From the IMG/VR virus record IMGVR_UViG_3300020138_000001, positions 1 to 60,871 of that record: a stretch of DNA of 60,871 bases; one strand, written 5' to 3'. The notes under the pieces were generated by a model that saw nothing but the letters and a program-made list of their open reading frames with translations, was not told the DNA's origin and did no database searches. Below, in pieces: positions 1 to 60,871 of the stretch (position 1 is its first letter; each line of letters opens with the position of its first letter). This stretch comes from a virus. The translations under genes were made by a program, and so were the position numbers.

Positions 1-127
1 GGGAGAGTGTCCGCGCCTGGGCGACGCTTCCAGACGACACGCTTGTAGTCCGTTTCTGGCGTCCCCATCCCCGGTGGGGGTGGAAAGCAACGTCACGCGC
101 TGCGTACGCACTCAGCGCGATGAAAGA
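1..127. repeat. Terminal direct repeat copy A, identical to 60745..60871 (circular closure overlap)
   Basis: The first 127 nt (gggagagtgtccgcgcc...gcgatgaaaga) recur exactly at the end of the window. Confidence 0.95.
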
Positions 128-1010
128 GCTGGATCTCATCAATCGCCGGATCATAGCGGAGACCATCTCGCGCATGGCTGCAAACGGTGTGATCCTGTAT
201 GACAGAGGGAAACTGAGCTTCCCGGACCTACCTACGCCGGTCAGTGCTGAGTCGGTCGACCCGTTCGCACAGATTCTCGTTGATGTCGGATCAAAGGGCA
301 TTGCGGACCCCACGAGCGCACAAGCAGCGATCAAGATTCCGATCGGAGCTGATCTCGGAGACTCCGACATTCGGGTGTCCGACCTCATCGAAGTGATCGA
401 CTTCTCTAACCCGTTCTCTGAGCGAATGCTCGATCAACGTGCAGCGGCCGTGACCCGCCTGGCAACGGCGCTCGACATTCCAGCCGAACAGCTAACCGGA
501 CTCGGTAACATGAATCACTGGGGCGCGGCGCAAATCGAAGAGTCGGGCATCAAAGTGCACATCACGCCCGACATGGAGATGATCTGTCACGCCTTCACAG
601 AGGGTTACCTATACCCAACGCTAGAAGCAGAAGGCAGAGCGATCGTCGGACCGCAGGGTGGCCGTCCGGTCATTTGGTACGACCCTTCTGAGATTGTCAT
701 GCGTCCTGACCGGTCGAATGAGGCGATCGAAGCTTACGACCGGGGCGAGTTGACCGGAGCTGCGTTGTTGCGTGAACTGGGCTTCTCGGCTTCCGACCAG
801 CCTGACGAAGATGAGCTAGAGCGCATCATTGATCTGAAGCGTCGACTCAGCATCGTGAACGAGACGATCACCACGGAAGAGGAGTCGGGCGCTGTCGACA
901 TCGATAATCCCGATCTGACCGAAACGCAAGAGACCGAGATCAGCGATCAGGCTCCGGAAGATGTGTCCGCTCAAGCGCAGCAACTTCTGAGGAGTTCTAG
1001 CTATGGCTGA
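1..1010 (+). CDS. Portal protein, C-terminal part (5' partial in this linearisation; codon phase starts at nt 3)
   Basis: Same frame as 60300..60871. The TGA at 1008 overlaps the next gene's start by 8 nt. The call rests on position and size. Confidence 0.8.
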   Translation, partial: ESVRAWATLPDDTLVVRFWRPHPRWGWKATSRAAYALSAMKELDLINRRIIAETISRMAANGVILYDRGKLSFPDLPTPVSAESVDPFAQILVDVGSKGIADPTSAQAAIKIPIGADLGDSDIRVSDLIEVIDFSNPFSERMLDQRAAAVTRLATALDIPAEQLTGLGNMNHWGAAQIEESGIKVHITPDMEMICHAFTEGYLYPTLEAEGRAIVGPQGGRPVIWYDPSEIVMRPDRSNEAIEAYDRGELTGAALLRELGFSASDQPDEDELERIIDLKRRLSIVNETITTEEESGAVDIDNPDLTETQETEISDQAPEDVSAQAQQLLRSSSYG

Positions 1011-3384
1011 GATAGAACCGCAGTCGCTGGAAGAGCTGGAGAATGCTGTCACAGCATTTGAAGCGTTGGTGTCGTCCTGCCTTGCTGAAGTGATTGCCCA
1101 GGTCATCGAAGAGAGCGGCATTGATGATGCTGATCTATCGTCGCTTACTCCGGCCGACGTTGACAGGATCACTGCTCTGTGGGAAGCCTACGTGGTCGGG
1201 ACGCTGCTGCCGTTCCTTGCGTTGTCTATGTCTGCTGCTTCTGAGGAGACTGCACAGGCGCTCATATCCGTGATCGGAGATCAGCCGTTTCTGAATGAAC
1301 CGTTGGATACTCAGCGGTACATGGCGCAAGCACAGAATCGTCTTGTCGGCATCGGAAACGAGCTGTGGTTTCATGCACGAGCAGCGATCGCTGAAGGTCT
1401 CGCCGCCGGAGAATCGATTCCGGACATAGCTACCAGGGTACGGGCCGCCGCCGGGGTCACAGAGCCACGAGCACGGGTCATTGCACGGACCGAGAGCCAC
1501 GGCGCGAGGAACACTGTGAACGCCGCGAGCGTACGCCGCGCCGCAAGCGCTTTCGGGCGCTCTAACGCGTTCTCGCGACGATGGCAGGCCGCGAATGACG
1601 AACGCACTCGGGAGACGCATCGTGACGCGGATGGGCAAGTAGTCGGACTGAACGAACCTTTCACGGTCGGACGTGCTTCGCTCGATTTCCCCGGTGACCC
1701 TTCGGGGCCTCCGGAAGAGGTGATCAACTGCCGATGTACCACAATCACGATCATTGACACCGAAGCGCTCGATTTCGGAGCTTCTGTAAGCACGCTGTCA
1801 CTGAACGCCGCCGCATATCAAGAGGAAGATGAAGCCATGCCCTGGAGCATTGTAGAGGGTGATTCGCGCTGCAACGTTGGTGAGTTCGCAGTGGTCAAAG
1901 ACGATGACAACGAGCTTGAAGGCTGTCACGAAACGCGCGAAGGCGCGGAATCGCAGGTAGCAGCACTGAACGCCGCCGAAGCTGACGGCGGAGAATCATC
2001 GAACGAGCTTCCCGAGACCATGCGCAACACGGTCCCGTGGTCCGGCGTCCTGGTCGTTGAAGGCACACCTACGGGCGATGGTCGGCAGTTTGCGAGCGGA
2101 GCGCTTACGTGGCCGTCTCTGGGAGATACCGCTTCGCTAGAAATTCCTCTCGGGTGGATGTACGAGCGGTCCCACGGAGGGATGTCGACGGACAAGGTTG
2201 TGAACGTCGGGCGTATCGACACGATTACTCGTAAAGGGAATGAGCTGCACGGAACCGGTGTGCTCAACCTGGATACGGAATGGGGCCGCCGCGCTGCTGA
2301 GCAAATGGGTACGCGGAATGACCCCGGGTTCCTGGCGGGGGTATCGATCGATGCCGACGATCCGGAGGACCCGCGCGGCCTAGAGGTTGAATATGTCTTC
2401 CCGGACGAATGCGCGTTGAGCGATGACGGATTGCCCGATCTCGACGCCGCCTATGAAGATGGTGCCGGGATGGATATCCAGTGCATGATGCCGGAGCTGG
2501 AAATCTATCACTCGGGCAGGATTCGCGCCGCAACGCTCGTTGACATCCCTGCGTATGTCGAAGCGCGGTTGTACTTGGATGAGCCTGTTCCGGAGGGAAC
2601 GCCCGTTGAAGCGGAATCCGTGGACATGCCTGTAGTTGCTTCGAGCTTCACAATGGAGATCCCGGACCTTCCGCCGGTCGAATGGTTCGATGAGCCGAAA
2701 GAGGAGCCCGACATCGGTGCGATCACCGTTACCGATGAGGGCCGGTTCTTCGGCTACCTCGCACCGAAACACGTAGCGCACCGAGGCATCCGGGACAAGC
2801 GCGTCACGGTGCCTATGGGAAACGTGGACTACGGAATTTGGATGAACCGAGTCACGCTGGCAGACGACGGTAAAGGCGGGTTCTCCAGAGTGGCAACGGG
2901 ACCGGTCACGATGGACTGCGGGCATGCGTCGGCATCTCCTCGCGTGGTCGGCGCGGCGCGTCGAGAACACTACGACAATTCATGCTCTGTCGTGGCGACT
3001 GTTCGCGTGGGCGAGAATGCCCGGGGCGTGTGGATCGCTGGCGCAGTGCTGCCTGACGTGACCCCCGATCAAATCCGCCGGATGATGGCATGTCAGTTGT
3101 CGGGTGATTGGGGTCCGCACCGAGAGCGTCCGGGGAAGCGTGAACTTGCCGGAGCACTGCTGGTTCCGGTCCCTGGATTCCCGAAGCGTTCCGGGTCGTT
3201 CATGTCGATGCGTCAAGGACAGATCACCGGTGTGCGGGTACCGCTTCGGTTCGGGCGCGTCGTAAAAGAGGCTCCAAGACGGGCGTTCGGCGCTGACGCC
3301 GCTGCCGAACGCATTGCTGCGTCTATTGGACGCGATCGAGCATCACGAGTACACAGCTTCGCGTCTCAGCGCGTGAAGTCATAG
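1003..3384 (+). CDS. MuF-like head morphogenesis domain fused to a probable capsid maturation protease
   Basis: 793 aa. The N-terminal half carries SPP1 gp7/MuF-type motifs (ARTESHGARN, DERTRETHRDADGQ, VINCRCT). The large C-terminal domain sits where the prohead protease is expected. Confidence 0.75.
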   Translation: MAEIEPQSLEELENAVTAFEALVSSCLAEVIAQVIEESGIDDADLSSLTPADVDRITALWEAYVVGTLLPFLALSMSAASEETAQALISVIGDQPFLNEPLDTQRYMAQAQNRLVGIGNELWFHARAAIAEGLAAGESIPDIATRVRAAAGVTEPRARVIARTESHGARNTVNAASVRRAASAFGRSNAFSRRWQAANDERTRETHRDADGQVVGLNEPFTVGRASLDFPGDPSGPPEEVINCRCTTITIIDTEALDFGASVSTLSLNAAAYQEEDEAMPWSIVEGDSRCNVGEFAVVKDDDNELEGCHETREGAESQVAALNAAEADGGESSNELPETMRNTVPWSGVLVVEGTPTGDGRQFASGALTWPSLGDTASLEIPLGWMYERSHGGMSTDKVVNVGRIDTITRKGNELHGTGVLNLDTEWGRRAAEQMGTRNDPGFLAGVSIDADDPEDPRGLEVEYVFPDECALSDDGLPDLDAAYEDGAGMDIQCMMPELEIYHSGRIRAATLVDIPAYVEARLYLDEPVPEGTPVEAESVDMPVVASSFTMEIPDLPPVEWFDEPKEEPDIGAITVTDEGRFFGYLAPKHVAHRGIRDKRVTVPMGNVDYGIWMNRVTLADDGKGGFSRVATGPVTMDCGHASASPRVVGAARREHYDNSCSVVATVRVGENARGVWIAGAVLPDVTPDQIRRMMACQLSGDWGPHRERPGKRELAGALLVPVPGFPKRSGSFMSMRQGQITGVRVPLRFGRVVKEAPRRAFGADAAAERIAASIGRDRASRVHSFASQRVKS

Positions 3385-3399
3385 GGAGAGGTGAAGCAC

Positions 3400-3558
3400 G
3401 TGGGATGCAACTGCGGTAGCAAGAAAAAAGGGACGATCAATCACTTTTCAACCGAACAGCAAGCAGCTATCGCACGTCAACGTGGCGGAGTCGTGACCAC
3501 GGCTCGATCCCGACAGACGCCCGTTGCGCCTGCGAAGGCCGAAACAAATCAAGATTAG
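3400..3558 (+). CDS. Small hypothetical protein (52 aa, basic)
   Basis: GTG start after gggagaggtgaag; it fills the gap between the MuF and capsid genes. The ORF is below the track's length cutoff. Confidence 0.35.
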   Translation: MGCNCGSKKKGTINHFSTEQQAAIARQRGGVVTTARSRQTPVAPAKAETNQD

Positions 3559-3643
3559 TCCATCGATCCGGAGGTTTTCTCGAAAGAAAGCCTTCGAATC
3601 GATGTATGATCCGAGTATCTACTCGAATACACAGAGGGATGAC

Positions 3644-5452
3644 ATGCCGAAAAACAGTGGAGGCGGGTTCGACCTGCCAGACGACCCCAAGGAATTGAAC
3701 GCTCGACTGGCGGAGATGAACGACGCTGAGCTGTCGGAGCTGTTGACGAAGTTGGGCGACGCCTTCGATGACAAGTACGGCGACGGCACCGGGCTGACGG
3801 ATGAGGCGCTGACCGAGCTGGAATCTCTCGGGAATCAGATCAAGACTGCTCAGGAGGTTGCGGAAACGCGCGAAACGGAGCGTCAGGAACGTGATCGTCG
3901 TGCTGCCGAACTGCGAAATTCCGTACGTCCATCGGCCGATGCAGACGCGCAGGCGGCCGACGAGAATGCCGGAGACGATGAGCAGTCGGAGGTGCCCGAA
4001 AACGATCGGGAGCCCGTAGCAGCGGCGTCAGACGCTCCGCTTGTGGCAGCGATGCACGCCATGTCGGAGACGGCACAGACCATGCAGGCATTTGCTGCGG
4101 ACTACCTGAAACCAGGCACCGACCTGAACAAGCGCCTCCGTCTGGGAGAGATCGCCAAATACGCTCCAGACGCGGGCGTGCACGAAGAGCGCTCGGAAGC
4201 CGTACTCATCGCTTCCGCTGACGTCCCCGGGTTCACGCAGGGGGGTCGAGTTGAGAACATTCATGCGCTGGCAAAGGCCATGCACAACCGCGCTCGGATG
4301 CTACCGGTCTCGAAGACTGGAGACCCGAATATCTACCCTGTTGCGAGCCTGCAACGAGAGTTCAACTTCACGCTGAACGAGAACTCAACTCCGGAGGAAA
4401 TGAACGCCGTTCTCACCGCTGCGACGGACGTAGAAATTCTCACGGCCGCAGGAGGCTGGTGCGCCCCTTCGGAGATCTCATACGATTTTTTCAATATCGT
4501 ATGTGAAGACGGCATGATTGACCTTCCTTCGGTTGGACTCAACCGGGGCGGCGTGCAGTACCCGACTTCCCCGAGCTTCGGCGATCTCGTGTCGATTCCG
4601 GATATCGTCTGGGAGTGGACGGAGCAGGACGACATCGATGCGGCCGACTCGGACTCGGTATTCAAGCCGTGTGTTCGACTTGAGTGCCCCGAGTTTGTAG
4701 ATCGTCGCGCCGACTGCCACGGATTCTGCGTTACCGCCGGTAACCTAGTGGACTACGCTTATCCGGAGCTAGTAGCCAATTGGCTACGACTGGTGTTCGC
4801 TATTCGTGCCAAAGCCACGAATGCCGGAATCATCGATGTACTGATCAATGGCGGAGGGTCAGGAGACCCGATCACGCCATCGATCGCAGTCGACCACACC
4901 GGACTGCTTGGAGCCACCACATCGGCACTGCTTCAGTCCATCGAATTGAGCATTGTCGACTACCGAGAAAAGTTCTCGATGTGTTCCGACGCCATCATGG
5001 AGGTTGTACTTCCACGCTGGGCAAACGCGGTTGTACGTGCGGACCTGGCAAACCGCGAAGGCATCGACGTATTCGGCGTTACCAACGGCATGATTGCCGA
5101 TTGGTTCAACCTGCGCGGCGCTCGCGTGCAGTTCGTCGGAGACTGGCAGGTTCGCGAGACAGGAGCAGCCGGAACCGCGACGCCAGGTGGCGCGACGCCG
5201 CTGACCACGTGGCCCAACACGATGGATTACCTCGTGTTCGCGCCGGGGACGTTTGTTCGCGGCAACGGCATGTCACTCGACCTCGGTGTCACTCGCGACT
5301 CGGTTCTCAACTCCACGAACGACCACACGGCCGCATGGGCAGAAGACTGCTTTGCGATCCTCAAGCCGGGACATGAGTCCCGCGTGGTATCCGTGGCTCT
5401 GTGCCCATCGGGAGAGATCGGACAGCGTTCGCTCACCTGCGCTGAGGCGTAG
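3644..5452 (+). CDS. Major capsid protein with an acidic, coiled-coil, scaffold-like N-terminal domain
   Basis: ATG (MPKNSGGG) after agaggga; the upstream TTG extension is rejected. 602 aa. The N-terminal ~170 aa are Glu/Asp/Ala-rich, followed by an HK97-type body (AAGGWCAPSE). Confidence 0.7.
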   Translation: MPKNSGGGFDLPDDPKELNARLAEMNDAELSELLTKLGDAFDDKYGDGTGLTDEALTELESLGNQIKTAQEVAETRETERQERDRRAAELRNSVRPSADADAQAADENAGDDEQSEVPENDREPVAAASDAPLVAAMHAMSETAQTMQAFAADYLKPGTDLNKRLRLGEIAKYAPDAGVHEERSEAVLIASADVPGFTQGGRVENIHALAKAMHNRARMLPVSKTGDPNIYPVASLQREFNFTLNENSTPEEMNAVLTAATDVEILTAAGGWCAPSEISYDFFNIVCEDGMIDLPSVGLNRGGVQYPTSPSFGDLVSIPDIVWEWTEQDDIDAADSDSVFKPCVRLECPEFVDRRADCHGFCVTAGNLVDYAYPELVANWLRLVFAIRAKATNAGIIDVLINGGGSGDPITPSIAVDHTGLLGATTSALLQSIELSIVDYREKFSMCSDAIMEVVLPRWANAVVRADLANREGIDVFGVTNGMIADWFNLRGARVQFVGDWQVRETGAAGTATPGGATPLTTWPNTMDYLVFAPGTFVRGNGMSLDLGVTRDSVLNSTNDHTAAWAEDCFAILKPGHESRVVSVALCPSGEIGQRSLTCAEA

Positions 5453-5494
5453 GACGTTGGCGGCCATGAGAGCAATCGGGGGAGGTGAACGGTA

Positions 5495-6400
5495 GTGGCA
5501 CGAGGGAGATTGTTGATCGACAGCGGAACGCTGCCGTTCACCGCTCCGCAGTACGGTCTGCTGTCCGTAGCGACGCCGCTGGAACTTCCCGCAGGTGCGC
5601 ACTGGCGGATGGGGATCACGTGGGAGCCGCTATGTCCTGAAGCATCGGGCACTTACGACCCGTGCATAGCGCTCGTTGAAAACGCGGGAGTAATCGAGAC
5701 GGCCCCGCCGCCGACACCAAAGAGCGCAACGACCGAATGGGCTGTTCGCAGCGCTACAGCGTTCACCGCCTACTCCCGTATCGACTGCTCACCGGTGGGC
5801 CAGTGGGATCAGTTGTCGAGCATGAATCAGCAGGCGTTGCTTCGGTCCGAATCTCGTTTCGTGGAAACAGCGTTTTGGTCCGGAGTAGTGGACGGCGAAG
5901 GGGTCGTTTTTCCGCATCTTGCTGCCGGTACGGTGGTTGAAGACGGTAATACGCTGCTTCAGCCTGAAGCGACGATCATCACGGAGGCACCGCAGAACAT
6001 CGCTGTCGGCGTCGGGATGCTCGAAGACGCCATGCGAGACTGCTACCCAGGAGTAGCAACGATCCACTTGCCGATTCGATTGGCAGCACTAGCCGCAGCC
6101 GAAGGAATCGTGACCACGCGCTCCGGTCTCATGTATACCGAATCGATCGGATCAAAAGTCGTCGTAGGAGACTACCCAGGGACCGCGCCCGACGGCTCTG
6201 AGCCGGACCCGGGGGTGACGTGGGTGTACGCCACCGGAGAAGTCTTCTTCATCCGGGATCGAGAGCCGCGCATCATCGATGGTGTAGAGGCATTCGATCG
6301 CAACGTGAACACGGTTGAGGTACTGGCCGAACGCACTTACGTCATCGGTTGGGATTGCTGCCTGTTCGCGATCCCGATTTCGAACGGAGAACAACTCTAA
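5495..6400 (+). CDS. Virion structural protein, function unresolved
   Basis: 301 aa with a GTG start after gggggagg. It lies between the capsid gene and the terminator at 7096 and is coupled to the next gene by a TAATG overlap. Confidence 0.55.
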   Translation: MARGRLLIDSGTLPFTAPQYGLLSVATPLELPAGAHWRMGITWEPLCPEASGTYDPCIALVENAGVIETAPPPTPKSATTEWAVRSATAFTAYSRIDCSPVGQWDQLSSMNQQALLRSESRFVETAFWSGVVDGEGVVFPHLAAGTVVEDGNTLLQPEATIITEAPQNIAVGVGMLEDAMRDCYPGVATIHLPIRLAALAAAEGIVTTRSGLMYTESIGSKVVVGDYPGTAPDGSEPDPGVTWVYATGEVFFIRDREPRIIDGVEAFDRNVNTVEVLAERTYVIGWDCCLFAIPISNGEQL

Positions 6401-7062
6401 TGCCAGTATGTGCAGCGCCTATCAAGGCGGAGGTGGCTCGGTTCACGCTACTCGATCCGTGTGGCGCACCGATCTACGGAGACGGGTCGGCACAGGTAAC
6501 CACCGATTCGTTCACAGAAATTCAGAACTCGCCAAACTACGAAGCTGGAAACCGTTTCTTGCAGCGTAAGGCGAATGGTGATCCATGCGTCAACGAACAA
6601 GATCCCGGCTTTCTGAACTGGATTGAACAGACTGTCAATCTCTGCACGCTCGACGTTGACTTGATTGCGATGGTCACCGGAGAAGACCCGATCTCGTCTG
6701 CGTCTGATTTCATCGGCGTGCAGTTTGGTGAAGGACTGCTCAACGCTCGTTTTTCGAAGGAAGTCTGGCAGCCTGTGTCGGGACAGGGTGCCTGCGACCC
6801 GGAGGGTAATCAGCAGTGGATTTACTGGGCGTTCCCACACGAATACGACGCTCAGATTCAACAGTTCACGTTCGCAAACGACGTCTTCACGTTCTCCTAC
6901 ATGTCGAAGACTCGGCAGGCGAATCCCGCCTGGGACATCGGCAATCCTTGGCTTGCTGATACCCCTGTTTCGGCATGGGGCCCTGGCAAACACTACGCCT
7001 TCGCGATTACGACAACGCCGCCGCCCGAAGCAGGGTGTGGTGCCGTAGAGATCGGAAGCTAG
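6400..7062 (+). CDS. Abundant virion protein, candidate major tail (tube) protein; C-terminus ITTTPPPEAG
   Basis: ATG overlaps the upstream TAA (taatg). 220 aa. A strong terminator follows. No other major-tail-sized gene lies before the chaperones. Confidence 0.45.
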   Translation: MPVCAAPIKAEVARFTLLDPCGAPIYGDGSAQVTTDSFTEIQNSPNYEAGNRFLQRKANGDPCVNEQDPGFLNWIEQTVNLCTLDVDLIAMVTGEDPISSASDFIGVQFGEGLLNARFSKEVWQPVSGQGACDPEGNQQWIYWAFPHEYDAQIQQFTFANDVFTFSYMSKTRQANPAWDIGNPWLADTPVSAWGPGKHYAFAITTTPPPEAGCGAVEIGS

Positions 7063-7095
7063 TGCGGTATCATACATACAACTGACCCATTGGAA

Positions 7096-7127
7096 GCGCC
7101 CGTGACAACCGGTCACGGGCGTTTTCG
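7096..7127 (+). terminator. Rho-independent terminator after the capsid-region operon
   Basis: gcgcccgtgac-aaccg-gtcacgggc stem followed by gttttcgt. Confidence 0.75.
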
Positions 7128-7146
7128 TCAATGTAGATGAGGCAGA

Positions 7147-7812
7147 GTGAGCAGACCCGCTATTCCGAAGATCATGCATAAAATTTGGATCGGCAACCCG
7201 ATGCCGTCCCACCTTCAGGCGAACTGTCTCCGATGGCAGGAAATGCATCCGGACTGGCAGTTCAAGCTGTGGACAGAGCCGCAGATTGACGGCATGCATC
7301 TCCAGAACCGCGCGCTTTACGATCAAGCTGAGAAACTGGTCCCGAGAGACGCCGTCGAACAGTTCCGGGCCGACATCGTTCGGTACGAAGTGTTGCTGGA
7401 GCACGGTGGCATGTATTCCGACGTGGACACGTACCCTCTCCGAAGAATCGATCCGGCCCTTGAGGGTCACGATGAGTTCGCGGCGTACGAAGATCAACGA
7501 TGGATCGGAAACACCTACATCGGCGTCGTTCCGAACCACCCCATCATGCGCACACTCGTTTCGGACTTGCCCGCAAACGTGACAAGGCAGCGCGGAAGTC
7601 GTCCGAACAAGTTGAGCGGACCGCAGTACCTCACTCCGGTGTGGCGAAGGTTCGGCGGATACGTAGCCCCGCAACGTTCGTGGTATCCGTACTCGTACAC
7701 GGACGTCAAGCGCGGCACCGTGCCAGAAGTTTTCGACACGGCAGTTTACGCAGTGCACTCATGGGATCACACGAAGAGAGTCATGGCGGCGCGAGCGGAC
7801 AGGGAGCACTAG
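7147..7812 (+). CDS. Glycosyltransferase with a DXD sugar-binding region (Gly_transf_sug/GT32-like)
   Basis: IPKIMHKIWIG...RADIVRYEVLLEHGGMYSDVDTYPL is the typical N-terminal and DXD signature. Confidence 0.75.
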   Translation: MSRPAIPKIMHKIWIGNPMPSHLQANCLRWQEMHPDWQFKLWTEPQIDGMHLQNRALYDQAEKLVPRDAVEQFRADIVRYEVLLEHGGMYSDVDTYPLRRIDPALEGHDEFAAYEDQRWIGNTYIGVVPNHPIMRTLVSDLPANVTRQRGSRPNKLSGPQYLTPVWRRFGGYVAPQRSWYPYSYTDVKRGTVPEVFDTAVYAVHSWDHTKRVMAARADREH

Positions 7813-9092
7813 TGCTGAGCTTCGATGATCTTTCTAGTCTGGACGGATTGATCTCCAGAGGCGTTGGAGAGCTGTTGCACAACTACGCGGCATGCGTTCC
7901 AGCAGATCAAGCTATCGTAGAGCTGGGATCGTACCGTGGCAAATCCACGTGCTACCTTGCTACCGGTTCGAGTATCGGGCACCGGGCACCAGTGTTCGCC
8001 GTGGATGCCTGGTCTGAGGCTGTGTCGACGTGGCGCAACCGCGTCATGGACCGCCTTCCGTCTCCGGAGTTTGAAGATTTTCAGGCTCAAGTGGCACTCG
8101 CCGGGATGACGGAGATGGTCACTCCGATACAGTCGGATACGGTGAAGGCGTCTGCACAATGGAGCACGGTTGGCGGAAACCGCACAATCGGCCTACTCTA
8201 CATCGACGGCGATCATCATCATGAAGCCGTCATGGCAGATTTCCGAGCGTGGCGGCCATTTCTCGCAGACGATGCACTGATCGTGTTTGACGACTACGAC
8301 ACTCCGACGAATCCCGGAGTCCTGACCGCCGTGCGGCTACTCGAACAGCGGGATGAGATCAGGAATCTAGAAAAACATGAGGGTCGACTAGGTCTATGCA
8401 ACCCGGGGAAGCGACCGCTACGTCTTTCAGCGTCGATCATGGCGCACCCGACTCGGCGAGAATCTGCGGAGGAACTTCAATCGCAGCTTGATCGACCGGC
8501 CCCCATCATCTACGACCAGGAAGCAATTCCATCTGCGGACCCCCGACAGCGCTGGAAGGTTGGTGCTGAGTGCTGGGCGACGCACGAGGATCGTGCTGAT
8601 TGGCACGTAGTGATTCAGGACGACGCGGTGCCTTGCGCGGACATGCTTGCTGGGCTTGAGATGGGATTGAACGTTCTCGGTTCCGAAGGCTTCGTGTCCG
8701 CGTTCGTAGGTCGTGGGAAGCCGTCGCATCATCACGTACGCAAGGCCATTCGGCACGCCCTTGCGAAGGATCATGCCTGGATGTCGCTTCGCTCGCTTGC
8801 GTGGGGTGTAGCCATCGCTGCGCCTACGAGCACCATTCCGGATATGCTGGAATGGTGTTCTCATCCCGAGCGCGAAGATATGAACTACGATAAACGAATT
8901 GGAATCTACTACCGAGATGTTCTCCGCTGGAGAACTTGGCACCCGATTCCAAGTCTCGTAGAGCATCGCGCACTGCCCTCACTCGTTGGGCATGACAGCT
9001 CGGAGAGAGATTCTTTCATGCACTACGAAGGTTCAGCGCTCGACATCGATTGGAACCGAACGCCGCCTTCGGGACTGGCGGTAGGCTTGTGA
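7812..9092 (+). CDS. Class I SAM-dependent methyltransferase (Methyltransf_24-like) fused to a GT-A-like glycosyltransferase domain
   Basis: GTG overlaps the upstream TAG (tagtg). N-terminal LGSYRGKST...LLYIDGDHHHEAV...IVFDDY. The C-terminal domain (about 8424..9092) is a clear paralogue of 9685..10491. Confidence 0.7.
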   Translation: MLSFDDLSSLDGLISRGVGELLHNYAACVPADQAIVELGSYRGKSTCYLATGSSIGHRAPVFAVDAWSEAVSTWRNRVMDRLPSPEFEDFQAQVALAGMTEMVTPIQSDTVKASAQWSTVGGNRTIGLLYIDGDHHHEAVMADFRAWRPFLADDALIVFDDYDTPTNPGVLTAVRLLEQRDEIRNLEKHEGRLGLCNPGKRPLRLSASIMAHPTRRESAEELQSQLDRPAPIIYDQEAIPSADPRQRWKVGAECWATHEDRADWHVVIQDDAVPCADMLAGLEMGLNVLGSEGFVSAFVGRGKPSHHHVRKAIRHALAKDHAWMSLRSLAWGVAIAAPTSTIPDMLEWCSHPEREDMNYDKRIGIYYRDVLRWRTWHPIPSLVEHRALPSLVGHDSSERDSFMHYEGSALDIDWNRTPPSGLAVGL

Positions 9093-9703
9093 CAGAAGAC
9101 CCGTTCACCCCGAAACACTACTGGGAACAACGATATCGTCTCGGACGTACATCCGGCGCGGGATCTGAAGGCGCTGAAGGCAGGTACAAGGCGGCGTACC
9201 TTTCTGAATTCATTGCCGAGAACGACGTGCAGACTGTTGTCGATTGGGGCTGCGGCGATGGGCAAGTTCTCGATCAGGTAGATCTGCACGGCGCGCAGTA
9301 CATCGGGGTCGACATCTCGCCTACGATCATCGCGAAGATGCGCGACAAGTTTGCGCAGCTCGGATCTCGCTACCTGTTCCACACGGTCGACGCCTTTGAG
9401 ACCGGAACGCAGACACAGTTCGATCTTGCGCTCAGCTTCGACGTGCTTTTTCATTTCCCGGACGATACCGACTATCGCCAGTACCTGACGAATTTGTTCA
9501 GCAGCGCTAGCAAGTTCGTCATGATCTACTCCACGAACTACGATCTCGGTCGAACAGCGAAACACGTCTATCGACGCACATTCACGACCGACGTAGCTCT
9601 GTGGTTTCCCGAATGGTCATTGACCACGATAGAGATGCCACTACGAGAAGGCGCAGCGTCGTTCTTCGTTTACGAGAAGGTATTATGGCTACACTCTCAG
9701 TGA
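9089..9703 (+). CDS. Class I SAM-dependent methyltransferase
   Basis: GTGA start/stop overlap. HYWEQRY...VVDWGCGDGQVL...DLALSFDVLFH are Rossmann methyltransferase motifs I and post-I. Confidence 0.7.
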   Translation: MTEDPFTPKHYWEQRYRLGRTSGAGSEGAEGRYKAAYLSEFIAENDVQTVVDWGCGDGQVLDQVDLHGAQYIGVDISPTIIAKMRDKFAQLGSRYLFHTVDAFETGTQTQFDLALSFDVLFHFPDDTDYRQYLTNLFSSASKFVMIYSTNYDLGRTAKHVYRRTFTTDVALWFPEWSLTTIEMPLREGAASFFVYEKVLWLHSQ

Positions 9704-10491
9704 AGGTCATGGCGCACCCCAAGCGCGAGCGCTTCATTCCCGACCTTGTGCGCCGCCTTGGAATAGCGAACGATGATGTCGTTTGGGATCAGAAAAATGA
9801 CCGTTGGGACACCGGCCGTCGCGCGTGGGAAGCAGTTGATCAGTCGGCGGATTGGGGCATGGTGATTCAGGATGACGCGATCCCATGTGCCGACCTGATT
9901 GAGGGACTGCAACGAGCGCTCGACCACGTGCCCCCGAACGTACTGGTGTCGCCGTACGTCGGCACGAGACGCCCGTCTCGGTCGCGCGTTGATCGGTCGG
10001 TACAGGACGCAGCAGCCGCAGGAGCCGCGTTCATCGTTATGCCGTCATTGAACTGGGGAGTAGCGATCATCGCGCCGACCGGCATCATTGACGGAATGCT
10101 CCCGTGGTGCGATACGCAGCGGTACCCTAACTATGACCGGCGCATTGGAAGGTACGCCATTGATGTGGTGCGCATGGAAACATGGTGCACGTTTCCAAGT
10201 CTCGTGGATCATCGAACGATTCCTTCGCTTGTCGGCCACGGCGACGGCCGGACCGCGCATCACTTCATCGGAGCCGACAACTCCGCACTGTCGGTAAACT
10301 GGTCGTCAGGAACCATCCGCATGAGCACTGCTCGAACGGTAGCCAGATCGATCGGAGGTCGACACCGACCCGGAGCGTACGGCACTCGTGGCTATCAGGC
10401 AGCTCGGAGGCTCCGAGTACCGCGACAAGAACGCATTGACGATGTAGTGCCGGAGCGACCGGAGGGGGCAGGAGAGCATGACAGCGCTTGA
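9685..10491 (+). CDS. GT-A-like glycosyltransferase (paralogue of the 8424..9092 domain)
   Basis: ATG after gagaagg (an alternative GTG lies at 9700). Shares MAHP..R, DW..VIQDDA.PCADL, WGVAI.APT, YD.RIG.Y and PSLV.HR..PSLVGH with the upstream domain. Confidence 0.65.
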   Translation: MATLSVKVMAHPKRERFIPDLVRRLGIANDDVVWDQKNDRWDTGRRAWEAVDQSADWGMVIQDDAIPCADLIEGLQRALDHVPPNVLVSPYVGTRRPSRSRVDRSVQDAAAAGAAFIVMPSLNWGVAIIAPTGIIDGMLPWCDTQRYPNYDRRIGRYAIDVVRMETWCTFPSLVDHRTIPSLVGHGDGRTAHHFIGADNSALSVNWSSGTIRMSTARTVARSIGGRHRPGAYGTRGYQAARRLRVPRQERIDDVVPERPEGAGEHDSA

Positions 10492-11287
10492 TACGGGACC
10501 GTGCGAGCCGTGGCCCACGCTCTGTACCTCCTACCCTGATGACGTCGATCCTGCGCTGATCGAGCAGGCGGAGATGATCGCTACGGAAGTACTTTGGGAG
10601 GGAACGAAACGGCAGTACGGGCTGTGTTCGATGACCCTGCGACCCTGCCGAGAGGATTGCTTTCCTGCGTGGCCTTGGATTCCCGCCACCGGGTGGTTTG
10701 ACGTCGGAGGGCTCTCATGGCCCTTCCCGGCCCCGGCGCTTGTCGGTGGCAAGTGGTTCAACATCGCGTGCGGATCGTGTTCCTCTGGATGCTCATGCTC
10801 TTCGGTCTCGGAGGTGGCGCTTCCGTACCCGGTCGCAAACGTGACGGAAGTGCGGGTGGATGGCGAAGTTCTCGACCCCGCAGCCTACCGAGTGGACGAC
10901 TGGCGTCTGCTCATTCGGCTGGATGGGCTGGACTGGCCGCGCTGCAATGACCTGAATCTCGAAGACACTGAAGAGGGTACCTGGTCGGTTACTGCGCAGT
11001 ACGGGAAGGCTGTTCCCCATCTAGGACAAATGGCAGCGGGACAGCTCGCAACCGAGATCGTGAAGCGGTGCGTGGGCGCGAGCGATTGTCTTTTGCTCGA
11101 AAGCACTGTGCAGCAGATCACTCGACAGGGCGTAACGAAAGTCTTCTTCGACGCCGCTGCCTTCTCCGCCGGTCGAACGGGTCTCTATTGGGCTGACCTT
11201 TTCCTGAACCGCAAGAATCCGTCGAACACGGGAATCGCCACAATCTTCGACATCGACGGCGAACAGGGGCGGCGGGTGAATACCTGA
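10478..11287 (+). CDS. Head-tail connector/adaptor-like structural protein (Cys-rich)
   Basis: 269 aa, called by position between the head and tail modules. The N-terminus CEPWPTLC...DPALIEQAEMIATEVLW resembles actinophage adaptors. Confidence 0.5.
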   Translation: MTALDTGPCEPWPTLCTSYPDDVDPALIEQAEMIATEVLWEGTKRQYGLCSMTLRPCREDCFPAWPWIPATGWFDVGGLSWPFPAPALVGGKWFNIACGSCSSGCSCSSVSEVALPYPVANVTEVRVDGEVLDPAAYRVDDWRLLIRLDGLDWPRCNDLNLEDTEEGTWSVTAQYGKAVPHLGQMAAGQLATEIVKRCVGASDCLLLESTVQQITRQGVTKVFFDAAAFSAGRTGLYWADLFLNRKNPSNTGIATIFDIDGEQGRRVNT

Positions 11288-11853
11288 TGGGTCAGAACAA
11301 CGCTAACCCTTTCGCAGCTTTCGATATCGCAGAGCACATAAAAGATTGTGTTCTTGAGTGGCTGGATATGACCACCAAGGGCGTGCCAGACCGCGCATGC
11401 GTCATCGCCGGAGAATCTGCCGACGACGAGTGCGAGTGCGGACAGCTCACCGTGGCGATGGACAGTAATTATGAGGCAAACGGAACTTCTGTTCCGCGCG
11501 CAGGGAGTGAACGTCCAGGACGGCGCGAGTGCGGACCTCCGTTGTTCGTCGTGAACTTCCTGATCACCATGATGCGATGCGCACCGACTGGCACAAACAC
11601 GAAACCACCGACATGTGATGACCTGGAGACGGCAGCGCGTATCGCTGCTGAAGACGCTTGGGCTGTCCGAGCCGGAGTCATTTGCTGCTTGAGCGATGCG
11701 GTGAAGAACCGACTACCAAACGGTACGAAGCTTTATCGAGACTTCGTCGTAGGCACGCAGACGTGGGTGGGTCCGAGAGGAGCTTGCATGGGCTCGACCC
11801 TGCCTGTGTCCGTAACGATCGATAATGGGTGCTATCCCTGCGAGATGAGCTGA
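11287..11853 (+). CDS. Structural protein (head-tail joining region), unresolved
   Basis: TGATG coupling to the upstream gene; 188 aa. Confidence 0.45.
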   Translation: MGQNNANPFAAFDIAEHIKDCVLEWLDMTTKGVPDRACVIAGESADDECECGQLTVAMDSNYEANGTSVPRAGSERPGRRECGPPLFVVNFLITMMRCAPTGTNTKPPTCDDLETAARIAAEDAWAVRAGVICCLSDAVKNRLPNGTKLYRDFVVGTQTWVGPRGACMGSTLPVSVTIDNGCYPCEMS

Positions 11854-11866
11854 GTGGAGGTGCGCC

Positions 11867-12199
11867 GTGGCACGCGTACGCACCACGCAAACGCTGAACG
11901 TAGGGTACATCCGAACTCGGATAGCTCAACCAGGCGGCCCGATCGATCGTGACCTACAAGCACGAGCACTCATCGTTCAAGCCAACGCCAAGCAACGTCT
12001 TCGGCAGGCACCGCAGCGCATCGATACGGGGAACCTGCTGAATTCGATTCAAATTCGAATCTTCTATCGAAACAACATGCCGGTAGCACGGATCGGCACC
12101 GACGTTGAGTACTCCATATACGTCCACGAAGGCACCGTGTACATGGAAGCGAATCCGTTTCTGCGAGATGCGCTCATTCGAGCGGCACGTCAATTCTAA
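11867..12199 (+). CDS. HK97 gp10-family head-tail joining protein
   Basis: 110 aa with a GTG start after ggagg. NLLNSIQ...IGTDVEYSIYVHEGT matches the gp10-like Y..YVE.GT signature. Confidence 0.6.
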   Translation: MARVRTTQTLNVGYIRTRIAQPGGPIDRDLQARALIVQANAKQRLRQAPQRIDTGNLLNSIQIRIFYRNNMPVARIGTDVEYSIYVHEGTVYMEANPFLRDALIRAARQF

Positions 12200-12220
12200 T
12201 AGTGGTGTTAGTATTCTCGT

Positions 12221-12556
12221 ATGCATTTTACTACGACACCACGCGTCACCACGTTCACGGTCGATGAAGAGGAGTATCAGACGAAGGCCGCGCTTCCGGC
12301 TGAAGTACTGTTCAAGCTGCAAAACGCCTTCCGAGGGATTGCAGCGAAGGACGGCGACCAAGAACGGGCCTTTGAAAAGATCAAATCACTGTACTCGCGC
12401 ATCCTGACCGCTGAATCCTTCGCGCTGTTCGAACCTCGCATCACCGGCGAGTGCGACGACGACGTGACGCCTATCGACGGCATGCTGCTAGTGGAGATCA
12501 CTAAGGCACTTATCTCGGAGATGGGAAAAGGGAGTTCGCCGCAGCCAGCTTCTTGA
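12221..12556 (+). CDS. Tail assembly chaperone (G-like)
   Basis: 111 aa, immediately upstream of the tape measure gene. It contains the slip site GGGAAAA near its 3' end. Confidence 0.75.
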   Translation: MHFTTTPRVTTFTVDEEEYQTKAALPAEVLFKLQNAFRGIAAKDGDQERAFEKIKSLYSRILTAESFALFEPRITGECDDDVTPIDGMLLVEITKALISEMGKGSSPQPAS

Positions 12557-12972
12557 TCGGTTGGGTAGCGCAAGATTCCGTCTGGCCGCTGTTCGACGGC
12601 TGGTGCGTAGAGCACAGCATAGATCCCGGAGAATTGCCCTTCTCTCGGGCATTGAACCTGATTTACCACTTCGCCGTTCGGAACGCCTCTCAGGAGAAGA
12701 AACGGGAGTTCGATGATGCGATGGCGCGTGCTGTGTCCACCTTCAAGATGCAAGAACTAGCCGCTGCCAGCGTAAACGCTCTGAGAAGCACTGAGAAGGC
12801 CAAAAACGAGGACAGGGTACCTGAAGTACCCGATTCAGATATGAGAAAACGTAAGTCTAAGCTCCCACCGCGCCCTGCCGGGTGGGGCGACGACCTTACC
12901 GTAACTAGACAGTCGCTAGCGGTAGCTCAGTCACTTAAAGTAGGTGGGAACGCACAGAAAAACCTGCGGTAG
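12221..12972 (+). CDS. Tail assembly chaperone G-T fusion produced by a -1 frameshift at 12523..12529
   Basis: The downstream ORF (12553..12972) is in the -1 frame and that frame is open back to the slip site. Confidence 0.65.
12523..12529 (+). promoter_or_regulatory. -1 programmed frameshift slippery heptamer G_GGA_AAA
   Basis: Zero-frame codons are atG GGA AAA ggg, and the -1 frame continues into ORF 12553..12972. Confidence 0.65.
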
Positions 12973-13002
12973 TCTATCGGTAACTAGTCACCGGGGGCGA
13001 TC

Positions 13003-15453
13003 ATGTCGGATGCACTCGACGTCGCATATGTCGAGATCGAGCCGGACTTTTCCACGTTCAACCGAAACGTGGAGTCCGGTGTGCGCGATGCCGCGCGTGA
13101 ACTTGACCGCACGCTCACCGGAACACTGAATGATCTTGAAGGCGAATTCCAGGACTTTGCCGACGCCGCACTATCCGAAGTACAAGATGCGCTCGACCGG
13201 ATAGCAGACGCTGGAGAAGATTCGGCGGACGAGATCGACTCCGCATATGGGGATCTCGAAAACGCTATTCGCGATGCATTCGAAGGTGCGCAGCGAAGTG
13301 CTGAATCAGCCTTTGACGATATCCGTCGTGACGCAGATGTCGCGTTCACGGACATTGAGACTGAAGCCGCCGCCGCCGCCGATGAGATGGAACGGAGCTT
13401 TCAGGAAACCGGCGACACCGTTGGCACCTCCGTTCGCGAAGGTGCCGACGAAGGCAGTGGCGGATTCCTTGACCTGGCAAATAGCGCATTCGATGCCGGT
13501 ACCGACATCCGAGGCGCGATGGTCGGCGCAGCAGGCGCAGCAGGTATCGGTGCGATCGTGGTCGCGGTCGGGGCGGCTATCGATGCCTTCATCGATATGG
13601 GTCGCGAGGCTCTTGACCTTGAAGGCGATATCATCCGGATATCGCAGGCCACAGATTCCGGATTCTCGACGGCTGCTGTCGACGAGTTCAGAGAGTCACT
13701 GCTAGGACTGCAATCCGAGTACGGCATTCTTACTGATGACCTCGTGCCAGCGTTGAACACTGCGATTGTCCAGGGTGTACCCGAGGACAATGTGATCTCG
13801 TTCTTGGAGACGGCAGCACAGTCGGCCGTCGTCACCGGGGAGGATTTGACCGACACTGTTAGCGTCATTAACGGGCTCATGGCGCAGTTCGAAGGCGAGT
13901 TTGCCAACGCAGGAGAAGCCGCCGACTTCCTCACAACCACCCTTGGCAATACCAACGCCGAAGTTACGGACATCGGAGACGTTTTCGGAGAAATCTCCGG
14001 TTTCGCTCGTGATGCTGGTGTTGGCGTTGATGAGGTAAGCGCTGCCTTCGCGGCTATGAGCATCACCGGCCGCGATGCCGGAACCTCCGGCGGGCAGCTT
14101 GCTGCACTCATCGAAGAACTTGGCGACTCGACTACTCCCGTCGCAGAGGCGTTCAATGAGCTGACAGGACAGAGCTTCCAGCAGTTCATAGCCGAAGGCG
14201 GCAACCTTCAGCAGGCAGCACAGATCATCGCAGACGGAGCGGCAGACGCGGGTCAATCCGTCGTAGAACTAGCAGGTTCCGCTGAAACGTCGTCGGCCAT
14301 CCTGGCATTGTCCACCGAGGCGGGAGCTGCACGATACGCTGAAGCACTTGCGGACGTCGACCAGGCCAACGGATTCACTGAACAGAGCTTCGGAGAGCTA
14401 GAGGAGTCCGGAGCACTGGCGTTCAGCCAGCTCGAAGGGTCTTTTGCAACGCTTCGAGATGAAGCAGGCGCTGCTGTCGCTCCGATCGTTGCCGAATTCG
14501 TTGAAGGCTTGATTCCGATCCTGGAAGAGCTTTCGCCTATCGTTCAAGCAGTGGGTGAGGTACTGCTCACTGCGTTCAGTGTTGCGATGGAGTTTCTTTC
14601 GCCGCTGGTTGATCTAGTTCTAGGTCTGTTTGAGGCAATTTCCCCCCTACTCGAAGCATTGACCCCGCTCTGGGAGATTTTGTCACTTATCGGCGAAATC
14701 GTCGGTGGTATCCTCGTACCAATTTTCGATGTCCTTTTTGCTATCCTTACGCCTATTTTCGAGCTAATCGGTCTGCTGCTCACCCCTGCGCTTGAGGTCA
14801 TTCGATTGGCCTTCGAAGGCATCGCGCACGTAATCGAGACGTGGGTCTCTCCAGCCATCGAGTGGCTAGCAGACCAGCTAGGTGAATGGCTCGCACCTCT
14901 GATTGAGTGGGTGTCCGAAAAGGTCGACATTGCGAAGATCGCTTTTCAGCTCATGATCAATTGGGTTCGGGATAACTGGGGCTCAATTACCAGCGTCATC
15001 GGCGACAGCGTGTCATCTATTGGTGACTTCTTCTCGGGACTTGTCGAAACTGCGAAGGGCGCTATCAACACCATCATCGGCGCTTGGAACGCCATCGACT
15101 TCGGATTCAGTATTTCAATCCCCGATTGGGTGCCCGAGATCGGTGGAAGCACATTCGGCATCGATGACATCGTGCCCGACATCCCGTACTTGCAGACCGG
15201 CGGATTCACCACGAATGAAGGGTTGGCCGTACTGCACCCGGATGAGATGGTTCTTCCGCTGACGAATTCAAACGGAATCAACGCTCTTGCTGCGGCGCTC
15301 CAAGAAGCCGGAGCAGGCGGGGGCGAAGATGGGCCCATCCAAGTTGTCGTTCAAATCGGCAATGAGACAATTACACGGATGGTCAACACGGAAGTTACGC
15401 GCAATAATAAGACATTGACACGTCGAGCGCGCACAGGAACGGGAAGGATCTGA
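13003..15453 (+). CDS. Tape measure protein
   Basis: 816 aa, Ala/Gly/Glu-rich with a hydrophobic central segment; it lies directly after the G/T chaperones. Confidence 0.85.
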   Translation: MSDALDVAYVEIEPDFSTFNRNVESGVRDAARELDRTLTGTLNDLEGEFQDFADAALSEVQDALDRIADAGEDSADEIDSAYGDLENAIRDAFEGAQRSAESAFDDIRRDADVAFTDIETEAAAAADEMERSFQETGDTVGTSVREGADEGSGGFLDLANSAFDAGTDIRGAMVGAAGAAGIGAIVVAVGAAIDAFIDMGREALDLEGDIIRISQATDSGFSTAAVDEFRESLLGLQSEYGILTDDLVPALNTAIVQGVPEDNVISFLETAAQSAVVTGEDLTDTVSVINGLMAQFEGEFANAGEAADFLTTTLGNTNAEVTDIGDVFGEISGFARDAGVGVDEVSAAFAAMSITGRDAGTSGGQLAALIEELGDSTTPVAEAFNELTGQSFQQFIAEGGNLQQAAQIIADGAADAGQSVVELAGSAETSSAILALSTEAGAARYAEALADVDQANGFTEQSFGELEESGALAFSQLEGSFATLRDEAGAAVAPIVAEFVEGLIPILEELSPIVQAVGEVLLTAFSVAMEFLSPLVDLVLGLFEAISPLLEALTPLWEILSLIGEIVGGILVPIFDVLFAILTPIFELIGLLLTPALEVIRLAFEGIAHVIETWVSPAIEWLADQLGEWLAPLIEWVSEKVDIAKIAFQLMINWVRDNWGSITSVIGDSVSSIGDFFSGLVETAKGAINTIIGAWNAIDFGFSISIPDWVPEIGGSTFGIDDIVPDIPYLQTGGFTTNEGLAVLHPDEMVLPLTNSNGINALAAALQEAGAGGGEDGPIQVVVQIGNETITRMVNTEVTRNNKTLTRRARTGTGRI

Positions 15454-15454
15454 C

Positions 15455-17590
15455 ATGGCATCCATTACTGCGACGTTCCTAGACGACAATCTCGGTCGAG
15501 TGCGTATCGAACTTGTCGACCCCATCCCGCAGGTCTCGTACCAAGTGCAGCGATCCACGGACGGCGGCGAGTCTTGGGAAGCTGTCCGTGGTGCGCAGAA
15601 CATGGGCACGCTATCGGTAACCATCGTTGATGACTACGAGTACATGCCAAATGCCGAGAATATTTATCGGCTGCTCGCGCCCTCCTTCTTTGATTCGTTC
15701 CAGCGGCTCTATCCGGTAGGCGCAGCTCTTGTCACGACGGGTGATCCGACAAGTTATGCGAGTACTCCGGACGCCCCATCGTTGCGGATCGTCGGAGACA
15801 TCACCTTGGAAGCCGACATCATTCCGGACGTCTGGCCTCCCTTGGAAGACGCCACGATCGTTGGGAAATATTCTGATTCGACCGATCAGCGTGCGTACCG
15901 CATGGACATCACGACCACAGGGCAACTTCGCATCACCTGGTCTTCAGACGGCGATAACAGTTTCACCATGCTGTCATCGATCCCTGTTCCAGCAGCGATC
16001 GGACAACGGATCGCTGTTCGAGCGACGCTCGACGTCGACAACGACGATGGCGGTAGGACAGCTCGGTTCTACGTGACAACTCGAATCACGAGCGTGTACT
16101 TCGAGCTGGGAACTCCGCAGACGCAATCGGGTACTACGTCGATCCATGACGGCGACGCTGCTCTCATGGTCGGCTCCCGAGACAGCGCTGCTCCGCGTGC
16201 TCCATTCGCGGGCAAGGTATTCGCGGTCCGCGTTCGTGACGGCATTGGAGTCGGAAGCACGGTCGTCGCTAATCCCGACTTCTACACGCAATCGCCCGGT
16301 ACAACGGCATTCAATGACGGCGTAGGGAACTCTTGGACCGTTGAACCCACGGCATCGATTGATGAGTTCGCTCCGGTGGACGGGTTCGATTGGGGCACGG
16401 CGGACACGGGTCAAGAGTGGTTCCTCGGATCGTCGTCGCCGGGATTCGCACTCTACGTTGAAAACGGCGTCGGCGTCATTGAGGACGATGTTCCTGATGG
16501 TCTTCTCGCTGAACAAATTTCGGACGTCATTCCCGGATCGACCGATTCGGAACTCACCTGGTCGGCAATCTACCCTGATAGTGCACTAGATCAGATCACT
16601 GAATTTAATGTCGGGCTCCGAGCCGATAGCTTCGATACGTTCTACGAGAGCCAATTGATATTCGAGTCGGACAACGGCGGAGGTATCGGAGGACCGAGAG
16701 ACGTTATTATCCGAATTTCGAAAACCATTGCCGGAACGTATACGCCGATCTCCCAAGACATCGTCGTCGGCAAGTGGTCTCCGGGGGTCTCCTGGCACGT
16801 CCGATTCCGCGTGCACGGCTCGACGCTGTCCATGCGGGCATGGCAGCAGGGGTCAGACGAACCGAACGGGTTCCAGGTATCCGTTACCGACACCGATATT
16901 CCTTTCGGCGAAGGTGTGTACGTCCGGGGGTACAAGGAATCCGGGAATCCGGTCGTCATGTGGTTCGGTCCGATGCGCGTCGACAACATCCCGCCCACGG
17001 TCGACGCAATCGTGAGCGTCACTCCGATGCAAGCTGGTGTCATGCTCAAGTCCATGACGTACCCCATGCTGAATCGAGTTCTTGAGTGCGTGGACTGGCA
17101 AGAACTTGAGCGAACGTCTCGAACGGCGTTCTTCGACATCAAAGGTCGACATGAGATTCTGGGCATCGCAGACGTAGGGTCGTCGGCCTCTTTCACGCTG
17201 ACGTTCATCACCTACTCGAAAGCGGAGAATCGTGCTCTCGTAGCGCTGCTCACCTATGGTGGTCTCATGCTGCTGCAACCGCCCGGAGACGACGAAGACA
17301 TAGAGTGTCACACTGCGTACTCAGGCATCCCTGACGGATACGTCATGGTGGGGGATTCGGTACAGTCCCGGACGGTATATGGTAAACCAATGTGGCTGTG
17401 GACCGTGCAGTTCACTCGGGTTGCCCCATCCGATGCTGACGGCATCCTGCCGACCACGATCACATGGGAACAGCTCTGGGACATGATCGGTTCCGATGGA
17501 ACTTGGGAGGATGTCTGGTCTTCCTGGGAAACGTGGCAAGAAATCTGGCTTACCAGTGGTAATCCGCTGTCTTTCGGGGGCATTGCATGA
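15455..17590 (+). CDS. Minor tail protein (distal-tail-like) with a LamG/concanavalin-like insertion
   Basis: 711 aa, first gene after the tape measure. The segment YRMDITTTGQLRITWSSDG...FAGKVFAVRVRDG resembles a LamG jelly-roll. Confidence 0.6.
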   Translation: MASITATFLDDNLGRVRIELVDPIPQVSYQVQRSTDGGESWEAVRGAQNMGTLSVTIVDDYEYMPNAENIYRLLAPSFFDSFQRLYPVGAALVTTGDPTSYASTPDAPSLRIVGDITLEADIIPDVWPPLEDATIVGKYSDSTDQRAYRMDITTTGQLRITWSSDGDNSFTMLSSIPVPAAIGQRIAVRATLDVDNDDGGRTARFYVTTRITSVYFELGTPQTQSGTTSIHDGDAALMVGSRDSAAPRAPFAGKVFAVRVRDGIGVGSTVVANPDFYTQSPGTTAFNDGVGNSWTVEPTASIDEFAPVDGFDWGTADTGQEWFLGSSSPGFALYVENGVGVIEDDVPDGLLAEQISDVIPGSTDSELTWSAIYPDSALDQITEFNVGLRADSFDTFYESQLIFESDNGGGIGGPRDVIIRISKTIAGTYTPISQDIVVGKWSPGVSWHVRFRVHGSTLSMRAWQQGSDEPNGFQVSVTDTDIPFGEGVYVRGYKESGNPVVMWFGPMRVDNIPPTVDAIVSVTPMQAGVMLKSMTYPMLNRVLECVDWQELERTSRTAFFDIKGRHEILGIADVGSSASFTLTFITYSKAENRALVALLTYGGLMLLQPPGDDEDIECHTAYSGIPDGYVMVGDSVQSRTVYGKPMWLWTVQFTRVAPSDADGILPTTITWEQLWDMIGSDGTWEDVWSSWETWQEIWLTSGNPLSFGGIA

Positions 17591-18489
17591 CGGACCGCAC
17601 TACGAGTGATCTCGCAGCACTGCTCACTCCCCCGCCTTCGGCGGGTGTGCAATTTTCACAGGCTCGTGTACTCACATGGAACAGTGAGCTACTGAGCAAC
17701 ACGCTTGAGTGGCGTGGAATCACGCTACGGGATGTGCCAATCGTTGAGGGCATCAACGCACTCGTGATTCAGCCTGGCGACATCGTTGGGCTACTCGGGT
17801 GGGCTCCGGAGAACTCCAAGGGAGTCGGATCGTGGTGGATTCTCGGGAAACTCTCGAATCCAGGGGAGTTCGTTGCGGACATCAACATCACGGCTCAGAT
17901 TTTCTACTTCAGAACCCCCGAAGGCAATCCCCTCGCATTCTTCGGCAGGGAGTCTGACGGAGACCCGTTGTGGATTCTTTACTACGGCGGATCAGACGGA
18001 CAAGCAGCCATCCGAACGGTTAACGGAGACTATGTTTCGATCAGGGATCGAAGCGGCTACGAGGTTTTCGGGACAGACGGCGCGTCCGGATACGGGTTGA
18101 GTCGCCCCTACTTGAATTACCTCATCCACCCAACAACGACGGCATCGCAGAGCGGTGCGACGTATCTTCCCGCAACCACCTCAAGCTCATTCACACCTAT
18201 TTGGAGCGGTGAGAACGCTATTTTCCACCCGCGCATCTCTTACGGCGTCATCGTGATTGCAACGGGTACGTCTGAGTGGCGTCTCCGTGCTAACGACGGA
18301 ACTGGCCTAGTAACGATCGCTTCCGGCTCCGGCGGAGGGGGAGGCACCGTGAACTACCCAGGATGGGGATCGACCACCTTCCCAGGGAATCTACGTCAGA
18401 TTGTGCTTGAAGCTCGGAACACAGGCGGGGGAACCACGCATATCGGCGTTGACCGACTGTACGGGACTCAGAGCTTATGGCTACGGTAG
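17587..18489 (+). CDS. Minor tail protein
   Basis: ATGA overlap with the upstream gene; 300 aa; Gly-rich C-terminus (SGSGGGGG). Confidence 0.6.
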   Translation: MTDRTTSDLAALLTPPPSAGVQFSQARVLTWNSELLSNTLEWRGITLRDVPIVEGINALVIQPGDIVGLLGWAPENSKGVGSWWILGKLSNPGEFVADINITAQIFYFRTPEGNPLAFFGRESDGDPLWILYYGGSDGQAAIRTVNGDYVSIRDRSGYEVFGTDGASGYGLSRPYLNYLIHPTTTASQSGATYLPATTSSSFTPIWSGENAIFHPRISYGVIVIATGTSEWRLRANDGTGLVTIASGSGGGGGTVNYPGWGSTTFPGNLRQIVLEARNTGGGTTHIGVDRLYGTQSLWLR

Positions 18490-19589
18490 CCGACTTCGCT
18501 CCGATCGTCTCGGGATCGCATACAGCACGATTCCTCGCAATTGCGGTCAATGGGTATCAAGATGGTCTTACGCCGACCGGCACCGAATTGAAGATCATTG
18601 ACGGAGAGGTGGAGCTAGACGCTACGGCTGACATCAGAGGTGCCGGGTCATTGACTGTGGCGGAGCGCTGGCCTACAGTCCGAAACCTCTCACTCGGCGT
18701 ATACGGCACCGAAGTCTACCTAGCTCGGGGCGTTGATCTCGGCGGTGGCGGCGTGCTCTGGGCACCGCTGGGCTACTTCCGAATCTCTGAGGTAGAGCAG
18801 GATGAGGCGGCTCGTGGTCCGCTGTCCTTGACGCTCGAAGATCGCATGTCGACCATCATCGATTCGCGTTTCATCACCCCACGCCAATGGATGCAAGGCA
18901 CGCCAGTTGGTGAAGTGGTCGACGAATTGATCTTGGAAATCTACCCGGATGCCACGATCGTATATGACGACGATTCGTACGATGCTCAGCTTGGGCGGTC
19001 GCTGATCTCCGAAGAGTCTCGATATGAAATGCTGCTCACCATTGCAACCGGGCTCGGTAAGATCGTGTATTGGGACGGCGAAGGTCGATTGGTCTTCGAG
19101 ACCATTCCGGATGAATCCGTGCCCGTCTGGCATGTGAACGCTGGACGCGGAGGCGTCATGGTGGAATCTGATCGATCGTTGTCCCGAGAACGCGTGTACA
19201 ACGCCGTTGTTGTCTCAGGGGAAGGGGCGGACGAACTCGCGCCAGTGCACGCCGTTGCCTACGACGCGCAGGAGTCGAGCCCGACGTTCTTCGGTGGTCC
19301 GTTTGGCCGTGTTCCACGATTCTATTCGTCTCCGTTCATCACGACGCCGCTGCAAGCTCGGAACGCCGCTGTAAACCTGCTGAAACAATCGCTAGGCGCT
19401 CCGTACGACGTCGGCCTCTCTGCCGTACCTAATCCGGCATTGCAGCCGTATCACGTCATCAGGGTGACCTACAATGACGGATCAAGAGAGCTGCACGTTG
19501 TCGAAAAGGTATCCATTCCGATGACTGTCGACAGCGCTATGAGCGTGTCCACTCGGCAATCAACGCTCGTGCATGTGGGAGTGATCTAA
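18477..19589 (+). CDS. Minor tail protein (baseplate/hub-like)
   Basis: 370 aa, translationally coupled within the tail operon. Confidence 0.55.
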   Translation: MATVADFAPIVSGSHTARFLAIAVNGYQDGLTPTGTELKIIDGEVELDATADIRGAGSLTVAERWPTVRNLSLGVYGTEVYLARGVDLGGGGVLWAPLGYFRISEVEQDEAARGPLSLTLEDRMSTIIDSRFITPRQWMQGTPVGEVVDELILEIYPDATIVYDDDSYDAQLGRSLISEESRYEMLLTIATGLGKIVYWDGEGRLVFETIPDESVPVWHVNAGRGGVMVESDRSLSRERVYNAVVVSGEGADELAPVHAVAYDAQESSPTFFGGPFGRVPRFYSSPFITTPLQARNAAVNLLKQSLGAPYDVGLSAVPNPALQPYHVIRVTYNDGSRELHVVEKVSIPMTVDSAMSVSTRQSTLVHVGVI

Positions 19590-20143
19590 TGCCTGAAACG
19601 CCGAACTATGGGTTCGAATACGAGACCCCGCAATCCAAACCCGGAATCACCCTAACCGGCGATGTAGATGGCTCTGCTCCGATCCTCGCTGAGCAGGTGG
19701 ACGCTGTAATCACCGGCATTGACACACGGCTGACGGCAGCGGAAGGCGCAGTGGCGTCTCTTCAGGAAATCGCTCCGAGCGATACCGGCTGGCAGAACGT
19801 CGCCGTATCTATGGGCGCAGGATTCAGCTTGAACTCTGTTCAAGGTCGGCAGTGGGGCCCCGTATTCTCACTCACCGTAGACGCCACTCGGACCGGATCG
19901 GACATCGTTGCGAACAGCGCTGGCAACGTCGTTGGTGACCCGCCCATTTGCACGATTACGCCAACGCTCGCACGTCCTGACCGCTTGCAGCGGGTGCTCG
20001 TTCAGTGCACTGTGACCTCCGGGGGAGGTTCCATCACTACGGCCGGAGTCGTACAGCTCACAGACTTGCACTCAAATTCGGTGCTACGGACCGATGACGG
20101 CGTTCGAGTCACGGCAACCTATTTCGTATCCTCGTTCAACTAA
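19589..20143 (+). CDS. Minor tail protein / receptor-binding candidate (paralogue A)
   Basis: The N-terminus MPETPNYGFEYETPQSKPGITLTG...APILAEQVD is shared with the next gene. Confidence 0.6.
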   Translation: MPETPNYGFEYETPQSKPGITLTGDVDGSAPILAEQVDAVITGIDTRLTAAEGAVASLQEIAPSDTGWQNVAVSMGAGFSLNSVQGRQWGPVFSLTVDATRTGSDIVANSAGNVVGDPPICTITPTLARPDRLQRVLVQCTVTSGGGSITTAGVVQLTDLHSNSVLRTDDGVRVTATYFVSSFN

Positions 20144-20152
20144 GGAGCAGCC

Positions 20153-20638
20153 GTGCCGAACACGTCGAACTACAACTTCGAGTACGAATCCCCTACGTCG
20201 ATCCCTGGCACGTCCATCACGGGGGGTCCGCAGGGTGGTTCTCCGATCCTCGCAGTTCAGGTAGATACTGCCCTTGCTTCCGTCGAAACGAAGGTGGACG
20301 TCAACGCGACGAACATCGGAGCTAACACTTCCGACATCACGGCGCTTCAAGAGGATTTGACCGACCTCGCGAGCTGGACTCGGAGCGGCACAGTACTGCT
20401 GAACTTCAGCAACTTGGACTCGTACACTGCTCCGGTTGTATTCGGATTCACCTTCCCCGGAACACCAGTGGTTACGACGAATATCAGCATCGGCGCTGCT
20501 TCGGCTGCTCGATGGGACTCTCGTGGCATCTCAGTGAACCCTACTGGCTTCACGATGTTCGTGTACTCCAACGCGAACGGAGATTCGTCTAGCTGGAGTG
20601 ATGTGCCCGTAAACTGGATTGCGCACTACGATGCTTAG
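20153..20638 (+). CDS. Minor tail protein / receptor-binding candidate (paralogue B)
   Basis: The N-terminus MPNTSNYNFEYESPTSIPGTSITG...SPILAVQVD matches the previous gene, while the C-terminus diverges. GTG start after aaggag. Confidence 0.6.
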   Translation: MPNTSNYNFEYESPTSIPGTSITGGPQGGSPILAVQVDTALASVETKVDVNATNIGANTSDITALQEDLTDLASWTRSGTVLLNFSNLDSYTAPVVFGFTFPGTPVVTTNISIGAASAARWDSRGISVNPTGFTMFVYSNANGDSSSWSDVPVNWIAHYDA

Positions 20639-21023
20639 AAACGCCTCGGGTTCTCCAAGTGACGCCGCAGTATAGGCACGTTTGCGTGTTCGTCTCCGAC
20701 ATGGCGGCGAGCAGTGTAGCTGAGCATATCGGGCACTTCGATCGCTTCCGGGCCCGAGTGATCTTTTTCCGTTGTTTAACCGTCATGCCTCCCCATGTCC
20801 CGTAGTGCTCCGGAGTGGTGATAGCGGTGATGAGGCACTTCCGACGTACAGGACAAGTGCCGCATACCGCCTCAGCTATCGGGTCTGGAGTCAGAGCATC
20901 ATCCTCTGAGTCCCAAGGGTTGTACTCGGAAGTAGCCTTATCCCTGCACGCAGCGTTATCTCTCCAATCACGAGAAAGCTCATGGCCGAAGCCATGAGCT
21001 TTCCCCTCACCCGGTTTATGCAA
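20589..21023 (-). CDS. whiB: WhiB-family Fe-S transcription factor with a C-terminal CxxC...CxxC extension
   Basis: C-X27-C-X2-C-X5-C (ACRD...AVCGTCPVRRKC) plus the GTWGG turn. TTG start after aggag. Carries an extra CPICS...CLYCG tail. Confidence 0.8.
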   Translation of the reverse strand: MHKPGEGKAHGFGHELSRDWRDNAACRDKATSEYNPWDSEDDALTPDPIAEAVCGTCPVRRKCLITAITTPEHYGTWGGMTVKQRKKITRARKRSKCPICSATLLAAMSETNTQTCLYCGVTWRTRGVSKHRSAQSSLRAHHSS

Positions 21024-21031
21024 ATTTTCTC

Positions 21032-21514
21032 CTAGAACTTACTAGCGCAAATGGGCCCGATGCCGTTGGCGATGCTCTCCTCGTTCGTCAGCAGACGACC
21101 GCAGTTGCAGCAGGTGCCGGTGATCTGCCCGTACTCCATCGCTTGTTCGAGCGTCATCCGATGTTCGGCGGTAATGAAGAGCAGCGGGCGCTTCCCCTTG
21201 TATTCGAACCTGCCTTCGATGAGCTGCTTTGTAACGAGCTGCGGCGCACGTTCCTCGCTGCCTCGCGTGAAATACACCTTGTAGATGTCTTCCCCGACCT
21301 GGTACATCCCTTCATCAAGCTCAGCCGCACGGTTAACAGTCGGCATCGCTTTGTACTCCGTGATTTTCGCCGAAGCATCTGCTTTCGACAGCTTGTGCGT
21401 GTCGAGCCACGCAAGAGCTTCGGCCGGGTCCTCAAGCTTTTCCGCAAGCAGGTTGCGGAGAAACTTGATCTGAGCGTCGGAGGCGGGGGAGGAAGTAGCA
21501 AGCACGGTGGTCAT
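21032..21514 (-). CDS. DUF6011-type protein (C-terminal zinc-ribbon motif)
   Basis: The C-terminus TGTCCNCGRLLTNEESIANGIGPICASKF fits the DUF6011 signature. The start was chosen at MTTVLATS after gaagggacgaaag. Confidence 0.6.
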   Translation of the reverse strand: MTTVLATSSPASDAQIKFLRNLLAEKLEDPAEALAWLDTHKLSKADASAKITEYKAMPTVNRAAELDEGMYQVGEDIYKVYFTRGSEERAPQLVTKQLIEGRFEYKGKRPLLFITAEHRMTLEQAMEYGQITGTCCNCGRLLTNEESIANGIGPICASKF

Positions 21515-21577
21515 CTTTCGTCCCTTCGTCGTTGATGTTTTTAGCATACACCATCGATTTCGGGTCCTGCACGGGGG

Positions 21578-21841
21578 TCAACATTTTTTGTTGATCTCGG
21601 AACGTAGATGTTCCCTACGGTCCGCTACCTCCATCATCGTTGCTTCATCCCCGCTCAATCCGGCATCAAGTCCTTCGCTCACCAGGGAGGCCAGATCTTC
21701 GCTCAGCGCTCCGCACTCGTTGCTGCCGTCCGAAGCGCTAGCGGCTCCGATCGCGATCCCGAGAATGAGCGATCCGACCGAAGCGGAAGCGGTGATCCAT
21801 CCCCACCGGCGCTTGGCGCGCTTGCCTCCGTATACCGTCAT
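21578..21841 (-). CDS. Small signal-anchored or secreted protein
   Basis: MTVYGGKRAKRRWGWITASASVGSLILGIAIGAASA has a basic N-terminus followed by a hydrophobic helix. ATG after ggaggctggt. Confidence 0.5.
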   Translation of the reverse strand: MTVYGGKRAKRRWGWITASASVGSLILGIAIGAASASDGSNECGALSEDLASLVSEGLDAGLSGDEATMMEVADRREHLRSEINKKC

Positions 21842-22083
21842 ACCAGCCTCCGTGCCCGTGGCGCGTTCGCGAATCGCTGAGCAATGCGCTCCGCTCCACG
21901 CCTGGAGCGGCACGAGCGCGAGTCGATCGGCTCGGTTCCCCAATCTGCGGATGCAGGTTGCACCCACAGGGAGACTTTCGCCCGTGGGGGAGCCACGAGG
22001 ATGAATCGGTACCGTGCCGTCTCAGCGCGGAACGTGTTCATACTGTCGGCGTGTTTGGTCCAGTGCAGCCTAGGGTGTTTCAT
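21838..22083 (-). CDS. Hypothetical basic protein (81 aa)
   Basis: ATGA overlaps at both ends (22080..22083 and 21838..21841) couple it to its neighbours. Confidence 0.45.
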   Translation of the reverse strand: MKHPRLHWTKHADSMNTFRAETARYRFILVAPPRAKVSLWVQPASADWGTEPIDSRSCRSRRGAERIAQRFANAPRARRLV

Positions 22084-23903
22084 TCATTTCCTTTCGTCCG
22101 ATTCTTCGCGTTTTCAAGTACTGTTCTCCGGTACCCGCGCGCCTTCTCTCCCGTTCCGATAGCAAAGGCGTTCGGCTCCGGAGCGACCCCAGATGCTCTC
22201 ATACGAGCATGCACTTCAGCGTCCGTGACGCCAAGAGCGTTGGATAGCCGCGCTGTCGATACGCCGTTGTAGCCTTCAGAGAGCTGCAACGCCACATCGA
22301 GCACGGACTGCTCTCGGGTCTGCGCGGCAATCTCGCGACGCCACGCCTTCCGCGCGGGAAGAGCTTTTACGTGTTCTTTTGTCATATACCATACCCGCAC
22401 GGGATTCGGAGTTCTATCCTCCCCCTGAACGCGCACGAGCGCCCATCCGCCTTTCTGCAAATCCTCCGCATGCCACCCTTTCAGGGTCGCATCCTCTCCG
22501 AGTACGTTCCGGGTTTCTACCGGCGACGGCACTGCAAGTGCGATCTGTGTCGTGAGCTGCATTGAGATAGCGGAGTCAAGTCCCCGGCCGCTACCCGTTA
22601 CTGTCGGTTTCTGCGTCGCCCAGTAGAGCACGATCTCGGCTGATCTTGCGCGTCGAGCGATGGAGCGGAGACCGGTGATGCAGTCCTCCACCTCCGAGAT
22701 GAGTTCAGCGCCCTCATCGATGGCGACGACGATTCTCGGGCGCTCTTCGGTGGGAACCCACTTATCGAGCGATTGCGCTCGCATGATTGATTCGCGCTCG
22801 CGCATCTCTTCGACCAGCTCAGCAACGAAGTGCTCAATGCCGTCAGGCTCAGACTCAACACGCGCAGTGTGCGACCACAACGCGCCTTCGACCTTCAAAT
22901 CGATGATGCCTAGTACCGTGTGCTTGCGCCGGAGCGCTTTCGCGAAAAGTACCCGGAGCGCTACCGACTTACCCGCGCCGGACATCCCCGCTACAAGCAC
23001 ACGATCCGTGTCGTCTACGTCGACCACTTCGCCCGTGTCGGCGTCGAGTCCGATTCCCCTCCGCTCGGGTGTCCAGGTGAGATCGAGTTCCCTCACTCTT
23101 GTGCGGATACGCAGCAACGCCCGGTCGGCCGTACCTCCGGGATTGATCTGGGTACGGACATCGTCTGGCACCGCGAGCAGCGCTCGCACCTGGTCAATCT
23201 GCATCCCGAGTTTCGCTGGCGTCCACTGCCCCCGGAATCCGATCGGAACGAGCAGCCCGGACTCATCGATCACCGGATGGTCCGTGATGATGTCCTGAAG
23301 CTTCCGTTCAGACGCGTAGTCTTCCCAAGAGGCAATGCGGTGAATGATCTCCGATTCCACGGCAGTGGGTTTCAATCCGCTCGCCTTCAGCCTCTTCGCA
23401 GGCAGCTTGATCTTTCGCTCATGATCAGGAGCGTCACCGCTCATTCGCTCACCACCCCGCTCATCGGAGCGTTGCACCCATCCATCCCACGCTAGGTAGA
23501 TGTAGGCAGCGGGCCAAACGCTCATCCATCCGGGGTCACCGCTCATGAGCGCTACTGGCGGATAGACGATGAGCGCGCATGGAGCGCTCACGACCGCGAT
23601 GGATCGGAGCGTTCGCACTCCGAGCGCTCGTGACTTCAGTTCGAGATCGGTCATGGGACGCTCGGGCGCTCTTGGCGGTCGCTGTGAGCGCTTCGGCCTG
23701 CGGGCACGAGCGCGCGCTTCCCGAGCGGTACGGACTTCGCGTGAGCGCTCTTCACGAGCGCGCATGAGTTCTTCGAGCCCTTCGGCACGCGCCCAATCGC
23801 GAGCGCTCATAGCGTGGCGGCGCGCGCCTCGCAGAAACAACTTCCACGAAGCGCGCGCCAAACGCGCCGGAGCGCGCATTTCCTTCTCGTTGTCGTCAGC
23901 CAC
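22080..23903 (-). CDS. FtsK/SpoIIIE/TraB-like DNA translocase with N-terminal transmembrane segments and a C-terminal HTH-like tail
   Basis: Walker A VLVAGMSGAGKSVAL and Walker B RIVVAIDEGAEL. Two N-terminal hydrophobic helices. C-terminus VSTARLSNALGVTDAEVHARMRASGV. Confidence 0.8.
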   Translation of the reverse strand: MADDNEKEMRAPARLARASWKLFLRGARRHAMSARDWARAEGLEELMRAREERSREVRTAREARARARRPKRSQRPPRAPERPMTDLELKSRALGVRTLRSIAVVSAPCALIVYPPVALMSGDPGWMSVWPAAYIYLAWDGWVQRSDERGGERMSGDAPDHERKIKLPAKRLKASGLKPTAVESEIIHRIASWEDYASERKLQDIITDHPVIDESGLLVPIGFRGQWTPAKLGMQIDQVRALLAVPDDVRTQINPGGTADRALLRIRTRVRELDLTWTPERRGIGLDADTGEVVDVDDTDRVLVAGMSGAGKSVALRVLFAKALRRKHTVLGIIDLKVEGALWSHTARVESEPDGIEHFVAELVEEMRERESIMRAQSLDKWVPTEERPRIVVAIDEGAELISEVEDCITGLRSIARRARSAEIVLYWATQKPTVTGSGRGLDSAISMQLTTQIALAVPSPVETRNVLGEDATLKGWHAEDLQKGGWALVRVQGEDRTPNPVRVWYMTKEHVKALPARKAWRREIAAQTREQSVLDVALQLSEGYNGVSTARLSNALGVTDAEVHARMRASGVAPEPNAFAIGTGEKARGYRRTVLENAKNRTKGNE

Positions 23904-24354
23904 CGAACAGCTCTCCCACCGATACCCAGACCCACAGCGTCAATCCGCCGTAGATGCCCTCTCGAACGAAGCCACCCACGAAGCCGCCCGCGCCGTGCGC
24001 AGCGATCGGGGCGATGATGAGGGCCCAAACGGCCGCAATGTTGTACGTGGCGTCAATGAGCAGGTCAGCAATGGTCCCGACCAGTGCCAGCAGGCAAATG
24101 ACGCCCATGACCGTTGACGCAGGCGCACCGATCCCGCTGAGGATGCCGCTGATACCGCCGGAGATGTTGGCGGACCAGGCGGAGGCATACCACATGAGCG
24201 ACCCCATGATGGCGATTGGCAAGACCACCCACGGTGACCAGTTGTTTCCTTCAAGTCTCCGGTTGAGGTACCACGCTGCAACGAAGAACAGCAGCGCGAT
24301 CCACTCGACTCCGGGGATTTGTACTACGTTGTCGTCGGTTATGTACCGGTCCAT
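23896..24354 (-). CDS. Polytopic membrane protein (about 4 TM)
   Basis: Start at MDRYITDD after gaaaggataggg. Long hydrophobic, Gly-rich helices. Confidence 0.6.
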   Translation of the reverse strand: MDRYITDDNVVQIPGVEWIALLFFVAAWYLNRRLEGNNWSPWVVLPIAIMGSLMWYASAWSANISGGISGILSGIGAPASTVMGVICLLALVGTIADLLIDATYNIAAVWALIIAPIAAHGAGGFVGGFVREGIYGGLTLWVWVSVGELFGG

Positions 24355-24380
24355 CCCTATCCTTTCGTCTACATCTCTAT

Positions 24381-24397
24381 CTATTTCATTATAGCTC
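24381..24397 (-). promoter_or_regulatory. Promoter-like box with a perfect TATAAT (minus strand: gagctataatgaaatag)
   Basis: An AT-rich island in GC-rich DNA, about 30-40 nt upstream of the 24354 start. Confidence 0.45.
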
Positions 24398-24401
24398 ACC
24401 T

Positions 24402-24588
24402 GGCACGGCACACCGGGACCGGCCCCTGGTAAACGCTGTGACCTGCGAAAACGCTGCTGACGATTCGATTCGGCACACCGTGCCAATCGTGCCAGTCGGG
24501 TGTTTTCGCAGGTCATCGTGGGTTCCGGGGTGTGCCGCGCTCAGTTCGGCCGTGCCAGAGCGGCACACCCACTGTTCCAGGTGTGCCG
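24402..24588. promoter_or_regulatory. Operator-like region: five CGGCACACC/GGTGTGCCG boxes plus a 13-bp inverted repeat
   Basis: Boxes at 24406, 24471 and 24561 (+) and at 24529 and 24580 (-). Inverted repeat gacctgcgaaaac (24440..24452) / gttttcgcaggtc (24502..24514). Confidence 0.5.
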
Positions 24589-24599
24589 CTCATGGCGTC

Positions 24600-25823
24600 C
24601 TAGGAGCGCAGCGCCTGACGGACCGGCGAGACCCACTTACGGCAGTACGACTCGGACTTGCTGAACGCTTCGGCAAGCTGCGCGCCGGTGGGGAGCGTGC
24701 CGTTCGTCCGCGCGTAGATCGTCGTCCACTCGCGCGCATCCTCCGGGCCCGCAAAGAACCGGGCGATGATCGATTCCATGTCGCTGTCGGTCGGAGCGCT
24801 CACGGTCGTGACAGAAGCGCTCGCTTCGATAGCGGGAGCGTCGTCGGCAGGAGCGATCTCTTCGTGAGCGCTCATCTCGACGGCGGGAGCGGGAGGAGCG
24901 CTCACAGGCCGAGCGACGTTCACACGAGCGCTTCGAGCGATCTTCGGAGCGCGCTCATCCCACGGGTTCATGTGAGCGACCGCTTCAGGGGCGAGCGCTC
25001 GCGCTCCAACATACCGAGCGGCAACGCGCGTCTGAATACGAGCGCGCACTTCGGGAGTCAGGATTCCGAGCGCGTCAGCAGCAGCCCAAGCGCGATCGAA
25101 AAGCCGCGAGCGGAGCGGCCGGAGCAGTCGAACACTCATGTTCGCGGCGTACCCGTGATTCACAATCCGGGTGATGAGCTGTTCAGTGAGCAGCGCATTG
25201 GCGTCCTGCGAGGTGGCCTTGCCGCGCTTCATGCGGTACCAGGTGAGCAGCGCAGAAGGCTTGTGCTCACGGCCGAAGGTGATGACCACGTGCCAGGCCA
25301 CGGCCGCCAGGAGCGGCCACAGCGCGAAGATGATGTTCTCTCCGCCCCACCAGGCAATGCAGCCCATGAGGGAGGCCATCGACCACACGCCGACCTCATA
25401 CCAGTTGAAGCCGGAGCCCTTCGTCATGTGCCACAGCGAGAGCGCTCCGAGAATCGCCAGGAACGCTTCGAAGACGACGACGACGCTAATCGCCGTATCG
25501 ATCGAGTGCAGTCCGACGCGGTTCATCGCCGCGATCGTGGCATGAGCGCTCAGGTTCGTGGCGGCGAGCGCTACGAGCGCTACAGCGCTCATGAGCGCGA
25601 ATCGAAGCCGAGCGTTGTAGCGCTCACCGGATTCGCGGCGCTCACGCTTGCGCTCGGCGCGCGCCTTCCACTCCGGAGCCTTGAGCGCTGCCCAAGCGGC
25701 GGCCTTCTCCTTGGCGCGCGCTCGCGCGCCGCGCGTGGTGGCTACAACGCTCACGATGAGCGCGAGCGCTCCAAGAGCGCTCATTGCGATGATCGCTCCA
25801 GCGGTGTTGGGTTCGAGTTCCAT
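24600..25823 (-). CDS. Polytopic membrane protein with a cytoplasmic C-terminal HTH-like region (possibly DUF2637-like)
   Basis: Start MELEPNTAG after gaggag. The upstream extension is rejected because it would overlap 25919..26266 and the terminator. Several TM helices, then an Ala/Pro-rich linker and ...GAQLAEAFSKSESYCRKWV. Confidence 0.55.
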   Translation of the reverse strand: MELEPNTAGAIIAMSALGALALIVSVVATTRGARARAKEKAAAWAALKAPEWKARAERKRERRESGERYNARLRFALMSAVALVALAATNLSAHATIAAMNRVGLHSIDTAISVVVVFEAFLAILGALSLWHMTKGSGFNWYEVGVWSMASLMGCIAWWGGENIIFALWPLLAAVAWHVVITFGREHKPSALLTWYRMKRGKATSQDANALLTEQLITRIVNHGYAANMSVRLLRPLRSRLFDRAWAAADALGILTPEVRARIQTRVAARYVGARALAPEAVAHMNPWDERAPKIARSARVNVARPVSAPPAPAVEMSAHEEIAPADDAPAIEASASVTTVSAPTDSDMESIIARFFAGPEDAREWTTIYARTNGTLPTGAQLAEAFSKSESYCRKWVSPVRQALRS

Positions 25824-25869
25824 CGGTAATCTCCTCATCTTGTCGTCGTGAGCGAATTCTATCAGACAA

Positions 25870-25906
25870 CGAAAAAGAGCGCTCATCCGGGGGGATGAGC
25901 GCTCTT
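25870..25906 (-). terminator. Rho-independent terminator (minus strand) built from two GAGCGCTCAT motif copies
   Basis: Minus strand: aagagcgctcatcc-cccc-ggatgagcgctctt followed by tttc, giving a 14-bp perfect stem. Confidence 0.7.
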
Positions 25907-25918
25907 CATGAGCGATCG

Positions 25919-26266
25919 CTACACCATGATCGATACCGTGAGAGCGATTATGATTGCGCAGGTTATGAAGTTCTTGAGCGCGTCCATCGGCTGGTACTTC
26001 TTGGGAGCATCGTGCATGTGCGGCAACCGCAGTACCCACCCTCCCCACATCACCGCAGGGATGCCGATCCACCCGACCACATCCCAGGCGCTCTCCGGGG
26101 CCCACGTGAGCGCTACGCACACTGTGATCGTCCCGTACAGGAACGCTCCCGTAGCGATCTCGTTTCGCCGGTTATCGCCTTTGGGCGTCTGTCCGATCAC
26201 TACGAATCCGTACGCCCCTGACAGGAGCATTAGGAAAATCAGTATCAATTGCCAGGCCAGCGCCAT
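25919..26266 (-). CDS. Membrane protein (about 4 TM)
   Basis: 115 aa, hydrophobic throughout. ATG after acgacgaaagga. It lies just downstream of the tRNA array. Confidence 0.6.
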   Translation of the reverse strand: MALAWQLILIFLMLLSGAYGFVVIGQTPKGDNRRNEIATGAFLYGTITVCVALTWAPESAWDVVGWIGIPAVMWGGWVLRLPHMHDAPKKYQPMDALKNFITCAIIIALTVSIMV

Positions 26267-26293
26267 TACTCATCCTTTCGTCGTAGGTCATAG

Positions 26294-26364
26294 AGGCGTG
26301 AACGGGAGTCGAACCCGTCTAACTGGATTTGCAGTCCAGTACCTAACCGCTCGGTCATCACGCC
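26294..26364 (-). tRNA. tRNA-Cys (GCA)
   Basis: Hand fold: acceptor ggcgtga/tcacgcc, T-loop ttcgact, anticodon loop ct-GCA-aa. No encoded CCA. Confidence 0.8.
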
Positions 26365-26483
26365 GTAACGCCGGTAGGCAGGGTTCCCGTGGTCTCGTCA
26401 ACGCCTGGCCGGGCTCTAAGATCGCGGGGCCTTGAGGCTCCGGCGGGCGGCCCCGGGGAGTCTAGAACTCCGGAGCCTTACCG

Positions 26484-26556
26484 TGGACCGTGTCGGATTC
26501 GAACCGACAACCCTCTGATTGCAAATCAGACGCTCTACCATTGGAGCTAACAGCCC
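26484..26556 (-). tRNA. tRNA-Ala (UGC)
   Basis: Acceptor gggctgt/acggtcc with G3:U70, T-loop ttcgaat, anticodon loop tt-TGC-aa. Confidence 0.8.
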
Positions 26557-26645
26557 GTGCGCCGCATGGGAGGACATGGGAGCGACATCCCCACGGGTCG
26601 GAACTTACCCCCGACCATACACACCGTGCACAGCGTGCGTATCCG

Positions 26646-26718
26646 TGCACCGAGAAGGACTCGAACCTTCGACCAACGGTGTGTAAAACCGCCGCTCTTG
26701 CCGCTGAGCTACCGGTGC
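26646..26718 (-). tRNA. tRNA-Val (UAC)
   Basis: Acceptor gcaccgg/tcggtgc, T-loop ttcgagt, anticodon loop tt-TAC-ac. Confidence 0.8.
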
Positions 26719-26719
26719 G

Positions 26720-26792
26720 TGCAGCATCCGGGAATCGAACCCGGGTCTATGAGCCTGAAGCTCATCGCATTGCCCATTCATGCTGATGCCGC
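26720..26792 (-). tRNA. tRNA with anticodon UCA (opal-suppressor-like or UGA-reading)
   Basis: 73 nt, class I. Acceptor gcggcat/atgctgc, D stem gcat/atgc, perfect anticodon stem atgag/ctcat, loop ct-TCA-gg, T arm ccggg-ttcgatt-cccgg, A73. Confidence 0.65.
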
Positions 26793-26793
26793 G

Positions 26794-26868
26794 TAGCGAG
26801 CCCGAGATTTGAACTCGGAACCACGATCGTATCAGGATCGCGCTCTAACCAAATTGAGCTAACTCGCC
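26794..26868 (-). tRNA. tRNA-Ile (GAU)
   Basis: Anticodon stem cgatc/gatcg, loop ct-GAT-ac, T-loop ttcaaat. Confidence 0.8.
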
Positions 26869-26869
26869 G

Positions 26870-26943
26870 TACCTCGCGCAGGATTCGAACCCGCGACCGC
26901 AGAGGGTAGAAGCCTCCGGCTCTGTCCACTGAGCTAGCGAGGT
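26870..26943 (-). tRNA. tRNA-Arg (UCU)
   Basis: Perfect acceptor acctcgc/gcgaggt, loop ct-TCT-ac, T-loop ttcgaat. Confidence 0.75.
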
Positions 26944-27012
26944 GTGCGGTCCGCCCGTCGCCTACGAAACGAACCGGGCGGACCTTCATTCCTGCAACTC
27001 CCGAAGGAGCTG

Positions 27013-33655: not shown

Positions 33656-35617
33656 CTATGCTCCGTCAATAGCGTTGTCCATAGCCACTTCGTACTTTGT
33701 CATCTCGGTGTCCAGGTCGATCAGGTCAGAGGATTCGATGCGCGCCGCTTCGGCGTCCAGGTGTGCCGTCGACTTGCCAGCCGCTTCGAGCTGTGCCCGG
33801 TCGCGAACGATCTCTTCGAGCCGCAGCATCTTGGCGTGAAGCTTTTCGAGCTGCATCTCTTCTACGGTCCCGGACGTCACGATGTCGATGATCGTCACGG
33901 TGTCGTGCTTCTCGGAGCCGATTCGGTGGACTCGATCTTCACCCTGCTGGTTATCGATGAGCGACCATGACCGTTGCAACCGAACAAGCGTGTCCGCTGC
34001 CGTCATGTTGAGGCCAACGCCGCCAGCTTTGTAGGTGAACAGCAGGTACGGAAGGTCACCCTTCTGAAACGCCTGCACGGTCGCATCCCGCTGCGCTCCG
34101 GTGACGCCGCCCGTAATCACCCCGTACGGCAGACCAGCCTTCGCCAGTCGGGCCGCTGCAAGGTCGATGAGCTGTCGATGCTCAGCAGCGATTGCCAGCG
34201 GCTTGCCGGGATTGTCTTCGATGATCGACATGAGTTCATCGACCTTCGATGACGGGTCAGTGAGCTTGACTTTCCACGTGGTGATGTCGTCGGGGGTCTC
34301 CCCCTTGTCGACGTCGCACATGGCAGACGACAACTGAAGCAGTCGCGTAGCTGCTGGGAGGTTCCCGTTCATGACCACCTTGTCGCCCGACTCCGTGGTC
34401 AGGACGTACGTGTCCTCCACTTCCTTGTACGCCTTGCGCTGCTTCGGCGTCATCTCCACGTGGCGGATGATGCGCGTTTTCTTCGGAAGCTGTTCGAGCA
34501 CGAGTGCCTTGATCATCCGGCGGAACCTAGCATCCAGCAGGCTCAAGAACTCATCCCGAGTCGCAGGGTTCAGTCCGGTGATCTTCATGCCACCGAACGC
34601 GTCGAATTCCTTGAGCGCGTACCGATCCAGGAACGCCGATTTACGAGGGAAGCCTTCCGGGTCGATCGTGTGCAGGATCGACCACACGTCGCCAGGGTTG
34701 TTCGCCACGGGCGTTCCAGTGAGCGCCCATCGGTACTGAACGGTGGGTCCGTGGAACACCTTCCAAATGGCACGAGATTGGAGCGCCCGAGGGTCTTTGA
34801 CCCTGTGCGCCTCATCAAGCACACACACCTTGAACGGAATCGCGTTCAGCTCTTTTTCGTGCGTCTCGCACTTCGCCGGGGTCAGAGACTCATCTCCTGC
34901 AACCGAGTCGCACTCACGGCACCTTTTCAGGCGGACCGAGCCGTACGCAGCGAGCCGTGAGTGCATGCGCACTGCCTCAATGTTCATGATGATGACGGCT
35001 CGGTCAACGTCCGCAGCTTCATTGATCTGCTTCCGACGCTTCGCAGCCGACCCTTCGACTACCACCGGAGTAGCCTCCGGTAGCCACGTCCGGATCTCGC
35101 GAGCCCAGCTCCGCTTCATTGAGTTGGGGCACACCACGAGCGCAGGATACGCGCTGTCTTCGGACGCCATGTCCGCGCAGCGCAGCGCGGCGAGCGTCTG
35201 CAACGTCTTACCCGAGCCCATCTCGTCGCCCAGCAGCGCGTACTGCGCTTTCACGAGGAAATCGCGGCCGGGGATCTGGAACGGGTACAGCGAGTCGTCA
35301 TGGTCGTTGACCGGCGTGTACGGCTGCTGCGGCTCACGCAGGTTTCGCAGCGCAAGCACTGCGTCTCGACGCTGCTTTTCCAGGCGAGACCAGGCTCCGA
35401 GACGCACCCCAACCTTGAGATCGCTGCCGAGAATCGCTCGCGCCTGCACGCATGCAGCCCAGGACAATGGAAGCGTCCAGCGCTTCACGGAGCTGTCCCA
35501 GACCTTCCCCGGAATCTGCGAAACGAGCGGCTTGTGCATCCACATCGTGTTGTGGATTTCGATGCGGTCCCCTGCTTCGTTCAGCTCTACTATCAGCGGA
35601 TTGCTGTCCATGCTCAT
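33656..35617 (-). CDS. SNF2-family (DEAD/H) helicase
   Basis: Motif I LLGDEMGSGKTLQ and motif II VLDEAHRVKD, with a C-terminal helicase domain. The start (MSMDSNP) overlaps the RuvC-like stop as ATGA. Confidence 0.8.
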   Translation of the reverse strand: MSMDSNPLIVELNEAGDRIEIHNTMWMHKPLVSQIPGKVWDSSVKRWTLPLSWAACVQARAILGSDLKVGVRLGAWSRLEKQRRDAVLALRNLREPQQPYTPVNDHDDSLYPFQIPGRDFLVKAQYALLGDEMGSGKTLQTLAALRCADMASEDSAYPALVVCPNSMKRSWAREIRTWLPEATPVVVEGSAAKRRKQINEAADVDRAVIIMNIEAVRMHSRLAAYGSVRLKRCRECDSVAGDESLTPAKCETHEKELNAIPFKVCVLDEAHRVKDPRALQSRAIWKVFHGPTVQYRWALTGTPVANNPGDVWSILHTIDPEGFPRKSAFLDRYALKEFDAFGGMKITGLNPATRDEFLSLLDARFRRMIKALVLEQLPKKTRIIRHVEMTPKQRKAYKEVEDTYVLTTESGDKVVMNGNLPAATRLLQLSSAMCDVDKGETPDDITTWKVKLTDPSSKVDELMSIIEDNPGKPLAIAAEHRQLIDLAAARLAKAGLPYGVITGGVTGAQRDATVQAFQKGDLPYLLFTYKAGGVGLNMTAADTLVRLQRSWSLIDNQQGEDRVHRIGSEKHDTVTIIDIVTSGTVEEMQLEKLHAKMLRLEEIVRDRAQLEAAGKSTAHLDAEAARIESSDLIDLDTEMTKYEVAMDNAIDGA

Positions 35618-36153
35618 CCTCTCTTCGTGTCGTCGATTTTCATCATAGCATCCATCTTCCTGTTGGGCACATCCAGCCACGCAGGATAGTCCACGTCTTT
35701 GAGCAGCGCATACGCTTGGCGAGCGGCATCCGTCGCGTGTCCCATCTTTGGTGAGTACCATCCGGCATGCTTCAGTGCGGCATCGTTCGCGAATTTGAGG
35801 TTCGCTTTCATGAACTGCCTGATCGCGTTGGAAGTGTGGAGCCGCGCGAAGGCTCGTACCATCCCGGTCACCTCCAGAGCATCAGGCTGCTGCGAGAGTT
35901 TCGCCGTGCGCGCATTGATGACGAAGCGCTCAACGGCAATGTGCACACCCCCATGCCCGTACCGCTCGGACAGATCGATGATCTCCTTGCACAGCACTTC
36001 CGGTGCCTGTTCGCGGTCAAATTCCTGCCAGGCTATGAACGGTTTTGCGCCGCCGGGGGAGAACCCGCCCTGTCGTCCTTCCGGCGCGTACACGAAAAAA
36101 CCCGTGGTTTTGCCGGGGTCGATTCCCACTACGACTATCGGCCTCTTAGACAT
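35614..36153 (-). CDS. RuvC-like Holliday junction resolvase
   Basis: MSKRPIVVVGIDPGKTTGF is a catalytic Asp motif; 179 aa. Confidence 0.7.
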   Translation of the reverse strand: MSKRPIVVVGIDPGKTTGFFVYAPEGRQGGFSPGGAKPFIAWQEFDREQAPEVLCKEIIDLSERYGHGGVHIAVERFVINARTAKLSQQPDALEVTGMVRAFARLHTSNAIRQFMKANLKFANDAALKHAGWYSPKMGHATDAARQAYALLKDVDYPAWLDVPNRKMDAMMKIDDTKRG

Positions 36154-37966
36154 CTTGCTTCTCCGCCCATCTTTTCCCTGTCGCTCCGCCTGACGTCAGC
36201 GGGATCGACAACAACTGATCATCGTTCATGATTTCGTTCATGGTCTCGATTGCATTGCTCACCTCATCGTCGGGCACATCGGCAATCGCTTCGTCATGGA
36301 CCGCGAGCACGAGGTAATCGCCCAGACCTGCGGCATCCAGTTCCAGCAGCTTCATCTTCATGATCTCCGCTGCGAGCCCTTGAATCTGGTAGTTGACCAG
36401 GGGATACAGCTTTTTCGGATCTTCGGCAATGTACCGGCGGCCCGTCATTGGAGATCGCACGTAGGCGACGCCTTCGGACCGGTACCGTCGAGCGGCTTCA
36501 TCCTGCACTGCCCGCTGATGCTTCGGCACTCCCGAGTACGTGCGCTTGAAGTCGGCTGCAAGCTGCTCGATCACTGCGAGCGGCTGATGCGTCGTCCGTG
36601 CGAGCCGTTCGTTCCCCGATCCGTAGTTGGAGGCGTAGACATACGCCTTCGTGTTGCTGCGCCGGGGATCTTTCTTGACGATCGTGGGATCGTCATAGAT
36701 CTTCTGCGTCATGTACGTGAAAAAGTCTCCTGGCTGTGCGAACGCTTCGAACAGTCCGGCATCCTGCGTCAAGTGGGCCATGATCCGCAACTCGATCTGA
36801 TCGAAGTCGAACATCACGAGCGTGGATTCCGGCGACGACACGACGCAGTTGCGAACGACCATCGACAGCGGATCGTCGTCTTCGACTCTCGGGAGCTGCT
36901 GCAAGTTCGGCTTCGACATGGACATGCGGCCGGTGACGACACCGAACGCACCCGTGTCCTGTTCCTTGAATCCGAGTGTGTTGATACTCGGGTGGAGTCG
37001 GCCGTCACGCTCGGAGTACTCAATGAACCGCCGCAGATACGTCGAATCGAGCTTTTCAATCCGCTTGTACTCGTGCAAGAGCTTCACGAGCGGGTGTCCG
37101 ATTCCTTCAAGCGCGAACTTGTCGAGCGACCACGCTCCGCCATCGGTGCGCTTCCACAGATCGACTTTGTCACGTAGCAGTACATCGATGATCTGATCAC
37201 TCGATCGCAGCGAGACGCCGAACTCATCCCGAGCGCGCTGCACGAGACCATCGCGCATTTGCTGGAACTCAACGCGTTTATCGGCGGCGTACGACGCATC
37301 GATGAGCACGCCACGTCGCTCCATGCGGTCGGCTATCCACCCCACTGCCAGTTCGATGTCATAGGCGTGCAGTGCCGTCTGCCGCACCGTGGGCCAGTGA
37401 TGCTCCCACAGGCGCACGGTCAGCACTGGGTCGAGCGCGGCATAGATCCAGTACACGGCGCAGGGACCGGTGGGTGTGATCGGGATCGTGGCCCACGTGT
37501 AGGAACCTGAGCGCATGACCTGCCCGAGCTGCGACTGCATTGCAGCGGCTTTCGCATCGATATGCATCGAACACTGCTGCTTCAACCCGACCGATACTGT
37601 CGGGTCCACAATGTGCGCGAGCACCATCGTGTCATCGATCAGATGCACTGGAATGTGGATGCCGTGATTGCGGAGCATGGCGACGTCGTATCGCGCATTG
37701 TGCGCGACGAACCGGCCGCCCCTGCTGGCCCATCGATCTACTATCGTCTCCGCGAGTCCGAGCCACCGATCAACGGGGATCGCCCACCCGTGCTGTGCGT
37801 CTCCGAACTGCACGAGACGTACGGTGTCGACCTCCGGACTCAGTCCCGTGGTCTCGGTGTCGAATCCCAGGCGCTTGCACGTGAGCCCTTCGAGCCACGT
37901 CATGCACTTCTGCACGTCTTCAAGCGTCTCGACCAGGTGTAGTTGCACACCCTGCATGTTCATCAT
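36146..37966 (-). CDS. Family A DNA polymerase (Pol I-like) with a 3'-5' exonuclease domain
   Basis: Motif A FDFDQIELR, motif B RSNTKAYVYASNYG, motif C LAVHDE, and N-terminal FDTETTGL. The start may instead be at 37957. Confidence 0.85.
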   Translation of the reverse strand: MMNMQGVQLHLVETLEDVQKCMTWLEGLTCKRLGFDTETTGLSPEVDTVRLVQFGDAQHGWAIPVDRWLGLAETIVDRWASRGGRFVAHNARYDVAMLRNHGIHIPVHLIDDTMVLAHIVDPTVSVGLKQQCSMHIDAKAAAMQSQLGQVMRSGSYTWATIPITPTGPCAVYWIYAALDPVLTVRLWEHHWPTVRQTALHAYDIELAVGWIADRMERRGVLIDASYAADKRVEFQQMRDGLVQRARDEFGVSLRSSDQIIDVLLRDKVDLWKRTDGGAWSLDKFALEGIGHPLVKLLHEYKRIEKLDSTYLRRFIEYSERDGRLHPSINTLGFKEQDTGAFGVVTGRMSMSKPNLQQLPRVEDDDPLSMVVRNCVVSSPESTLVMFDFDQIELRIMAHLTQDAGLFEAFAQPGDFFTYMTQKIYDDPTIVKKDPRRSNTKAYVYASNYGSGNERLARTTHQPLAVIEQLAADFKRTYSGVPKHQRAVQDEAARRYRSEGVAYVRSPMTGRRYIAEDPKKLYPLVNYQIQGLAAEIMKMKLLELDAAGLGDYLVLAVHDEAIADVPDDEVSNAIETMNEIMNDDQLLSIPLTSGGATGKRWAEKQDV

Positions 37967-37988
37967 CCTTTCGTCTTTTCACCACGAA

Positions 37989-38012
37989 GGCCGACGTCCG
38001 GAGACGTCGGCC
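37989..38012 (-). terminator. Hairpin ggccgacgtc-cgga-gacgtcggcc between 38026 and the polymerase gene
   Basis: 10-bp perfect stem with only a weak U tract. Confidence 0.35.
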
Positions 38013-38025
38013 CTGAGCATTACTG

Positions 38026-38418
38026 CTACTGCTGCGCGCTGCTCCGGTCGATCCACACGACGCGGTAGGCCACGTGGCCGTGACCGAATCGCAGTTCAGC
38101 GATGCGCTGAATCGAGTCCTGCTCGACGTCGTTGCGGGTGTACTGCACACCGCCTGCGGCAACGATGTTCGCCGCGATGCGCTCGAAGTCCCCGGCGGGG
38201 TCCGGGTCGGCGTCGTTGACGAAGTACTGGAGGTCGATCTCCGGCTTGAACGTCCGCACCGGGAACAGTCGCATGTTCGCGACGTCTCCCAACGCTCCGA
38301 GCGCCGTTCGGAGGTCGTCCAGCAGTTCCGCGTACTGGTCGAGGTACTGTGACTTGCCCTCACCGCTCAGCCGATCGAACCACGGTGCGTCGGACTCGTT
38401 GTAGTGCTCGTTCATCAT
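38026..38418 (-). CDS. Hypothetical protein (130 aa)
   Basis: The ORF has a gaggagaa RBS. No recognisable motif. Confidence 0.5.
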   Translation of the reverse strand: MMNEHYNESDAPWFDRLSGEGKSQYLDQYAELLDDLRTALGALGDVANMRLFPVRTFKPEIDLQYFVNDADPDPAGDFERIAANIVAAGGVQYTRNDVEQDSIQRIAELRFGHGHVAYRVVWIDRSSAQQ

Positions 38419-38521
38419 TTCTCCTCTGTCTCATCCTAGATCGTCTGTCGTCTGCAACGGTGTCCGTCCGACCGACCCCGCACCCCTCCCGAGATCGGCC
38501 GGACTGTCCGCGTAGCCTCCA

Positions 38522-39139
38522 TTATATCTGATAGAGACCCGCAAGCGGGTCTTCGGCCGGGCCGGATCGATCCAACTCAGGGATCACCGGCTCGTACTGG
38601 TCGAGCAGTCGACCGATTGCCGCATCGATGCACGCGGCGTCTCTGAAGGCGGCGGCGTTGTGGCGCGGAATCGAGACCTGTCCCTTGTCGCGCCGGAAAC
38701 CAGGCTTCGTGGGGACGAACAGGCTTCGCAGCACTACTTCGGGGTCATCGGTCCAAACGATCGTGTCGCGCTGCATCTCGCCGTCTACCTGCGACTTTCC
38801 CAACGACACGTACACGTACTGCCACTGAGCGATGGGGCGGAGTCCCGCGCCCGGCTCGTACTCCACCGGCTGTGCCCACAGAATCGCCGTATCCGTCCAG
38901 CGGCACCCCGAACAACGACCCTTCGGCGGCGTTCCGGGCGCATGGTTGTAGTGCGAATCCCGGTAGCTCGTTCCCCACCCCAGTACGCGCGCCTGGAACA
39001 GCTCGGCGGCGTTGTCGTCGGCGGTCAAGAGCTTCAACGGCAGTTCGTCGAGCGCGTCGACGTCCGACGCATACGGGTAGTCCGCCATGAGGTCCGAAAA
39101 CGCCTCAGAACGGATATCAACTGGTTTTGGATTGGTCAC
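38522..39139 (-). CDS. Hypothetical protein (205 aa)
   Basis: GTG start. It is the first gene of the leftward block, divergent from prim-pol. Confidence 0.5.
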   Translation of the reverse strand: MTNPKPVDIRSEAFSDLMADYPYASDVDALDELPLKLLTADDNAAELFQARVLGWGTSYRDSHYNHAPGTPPKGRCSGCRWTDTAILWAQPVEYEPGAGLRPIAQWQYVYVSLGKSQVDGEMQRDTIVWTDDPEVVLRSLFVPTKPGFRRDKGQVSIPRHNAAAFRDAACIDAAIGRLLDQYEPVIPELDRSGPAEDPLAGLYQI

Positions 39140-39252
39140 AATGCGTCATCCTCTCATCATCCTGTCGTCATTGCCTCTGCCGTGGTCGGCCGACTGAATC
39201 GTAGCACGATCGGTTACGATGGTCGGAGACGACAGACGAGAGGAGTTTAGAT

Positions 39253-40191
39253 ATGGCTACTGTGACCTATGAGAGTGTCCGCGCGGCGTCTCCAGGGGCC
39301 GTCGCTTACGCCTGCACCAGGCTCGGTTTCCGGGTGTTCCCGCTGCGGTCGGACACGCTGACGCCGAGCTTCACCGGGTGGCCCGAACGCGCCACCGCCG
39401 ACCTCAACCAGGTTCGAGCGTGGTGGACCGGTGAGTACGCCTCCAGCGGCGTCGGCATCGCCACCGGACCCGAATCGGGCACGTGGGTGCTCGACATCGA
39501 CGTCAAAGAGGTCGACGGCTTCGCGTCGCTCAGGGAGCTGTGCGCTCGCCATCACTGCGGTGTCGAGCCCTTCGTGAACACGATGGTGGTGCGCACGCCT
39601 AGCGGGGGCGCTCACGTGTATTTCCGGTGGAACGAAGCCGCTGGAACGGAAGGCGGCATTCGCAACTCGGCTAAAGCGCTCATGCCCGGTCTGGACGTGC
39701 GCGGCATCCGAGGATACACGCGCGCTCCAGGGCTCTTCGGCTACGCGCTCGTTGAGCGCTCGGGCGTTCGCAGTGTGGCGATGAGCGATGCTCCGGACTG
39801 GCTCACACCGCTGTGCAAGCGGCGGCGCTCCAGCGCTCGGGACGCCCCCACGAACGCCGATGTCCGCGCGCGGTTGAGTGGCGGAAGCGCCGACATGGCG
39901 CGCGCTCAAGCGGCGCACGCAGTGCGAATGCTCCGCAACTGCCCTCCGGGAACGCGCAATGACACGCTCAACCGAACCGCGTTCAAGCTCGGTACGCTGT
40001 CTGCGCTGCACGGATACCCATCGGAGGATGCGGCGCGAGAGTTCTGTTTGGCAGCGCTCAGCGCCGCCGGAGCGAATGACAGTCTGGACCAGCAAACGCG
40101 CACGTTCGCGTCAGGTTGGGAAGCGGGGTGGATAGCGGAATCCGGTACGAAGATGACCGCCGACCGCCACTCGTCCCGCACGGAAGGGTGA
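39253..40191 (+). CDS. Bifunctional primase-polymerase (prim-pol) domain protein
   Basis: GFRVFPLRSD...GW and the catalytic VLDIDVKE; 312 aa. Confidence 0.7.
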   Translation: MATVTYESVRAASPGAVAYACTRLGFRVFPLRSDTLTPSFTGWPERATADLNQVRAWWTGEYASSGVGIATGPESGTWVLDIDVKEVDGFASLRELCARHHCGVEPFVNTMVVRTPSGGAHVYFRWNEAAGTEGGIRNSAKALMPGLDVRGIRGYTRAPGLFGYALVERSGVRSVAMSDAPDWLTPLCKRRRSSARDAPTNADVRARLSGGSADMARAQAAHAVRMLRNCPPGTRNDTLNRTAFKLGTLSALHGYPSEDAAREFCLAALSAAGANDSLDQQTRTFASGWEAGWIAESGTKMTADRHSSRTEG

Positions 40192-40202
40192 GGTAGTAAG
40201 CG

Positions 40203-41828
40203 ATGATCGACGGCCAGCAGGAAAATAACCACAAAGAACCTACCACGCCCGAAATTGACGAATTTACGGCTTCTATCGTCGGCGGTATCGAGCACGTACG
40301 CGAACGGGAGACGCCCGAGCTGCCCGAGTCCACGGCCGTGATCGACATCGACGACGGCATGAAGTTCCTTCCCGAGACGATCGTCATCTCTGGCCCTGTG
40401 CCGAGCCCGAAAGAGCCTGACCAGGTGGCTCGGCTGCTCTTGCACTTGTTCGCCGAAGGTGGTCTCCACCTCAAGCACTGGCGGGACGAGTGGTACCTCT
40501 ACCGCGAAGGGTCGAACGGCGCGCACCTGCGGCTCGGCGGAGCGGACAACCGCTATGCCGTGGCCGATGCGGTGCGGAGTCTGCTTGCCGACGCCACGTA
40601 CCTCGCAGCGACGAAAGACGGGTTCGAGCCGCGTCCGTGGTCGCCCAACACGTCGAGCGTGCGGGAAGTGGTCGAAGCGATGGCGGCGCAGATGCGTCTG
40701 CCCGAAACAATGGGCTCCCCGTCGTGGCTGCGTCGCTCGGAGCTGTCGGCCACGCTTCCGGCCGATGAGGTGACGTGCGTCGCCAACGGGCTGCTGTGGT
40801 GCCCACGGGAGGGCGGCGTGGCAGCGAGGCAGATCGTGCCGCACACGCCGGAGTTCTTCACGGATACGGCGGTCGTGGTCGACTACGACCCCGACGCGCC
40901 TCGGGAGCGCTGGACGGCGTTCCTCAATGAGCTGTGGCCCGGTGATGAGGACTCGCAAGCGCTCTTGCAGGAGTGGTTCGGCTACGTGCTCGCGGGGTCG
41001 ACGGGACTGCACAAGATTCTGACGCTGATCGGGCCCCGGCGCTCGGGCAAGAGCACGATCGCGTGGGTGCTGGAGCAACTGCTAGGCGGCACCTCGCAGG
41101 TCGACCACCCCACTATGGGGCGGCTGGCCGAGCCGTTCGGCCTCGCGCCCATGCTGGGCAAGCGCCTGGCGATCGTGGGGGATGCGCGTATCGGCAAGTC
41201 CGATCCCAGCATCGTTGAAAAGCTGCTCATGATCTCCGGTGAGGACCCGGTGACCGTGAACCGGAAAAACCGGGACGAATTGAACATCAAGCTCGGCGCG
41301 AGGCTCATGATCGTCTCGAACGACATGCCGGACCTGCGGGATACCACCGGGGCGCTCGCCTCCAGGTTCCTTCCGCTGCGCATCCGCGTAGAAGGGTGGC
41401 TCGGGCGCGAGGATTTCACGTTGAAGCGGACGCTCGCCAGCGAGCTTCCCGGCATCCTGACGTGGGCGCTGGAGGGCGCGGACCGACTGTGGAGCCGGGA
41501 AGGGCGCTTCACCATCGGGGAAGCCGTGCAGCAGTCGATGGAGGACGCCGAGCGGCAGGCCAGCCCCATCAAGGCGTTCGCCTCAGACCATCTCGTCATC
41601 GGCTCCGGCAATGAGCCAGAGCCGCCGATGGCGACGAAAGATGAGGTCTACGAGATGTACGCGCTGTGGTGCGCCTCGGAGGGTTTCCTCGTGAAGGGCA
41701 AGAGCGTGTTTTTCCGGGATCTGCTCGCCGCGTATCCGGGTCTGCTGGAGACCGGACGCCACCGGGTGGACGGCAAGCAGCGGCAGATGCTCAGGGGCGC
41801 GCGACTGCGGTCCGGCTCCGAAATCTGA
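40203..41828 (+). CDS. D5/P4-family primase-helicase (SF3 NTPase)
   Basis: Walker A LIGPRRSGKST and Walker B-like LAIVGDAR; 541 aa. Confidence 0.75.
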   Translation: MIDGQQENNHKEPTTPEIDEFTASIVGGIEHVRERETPELPESTAVIDIDDGMKFLPETIVISGPVPSPKEPDQVARLLLHLFAEGGLHLKHWRDEWYLYREGSNGAHLRLGGADNRYAVADAVRSLLADATYLAATKDGFEPRPWSPNTSSVREVVEAMAAQMRLPETMGSPSWLRRSELSATLPADEVTCVANGLLWCPREGGVAARQIVPHTPEFFTDTAVVVDYDPDAPRERWTAFLNELWPGDEDSQALLQEWFGYVLAGSTGLHKILTLIGPRRSGKSTIAWVLEQLLGGTSQVDHPTMGRLAEPFGLAPMLGKRLAIVGDARIGKSDPSIVEKLLMISGEDPVTVNRKNRDELNIKLGARLMIVSNDMPDLRDTTGALASRFLPLRIRVEGWLGREDFTLKRTLASELPGILTWALEGADRLWSREGRFTIGEAVQQSMEDAERQASPIKAFASDHLVIGSGNEPEPPMATKDEVYEMYALWCASEGFLVKGKSVFFRDLLAAYPGLLETGRHRVDGKQRQMLRGARLRSGSEI

Positions 41829-41852
41829 TTACGGAGAGTAGTCAAAATCGGC

Positions 41853-42135
41853 TGTGCAGGGGTCGAGCGGACCCCTGCACAGAACCCCTGCACACGGCTA
41901 CAACGGGTTAAAGTCTAGTAACACAGTCGGGAATAGGGGCGAAAAGTGTGCAGGGATGTGTGCAGGGATGTGTGCAGGGGTCTTGCAGGGGTGGGTAAGG
42001 GCTCTGAGCTGGAGTGTGCAGGGATTGCAGGGGTAATCTCTTAGGTCTGTGTTACATGAGAAAAAATTAGAACATATGTACGTGTAAATAGAATGTGTAG
42101 CTGAAAATGCAACCGACCCCTGCACAGTCTGCACA
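41853..42135. repeat. Iteron array (TGTGCAGGG[G/A] and variants, both orientations) flanking an AT-rich segment; putative replication origin
   Basis: Copies at 41853(+), 41872(-), 41885(-), 41947, 41959, 41971, 41982, 42015, 42024(+), 42117(-) and 42128(-, partial). The AT-rich stretch is 42050..42110. Confidence 0.6.
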
Positions 42136-42192
42136 GCAGGCGCACAGCGGCTCGAAATCTGGCTACACAACGTGACATCCGGAGGAGATGGG

Positions 42193-42723
42193 ATGAGCGA
42201 CGAGACGGACGAAGGAGACGCGCCGCTGCGGCCGTTCTCGGGCGAGCTGAACGTGAGTCCGTGGGATGCGATCCTCAGCGAGGTTCGGCGGTCGGCGTAC
42301 CGGGCCGAGTGGATTGATGAGCGCATCGACATCGACGCGCGGCGGGAACGCCAGCTCATGGAGACGAACGGCGCTGGGTTTGAAGACATGCTCAAGTTCG
42401 AGACGGCCGTGCGGATACGAAGCGATGAGCTGCGCCAGTGGATCGAGCAGAGCCGCAAGGAGCGCGCCCACATGGTCAAAACGGCCGCTGACGCGGTCCG
42501 AGCGGGTCTCAGTGAGCGGTATATCGAGTCGGTGCGCGTTGAGGCTCGGATGATCGCGCAGGCGCTCACACGAGCGCTCGACGCCGCCGAGCTGAGCGAT
42601 GGGCAGCGCGCTCGCGCCAGCGAGGCGCTGCGGGAGGCGCTGAGCGACATGGGGCCGGTTCTGGCCGACCGCCAGGACTCCATGTCTCGCGTGGTCCAGG
42701 TCCGTCCGGAGATCGAGCGTTAA
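42193..42723 (+). CDS. Hypothetical alpha-helical protein (176 aa)
   Basis: ATG after ggaggag; Arg/Glu/Ala-rich helical sequence. Confidence 0.5.
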   Translation: MSDETDEGDAPLRPFSGELNVSPWDAILSEVRRSAYRAEWIDERIDIDARRERQLMETNGAGFEDMLKFETAVRIRSDELRQWIEQSRKERAHMVKTAADAVRAGLSERYIESVRVEARMIAQALTRALDAAELSDGQRARASEALREALSDMGPVLADRQDSMSRVVQVRPEIER

Positions 42724-42931
42724 GGGGTCTGAGAGCAACGCTGACGGACGAACACCCTGTTCCCTATACCCGAGTACCCCTGAAACGGCACAGAGGCTCT
42801 GAGGGGGTTTTGCAGTGGGGAGCGCGAGGCGGGTTGAGCGTGGTCGGCTCAAGTTCGGCCGGGAACGGGGAAAGCTTTCGAGAAGTGTGGTTCCCGCAAG
42901 TAATCTTTGGGCGTGTCTTCTCAGAGCACGC

Positions 42932-42962
42932 AAAAGGGGCGAACCCGTAGGTTCGCCCCTTG
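42932..42962. terminator. Bidirectional terminator between convergent genes
   Basis: aaaa-aggggcgaacc-cgta-ggttcgcccct-t; 11-bp stem. Confidence 0.7.
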
Positions 42963-43040
42963 TCTAACCGCTCATCCCCGCCTGCGGGCAGGGTGGCCGA
43001 TGCTGGCCCCCAGGGCAGCACGTGCTCATGCGATCACCTC

Positions 43041-43244
43041 CTATCCGAACATGCCGGTGTCGATCACGTCATCGCCACCGTGGTCACGTCGCTGATCGCG
43101 AGCGTGCCGCTTGCCCTTCTTGTTTGCGGCCTGGTACACAGCCTTGGCTTTGTCGCGGTCCCGCTTCTCGCGCTGGCTGGTGTAAGGATTCTTACCCTTC
43201 ACACCCTTCATGACCTTGTCGAAGTCATCATTCTTTTTGCCCAT
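43041..43244 (-). CDS. Small, highly basic protein (67 aa)
   Basis: Lys/Arg/Asp-rich; TAATG coupling to the upstream gene. Confidence 0.5.
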   Translation of the reverse strand: MGKKNDDFDKVMKGVKGKNPYTSQREKRDRDKAKAVYQAANKKGKRHARDQRRDHGGDDVIDTGMFG

Positions 43245-43411
43245 TACTTTCCTTTCATCACCTGATCGGCTGCTTTGATCACAGCATCGAGTCCTTTGAT
43301 CCTGCGCTTGTCCGAGCTGCTGAGCTTCTTACCCGCGTCGCGGTAGATCGCTGCGCGCTCGGCAATGGCACTGGCACGAGCCTTCTTGGCTTCGTTCTTA
43401 GTGATTTTCAT
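43244..43411 (-). CDS. Small basic protein (55 aa)
   Basis: Start MKITKNEAKK after gacgaaaggacgacgg. The longer upstream extension is rejected. Confidence 0.5.
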   Translation of the reverse strand: MKITKNEAKKARASAIAERAAIYRDAGKKLSSSDKRRIKGLDAVIKAADQVMKGK

Positions 43412-43435
43412 CCGTCGTCCTTTCGTCTGTGTGCA

Positions 43436-43454
43436 GCAACTATAACATAATGAT
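43436..43454 (-). promoter_or_regulatory. Promoter-like box (minus strand atcattatgttatagttgc)
   Basis: Shares ATTATGTTATA with the box at 58503..58519. Confidence 0.4.
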
Positions 43455-43584
43455 TCAGCGGCCCCGACAGGGGGTACCCCTAAACCGGTTTCGCAGCGAC
43501 CCCGGGGCGTCGGCGGGGGCACCCCCTTCCGGCCCGGGTCCGAAATTCCACCGCGATATGAAAGCGCTTTCCAAACATTGCCGA

Positions 43585-43605
43585 GAAAAGCCGCCTCTCG
43601 GCGGC
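43585..43605 (-). terminator. Rho-independent terminator (minus strand)
   Basis: Minus strand: gccgcc-gaga-ggcggc followed by ttttctcgg. Confidence 0.6.
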
Positions 43606-43610
43606 CTCCC

Positions 43611-43877
43611 CTACCTCCCGAGGTATTCGCGTCCAGCGTCGGTCAGCGCCCACACGATCAGCTCGACGCTGACCGTGTGCCCGCTGGGGTAGGTGTAGCT
43701 CATGGTGCGGGCGGTCTGCACGCTTTCGATGAGTCCTGCCTTCACAAGAACGCGGGCGGTGGTCGAGCGGATGTACAGCAGTTCGTCATCGGCGTGGCTC
43801 CAGTTGTTCGCAACCTTGCCAGGGTTGTCGGCGATGGTCTGGAGTGCGGTGGTCTGGGCCTTCGTGAGCTTCTTCAT
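43611..43877 (-). CDS. Small protein, possibly winged-helix (88 aa)
   Basis: Start at MKKLTKAQ (alternative at 43886) after gacgacagg. Confidence 0.5.
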   Translation of the reverse strand: MKKLTKAQTTALQTIADNPGKVANNWSHADDELLYIRSTTARVLVKAGLIESVQTARTMSYTYPSGHTVSVELIVWALTDAGREYLGR

Positions 43878-44005
43878 GATCGTCATCCTGTCGTCTCGTC
43901 GTCTGTTCCCCAAGCTTAGGGCCGTCGTCGACCGGCGTCAACCCCCTGAGCAGAATATTTTTTAGAATGTTCGGGAGATGCGGGAATCGCTTACCAATCA
44001 TTCCA

Positions 44006-44034
44006 AACAAAAACCCCAGCTCTGCGAGCCGGGG
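44006..44034 (-). terminator. Rho-independent terminator (minus strand)
   Basis: Minus strand: ccccggctc-gca-gagctgggg followed by tttttgtttgg. Confidence 0.7.
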
Positions 44035-44048
44035 TCTCCTGTCATCGA

Positions 44049-44279
44049 CTAGGCGCGTTCGCTGATGCAAACGGTCTGATTGCTGTTGTACACCCGCCAG
44101 CTAGGCGAGTAAGAGCCGCGAAGTGCGACCGTGACGGCGGTAGACTGTCCCTGCGTGTGCTGCGTAACTCTGAACACTTCCAGCACTTCACGTACCGAAT
44201 CCGCGTCATCATTCAGCCGCTCGTGAACCCGGTCCCCCGGCTTGAGCGACCAAGCTTGAATGTACTGCGTTCCGCGCAT
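44049..44279 (-). CDS. Small hypothetical protein (76 aa)
   Basis: Start MRGTQYIQ after gacgatagatgataggacgagaacg, the genome's typical leader. Confidence 0.5.
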   Translation of the reverse strand: MRGTQYIQAWSLKPGDRVHERLNDDADSVREVLEVFRVTQHTQGQSTAVTVALRGSYSPSWRVYNSNQTVCISERA

Positions 44280-44393
44280 CGTTCTCGTCCTATCATCTAT
44301 CGTCGTGGGCGCTTGCCCTGGTGGCGTCAACAGTACCGGCCCCTGCACGAGGGTGCAAGGGCCGGACCAAATATTTTTCAATTATCTTCCGAC

Positions 44394-44954
44394 CTAGCGT
44401 TTCCGCAGTTGAGCGGCCGTCATGCCGTGGCGATCGGGCAGCTTCGGCCCGATGGCGATCTCGTTTCCGGACCCGCTGCACCCGTTGCAGTCCTCGCGCA
44501 GCGCGAACTTATGCGCCCGAACGAACCCTTCCCCACCGCACGTGCGGCACCCGCGCACGCGACCTTGCAGCGATTGCCAGCGGAGCCCTTCCGACTCCGG
44601 TAGCTCGACGTAGTGCACTCGCTTCCATCCGCCGAACGTCTTCACGATTTTCTCGATCGTCTTCCACGTGCCGCAATGCCGCACACGTGGTTTGCCGCCC
44701 ATCGCTGACGGCGTATCGTTCGAGGTGAGCCAGTGCGCACGGGGGTTGTTGTCGGCCCTCCGACAGACCGTGCATCCCGAGAGGTACGCCCGGTACCCGT
44801 ACGGCTTCAGGTTGCCGTCTGCGTCGAGCGCGTCAAGCCAGTACCAACCGGCGAACGCTTCCGATCCCTCCCGATCCCATGCGCCTTCGTCGGTGTCCGG
44901 CCACGGCTCGAAGAGCACTTGCAGGGCCGGTGGCTTAGGTGTCTGTTTCGCCAT
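44394..44954 (-). CDS. Hypothetical protein with two DnaJ-type CxxCxGxG zinc-finger motifs
   Basis: CRTCGGEG and CNGCSGSG lie near the C-terminus; 186 aa. Confidence 0.55.
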   Translation of the reverse strand: MAKQTPKPPALQVLFEPWPDTDEGAWDREGSEAFAGWYWLDALDADGNLKPYGYRAYLSGCTVCRRADNNPRAHWLTSNDTPSAMGGKPRVRHCGTWKTIEKIVKTFGGWKRVHYVELPESEGLRWQSLQGRVRGCRTCGGEGFVRAHKFALREDCNGCSGSGNEIAIGPKLPDRHGMTAAQLRKR

Positions 44955-44972
44955 GTCGTCACTCCCTGTCGA

Positions 44973-45068
44973 TCACTTGCGGCGCAGGTCGAGCAGGACG
45001 ATTGCGGCCGCCAGCGCGAGGATGGCGATGATCAGTGCGAGATCGATGATCGTAACGGTGCCAGACAT
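44973..45068 (-). CDS. 31-aa single-pass membrane peptide
   Basis: MSGTVTIIDLALIIAILALAAAIVLLDLRRK, with ATG after acgacgacaggacaagtagaaagagg. The ORF is below the track's length cutoff. Confidence 0.4.
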   Translation of the reverse strand: MSGTVTIIDLALIIAILALAAAIVLLDLRRK

Positions 45069-45104
45069 GGGTACCTCTTTCTACTTGTCCTGTCGTCGTT
45101 GTCC

Positions 45105-45122
45105 GCAATAATTTATCACAGC
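45105..45122 (+). promoter_or_regulatory. Promoter-like AT-rich box (gcaataatttatcacagc) upstream of the ncRNA/Rsr locus
   Basis: An AT-rich island resembling the other boxes, at a point of divergent transcription. Confidence 0.35.
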
Positions 45123-45198
45123 ACTCCGCAGACGATGACGGGGGTACCCGCTTGCGGGGCGCTCCGGGGGTCGTGTATATTCGAATCATGCGCCGCTC

Positions 45199-45416
45199 GG
45201 AGTGACGCGTTTCGGTTACTTCAGGGTTCGACTCCCAACATCACGCATGGTGCCGTGATGCTCATCGAAAGGTGAGGGCAAGCGATCCGAGACCAACCGG
45301 ATTCGAGCGGCGGTAATACAGCGTTGAGCAGTCGTAACGGCGACACGCTCATCAGAAGGTTTCTGATTCGTACCGGGAATCTTCGATCACTGGGCTTCGG
45401 CCCGGTGATGCTGGGC
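45199..45416 (+). ncRNA. Structured non-coding region, first copy of the GGAGTGA-N-TTCGGTTACTTC motif (possible Y-RNA-like RNA or leader)
   Basis: No credible ORF. Motif at 45199..45222, a partial T-loop-like gggttcgactccc, and hairpin atcactgggc-ttcg-gcccggtgat at its end. Confidence 0.3.
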
Positions 45417-45605
45417 GGAGTGAAGATTTCGGTTACTTCAACGGAAACCGACGGTTGCGGGTTCGAATCCCGTCCCATGACAGTGTCATGCGGTAGCTCA
45501 AATGGCAGAGCTTCGGTAAAAATGCGCCGAGATCGATGTGATTCGCCCAGCACTAAAATTTCACACCCTCCGGTGTGACGCGTGGGGATACTTCACCTGT
45601 TTTTG
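45417..45605 (+). ncRNA. YrlA-type Y RNA candidate with a permuted tRNA-like module
   Basis: 5' ggagtgaag pairs with 3' cttcacc and is followed by a tgttttt run. T arm 45457..45473 (gcggg-ttcgaat-cccgt), acceptor-like hairpin 45476..45490, D arm 45496..45511 (gctc-aaatggca-gagc). Confidence 0.5.
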
Positions 45606-45656
45606 CAAACTGGTCCCAAACGCCCCGCGCAACGTGAATCGGAGGATGCACAAGCA

Positions 45657-45781
45657 GTGTGCGGAGTGACGAGTTCGGTTACTTCGCCTATTAAGCGAGA
45701 GGTTGCGGGTTCGAATCCCGCTCGCTGGCTTCGGTTGGCGGTAGCTCAATGGTAGAGCGCTACATTTCCGCACTCATTTTG
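45657..45781 (+). ncRNA. YrlA-type Y RNA candidate with a permuted tRNA-like module
   Basis: Terminal stem gtgcgga (45659) / tccgcac (45767) followed by tcatttt. T arm 45705..45721, acceptor-like stem closed by a UUCG loop at 45723..45740, D arm 45744..45758. Confidence 0.5.
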
Positions 45782-45813
45782 ATTCGCGCACTGCTTGTGA
45801 TGTCCTCCGGAAG

Positions 45814-47523
45814 ATGAGAGAAGAGGACACATTGACGAAGTTCAACAAGGCGCGACAGGGTACGACGCCTAGATCCCCCATCGCCAGCGCAACGCAAGCG
45901 CGGTTCCAGACTGCTGAAGGCGCGCAGGGATTCAAGCGCTCCGCTCAGGGAGAGTTGTTCGTACTGGGTTCGGGCCGATTCTTCGGAGAGGCATCGTTCT
46001 ACGAGTCGGCGCACGACGGGGCCGACCGATTCCGCACGCTCGTTCATGAAGTCGCGTTGAGTAATCCCGAGTGGCTTGTGCGGTTCCTGAAGTGGCTTCG
46101 AACGGAAGCCAACATCCGCACGGCCGCGATTGTTGGTGCTGTTGAGTACGTGCGCGCCATGCAGCGCCCGGAGGCTGCCGATGCCGTCGCCATCCGCGAC
46201 GGCGTGTGCCGAAGCGAGATCACGCCGCGCGCCGTGGTGCGTTCCGTCCTCCAGCGCGCCGATGAGCCCGGCGAGATGATCGCTTACTACCTCCAGCGTT
46301 ACGGCCGCTCGATTCCGCATGCGATGAAGCGAGGCATTGCCGACGCCATCACCGGAATCAGAACCGGCCGAGACCCGCTGTACTCCGAGTACAGCGTGCT
46401 GAAGTACGATACCCCTTCGCACGGAGTGCGTTTCGGGGACGTGGTGGAGCTGGTGTGCCCGGCAACAGTGCACCCATCGATTCGTGGAACGGATCAGGGA
46501 AATCTGATCAAGCACGTCATCGATCGTCGTCACGGCCGCGACGAGATTCCCGAAGTTTTCGACATGCTCACCGACAACGCGCAGATTCGCGCCCACGCGG
46601 CGCGGTACCCTGCGACCCTGCTCGATCCCGAACGTCTCAAGGCGGCCGGGCTCACGTGGGAAGACGCGCTATCGCTCGGCGGGTCGAAGCTCGACAAGCG
46701 CAAGCTGTGGGAATCGCTGATCGATGCCGATGCGCTCGGTTACATGGCACTGTTGCGCAACCTGCGGGCGTTCGATGAGGCGGGCGTCTCGGTCTACCAT
46801 GCGGCTAAGGTGGCATCGATCCTGAGAAACCCTCATCGCGTGCGGAAGGCGCGACAACTGCCGTTTCGGTTCTTCACCGCCGCCAAGGAAGCGACCGCTC
46901 CGCGATGGGCTCACGCGCTCGAACAGGCGTTGAACATTTCCACGGAGAACATTCCGGAGTTGCCGGGACGAACGCTGGTCCTGGTAGACACGTCGGGGTC
47001 GATGCAGTGGACGAACCTGTCAGCACGTTCGGGGGTCAGCTTGGTTGACACGGCGGCGCTGTTCGGCGTCGCGTTGTCGATGCACGCTGCTGATGTGGAC
47101 CTGTACGGGTTCGCAGACAGCGTGTTCAAGGCGCAGGTGTCGAAGGGCGGTTCAGTGCTTCGTCAGACGGAGAAGATGACGGCCCGCGTAGGTACGGCCG
47201 GGAACGGTACGCGGATTGCGGAGAGCTTGAAGCGGACGTTCCGAGGACATGACCGCGTCGTGATCTTCACGGACATGCAGACGATGCCGGACGACGGCAC
47301 AATGCCGTACTACGCGTACCACGTGGGGAACGTGAGCACGGCGGTACCGCCCAATGTGCCGATTTACGCATGGAACCTCGCAGGGTACGAAGCGTCGATG
47401 ATGCCCACCGGGTCGGACAACCGGCATGAGTTCGGCGGGTTCTCGGACTCGGCCTTCTCGACCATGCAGACGCTCGAAGCCGGTCGGGACGGGCGTTGGC
47501 CCTGGGAAGCATCGAAGGGGTAG
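45814..47523 (+). CDS. rsr: Ro60 orthologue (Rsr): TROVE domain plus a C-terminal vWA domain
   Basis: 569 aa. The N-terminus has TROVE-like FYESAHDG...WLVRFLKWLRTEANIR, and the C-terminus has the MIDAS motif LVLVDTSGSMQ. Confidence 0.8.
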   Translation: MREEDTLTKFNKARQGTTPRSPIASATQARFQTAEGAQGFKRSAQGELFVLGSGRFFGEASFYESAHDGADRFRTLVHEVALSNPEWLVRFLKWLRTEANIRTAAIVGAVEYVRAMQRPEAADAVAIRDGVCRSEITPRAVVRSVLQRADEPGEMIAYYLQRYGRSIPHAMKRGIADAITGIRTGRDPLYSEYSVLKYDTPSHGVRFGDVVELVCPATVHPSIRGTDQGNLIKHVIDRRHGRDEIPEVFDMLTDNAQIRAHAARYPATLLDPERLKAAGLTWEDALSLGGSKLDKRKLWESLIDADALGYMALLRNLRAFDEAGVSVYHAAKVASILRNPHRVRKARQLPFRFFTAAKEATAPRWAHALEQALNISTENIPELPGRTLVLVDTSGSMQWTNLSARSGVSLVDTAALFGVALSMHAADVDLYGFADSVFKAQVSKGGSVLRQTEKMTARVGTAGNGTRIAESLKRTFRGHDRVVIFTDMQTMPDDGTMPYYAYHVGNVSTAVPPNVPIYAWNLAGYEASMMPTGSDNRHEFGGFSDSAFSTMQTLEAGRDGRWPWEASKG

Positions 47524-47525
47524 AC

Positions 47526-47651
47526 ATGGGCTGGCTCATGAACGGTGATCCGACGAACGGACACAGTGGACGCGGTCCGGGACGGCCCGCAGGCAGCAAG
47601 GACAAGCCGAAAGAGGCCCCGAAGGGCAAGCCGAAGCCGAACAAGAAGTGA
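47526..47651 (+). CDS. 41-aa basic Lys/Pro/Gly-rich peptide
   Basis: ATG 3 nt after the rsr stop; a hairpin follows. The ORF is below the track's length cutoff. Confidence 0.35.
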   Translation: MGWLMNGDPTNGHSGRGPGRPAGSKDKPKEAPKGKPKPNKK

Positions 47652-47655
47652 TACA

Positions 47656-47681
47656 AGGGCCGATCCTCCGGGGTCGGCCCT
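47656..47681 (+). terminator. Hairpin terminator candidate (agggccgatcc-tccg-gggtcggccct)
   Basis: 11-bp stem with one G-U pair, and a weak U tract. Confidence 0.45.
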
Positions 47682-47684
47682 TCG

Positions 47685-47703
47685 TGCTACTCTGATGTAA
47701 ATC
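47685..47703 (+). promoter_or_regulatory. Promoter-like AT-rich box (tgctactctgatgtaaatc)
   Basis: It lies between the hairpin and the GACGA-rich leader of 47728. Confidence 0.4.
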
Positions 47704-47727
47704 GACAAACGACGACGAGAGGACATC

Positions 47728-48279
47728 ATGAAATTCACCGAATGGCGCGAGCAGGCGGCGTGCAAGGCGTACGCCGCGTACGGCGAGTCGCTGTCAATGC
47801 CGTGGGAATCGCTCACGGACGCCGACCGCGACAAGTGGCGCAAGGTTGCCAGCGCCGTTCTCGGCGAAGGCAGGATCGAGTTCCGGCCGTCGCCGGACTG
47901 CGCCGAAGAAGATACCCGCCGCGAGAACGAGATGCTGCGGAAGATGGCGCTCGACGCCACGGACGACGTCGGGAAGTACCGTGAAATCAGCATCGAAGTC
48001 GCACGCGAACGCGATGAGGCGCTGTCGCAGCTTGCCGGGACAAAACGTGCGTATGAGCACGCGCGCGAGCAGCGCGACAAGTACATGCGTCGCACGACGG
48101 AATGGCGCGAGGTCGCGCAGAACGCCCGGCTGCACAGCAACGTGCAATGGCTTGTTGATGAGGTCGGCCGCGAGCACTTCCGGCAGTGTCCCGTCGAGCA
48201 GTGCGACACCTGCTCAGGCATTATCAGTATCGATGAGAGCCTGAAGATGCTTGCCGACGACGAAGAGACGACACAGTGA
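47728..48279 (+). CDS. Hypothetical protein (183 aa)
   Basis: ATG after cgacgagagga; acidic and helical. Confidence 0.55.
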   Translation: MKFTEWREQAACKAYAAYGESLSMPWESLTDADRDKWRKVASAVLGEGRIEFRPSPDCAEEDTRRENEMLRKMALDATDDVGKYREISIEVARERDEALSQLAGTKRAYEHAREQRDKYMRRTTEWREVAQNARLHSNVQWLVDEVGREHFRQCPVEQCDTCSGIISIDESLKMLADDEETTQ

Positions 48280-48473
48280 TGCGGTACGGCAGCGGCTGGC
48301 ACTGGCAGCAGTACGGCCGCAATCACGCGGCGCTCGTACCGATGTCGACGGCGTACGAGTCCCCGTCGATCCGGTGGCAGCACACCGAAACATGCTCTGT
48401 CGACCGCATGACGGGGCTAGGATGCAACTGCGAGACGAAAGAGACGAAAGAGACGACCGATGCCGAAGATTAA
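48276..48473 (+). CDS. Hypothetical protein (65 aa)
   Basis: GTGATG overlap with the upstream stop. Confidence 0.45.
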   Translation: MMRYGSGWHWQQYGRNHAALVPMSTAYESPSIRWQHTETCSVDRMTGLGCNCETKETKETTDAED

Positions 48474-48861
48474 ACTCAGCGCCGTCGAAGGGCGCGCCGC
48501 TGGCGTGCACATGGCGATCGTTCCGCCTGAGAACGAATCGCCGTACAGCTCCGTTCACGAGTCACTGTGCGGGATCGGTAACAACTACTTCTTCGACAGC
48601 TATTGGCGGAAGACGACCGACACGGCCGACTGCTCCGAATGTGTCGGGAAGGCCGACGAGTTGTACGCCGAAGGTGCGGAACTGTTCGACCCTGCGTCGT
48701 ACAGTCCGGCCCGATGGCTCACCGGGCCGCCGGAAGTGTTCTATGAACTCTGCTCGACTGCGCCGCTTGACGGCATGATTCCGCTGCCCTCCGTCGACCC
48801 GGAAGGCTACGCCGCGTGGGAAGCGACGATGCGACAGGAGACGAACGGTGCCGAAGGTTAA
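48460..48861 (+). CDS. Hypothetical protein (133 aa)
   Basis: MPKIK... start after the tandem repeat gagacgaaagagacgaaagagacgaccg. Confidence 0.5.
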   Translation: MPKIKLSAVEGRAAGVHMAIVPPENESPYSSVHESLCGIGNNYFFDSYWRKTTDTADCSECVGKADELYAEGAELFDPASYSPARWLTGPPEVFYELCSTAPLDGMIPLPSVDPEGYAAWEATMRQETNGAEG

Positions 48862-49234
48862 GCCGAAGACGTACAAAGTCCCGTACAACAACAAAGGTGA
48901 CTTGCAGCACTACCCGTCGAATTGCTGGACCGCGAACCTCGCGACCGGCGAGCGCGAGATGCACACTCCGGAATGGCGTACGCCTGTTCCATTTCGCGCC
49001 GTGCTCATGTACGAAGGGTATGCCCGGGGCCGGAGCGCTGCTTACTTCCTGTGGCGTCACTACGTCACAGGTACGCGCTACCCCATGTTCATGACCGATT
49101 TCGATGAGATGATGCGGACGCGAACCATCCCGCTCCAGGGCGTGCACGCGACATGGATCGAATGTAAGCGCGGGCAGAACTACGGCATCAGAATTGCGAC
49201 GGAAGCTGAGATTGCAGTGTGCTCTGAGCCGTAG
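48848..49234 (+). CDS. Hypothetical protein (128 aa)
   Basis: GTG start (MPKVK...), overlapping the upstream gene's 3' end. Confidence 0.5.
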   Translation: MPKVKPKTYKVPYNNKGDLQHYPSNCWTANLATGEREMHTPEWRTPVPFRAVLMYEGYARGRSAAYFLWRHYVTGTRYPMFMTDFDEMMRTRTIPLQGVHATWIECKRGQNYGIRIATEAEIAVCSEP

Positions 49235-49258
49235 ACTACGGGTACGAGAGAGGACTGC

Positions 49259-49477
49259 ATGACGTACTACTACACCCGACCAGGTTGGAATGTCGAAACT
49301 ACCCACCCGATCGAGCCAGGAGAAGACGGGCCCGTATGCGAGGTATGCGCCTCGCTTGTAGCGCCTACGATGGCGTTTGCGGAAGCACAGGGTTCGACGG
49401 CGCATGGTCACATGGAGCCGGAAGGCGACGGCACGTCACACCTGATCGTTGTGCGACGACCCGTTAACGATGAGTGA
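49259..49477 (+). CDS. Hypothetical protein (72 aa)
   Basis: ATG after gagagagga; a strong terminator follows. Confidence 0.5.
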   Translation: MTYYYTRPGWNVETTHPIEPGEDGPVCEVCASLVAPTMAFAEAQGSTAHGHMEPEGDGTSHLIVVRRPVNDE

Positions 49478-49506
49478 AAGCCGGTCCCTCCGGGGACCGG
49501 CTTTTT
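49478..49506 (+). terminator. Rho-independent terminator
   Basis: aagccggtccc-tccg-gggaccggctt followed by ttt. Confidence 0.8.
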
Positions 49507-49540
49507 CGTCCCCATGCTGAGACCTTACAAAAACTTCGCA

Positions 49541-49559
49541 GATTATTTGTATAATAGTT
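49541..49559 (+). promoter_or_regulatory. Promoter-like box (gattatttgtataatagtt; TATAAT at 49550)
   Basis: An AT-rich island after the terminator and upstream of the 49626 leader. Confidence 0.45.
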
Positions 49560-49625
49560 CATGGACGGGCACCCCGAGTCGACATAGTCTTGAGGCACAC
49601 AACGACGAGACGATAGGACGAAACG

Positions 49626-50429
49626 ATGAACTTCACGATCAAGTACAATCGCACCAGCGTTCACATTCAGGGATGCGCAGCAGCTACGCAGGCGTCTGGC
49701 AACGGCGAAGACAACGGTTCCGGTGTCGTTGCTTACTACGCCGAAAGCGCCTGCGGATCGCTCACCCGCAACGGATTCCGCATGGCGGTTGGCGACTCGT
49801 TCGAGACGGCCGTCGAAGCACGGGACGCGGCGCAGCGCAAGGCGAAGGCACTCGGCCTGAAGTTCTGCAAGAACTGCGAGACGGCCGTGAAGTGGTCGAT
49901 CGCGAACGCTCCCTTCGACCCTGAGTCGGACGAGTTCAAGGCCAAAAAGAAGCGCATCAATAACGAGCTGATCGCCCGCAGCGAAGCCGCGAAAGCCAAG
50001 CGCGCCGCTCAGGAGACGAAGCCGGAAACCACGCCCACGATCGCGGACCAAGTGGCTCAAATCCGTGCCAACTGCGAGGCCGAAGAAGAGGCTCGCGCGG
50101 CCGCGCGCCGGGCGCGCAACCGCACCAACTACGCTCCGGCTCCCGAGACCACTGAACGCAAGACGCGAACCCTCACGTTCGAGTACAGCGCTACGCAGGG
50201 CGTGATTATCGCGGCGGCGCTGCGGCAGCAGGCCGCTGACGAAGAGGTACAGGCGAACATCCACGAGCAGAACGGCACCGGATACGAAGACCAGGCGCGA
50301 ACCGCTCGGAACCGGGCGAAGATGCTGCTGGAAGCCGCCGACGAGATGCACTCGACCGTGCAGAACGCGCTGCGCCAGGAAGATCCCATGCACAAGCGAC
50401 TTCAGGACGCGATCGGGCTCTACTGGTAG
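49626..50429 (+). CDS. Hypothetical protein (267 aa) with a Lys/Ala/Glu-rich central region
   Basis: ATG after gacgataggacgaaacg. Confidence 0.55.
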   Translation: MNFTIKYNRTSVHIQGCAAATQASGNGEDNGSGVVAYYAESACGSLTRNGFRMAVGDSFETAVEARDAAQRKAKALGLKFCKNCETAVKWSIANAPFDPESDEFKAKKKRINNELIARSEAAKAKRAAQETKPETTPTIADQVAQIRANCEAEEEARAAARRARNRTNYAPAPETTERKTRTLTFEYSATQGVIIAAALRQQAADEEVQANIHEQNGTGYEDQARTARNRAKMLLEAADEMHSTVQNALRQEDPMHKRLQDAIGLYW

Positions 50430-50436
50430 GAAGGGC

Positions 50437-50460
50437 CCCGGGGCCGAACCAGGCCCCGGG
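50437..50460 (+). terminator. GC hairpin (cccggggcc-N6-ggccccggg)
   Basis: 9-bp stem with no U tract. Confidence 0.35.
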
Positions 50461-50464
50461 CTCT

Positions 50465-50481
50465 GATAAAATTTATAGAAC
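50465..50481 (+). promoter_or_regulatory. Promoter-like box (gataaaatttatagaac)
   Basis: AT-rich island between the hairpin and the leader. Confidence 0.4.
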
Positions 50482-50505
50482 ACGACGAACGACGAAAGAC
50501 GAGAC

Positions 50506-50964
50506 ATGACGCAGACTACGCAGGGAACCAGCCTGGAGCTTGCCCGGGACATGGCGTTGACTGAAATGCGTAACCACGGGATCACCGGGTGGAATTTCAA
50601 GTTCGACAACGCCAAACGTCGGTGCGGAAGCACGCAGCACGGAAAGAAGACGATCACGCTCTCACGGCCGTACGTGTTGCTGAATTCCGAGAAGGAAGTG
50701 CTCGAAACGATCTTGCACGAGATTGCGCACGTCATCGCCGGTCCAGCGGCCGGACACGGGCCGCAGTGGCGGAAGGCGGCGCGAGCCGTGGGTGCGAGCC
50801 CTGTTCGATGCGCCGGGTCGGAGGTCAACTTCCCCAAGCCCAAGTGGCGGATTGTGTGCGCGAACAGCCACGTCATCGGCCACAGGCACCGCCGCAGCAA
50901 GTCGATGACCGAGTCATACAGGTGCCGGTGCGGCGGGGCCCTCAAGTATATTTTGAACGAATAG
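50506..50964 (+). CDS. SprT-like zinc metalloprotease domain protein
   Basis: HEIAHVIAG (HExxH) with a preceding SprT-like N-terminal region and a C-terminal Cys pair; 152 aa. Confidence 0.65.
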   Translation: MTQTTQGTSLELARDMALTEMRNHGITGWNFKFDNAKRRCGSTQHGKKTITLSRPYVLLNSEKEVLETILHEIAHVIAGPAAGHGPQWRKAARAVGASPVRCAGSEVNFPKPKWRIVCANSHVIGHRHRRSKSMTESYRCRCGGALKYILNE

Positions 50965-50996
50965 GCACCCCCGGTGTGCGACCCTCTGCGGGCCAT

Positions 50997-51014
50997 GCTA
51001 TTATATAAATCAGA
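50997..51014 (+). promoter_or_regulatory. Promoter-like box (tgctattatataaatcag)
   Basis: AT-rich island, followed by leader aacgacgacaacgacgaaagga. Confidence 0.45.
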
Positions 51015-51040
51015 ACGACGACAACGACGAAAGGATCGAT

Positions 51041-51256
51041 ATGCTTCCCGGACAGAAGAACGAGAAGATGAAGAGCGTCAAGGACGTCAACGGCAAGGAG
51101 ATCAAGGTGGGCGACAAGGTCCGCCACACCTCGTACGGTCGAGACGCGGTCGTTACCAGCACGCACATGGCTTCGATCGGCTCCGTTCGGTTCCCCGAAA
51201 TCTCGATCGATCAGCCGGGCGGTCCGTGGGCTCCCGACCTGGTTCGTAAGCTCTAA
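51041..51256 (+). CDS. Hypothetical protein (71 aa)
   Basis: ATG after gacgaaaggatcgat. Confidence 0.5.
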   Translation: MLPGQKNEKMKSVKDVNGKEIKVGDKVRHTSYGRDAVVTSTHMASIGSVRFPEISIDQPGGPWAPDLVRKL

Positions 51257-51268
51257 CGCTTGCCCGTG

Positions 51269-51299
51269 GGGATCACTGCACTACGGGGGCAGTGATCCC
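51269..51299 (+). terminator. Hairpin gggatcactgc-N9-gcagtgatccc
   Basis: 11-bp perfect stem with no clear U tract. Confidence 0.4.
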
Positions 51300-51337
51300 T
51301 CTCGGGGAACGTTAGATACACGATGAAAGGACGTCAA

Positions 51338-51541
51338 ATGGCTAAGAAGCGGACCGTGGTCTCTGTGACCCTGAAGTTCAGCGTCGACCCGGACACGTGG
51401 GGGAACGAATACGGGCTGGATGAGGAAGAGCAGATCCAAGATCTGAAGCACTACTTGCCCGAACTGGTGAAGAGCCACGTCGAAGGGATGCCGCACGTGA
51501 AGCTCGGAATCGTGGACCTGCTGCCTCGGAGCGGGCAGTGA
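51338..51541 (+). CDS. Hypothetical protein (67 aa)
   Basis: Start at MAKKRTV. The upstream ATG at 51323 lies inside the gaaagga RBS. Confidence 0.5.
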   Translation: MAKKRTVVSVTLKFSVDPDTWGNEYGLDEEEQIQDLKHYLPELVKSHVEGMPHVKLGIVDLLPRSGQ

Positions 51542-51633
51542 GCCTATGGCAGCATCTCGCGGTCGCGTGCATCGCGCTCGCTGGAATTTTCCTCATAGCT
51601 GCTGTGATCGGACTCGCGATCGGGGGACAGTGA
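51538..51633 (+). CDS. 31-aa membrane peptide (tentative)
   Basis: GTGA overlap upstream and TGATG overlap downstream. VSLWQHLAVACIALAGIFLIAAVIGLAIGGQ. Confidence 0.3.
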   Translation: MSLWQHLAVACIALAGIFLIAAVIGLAIGGQ

Positions 51634-51785
51634 TGGAATCCGAAACCGAACCGGAGACGGGCGCGGTGCGCATCCGAGACGGGAAGGTCGAAGTGTTCGA
51701 CGGCGAACACTGGGGTCCGTACAAGCCGCTCCCGACGCCGCCCGGCGTGCACATCAAGTGCAGATGCATCAAGCACGGAAAGTAG
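51633..51785 (+). CDS. Small protein (50 aa)
   Basis: Start at MESETEPETG. The longer ORF from 51546 would overlap the membrane peptide. Confidence 0.4.
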   Translation: MESETEPETGAVRIRDGKVEVFDGEHWGPYKPLPTPPGVHIKCRCIKHGK

Positions 51786-51866
51786 AACCTGCCTGCGATA
51801 CTCGGGATTCGTCCCGAGTGTCCAGGGGAGGCGCTACCTCCGATCATCCGACGAAAGGACATTGAC

Positions 51867-52466
51867 ATGGGAACACGAGGATTCATGGGTCTCGTGATCG
51901 ACGGACAGCCGAAGATCGGCTATGTGCACTGGGACTCGCACCCGACAGGGCTCGGCTATAACATGCTCGAAGCTCTGCGGGGGATGCTGCACGACGATGC
52001 CGCCATCGTCCGCACGGAGACGCTTGCGCGGCGGCTCACGGTTGTCCAGAGCGACACGAAGCCGACTGCGGAGCAGATCGAAGCACTGAAGGGGTACGCA
52101 GATACGAACGTGTCTACGAGGTCACTCGACGAGTGGTACGTGCTGCTGCGCCGGACGCACGGTAACCTGATCGACACGCTTCAGGCAGGGTACATCGAAG
52201 ACGCGAGCGACTTCCCGAACAACTCGCTGTTCTGCGAATACGGATACCTCATCGACTTCGACACGAAAGTGTTCGAAGCGTACGAAGGGTTCCAGACGGA
52301 GCCGCACAAGCAAGGGCGGTTCGCCTCCGAACAGGGGCCAGACTACATTCGAGAGCTGGGACATCGCTACTACCCGTGCGCCCGCGTGGGGATGTGGTCG
52401 CTCAACAAGCTGCCGAAGAACGAAGACTTCTTGCAGACGTTCCAGGGATGCGAGGAAGACGAGTGA
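51867..52466 (+). CDS. Hypothetical protein (199 aa)
   Basis: ATG after cgacgaaaggacattgac. Confidence 0.55.
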   Translation: MGTRGFMGLVIDGQPKIGYVHWDSHPTGLGYNMLEALRGMLHDDAAIVRTETLARRLTVVQSDTKPTAEQIEALKGYADTNVSTRSLDEWYVLLRRTHGNLIDTLQAGYIEDASDFPNNSLFCEYGYLIDFDTKVFEAYEGFQTEPHKQGRFASEQGPDYIRELGHRYYPCARVGMWSLNKLPKNEDFLQTFQGCEEDE

Positions 52467-52621
52467 ACACGGCTTACTGGCTCGGGATCATATGGGCGAT
52501 TCTCGCGCTCTTGGCGGTGATCTTCGTGGAAGGACGAAATCAGTTCCTAGTGGCGATGCTGCTAGGCGCATCGATCATCGCGAGCCTGGTGGGCGTCGCG
52601 TTGCAGTACAACCTGATTTAG
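52463..52621 (+). CDS. 52-aa two-TM membrane protein
   Basis: GTGA overlap. VNTAYWLGIIWAILALLAVIF...LLGASIIASLVGVAL. Confidence 0.45.
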   Translation: MNTAYWLGIIWAILALLAVIFVEGRNQFLVAMLLGASIIASLVGVALQYNLI

Positions 52622-52638
52622 AGGGTAGAGGACAGACC

Positions 52639-52755
52639 ATGACCGACGACGAAGAGTACGGAGCAGCTTGCGAGCGCTGCGGGTGTCCGGTGAGCAGCGC
52701 GGAAGCGCTGGAGGACCATCAAAGGCGCTGCGAGCGAAGGAAGAGGCGCAGGTGA
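52639..52755 (+). CDS. 38-aa zinc-ribbon-like peptide
   Basis: MTDDEEYGAACERCGCPVSS...HQRRCE, with ATG after gagggtagagga. Confidence 0.4.
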   Translation: MTDDEEYGAACERCGCPVSSAEALEDHQRRCERRKRRR

Positions 52756-52973
52756 GAAGGCACCGGAAAACAGATCAGAACTCGCTGAAACAGCGCGGGA
52801 TCACCCCGGGCAAGGTCACGAAGGGCAACCGCCACGGGCAGGCGTCCGGAGGATGGACGCCGTTCGGTACGAGCAGCGTTGAGACGAAGCGGATGACACC
52901 GGTCGATGACGTTGAGTATGACGCCTACGACAGGGCGCGGGGCCGCTGGTTCACGAATCGTAGAAGGGGCTGA
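52752..52973 (+). CDS. Small basic protein (73 aa)
   Basis: GTGA overlap with the upstream stop. Confidence 0.4.
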   Translation: MRRHRKTDQNSLKQRGITPGKVTKGNRHGQASGGWTPFGTSSVETKRMTPVDDVEYDAYDRARGRWFTNRRRG

Positions 52974-52974
52974 A

Positions 52975-53190
52975 ATGAGCAGGAATCGCACATTCGTCGT
53001 CTGCTATCAGATCGGTATCGACCGAGGGTACTCGATCCGAAACACAGACGTGACCTTCTCGGGACCGCTCACCACAACACGAGTGAACGAGATTGGCGAC
53101 ATACTCGCAGCCAAGAACGGTACGAGCAGAAGCAACCTCGTAATCATGAACATGTTCGAGATGGAAGAGCTCGACGACCAGGAAACATAG
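52975..53190 (+). CDS. Hypothetical protein (71 aa)
   Basis: ATG 1 nt after the upstream stop. MSRNRTFVVCYQIG... Confidence 0.45.
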   Translation: MSRNRTFVVCYQIGIDRGYSIRNTDVTFSGPLTTTRVNEIGDILAAKNGTSRSNLVIMNMFEMEELDDQET

Positions 53191-53197
53191 AAGCAGG

Positions 53198-53224
53198 CAC
53201 CCCGACCCCGGTAGGGTCGGGGTG
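53198..53224 (+). terminator. Hairpin caccccgaccc-cggta-gggtcggggtg
   Basis: 11-bp perfect stem with a weak U tract. Confidence 0.45.
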
Positions 53225-53227
53225 TCG

Positions 53228-53243
53228 TGCTATTATTTTAATC
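53228..53243 (+). promoter_or_regulatory. Promoter-like box (tgctattattttaatc)
   Basis: AT-rich island immediately after the hairpin. Confidence 0.45.
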
Positions 53244-53273
53244 AACGGAAGACGGACGACAGGACGAATAGAA

Positions 53274-53570
53274 ATGTATGAAGTGTTGTACCAAGCGATC
53301 CCGTGGGCGCTGTCGGCCAACACGATTGCGCTGAACTGGCTTGCAGGAAACCAGCGAAATCTAGGATGGCTGCTGGGAGTCATAGGACAAGTCGTGTGGT
53401 TCATCTTCATTTTCACGTGGCAGGTTTGGGGATTCCTCCCGATGGCTATCGGCCTGTCGATCGTGTACGCGCGCAACCTGATCAAGTGGCGCAATGAACG
53501 GTCGCAGGCGGTCGCTGAAGCGAAAACCGCTGCGTTACACTCCAGAACGAGACGAAAGGACAAGCGATGA
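53274..53570 (+). CDS. Membrane protein (3 TM, Trp-rich; 98 aa)
   Basis: Hydrophobic N-terminal 75 aa and a basic tail. ATG after gacgacaggacgaatagaa. Confidence 0.55.
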   Translation: MYEVLYQAIPWALSANTIALNWLAGNQRNLGWLLGVIGQVVWFIFIFTWQVWGFLPMAIGLSIVYARNLIKWRNERSQAVAEAKTAALHSRTRRKDKR

Positions 53571-54082
53571 AACTGAACTGGGTAACCGACCCGTCGCAGC
53601 AGCACATTCGACGCGCTACGACCGCTGCATACCAATACACGCTGTTCCACCTGACGGACGGGCGAGCACGCGTCGAGATCAAGCATCGAGGAGACCGAGC
53701 CAGCGCGACTCCGATCAAGCGATTCGATTACAAAACGGTCACAGGCGCGGAAGCCGCCGCATCGCGGTTCGAGCAAAAGCATGGTTACCGCGACCCTGCA
53801 CACCACGCTCCGGCGGAGGTGGCACCGTTTCTCAAGCCGCTGCCGTCAGCCGTGCGGACGCTGGTAGACGAATCGCGGAGGAAGACTCGTGCCGCGTCAT
53901 TGGCATTCCGCGTCTCGAAGTCCGAGGCTACGAAGCAGCGGTACGAGCAGTACGACCGAGAATACGTCGAGCTGTGCGCTGCGCTGCTGTGCTGCACAGA
54001 GCACGTCTGTTTCAACCGGACCGAGGTTGGCACCGACCAGTGCGCGGCTCATGGAAACACCAACGAGAACGAGGAGAACTGA
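53567..54082 (+). CDS. Hypothetical protein (171 aa)
   Basis: ATGA overlap with the upstream gene. Confidence 0.5.
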   Translation: MKLNWVTDPSQQHIRRATTAAYQYTLFHLTDGRARVEIKHRGDRASATPIKRFDYKTVTGAEAAASRFEQKHGYRDPAHHAPAEVAPFLKPLPSAVRTLVDESRRKTRAASLAFRVSKSEATKQRYEQYDREYVELCAALLCCTEHVCFNRTEVGTDQCAAHGNTNENEEN

Positions 54083-54083
54083 C

Positions 54084-54218
54084 ATGGGGAAATCACGGAG
54101 CATTGGGTCGCGCCCGACGCCGAAGGACCCGGAGACCGAACGCGTACGCCACACCCTACAGAACCCGTTCGGGAAGAAGTACGGTCCGAACTCGGGGAAG
54201 GACGGCGGAAAGAAGTGA
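54084..54218 (+). CDS. 44-aa basic peptide
   Basis: ATG after gaggag. The ORF is below the track's length cutoff in this frame. Confidence 0.35.
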   Translation: MGKSRSIGSRPTPKDPETERVRHTLQNPFGKKYGPNSGKDGGKK

Positions 54219-54751
54219 TCATCCCTGATCATCACATCCGCAAGGCTCAAGCTGACCTGAACATCATCGAACCGTTTGTTTCTGAGCACGTGCAGCCTGC
54301 GAGCGTTGACCTGACGCTCAGCGCGGATGTGCAGCGCTTCGGACAGCCGGATCAGGTTCAGGAGATTGGTCCTCCGCTCCGACAGCCTCAAGTGGGAACG
54401 GTCGGTCAGGGAGTCATCTTGCCGGGTCAGTTCCTCCTAGGAAGTACGCGTGAGAAGATCACGATGCCTGCGGATATGGTGGGTCAGATCAACGGGCGAT
54501 CCTCGTGGGCACGGCTCGGACTGATAGTCGAGAACGCCGGGTTCATCGACCCCGGCTTTTCCGGAACGATCACTCTGGAGCTGAAGAACGTTGGGCACCA
54601 GCCGATCAAGCTTCGCGCCGGTGACCGGATCTGTCAGCTTGTGCTGAGCGTTATGACCGGGCGAGCTGAGCGCCCCTACGGGTCTCCAGGGCTCGGCAGC
54701 TCCTACCAAGGACAGGAAGGGCCCACGCTCAGCACGATCGACAGCGCATAG
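54215..54751 (+). CDS. dcd: dCTP deaminase (dUTPase-superfamily)
   Basis: GRSSWARLGLIVENAGFIDPGFSGTITLEL is the typical dCTP deaminase core. GTGA overlap start. Confidence 0.8.
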   Translation: MIIPDHHIRKAQADLNIIEPFVSEHVQPASVDLTLSADVQRFGQPDQVQEIGPPLRQPQVGTVGQGVILPGQFLLGSTREKITMPADMVGQINGRSSWARLGLIVENAGFIDPGFSGTITLELKNVGHQPIKLRAGDRICQLVLSVMTGRAERPYGSPGLGSSYQGQEGPTLSTIDSA

Positions 54752-54786
54752 CCGTTTAGCTGGGAAAACACTGAATAAAGCAATTA

Positions 54787-54811
54787 GGAGGGGCCCCCTT
54801 GCGGGGCCCCT
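54787..54811 (+). terminator. Hairpin gaggggcccc-cttgc-ggggcccctc
   Basis: 10-bp perfect stem with no U tract. Confidence 0.45.
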
Positions 54812-54818
54812 CTGGCGT

Positions 54819-54836
54819 GTGCTAAATTTATTTCAT
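54819..54836 (+). promoter_or_regulatory. Promoter-like box (tgctaaatttatttcatc)
   Basis: AT-rich island after the hairpin and before leader gacgacgacagacgataggacgaacg. Confidence 0.45.
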
Positions 54837-54867
54837 CGCAAGACGACGACAGACGATAGGACGAACG

Positions 54868-55584
54868 ATGATTGACTTTTCCGCTCTTGACCGCAACGAA
54901 ATCCGCTACGAACTCTCCTCCATCATCGGGGACGCCGAACTCTCGGAGGAAGCACGCGAGCAGCTTGTGACGCTCGTGGAGCACCGAAGCGACATCACGG
55001 AGGACGAGTTCTGGAAGATGGTGGAGCAGGCCACCACCTCCGAAGAGACCGACAGCATGGCGGAAGAGCTTTCCGGGATGACCGTGAAAGAGCTGCGCAG
55101 CATCGCCAAGGAAATCGCGAAGGCGAACAACGGGGTCGAAATCCGTGGTTACACGACCATGCGGAAGGCCGAGCTGGTTTCGCTGCTGACTAGGACGATC
55201 GACGACGTGCGGTACTTCACCAGCCTGGAGCTGGAGAGGATCGAGCGCAACGCCGAAGAGGCGGAGCTGACCGAGATCAAGGCGGAGATCGAAGCCGAAG
55301 CCGCGTACATCGAAGAGGGCGTGGAGCGCGACGAGTCGGCCACCGACCCGGAACTCACGGCCGTGATCATCAACCGCACAGGCGGGAAGAGCGCGCACGG
55401 CACCCTCTACGACGGCACGCGCGAGCGGTACGGATCGATCAAGCGTGAGGGCCGGTTCTGGGTTCTCCGTGACCTGACGGATGGAAAGCTCACTCAGGTC
55501 AAGGCCACCACGCTCATCAAGCTCGCGAAGCAGTGGGCGTGCAGCGTCGACGTTTGGGCGGAAGACATCCAGGTGTACCGCTGA
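54868..55584 (+). CDS. Hypothetical acidic protein with a Rho_N/SAP-like helix-extended-helix motif
   Basis: MTVKELRSIAKEIAKANNGVEIRGYTTMRKAELVSLL; 238 aa. Confidence 0.5.
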   Translation: MIDFSALDRNEIRYELSSIIGDAELSEEAREQLVTLVEHRSDITEDEFWKMVEQATTSEETDSMAEELSGMTVKELRSIAKEIAKANNGVEIRGYTTMRKAELVSLLTRTIDDVRYFTSLELERIERNAEEAELTEIKAEIEAEAAYIEEGVERDESATDPELTAVIINRTGGKSAHGTLYDGTRERYGSIKREGRFWVLRDLTDGKLTQVKATTLIKLAKQWACSVDVWAEDIQVYR

Positions 55585-55590
55585 GGTTCA

Positions 55591-55616
55591 GGGGGCAGAG
55601 TTAGGGCTCTGCCCCC
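55591..55616 (+). terminator. Hairpin gggggcagag-N6-ctctgccccc
   Basis: 10-bp perfect stem with no U tract. Confidence 0.4.
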
Positions 55617-55640
55617 ACCTGAGAGAATGGAAGAGAATAC

Positions 55641-55826
55641 ATGGTCGAACCGATGGCCGCAGTGATAGCAGCGGCGATAGCATCGACAGGGATGGCTCCG
55701 CTTGCTGCGGTATATATCGGCAGCAACATGCACGAGCCTCCGCAGACCGGGGGCCCGGCCCCGGAGTGCATCGATGATGACGACGACACGACAACCCTCA
55801 TCCGCATCACTGACAACGAACACTAG
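55641..55826 (+). CDS. Small membrane-anchored acidic protein (61 aa)
   Basis: N-terminal hydrophobic helix MVEPMAAVIAAAIASTGMAPLAAVYIG and a DDDDD tail. Confidence 0.45.
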   Translation: MVEPMAAVIAAAIASTGMAPLAAVYIGSNMHEPPQTGGPAPECIDDDDDTTTLIRITDNEH

Positions 55827-55846
55827 AACAGACGAAAGGATACGAA

Positions 55847-56152
55847 ATGCCTAGGCTCATCCCCGTTTACGAGGTTAACGACCTGCTCACTGCTGACCAG
55901 GCCGCTGACCACTTCGGGTACTCTCGAGACTACTTCCGGTCCATGCTCCAGATCAACGACAAGGCAGCGGATGCGAAGCTCATCCGACTCAAGATCGATA
56001 CGGACGAGACGTGGAGGAAAGCCAATCGGAGCCGAGCGAAGTACGTCTTCAACTTCGGAGACCTGTGCGACTGGTACAGAAAGCGGCAGCGACGGCCAGA
56101 AGTGCAGGTCAAGAAGTGGGCACGACGGCACACGCCGAGCCCTCTCGTCTAG
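55847..56152 (+). CDS. HTH DNA-binding protein; candidate small terminase by position
   Basis: 101 aa, directly upstream of the large terminase. N-terminal excisionase/MerR-like helix (LLTADQAADHFGYSRDYF). Confidence 0.4.
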   Translation: MPRLIPVYEVNDLLTADQAADHFGYSRDYFRSMLQINDKAADAKLIRLKIDTDETWRKANRSRAKYVFNFGDLCDWYRKRQRRPEVQVKKWARRHTPSPLV

Positions 56153-56161
56153 GGCGTAGTG

Positions 56162-56188
56162 AACGGCCGCCTTCGGGCGGCCGTTTTC
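56162..56188 (+). terminator. Rho-independent terminator
   Basis: aacggccgcc-ttcg-ggcggccgtt followed by ttcg. Confidence 0.75.
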
Positions 56189-56189
56189 G

Positions 56190-56195
56190 TATACT
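56190..56195 (+). promoter_or_regulatory. -10-like TATACT placed 6 nt before the terminase ATG (leaderless candidate)
   Basis: tatact-gatcac-ATG, with no SD-like element in between. Confidence 0.4.
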
Positions 56196-56201
56196 GATCA
56201 C

Positions 56202-57749
56202 ATGTCCACGACTCCGAACCTTGCCGACGAGATCATAGCGGCGCTCGAAGATGCTGAGCGTTCGAAGATCGATTACGCGGCCGACCCGGTTCGGTGGGCC
56301 ACAGAGGAAGCGGATGTTCACCTGTGGTCGAAACAGCGTGAGGTCATTGAAAGCGTCCGAGACAACAGCCGAACCGCAGTGCACTCGTGCCACAACGTCG
56401 GAAAAACGTTCACCGCAGCGGTAACAGCGGCCTGGTGGATTGCTGCGCACAAGCCAGGAGAGGCGTTCGTGCTCTCCACGGCACCGACAGCGCCCCAGGT
56501 GAAAGCTCTCCTGTGGAGAGAAATCGGACGGCTGCACGGACGTGCAGGGCTCTTCGGTCGAGTGAACTTGACAGAGTGGTACATCCCCAATGAGGCGGGC
56601 GGGGAAGAGCTTGTGGCTTTCGGCCGGACCACGTCGAAGGACAATGAGGCGGCGTTCCAGGGTGTGCACTCGAAGTACGTGCTTGTGATCCTTGATGAGG
56701 CTTCTGGCGTCGATACAAAAATCTGGGAAGCCGCCGAATCGATCGCATCGAACCGGCTTTCGCGTATCCTCGCGATCGGGAACCCTGACCTTCCGCACTC
56801 ACCTCTTGCGACGGCGTGCAAGGTCGACAGTCCGTACAACGTCATCCACATTGGCATTGAGCACGCTCCGGCAGTGACCGGTGAGTCGGTGCCTGATGAG
56901 CTGTTGGATTATCTGATCTCGCCCGAGTGGGCAGAGGATCGTCGTACGGAGTGGGGCGAAGAATCGGCGCTCTATCAGGCGAAAGTCTTGGGGCAGTTTC
57001 CAACCGGCGCAGCGGACCCGTGGCGAGTGATCTCGGAGGTACACGCTGCTGCTTGCCGGTACATTGAGCCCGCCTACGATGCCGACGCCGTTCGCGTTGG
57101 AGGACTTGACGTCGGTGCCGGAGGTGACCGAACGGTACTGGTCGAGCGTGTGAATGACGCCGTAGGACGAATCGAAACGTTCACTGAGCGTGATCCGGAA
57201 GCAGCATCTGAACAGCTCTCTCAGGTGATTCGCCGATGGGGACTGACTCGCGTCAACGTCGACACGATCGGTGTCGGTTGGGGTCTCGCCGGACTGCTGC
57301 GTAAGACGCTCAAATCAGACGGCGTTGCGGTCGAAGGCGTGAACTTCGCACGGAAGTCGAACTTCCCGAAACGCTTCGTGAACATTCGAGCGGAAGCGTG
57401 GTGGCATGGCCGCGAGTTGTCGCGGGACCGCGCATGGTCGCTCGCGAAGCTGGATGACGACGCTATTGCAGAGTTGACGATGCCGCGCTACATCGAGAAA
57501 AATGGACGCATCTTGGTTGAACCGAAAGACGACGTCAAAGAGCGGCTAGGACGATCGCCCGACATTGCTGACGCCGTGCTGCTCGCGTTTTTCGATGGGA
57601 TCTGGGTTCCCCCGGTCACGGACTCGCGAGACGCGTTCAACGCTGCCGACCTCACTGGCGGCTCTCGACTCGGCGCGGATTCGATCTTCCCGAATTCGTT
57701 CATCCCCGGAATGCCTTCAGGCGTTCCCACGAAGCTCATACGGACATGA
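56202..57749 (+). CDS. Terminase large subunit
   Basis: 515 aa. Walker A-like CHNVGKT, ATPase plus nuclease architecture, and a position upstream of the lysis and portal genes. Confidence 0.8.
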   Translation: MSTTPNLADEIIAALEDAERSKIDYAADPVRWATEEADVHLWSKQREVIESVRDNSRTAVHSCHNVGKTFTAAVTAAWWIAAHKPGEAFVLSTAPTAPQVKALLWREIGRLHGRAGLFGRVNLTEWYIPNEAGGEELVAFGRTTSKDNEAAFQGVHSKYVLVILDEASGVDTKIWEAAESIASNRLSRILAIGNPDLPHSPLATACKVDSPYNVIHIGIEHAPAVTGESVPDELLDYLISPEWAEDRRTEWGEESALYQAKVLGQFPTGAADPWRVISEVHAAACRYIEPAYDADAVRVGGLDVGAGGDRTVLVERVNDAVGRIETFTERDPEAASEQLSQVIRRWGLTRVNVDTIGVGWGLAGLLRKTLKSDGVAVEGVNFARKSNFPKRFVNIRAEAWWHGRELSRDRAWSLAKLDDDAIAELTMPRYIEKNGRILVEPKDDVKERLGRSPDIADAVLLAFFDGIWVPPVTDSRDAFNAADLTGGSRLGADSIFPNSFIPGMPSGVPTKLIRT

Positions 57750-57780
57750 GCCCGGCCCCCTTCGGGGTCCGGGCTCATGC
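57745..57780. terminator. Bidirectional terminator between the terminase gene and convergent gene 57790..57981
   Basis: catgagcccggccccc-ttcg-ggggtccgggctcatg, pairing 15/16. Confidence 0.65.
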
Positions 57781-57789
57781 CTAGTACCG

Positions 57790-57981
57790 CTAGTACAGCG
57801 AAATGAAGATCTCAGGAACGAGAACGCCGGGCCGGTCGGACAGCTCGACGAGTCGCGTGTTCAGGCGCTCAGCGAGGTACCGCGCCTGACGCTCCCACCA
57901 AGCCGCGAGCTTCGAGTCGGAGTGTCGGGCGATGTTCCGGCGAGTGGTGGCGATGTGGAGGTCGTTGATAAGAGCAGTCAT
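57790..57981 (-). CDS. Hypothetical protein (63 aa)
   Basis: ATG after acgacgacagacgaaggatagatc. Confidence 0.5.
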   Translation of the reverse strand: MTALINDLHIATTRRNIARHSDSKLAAWWERQARYLAERLNTRLVELSDRPGVLVPEIFISLY

Positions 57982-58107
57982 GATCTATCCTTCGTCTGTC
58001 GTCGTGCTTTCTGGGCTCAATACTAGTAGAGTTCCAGGTCATGAGCCATACCGAATTATACAATAACGCGGTAAATATTTTGTACGAAGATGACAAGGAT
58101 GATCAGG

Positions 58108-58440
58108 ATGCCGAAGGATAGGCTTGAGAGCATGACGAAGGGACGAGAGATGATCCGATGGACAGCCAAGGTCTACACCAACAACATCACCGGTGCGCAG
58201 CGTCGAACCTGGCGGAAGACGATCGAAACAGACGACGGGAGCAGGGTGCACTGCGAGGTGTACGAGCTGGGCGGCGTTTACTACTGGTCCGCTAACTGCT
58301 TGATCTTCGGCCGACCCGACGTTTCCCGGCTGGCGTGGGGGACCTTCGCGGTTACCCCTAGCAGTCTCGGATACGCTAAAGCACGAGCGACGACCATCGC
58401 CCATCAAGCGCTCAAATCTCCCAAGCCGGTCAATCACTGA
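58108..58440 (+). CDS. Hypothetical protein (110 aa)
   Basis: Start chosen at MPKDRLE. The two upstream in-frame ATGs (58090, 58099) lie within the aaggatgatcagg leader. Confidence 0.5.
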   Translation: MPKDRLESMTKGREMIRWTAKVYTNNITGAQRRTWRKTIETDDGSRVHCEVYELGGVYYWSANCLIFGRPDVSRLAWGTFAVTPSSLGYAKARATTIAHQALKSPKPVNH

Positions 58441-58454
58441 GCAGCACCCGCCGG

Positions 58455-58489
58455 AACCACGATCACTCCGTGATCGTGGTTTCGTGTTT
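58455..58489 (+). terminator. Rho-independent terminator
   Basis: aaccacgatcac-tcc-gtgatcgtggtt followed by tcgtgttt. Confidence 0.75.
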
Positions 58490-58502
58490 GAACGCGGGTT
58501 CT

Positions 58503-58519
58503 AATTATTATGTTATATT
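58503..58519 (+). promoter_or_regulatory. Promoter-like box (taattattatgttatatt), with TATATT 6 nt before the ATG (leaderless candidate)
   Basis: tatatt-cgttga-ATG has the same geometry as the terminase start. Confidence 0.45.
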
Positions 58520-58525
58520 CGTTGA

Positions 58526-58759
58526 ATGAACGAAGAGATTGCGCACCGGTTCGCTTACCATCCGCCGAAGAACGAAGCGATGATCAAAGCACACGAGAGC
58601 GTGCGGGCCCTCCTAGGAGACGTCGCACAGGCGCTGGATGAGCTGCTACCCGACGACCGCCCCAGGGAGAAGGCACGGGTTCAGACGAACTTGGAAGACG
58701 CGATGATGAACGCGAACGCGGCAATCGCTCGAAGCCGGGAAGGGATCGACCATGTCTAG
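58526..58759 (+). CDS. Hypothetical protein (77 aa), first gene of the lysis-region operon
   Basis: HRFAYHPP...NANAAIA helical protein. No function assigned. Confidence 0.5.
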   Translation: MNEEIAHRFAYHPPKNEAMIKAHESVRALLGDVAQALDELLPDDRPREKARVQTNLEDAMMNANAAIARSREGIDHV

Positions 58760-59453
58760 CTGGAGACTGGCGAAGAGCATCCAACGCCTGAAAGACGAGA
58801 TCGAATCGAAACATCGAGGCACTACATTTTGGACGATCGGAGACGAAGCACACCAATCTACCTGGTCGGACCACAATCCGAGTGAGTGCTGTGACGTAGT
58901 GTGCGCGGGCGACGTCAAGGGCAATGGTGGCCTGAACCTATCAAACTTCGTGAATCACCTGATTACGAAACCACATCCGAACTTGCGGTATGTCATCTAC
59001 AACCGCAAGATCTATCAGCGTAAGAACGGATGGCGGGCAGAGAACTACAACGGGCGGAACGCACACGCTGACCACGTCCATGTGTCCGTGGGCAACGGTC
59101 CGGACGGCCGGAGCACCAGCAACTACGACAGCACTGCGTCGTGGGGGATCGCAGACATCAGCTCGAACCCGCCTCCCAAGCCATCAGTACCCGCATCGAA
59201 CTGGACTCAGGAAGTGATCATGGCGCTACCAACACTGCGCGAAGGCGCGAAGGGTGCGGACGTCGGACGTCTGCAAGGACTGCTCGTTGCGAACGGCTAT
59301 AAGGATTCAGCGATCGATCATATTTTCGGATCGAAAACCGACAAGGCACTACGTCGATTCCAGAAGGACAAAAAAGTACGCAACTCTGTAACGAAGGGAA
59401 ACGGCGACGGAATCGCCGGTCGCTATAGCTGGACGGCGTTGCTAGGCGAATAG
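58752..59453 (+). CDS. Endolysin: M15-type zinc peptidase domain plus a PG_binding_1 domain
   Basis: HQSTWSDH...AHADHVHVS (H..D/HxH zinc ligands) and C-terminal LREGAKGADVGRLQGLLVANGY...KTDKALRRFQ. Confidence 0.75.
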   Translation: MSSWRLAKSIQRLKDEIESKHRGTTFWTIGDEAHQSTWSDHNPSECCDVVCAGDVKGNGGLNLSNFVNHLITKPHPNLRYVIYNRKIYQRKNGWRAENYNGRNAHADHVHVSVGNGPDGRSTSNYDSTASWGIADISSNPPPKPSVPASNWTQEVIMALPTLREGAKGADVGRLQGLLVANGYKDSAIDHIFGSKTDKALRRFQKDKKVRNSVTKGNGDGIAGRYSWTALLGE

Positions 59454-59456
59454 CCC

Positions 59457-59735
59457 ATGCCTGAGATCAGTCCGGAGTGGTGGACGGCCATAGGAATCCT
59501 CGTGACGCTGTTGTTCAGCGGTATCGTGGGGAAAGTCTGGAAACCGATGCGGAAAACCGTCAACGCCGTGGACGTACTCACCGGTCGGCCACCTCGTTAT
59601 CCCGGAGACCCTGAAGAGCGGCCGGGACTCGTTGAACGGTTGGATCGAATCGATACGAGCATCGCAGAGCTGAGAAACGGGCTCAATGAGGTGCGAACAG
59701 AAGTGTCTAAGCTCGAAGGAGGGTGTGGAGAATGA
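59457..59735 (+). CDS. Membrane-anchored coiled-coil protein (lysis accessory or holin-like)
   Basis: One N-terminal TM (WWTAIGILVTLLFSGIVG) and a C-terminal coiled coil. Confidence 0.5.
   Translation: MPEISPEWWTAIGILVTLLFSGIVGKVWKPMRKTVNAVDVLTGRPPRYPGDPEERPGLVERLDRIDTSIAELRNGLNEVRTEVSKLEGGCGE

Positions 59736-60871: not shown

Follow-up and report, generated by a model that had tools for sequence, protein, structure and literature searches.

Pairs of Ro60 and Y RNA have been on record in phages since 2003 and 2014, and 22 phages with Ro were already listed by Chen et al. 2014 (PMC4201824). The structure of a phage Ro60 and its binding to the host PNPase were published in 2025 (PMC12135203). 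Both components of the Ro60-Yrl1/Yrl2 complexes of Thermus phage phiLo (PDB 9KOP, 9L5Y) are phage-encoded, the protein consists of a TROVE ring and a vWA domain with a metal-binding MIDAS, and Ro60 with the two upstream Yrl RNAs binds host PNPase and slows it in vitro. The Yrl RNAs are described there as stem-bulge-stem structures with one or two hairpins, and the parts of the report used here mention no tRNA-like domain. In cellular bacteria, Rsr-Yrn1-PNPase of D. radiodurans and Rsr-YrlA-PNPase of Salmonella (RYPER) combine a ring protein with a tRNA-mimicking tether RNA, and the Salmonella rsr-yrlBA-rtcBA operon has been linked to tRNA damage (PMC7790460). Rsr-YrlA/YrlB pairs of actinobacteria are known from M. 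smegmatis, Streptosporangium and Gordonia (PMC4201824), with a 7-bp stem in the RNA that allows cleavage of M. smegmatis YrlA by RNase P (PMC4201824).

The window analyzed in this study, a stretch of 60,871 nucleotides, represents the complete, circular genome of a phage, about 60.7 kb long. The phage is uncultured and probably actinobacterial. One locus in this genome is a further example of the known Ro60/Y-RNA module of bacteria and phages and not a new type of system. We are highly confident that it specifies a Ro60/Y-RNA RNP, and the whole reading, in which an actinobacterial rsr-yrlA-type phage RNP tethers or modulates host decay, is given a probability of roughly 0.6. The points of interest are an expanded array of Y RNAs and a hairpin resembling an anticodon arm.

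The Ro60/Rsr homologue is encoded on the + strand at 45814..47523, exactly the 569-aa ORF named in the original prediction, and the MIDAS DxSxS motif LVLVDTSGSMQ occupies residues 388-398 (46975..47007, + strand). A Shine-Dalgarno-like AGAGGA precedes the TTG at 45832 and the N-terminus of the relatives reads MTKFN, from which this TTG is probably the true start, with a product of 563 aa. The domain layout comprises a TROVE/HEAT-repeat ring at about aa 25-380 and a vWA domain at about aa 384-545. In profile searches the TROVE assignment held (Pfam PF05731, E=3e-19, 69.9 bits, cut-off 23), whereas the Pfam vWA models stayed below their cut-offs (vWA_Ro60, 16.4 bits against 27.7). A match to PHROG 850, 'RNA-binding protein', covers residues 26-558 (E=9e-47), and the sequence alignment to the phage Ro60 crystal structure 9KOP spans both domains (E=3e-23). 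Against the NCBIfam equivalog NF041674, 'RNA-binding protein Rsr', which has a cut-off of 900 bits, the protein scored 17.2 bits in a match confined to residues 360-490, and it is therefore not to be named as that equivalog; the model is narrow, and its failure has no bearing on membership in the wider Ro60 family.

Because the NCBIfam Rsr and Pfam vWA profiles fell below cut-off, structure prediction and comparison with the PDB were used instead. The AlphaFold2 model (pLDDT 83.2, pTM 0.83) has a predicted fold of a closed ring of alpha-helical repeats capped by the vWA domain. Foldseek returned 13 PDB matches at E<=1e-3, every one a full-length Ro60/Rsr, from phage, frog, human and Deinococcus, with target-normalised TM of 0.66-0.74 over 533-602 aligned columns. 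Profile and structure search both support the TROVE fold. The complete MIDAS (D392, S394, S396, T466, D487) is invariant among 38 homologues, as are many basic residues, and it aligns with the Ca2+ ligands D322/S324/T391/D416 reported for phiLo Ro60 (9KOP; PMC12135203), so that the predicted Ro60 homologue with an intact vWA/MIDAS domain stands. K172/R173 align with K141/K142 of phiLo Ro60, residues which contact Y RNA and lower binding when mutated (PMC12135203). The dN/dS value is 0.15 against a 92%-identical relative and 0.15-0.36 over the comparisons made; purifying selection acts on ORF 45814-47523, which is a real gene.

A total of four Y-RNA-like modules were found on the + strand, 20-620 nt 5' of the Ro60 gene. 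The tRNA-mimicking RNA partners that had been predicted next to the gene were thus recovered, by Rfam YrlA, by covariation and by R1, a custom model built from Y4. A same-strand Y RNA within 4 kb of the gene, as used by Chen et al. 2014 to recognise such pairs (PMC4201824), is therefore present in the window. The entire array is preceded by a promoter-like element (45152..45181, + strand) with TTGCGG, an 18-nt spacer and TATATT with TG ahead, which may act as its promoter. The block GGTACCCGnTTGC...CGTGTATATTCGAATCATGC is near-invariant in 10 related phage loci, whereas its flanks diverge. The element was not listed by the sigma-70 scan since its -35 hexamer matches at just 3/6 positions. Between Y4 and the Ro60 ORF the terminator scan listed no + strand terminator.

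The first module, Y1 (45192..45311, + strand; R1 match 45191-45321, 40.6 bits, E=3e-7), consists of an outer stem, an internal loop CGGAGUG / GAUUCG, an inner stem and a UACUUC motif, and its apical part, with a T-arm-like GGGUUCGACUCCC and two hairpins, forms a degenerate tRNA-like domain. Y2 (45410..45551, + strand) is a canonical YrlA-type Y RNA, matched over its full length by Rfam YrlA (45426-45536, 36 bits, E=1.8e-5) and by R1 (45409-45561, 85.1 bits, E=1e-17), in which the open 'anticodon stem' (ACCGA/UCGGU) connects the Ro-binding double stem to a T arm, an acceptor-like hairpin that is closed, and a D arm. Y3 (45567..45645, + strand) is a minimal YrlB-like module identified from RNAalifold and conserved motifs; it shares the outer stem, internal loop, inner stem and UACUUC with the other modules and ends in a small apical hairpin without a tRNA-like domain. 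Y4 (45655..45793, + strand) is again of the YrlA type. After its double stem comes a closed hairpin of 5 bp whose 7-nt loop, CUAUUAA, resembles an anticodon loop. A variable loop of 5 nt and a T arm follow, then an acceptor-like stem of 7-8 bp closed by UUCG, and finally U8-A9 and a D arm; an A15:U48 Levitt pair is possible. ARAGORN labels the segment 45657-45730 as 'tRNA-Asn(att)', Rfam YrlA matches it in part, at 45698-45761 (33.6 bits), and R1 scores 141.7 bits. By its layout Y4 mimics a complete circularly permuted tRNA; Y2 and Y4 are full tRNA mimics, Y1 a partial one and Y3 a minimal hairpin.

Folding of single sequences is unremarkable for Y1 and Y2 (z about -0.5 against shuffled sequences) and gives a mildly more stable Y4 (z = -2.1), and covariation was therefore used as the evidence for structure. 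Among 64 RNAs homologous to Y4, 94.3% of cells are paired and 31 of the 39 pairs show compensatory change; the covariation score of 0.586, compared with at most 0.093 for slid partners, was reached by 0 of 500 shuffles. Every helix of the YrlA-type architecture is backed by these sequences. The hairpin before the T arm had been missed by RNAalifold because MAFFT had shifted it by one column, and it was added by hand to the structure before R1 was built. For Y1 and Y3 RNAalifold worked with few sequences: seven relatives yield 24 pairs for Y1, with compensatory changes in 8, and eight relatives yield 16 pairs for Y3, with compensatory changes in 3 and with GUGAC / GAAU and UACUUC conserved. Y3 is the weakest supported of the four modules.

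Neither Y2 (36 bits) nor the Y4 core (33.6) attains the gathering score of 69 of Rfam YrlA (RF02553), with E of about 1e-5 to 1e-4, and the Y RNAs of six isolated actinophages likewise stay below it (30.7-47 bits). Y2 and Y4 do show the YrlA architecture, with T loops reading GGUUCGAAUCC, a D arm of the UAGCUCAAUGG type, U8-A9 and the A15:U48 option. On the basis of this architecture and the covariation, they are filed as actinobacterial-type YrlA-like RNAs and not as members by the Rfam threshold. The CG(A/G)AG motif at the internal loop corresponds to the published GNCGAAN0-1G / CGAA Ro-binding motif (PMC4201824, PMC12135203). TACTTC (UACUUC in the RNA), which the Rfam consensus alignment had suggested as the Ro-binding motif, was rejected, since the relatives show a further outer stem with CG(A/G)AGUG / GAUUCG that fits GNCGAAN0-1G better. 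UACUUC is left as a conserved motif without explanation.

Compared with the described systems, the protein finds both its best structural and its best PDB sequence match in phiLo Ro60, at an identity of just 22%. Both phages place Y-like RNAs immediately 5' of the gene on the same strand with a CGAA-type motif at the internal loop; the window, however, has four modules, two with full tRNA-like domains, and PNPase binding, reported for phiLo (PMC12135203), would be expected here by likeness to it. The D. radiodurans structure 2nvo is among the fold matches, but identity to Rsr of the D. radiodurans/Salmonella type is 16% in the fold search, and rtcB and rtcA are not near the window gene. The canonical Salmonella YrlA is without an anticodon loop (bioRxiv 10.1101/312249), whereas Y4 has an anticodon-like one. 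The Y RNA architecture is that of the actinobacterial chromosomal Y RNA, with the same hairpin before the T arm and 7-bp acceptor-like stem. The two chromosomal loci examined are cellular and have one or two Y RNAs, in contrast to four modules (five in some relatives) and one promoter-like element in the phage.

By analogy with these systems, the RNP may work as follows. The promoter-like element would give rise to a single transcript with the four Y-RNA-like modules followed by the Ro60 mRNA, and the Y RNAs would be cut out of it. With the same double-stem Ro-binding module, which has CG(A/G)AG at an internal loop, each of them would dock on the outside of the Ro60 ring, and the distal module that it exposes would be its own: a tRNA mimic in two of them, a partial mimic in one and a minimal hairpin in the remaining one. 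Through these distal modules the ring could be linked to an effector of the host that binds tRNA or other RNA, most likely PNPase, by analogy to D. radiodurans, Salmonella and phiLo (PMC12135203). Structured RNAs would be threaded by their 3' ends through the basic central cavity. In this way the complex would redirect or damp the 3'-5' decay of structured RNAs by the host during infection, with tRNA precursors, tRNA halves and rRNA as examples, and this could matter to a phage expressing 28 tRNAs of its own. That tethering or modulating a host exoribonuclease is the main action is a tentative proposal, held at somewhat less than even odds. The direction of the effect is not fixed by precedent, since the complex enhances decay in D. 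radiodurans and attenuates it in phiLo. PNPase, RtcB, RNA ligase and kinase, as partners in RNA repair or decay, were absent from the 40 window ORFs screened, and any effector must therefore be supplied by the host. As a test case the locus is compact and well defined: a single Ro60 gene and four Y RNAs of different structure stand behind one promoter-like element, in a genome of about 60.7 kb that has a complete set of tRNAs and lacks RNA-repair genes among the screened ORFs.

Relatives of the Ro60 protein were found by tblastn in 98 GenBank phage records from many host genera, and the original prediction, which had placed such pairs in some bacteria and a few mycobacteriophages, was too narrow in this respect. 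'Ro-like RNA binding protein' is a routine annotation in actinophages. Full-length homologues with 37-40% identity are found in Streptomyces phages GiJojo, BRock and Quantum, Arthrobacter phage Atuin and Gordonia phages Neville and VanLee; YrlA-like RNAs adjoin the gene in all six, several of which have large tRNA sets, but their genomes measure 76-200 kb and show no DNA-level match to the window. A megablast search of GenBank phages with the locus and with 25 kb of the window gave zero matches, and consequently no close isolated relative could be used for comparison. Full-length same-strand R1 matches precede the Ro gene in 74 of 81 related loci, ending at a median of 30 nt before it, and the chromosomal rsr loci of Streptosporangium and Stackebrandtia are among these 74.

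The protein shares 47-50% identity with TROVE proteins of actinomycete chromosomes and less, 37-40%, with those of isolated actinophages, and its Y RNAs are of the type found in host chromosomes, as would be the case if the module were a passenger that had lately come from an actinobacterial host and did little or nothing in the lytic cycle. We regard this reading as highly improbable. Gene and array keep their position throughout a clade of uncultured phages with genomes of about 58-65 kb, in members whose protein identity falls to 56%; the array has grown to four or five modules in this clade, compared with one or two detected in each of the two chromosomal loci examined; and the dN/dS range given above speaks against passenger status.

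The tRNA genes form an array at 26293..29931 on the - strand. The predicted 28 genes with a full set were confirmed by ARAGORN, which finds tRNAs for all 20 amino acids and, in addition, one whose anticodon is UCA; at the gathering score of its tRNA model, Rfam supports 25 of the 28. A permuted 'tmRNA' reported by ARAGORN at 26022-26576 was rejected, as it overlaps two tRNA genes and is without Rfam tmRNA support. The array and the Ro/Y module share one genome, but they lie 16 kb apart on opposite strands in separate transcription units. The genomic tie between such modules and tRNA arrays is nevertheless real and is stronger in the relatives than in the window. Among 50 metagenomic relatives, 14 have a tRNA array directly 5' of the Y RNA and the Ro gene, the Ro gene is found inside the tRNA array in GiJojo, BRock and Atuin, and the order tRNA array, Y RNA, Ro gene recurs in several soil metagenomic lineages and in isolated actinophages.

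One explanation of this tie is quality control of the phage's own noncoding RNA, in which the Ro60 cavity would chaperone or triage misfolded or mis-processed tRNA precursors and the Y RNAs would only gate the cavity. Animal Ro60 binds misfolded pre-5S rRNA and similar RNAs, with PDB 2i91 and 9nep among the structural matches, and tRNA-rich phages repeatedly carry Ro-like genes; phages with large tRNA arrays, however, commonly do without Ro. Chromosomal homologues are also known that have no tRNA array nearby. Although access to the cavity is blocked by Y RNA in D. radiodurans (PMC4201824), such quality control is judged to be quite unlikely.

A role in tRNA surveillance or anti-defence, as put forward in the original prediction, is plausible and already has a place in the literature. 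In Hughes et al. 2020 it was proposed that YrlA inhibits an anticodon nuclease by competition, or alternatively that Rsr/Y RNA acts in tRNA decay (PMC7790460). Applied to this locus, tRNA-like Y RNAs held by Ro60 would bait or inhibit tRNA-targeting nucleases, or the ring would capture cleaved tRNA ends, and the 28 phage tRNAs and translation would be protected. Y4, with its hairpin before the T arm in anticodon-arm geometry (5-bp stem, 7-nt loop), would be the best candidate for such a decoy. Across the lineage the loop keeps U33, R37 and A38 (85%, 88% and 100%, respectively, with C32 at 73%), whereas the 'anticodon' triplet varies freely among relatives and positions 34-35 are near random. 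PARIS AriB cleaves three tRNAs, and the commonest triplets, GUU, UGU and UUU, correspond to their anticodons (PMC12409363), a coincidence drawn from 41 phylogenetically related sequences. Since the same hairpin also occurs in the rsr loci of actinomycete chromosomes, outside phages, it is no adaptation peculiar to phages, and conserved flanks around a free triplet may be a mere relic of descent from a tRNA dimer. Placement next to tRNA genes would suit a decoy, and coliphage Bas63, an enterobacterial phage, provides a parallel: its gp130 has a Ro60-like structure, is encoded directly 5' of a run of tRNA genes, and counters the ppl defence by genetic evidence from a 2024 PhageMaP preprint (PMC11482910). 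That defence is nevertheless proposed to degrade DNA and not tRNA (PMC11482910). Altogether, the decoy is considered unlikely as the explanation of this locus.

A broader form of the decoy idea takes the Y RNAs as permuted tRNA mimics whose array of four or five members makes up, with the Ro60 ring, a multi-specific bait or shield against tRNA-targeting immune nucleases. We consider it distinctly improbable; if true, phage Ro60 would gain a defined role and its recurrent placement by tRNA arrays would be explained. The hairpin resembling an anticodon arm fits the proposed tRNA-dimer origin of Y RNAs and makes the decoy idea testable.

Y RNAs of this kind are missed or mislabelled by standard pipelines, falling below the Rfam threshold or being called as tRNA, in the window and in eight metagenomic loci. 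In the six isolated actinophages they are unannotated in the stretches examined, and two GenBank 'tRNA-Arg' features (VanLee gene 125 and GiJojo gene 29) overlap a YrlA-like Y RNA. As a result of such mislabelling, tRNA counts in these phages can be inflated.

The predicted 569-aa ORF was found exactly at 45814-47523 on the plus strand. GC bias at third codon positions is strong in this gene (GC3 0.77 versus GC2 0.49), and 3971 homologues of its product were detected at E<=1e-10 among the candidates scored. The dN/dS ratio is 0.15 against a 92%-identical relative and 0.29-0.36 against more distant relatives. The Ro gene is thus functional rather than a chance ORF. Because relatives start with MTKFN, to which a TTG codon at 45832 is aligned in the window, and because AGAGGA precedes this codon, the true product probably starts at 45832 and comprises 563 aa. 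The first 14 residues of the 569-aa ORF form the sole long low-confidence stretch in the AlphaFold2 model.

Profile searches gave a significant Pfam TROVE match, limited to residues 281-357, but the vWA profiles stayed under their cut-offs. PHROG 850 matches the full length of the protein, and the structures 9KOP and 9L5Y, which are Ro60 from Thermus phage phiLo (PMC12135203), match its sequence across both domains. The AlphaFold2 model, built on a 38-sequence alignment, reached pLDDT 83.2 and pTM 0.83. Comparison of this model with the PDB returned 13 matches at E<=1e-3, exclusively Ro60/Rsr proteins from phage, Xenopus, human and Deinococcus, followed by isolated vWA domains at E>0.01, which supports the expected TROVE fold. 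The MIDAS residues D392, S394, S396, T466 and D487 are invariant in the alignment, and their counterparts are the Ca2+ ligands of 9KOP (PMC12135203). K141 and K142 of phiLo, which are among the basic residues whose mutation weakens binding of the RNA Yrl2 (PMC12135203), align with the invariant K172 and with R173. The original prediction of a phage Ro60 orthologue with an intact vWA/MIDAS domain therefore stands as to homology and the intact vWA/MIDAS domain, but not as to strict orthology; we place the protein in the actinobacterial Rsr clade instead. It failed the NCBIfam Rsr equivalog model with 17 bits versus 900.

Two sub-threshold Rfam YrlA matches lie immediately 5' of the Ro gene on the same strand, and the second of them includes the "tRNA-Asn(att)" that ARAGORN called at 45657-45730. 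The 900 nt preceding the Ro gene were aligned from ten related phage loci. A promoter-like block (45152-45181, plus strand) is near-invariant in this alignment. After this block come tandemly arrayed modules, four of them in the window and five in several of the relatives. The window modules, all on the plus strand, are Y1 (45192-45311) with a T-arm-like element and two hairpins, Y2 (45410-45551), which is a canonical YrlA, the minimal Y3 (45567-45645), and Y4 (45655-45793), which possesses a closed hairpin, a variable loop, a T arm, an acceptor-like stem of 7-8 bp with UUCG closing it, and a D arm. The Rfam matches and aligned modules supply the anticipated Y-RNA partner. All modules share an outer stem, at the end of which CG(A/G)A pairs with UUCG; an internal loop in which GUG(A/C) faces (U)GA; an inner stem; and the motif (U/A)UACUUC. 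This base has the stem-loop-stem design of Ro-binding modules, and its CG(A/G)AG is the counterpart of the published GNCGAAN0-1G / CGAA motif (PMC4201824, PMC12135203). UACUUC (45217, 45434, 45589 and 45680, plus strand) is conserved where the inner stem ends distally, in every module and all relatives, even in the module lacking a tRNA-like domain; the hairpin stem of Y4-type modules begins with the final three bases of this hexamer. The extra Y-like module of five-module relatives sits between Y1 and Y2, where the window (45320-45405, plus strand) retains only a degenerate remnant with GAUUCG and a GC-rich hairpin, which suggests module loss.

A custom covariance model, R1, was built from eight Y4 homologues and searched against both strands of 85 loci (about 446 kb). 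Long matches are always on the strand of the Ro gene. Among 81 loci for which 200 nt or more of upstream sequence was available, 74 have at least one such match upstream of the gene, with a median end 30 nt before it, and 29 loci have two or three. The full-length matches in the window are Y4, Y2 and Y1 only; the remainder are partial and span neighbouring tRNA genes, a false-positive class described by Chen et al. (PMC4201824). Across the 64 RNAs matched, pairing holds in 94.3% of cells, and compensatory changes occur at 31 of 39 pairs; the covariation score of 0.586, versus at most 0.093 with slid partners, was reached by none of 500 shuffles. A caveat to these figures is that the model itself guided the alignment. 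R1-type RNAs also occur 43 nt and 31 nt upstream of the chromosomal Ro genes of Streptosporangium and Stackebrandtia, respectively, whose neighbours are ordinary cellular genes. Based on the R1 search, the covariation and these chromosomal loci, the phage module is the rsr-yrlA module of actinobacteria, in which the RNA array has expanded. This expansion, conservation and purifying selection make a neutral passenger gene unlikely. Best supported, because of homology and the phiLo biochemistry (PMC12135203), is a Ro60/Y-RNA particle that would act via a host factor, most likely PNPase. The Y RNAs would tether the Ro60 ring to this factor and thereby alter structured-RNA decay, the direction of the effect being uncertain.

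The hairpin 5' of the T arm was named V by Chen et al. (PMC4201824). In 41 of the 64 matched RNAs its loop is a clean 7 nt; in these it has a 5-bp stem, and the loop carries C32 (73%), U33 (85%), a purine at 37 (88%) and A38 (100%), with positions 34-35 near random and U at 36 in 71%. The pattern is an anticodon-loop signature, which accounts for the ARAGORN tRNA labels on Y RNAs in the window and eight metagenomic loci. Full-length R1 matches directly upstream of the Ro-like gene overlap gene 125 of Gordonia phage VanLee (tRNA-Arg(tct), locus positions 2213-2284) and gene 29 of Streptomyces phage GiJojo (tRNA-Arg(cct), 2284-2358). Both genes are probably Y-RNA parts, not tRNAs, and their GenBank labels are probably due to the same signature. 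The anticodon-like loop distinguishes these actinobacterial-type RNAs from Salmonella YrlA, which is without one according to its structure paper (bioRxiv 10.1101/312249). Under a model of Y RNA origin from dimeric tRNA transcripts, as cited in that paper, the V hairpin fits as what the first tRNA has kept of its anticodon arm. An anti-defence decoy role is attractive given this loop, the linkage to tRNA arrays, the proposal by Hughes et al. (PMC7790460) and the Bas63 result (PMC11482910), but is weakened by the presence of the V hairpin in chromosomal loci.

The complete set of 28 tRNA genes was borne out, with all 20 amino acids covered. Its proposed association with the Ro/Y pair holds as co-occurrence but not as physical linkage within this genome, since the tRNAs are 16 kb from the Ro gene and on the opposite strand. 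Relatives do show physical linkage: 14 of 50 metagenomic loci have 8-13 same-strand tRNA genes within 1.3 kb upstream, then a Y RNA, then the Ro gene; a Ro-like gene lies inside the tRNA array of GiJojo, BRock and Atuin, and genome announcements list Ro-like proteins for phages with 26-44 tRNAs. Quality control of phage tRNAs by Ro60 is possible. Downstream of the Ro-like gene of Streptomyces phage BRock, a stretch flanked by tRNA genes (locus 4591-4754) matches the Rfam manA RNA with a near-threshold score (49.7 bits versus 55.2). A window tRNA with UCA anticodon (26719-26792, minus strand), labelled tRNA-SeC by ARAGORN, is a possible opal suppressor; TGA is the stop codon in 16 of 42 checked window genes, and the ORF map shows no sign of recoding. 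The permuted tmRNA called by ARAGORN (26022-26576, minus strand) overlaps tRNA-Cys and tRNA-Ala, has no Rfam tmRNA match and is probably a false positive. A small ORF within the array (27149-27532, minus strand) has a weak, below-cut-off Endonuclease VII/HNH-like match (E=4e-4) and is possibly a homing endonuclease.

Mycobacteriophage Ro60 genes were noted in 2003, according to a citation in PMC4201824; YrlA was reported beside Ro60 in 22 phages in 2014 (PMC4201824), and 2025 brought the structure of a phage Ro60 together with its RNAs and host PNPase (PMC12135203). With at most 40% identity to proteins of isolated phages, the Ro locus is a divergent new member of this known system, novel at the DNA level. 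The cited Ro60/Y RNA literature yielded no description of a four- to five-member Y array behind one putative promoter, of the V-hairpin signature, or of the recurrent order of tRNA array, Y RNA and Ro gene; all three are variations inside the known system.

Positions 1-127 of the window are identical to 60745-60871, which shows that the assembly closes into a circle and that the window holds a complete genome of about 60,744 bp. It belongs to a tailed phage, with genes identified for portal, major head and tape measure proteins, large terminase, DNA polymerase, helicase, primase-polymerase, exonuclease, FtsK-like protein, dCTP deaminase, SprT-like protein and Acb2/Tad1-like protein. Megablast of the Ro locus and of 25 kb of the window against GenBank phages returned zero matches; the Ro gene is also present in many uncultured relatives with genomes of 58-65 kb. 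Its closest homologues among isolated phages come from Streptomyces, Arthrobacter and Gordonia phages, and from these, the G+C content of about 59% and the 47-50% identity to chromosomal actinomycete proteins, we infer an actinobacterial host. A 77-aa ORF (58526-58759, plus strand) carries the Pfam Acb2/Tad1 hairpin domain above cut-off (E=2.8e-15). Since this family consists of anti-CBASS/anti-Thoeris nucleotide sponges, the phage carries at least one anti-defence gene of a recognised kind. The ORF adjoins a PG_binding_1-domain gene (58752-59453), a probable endolysin.
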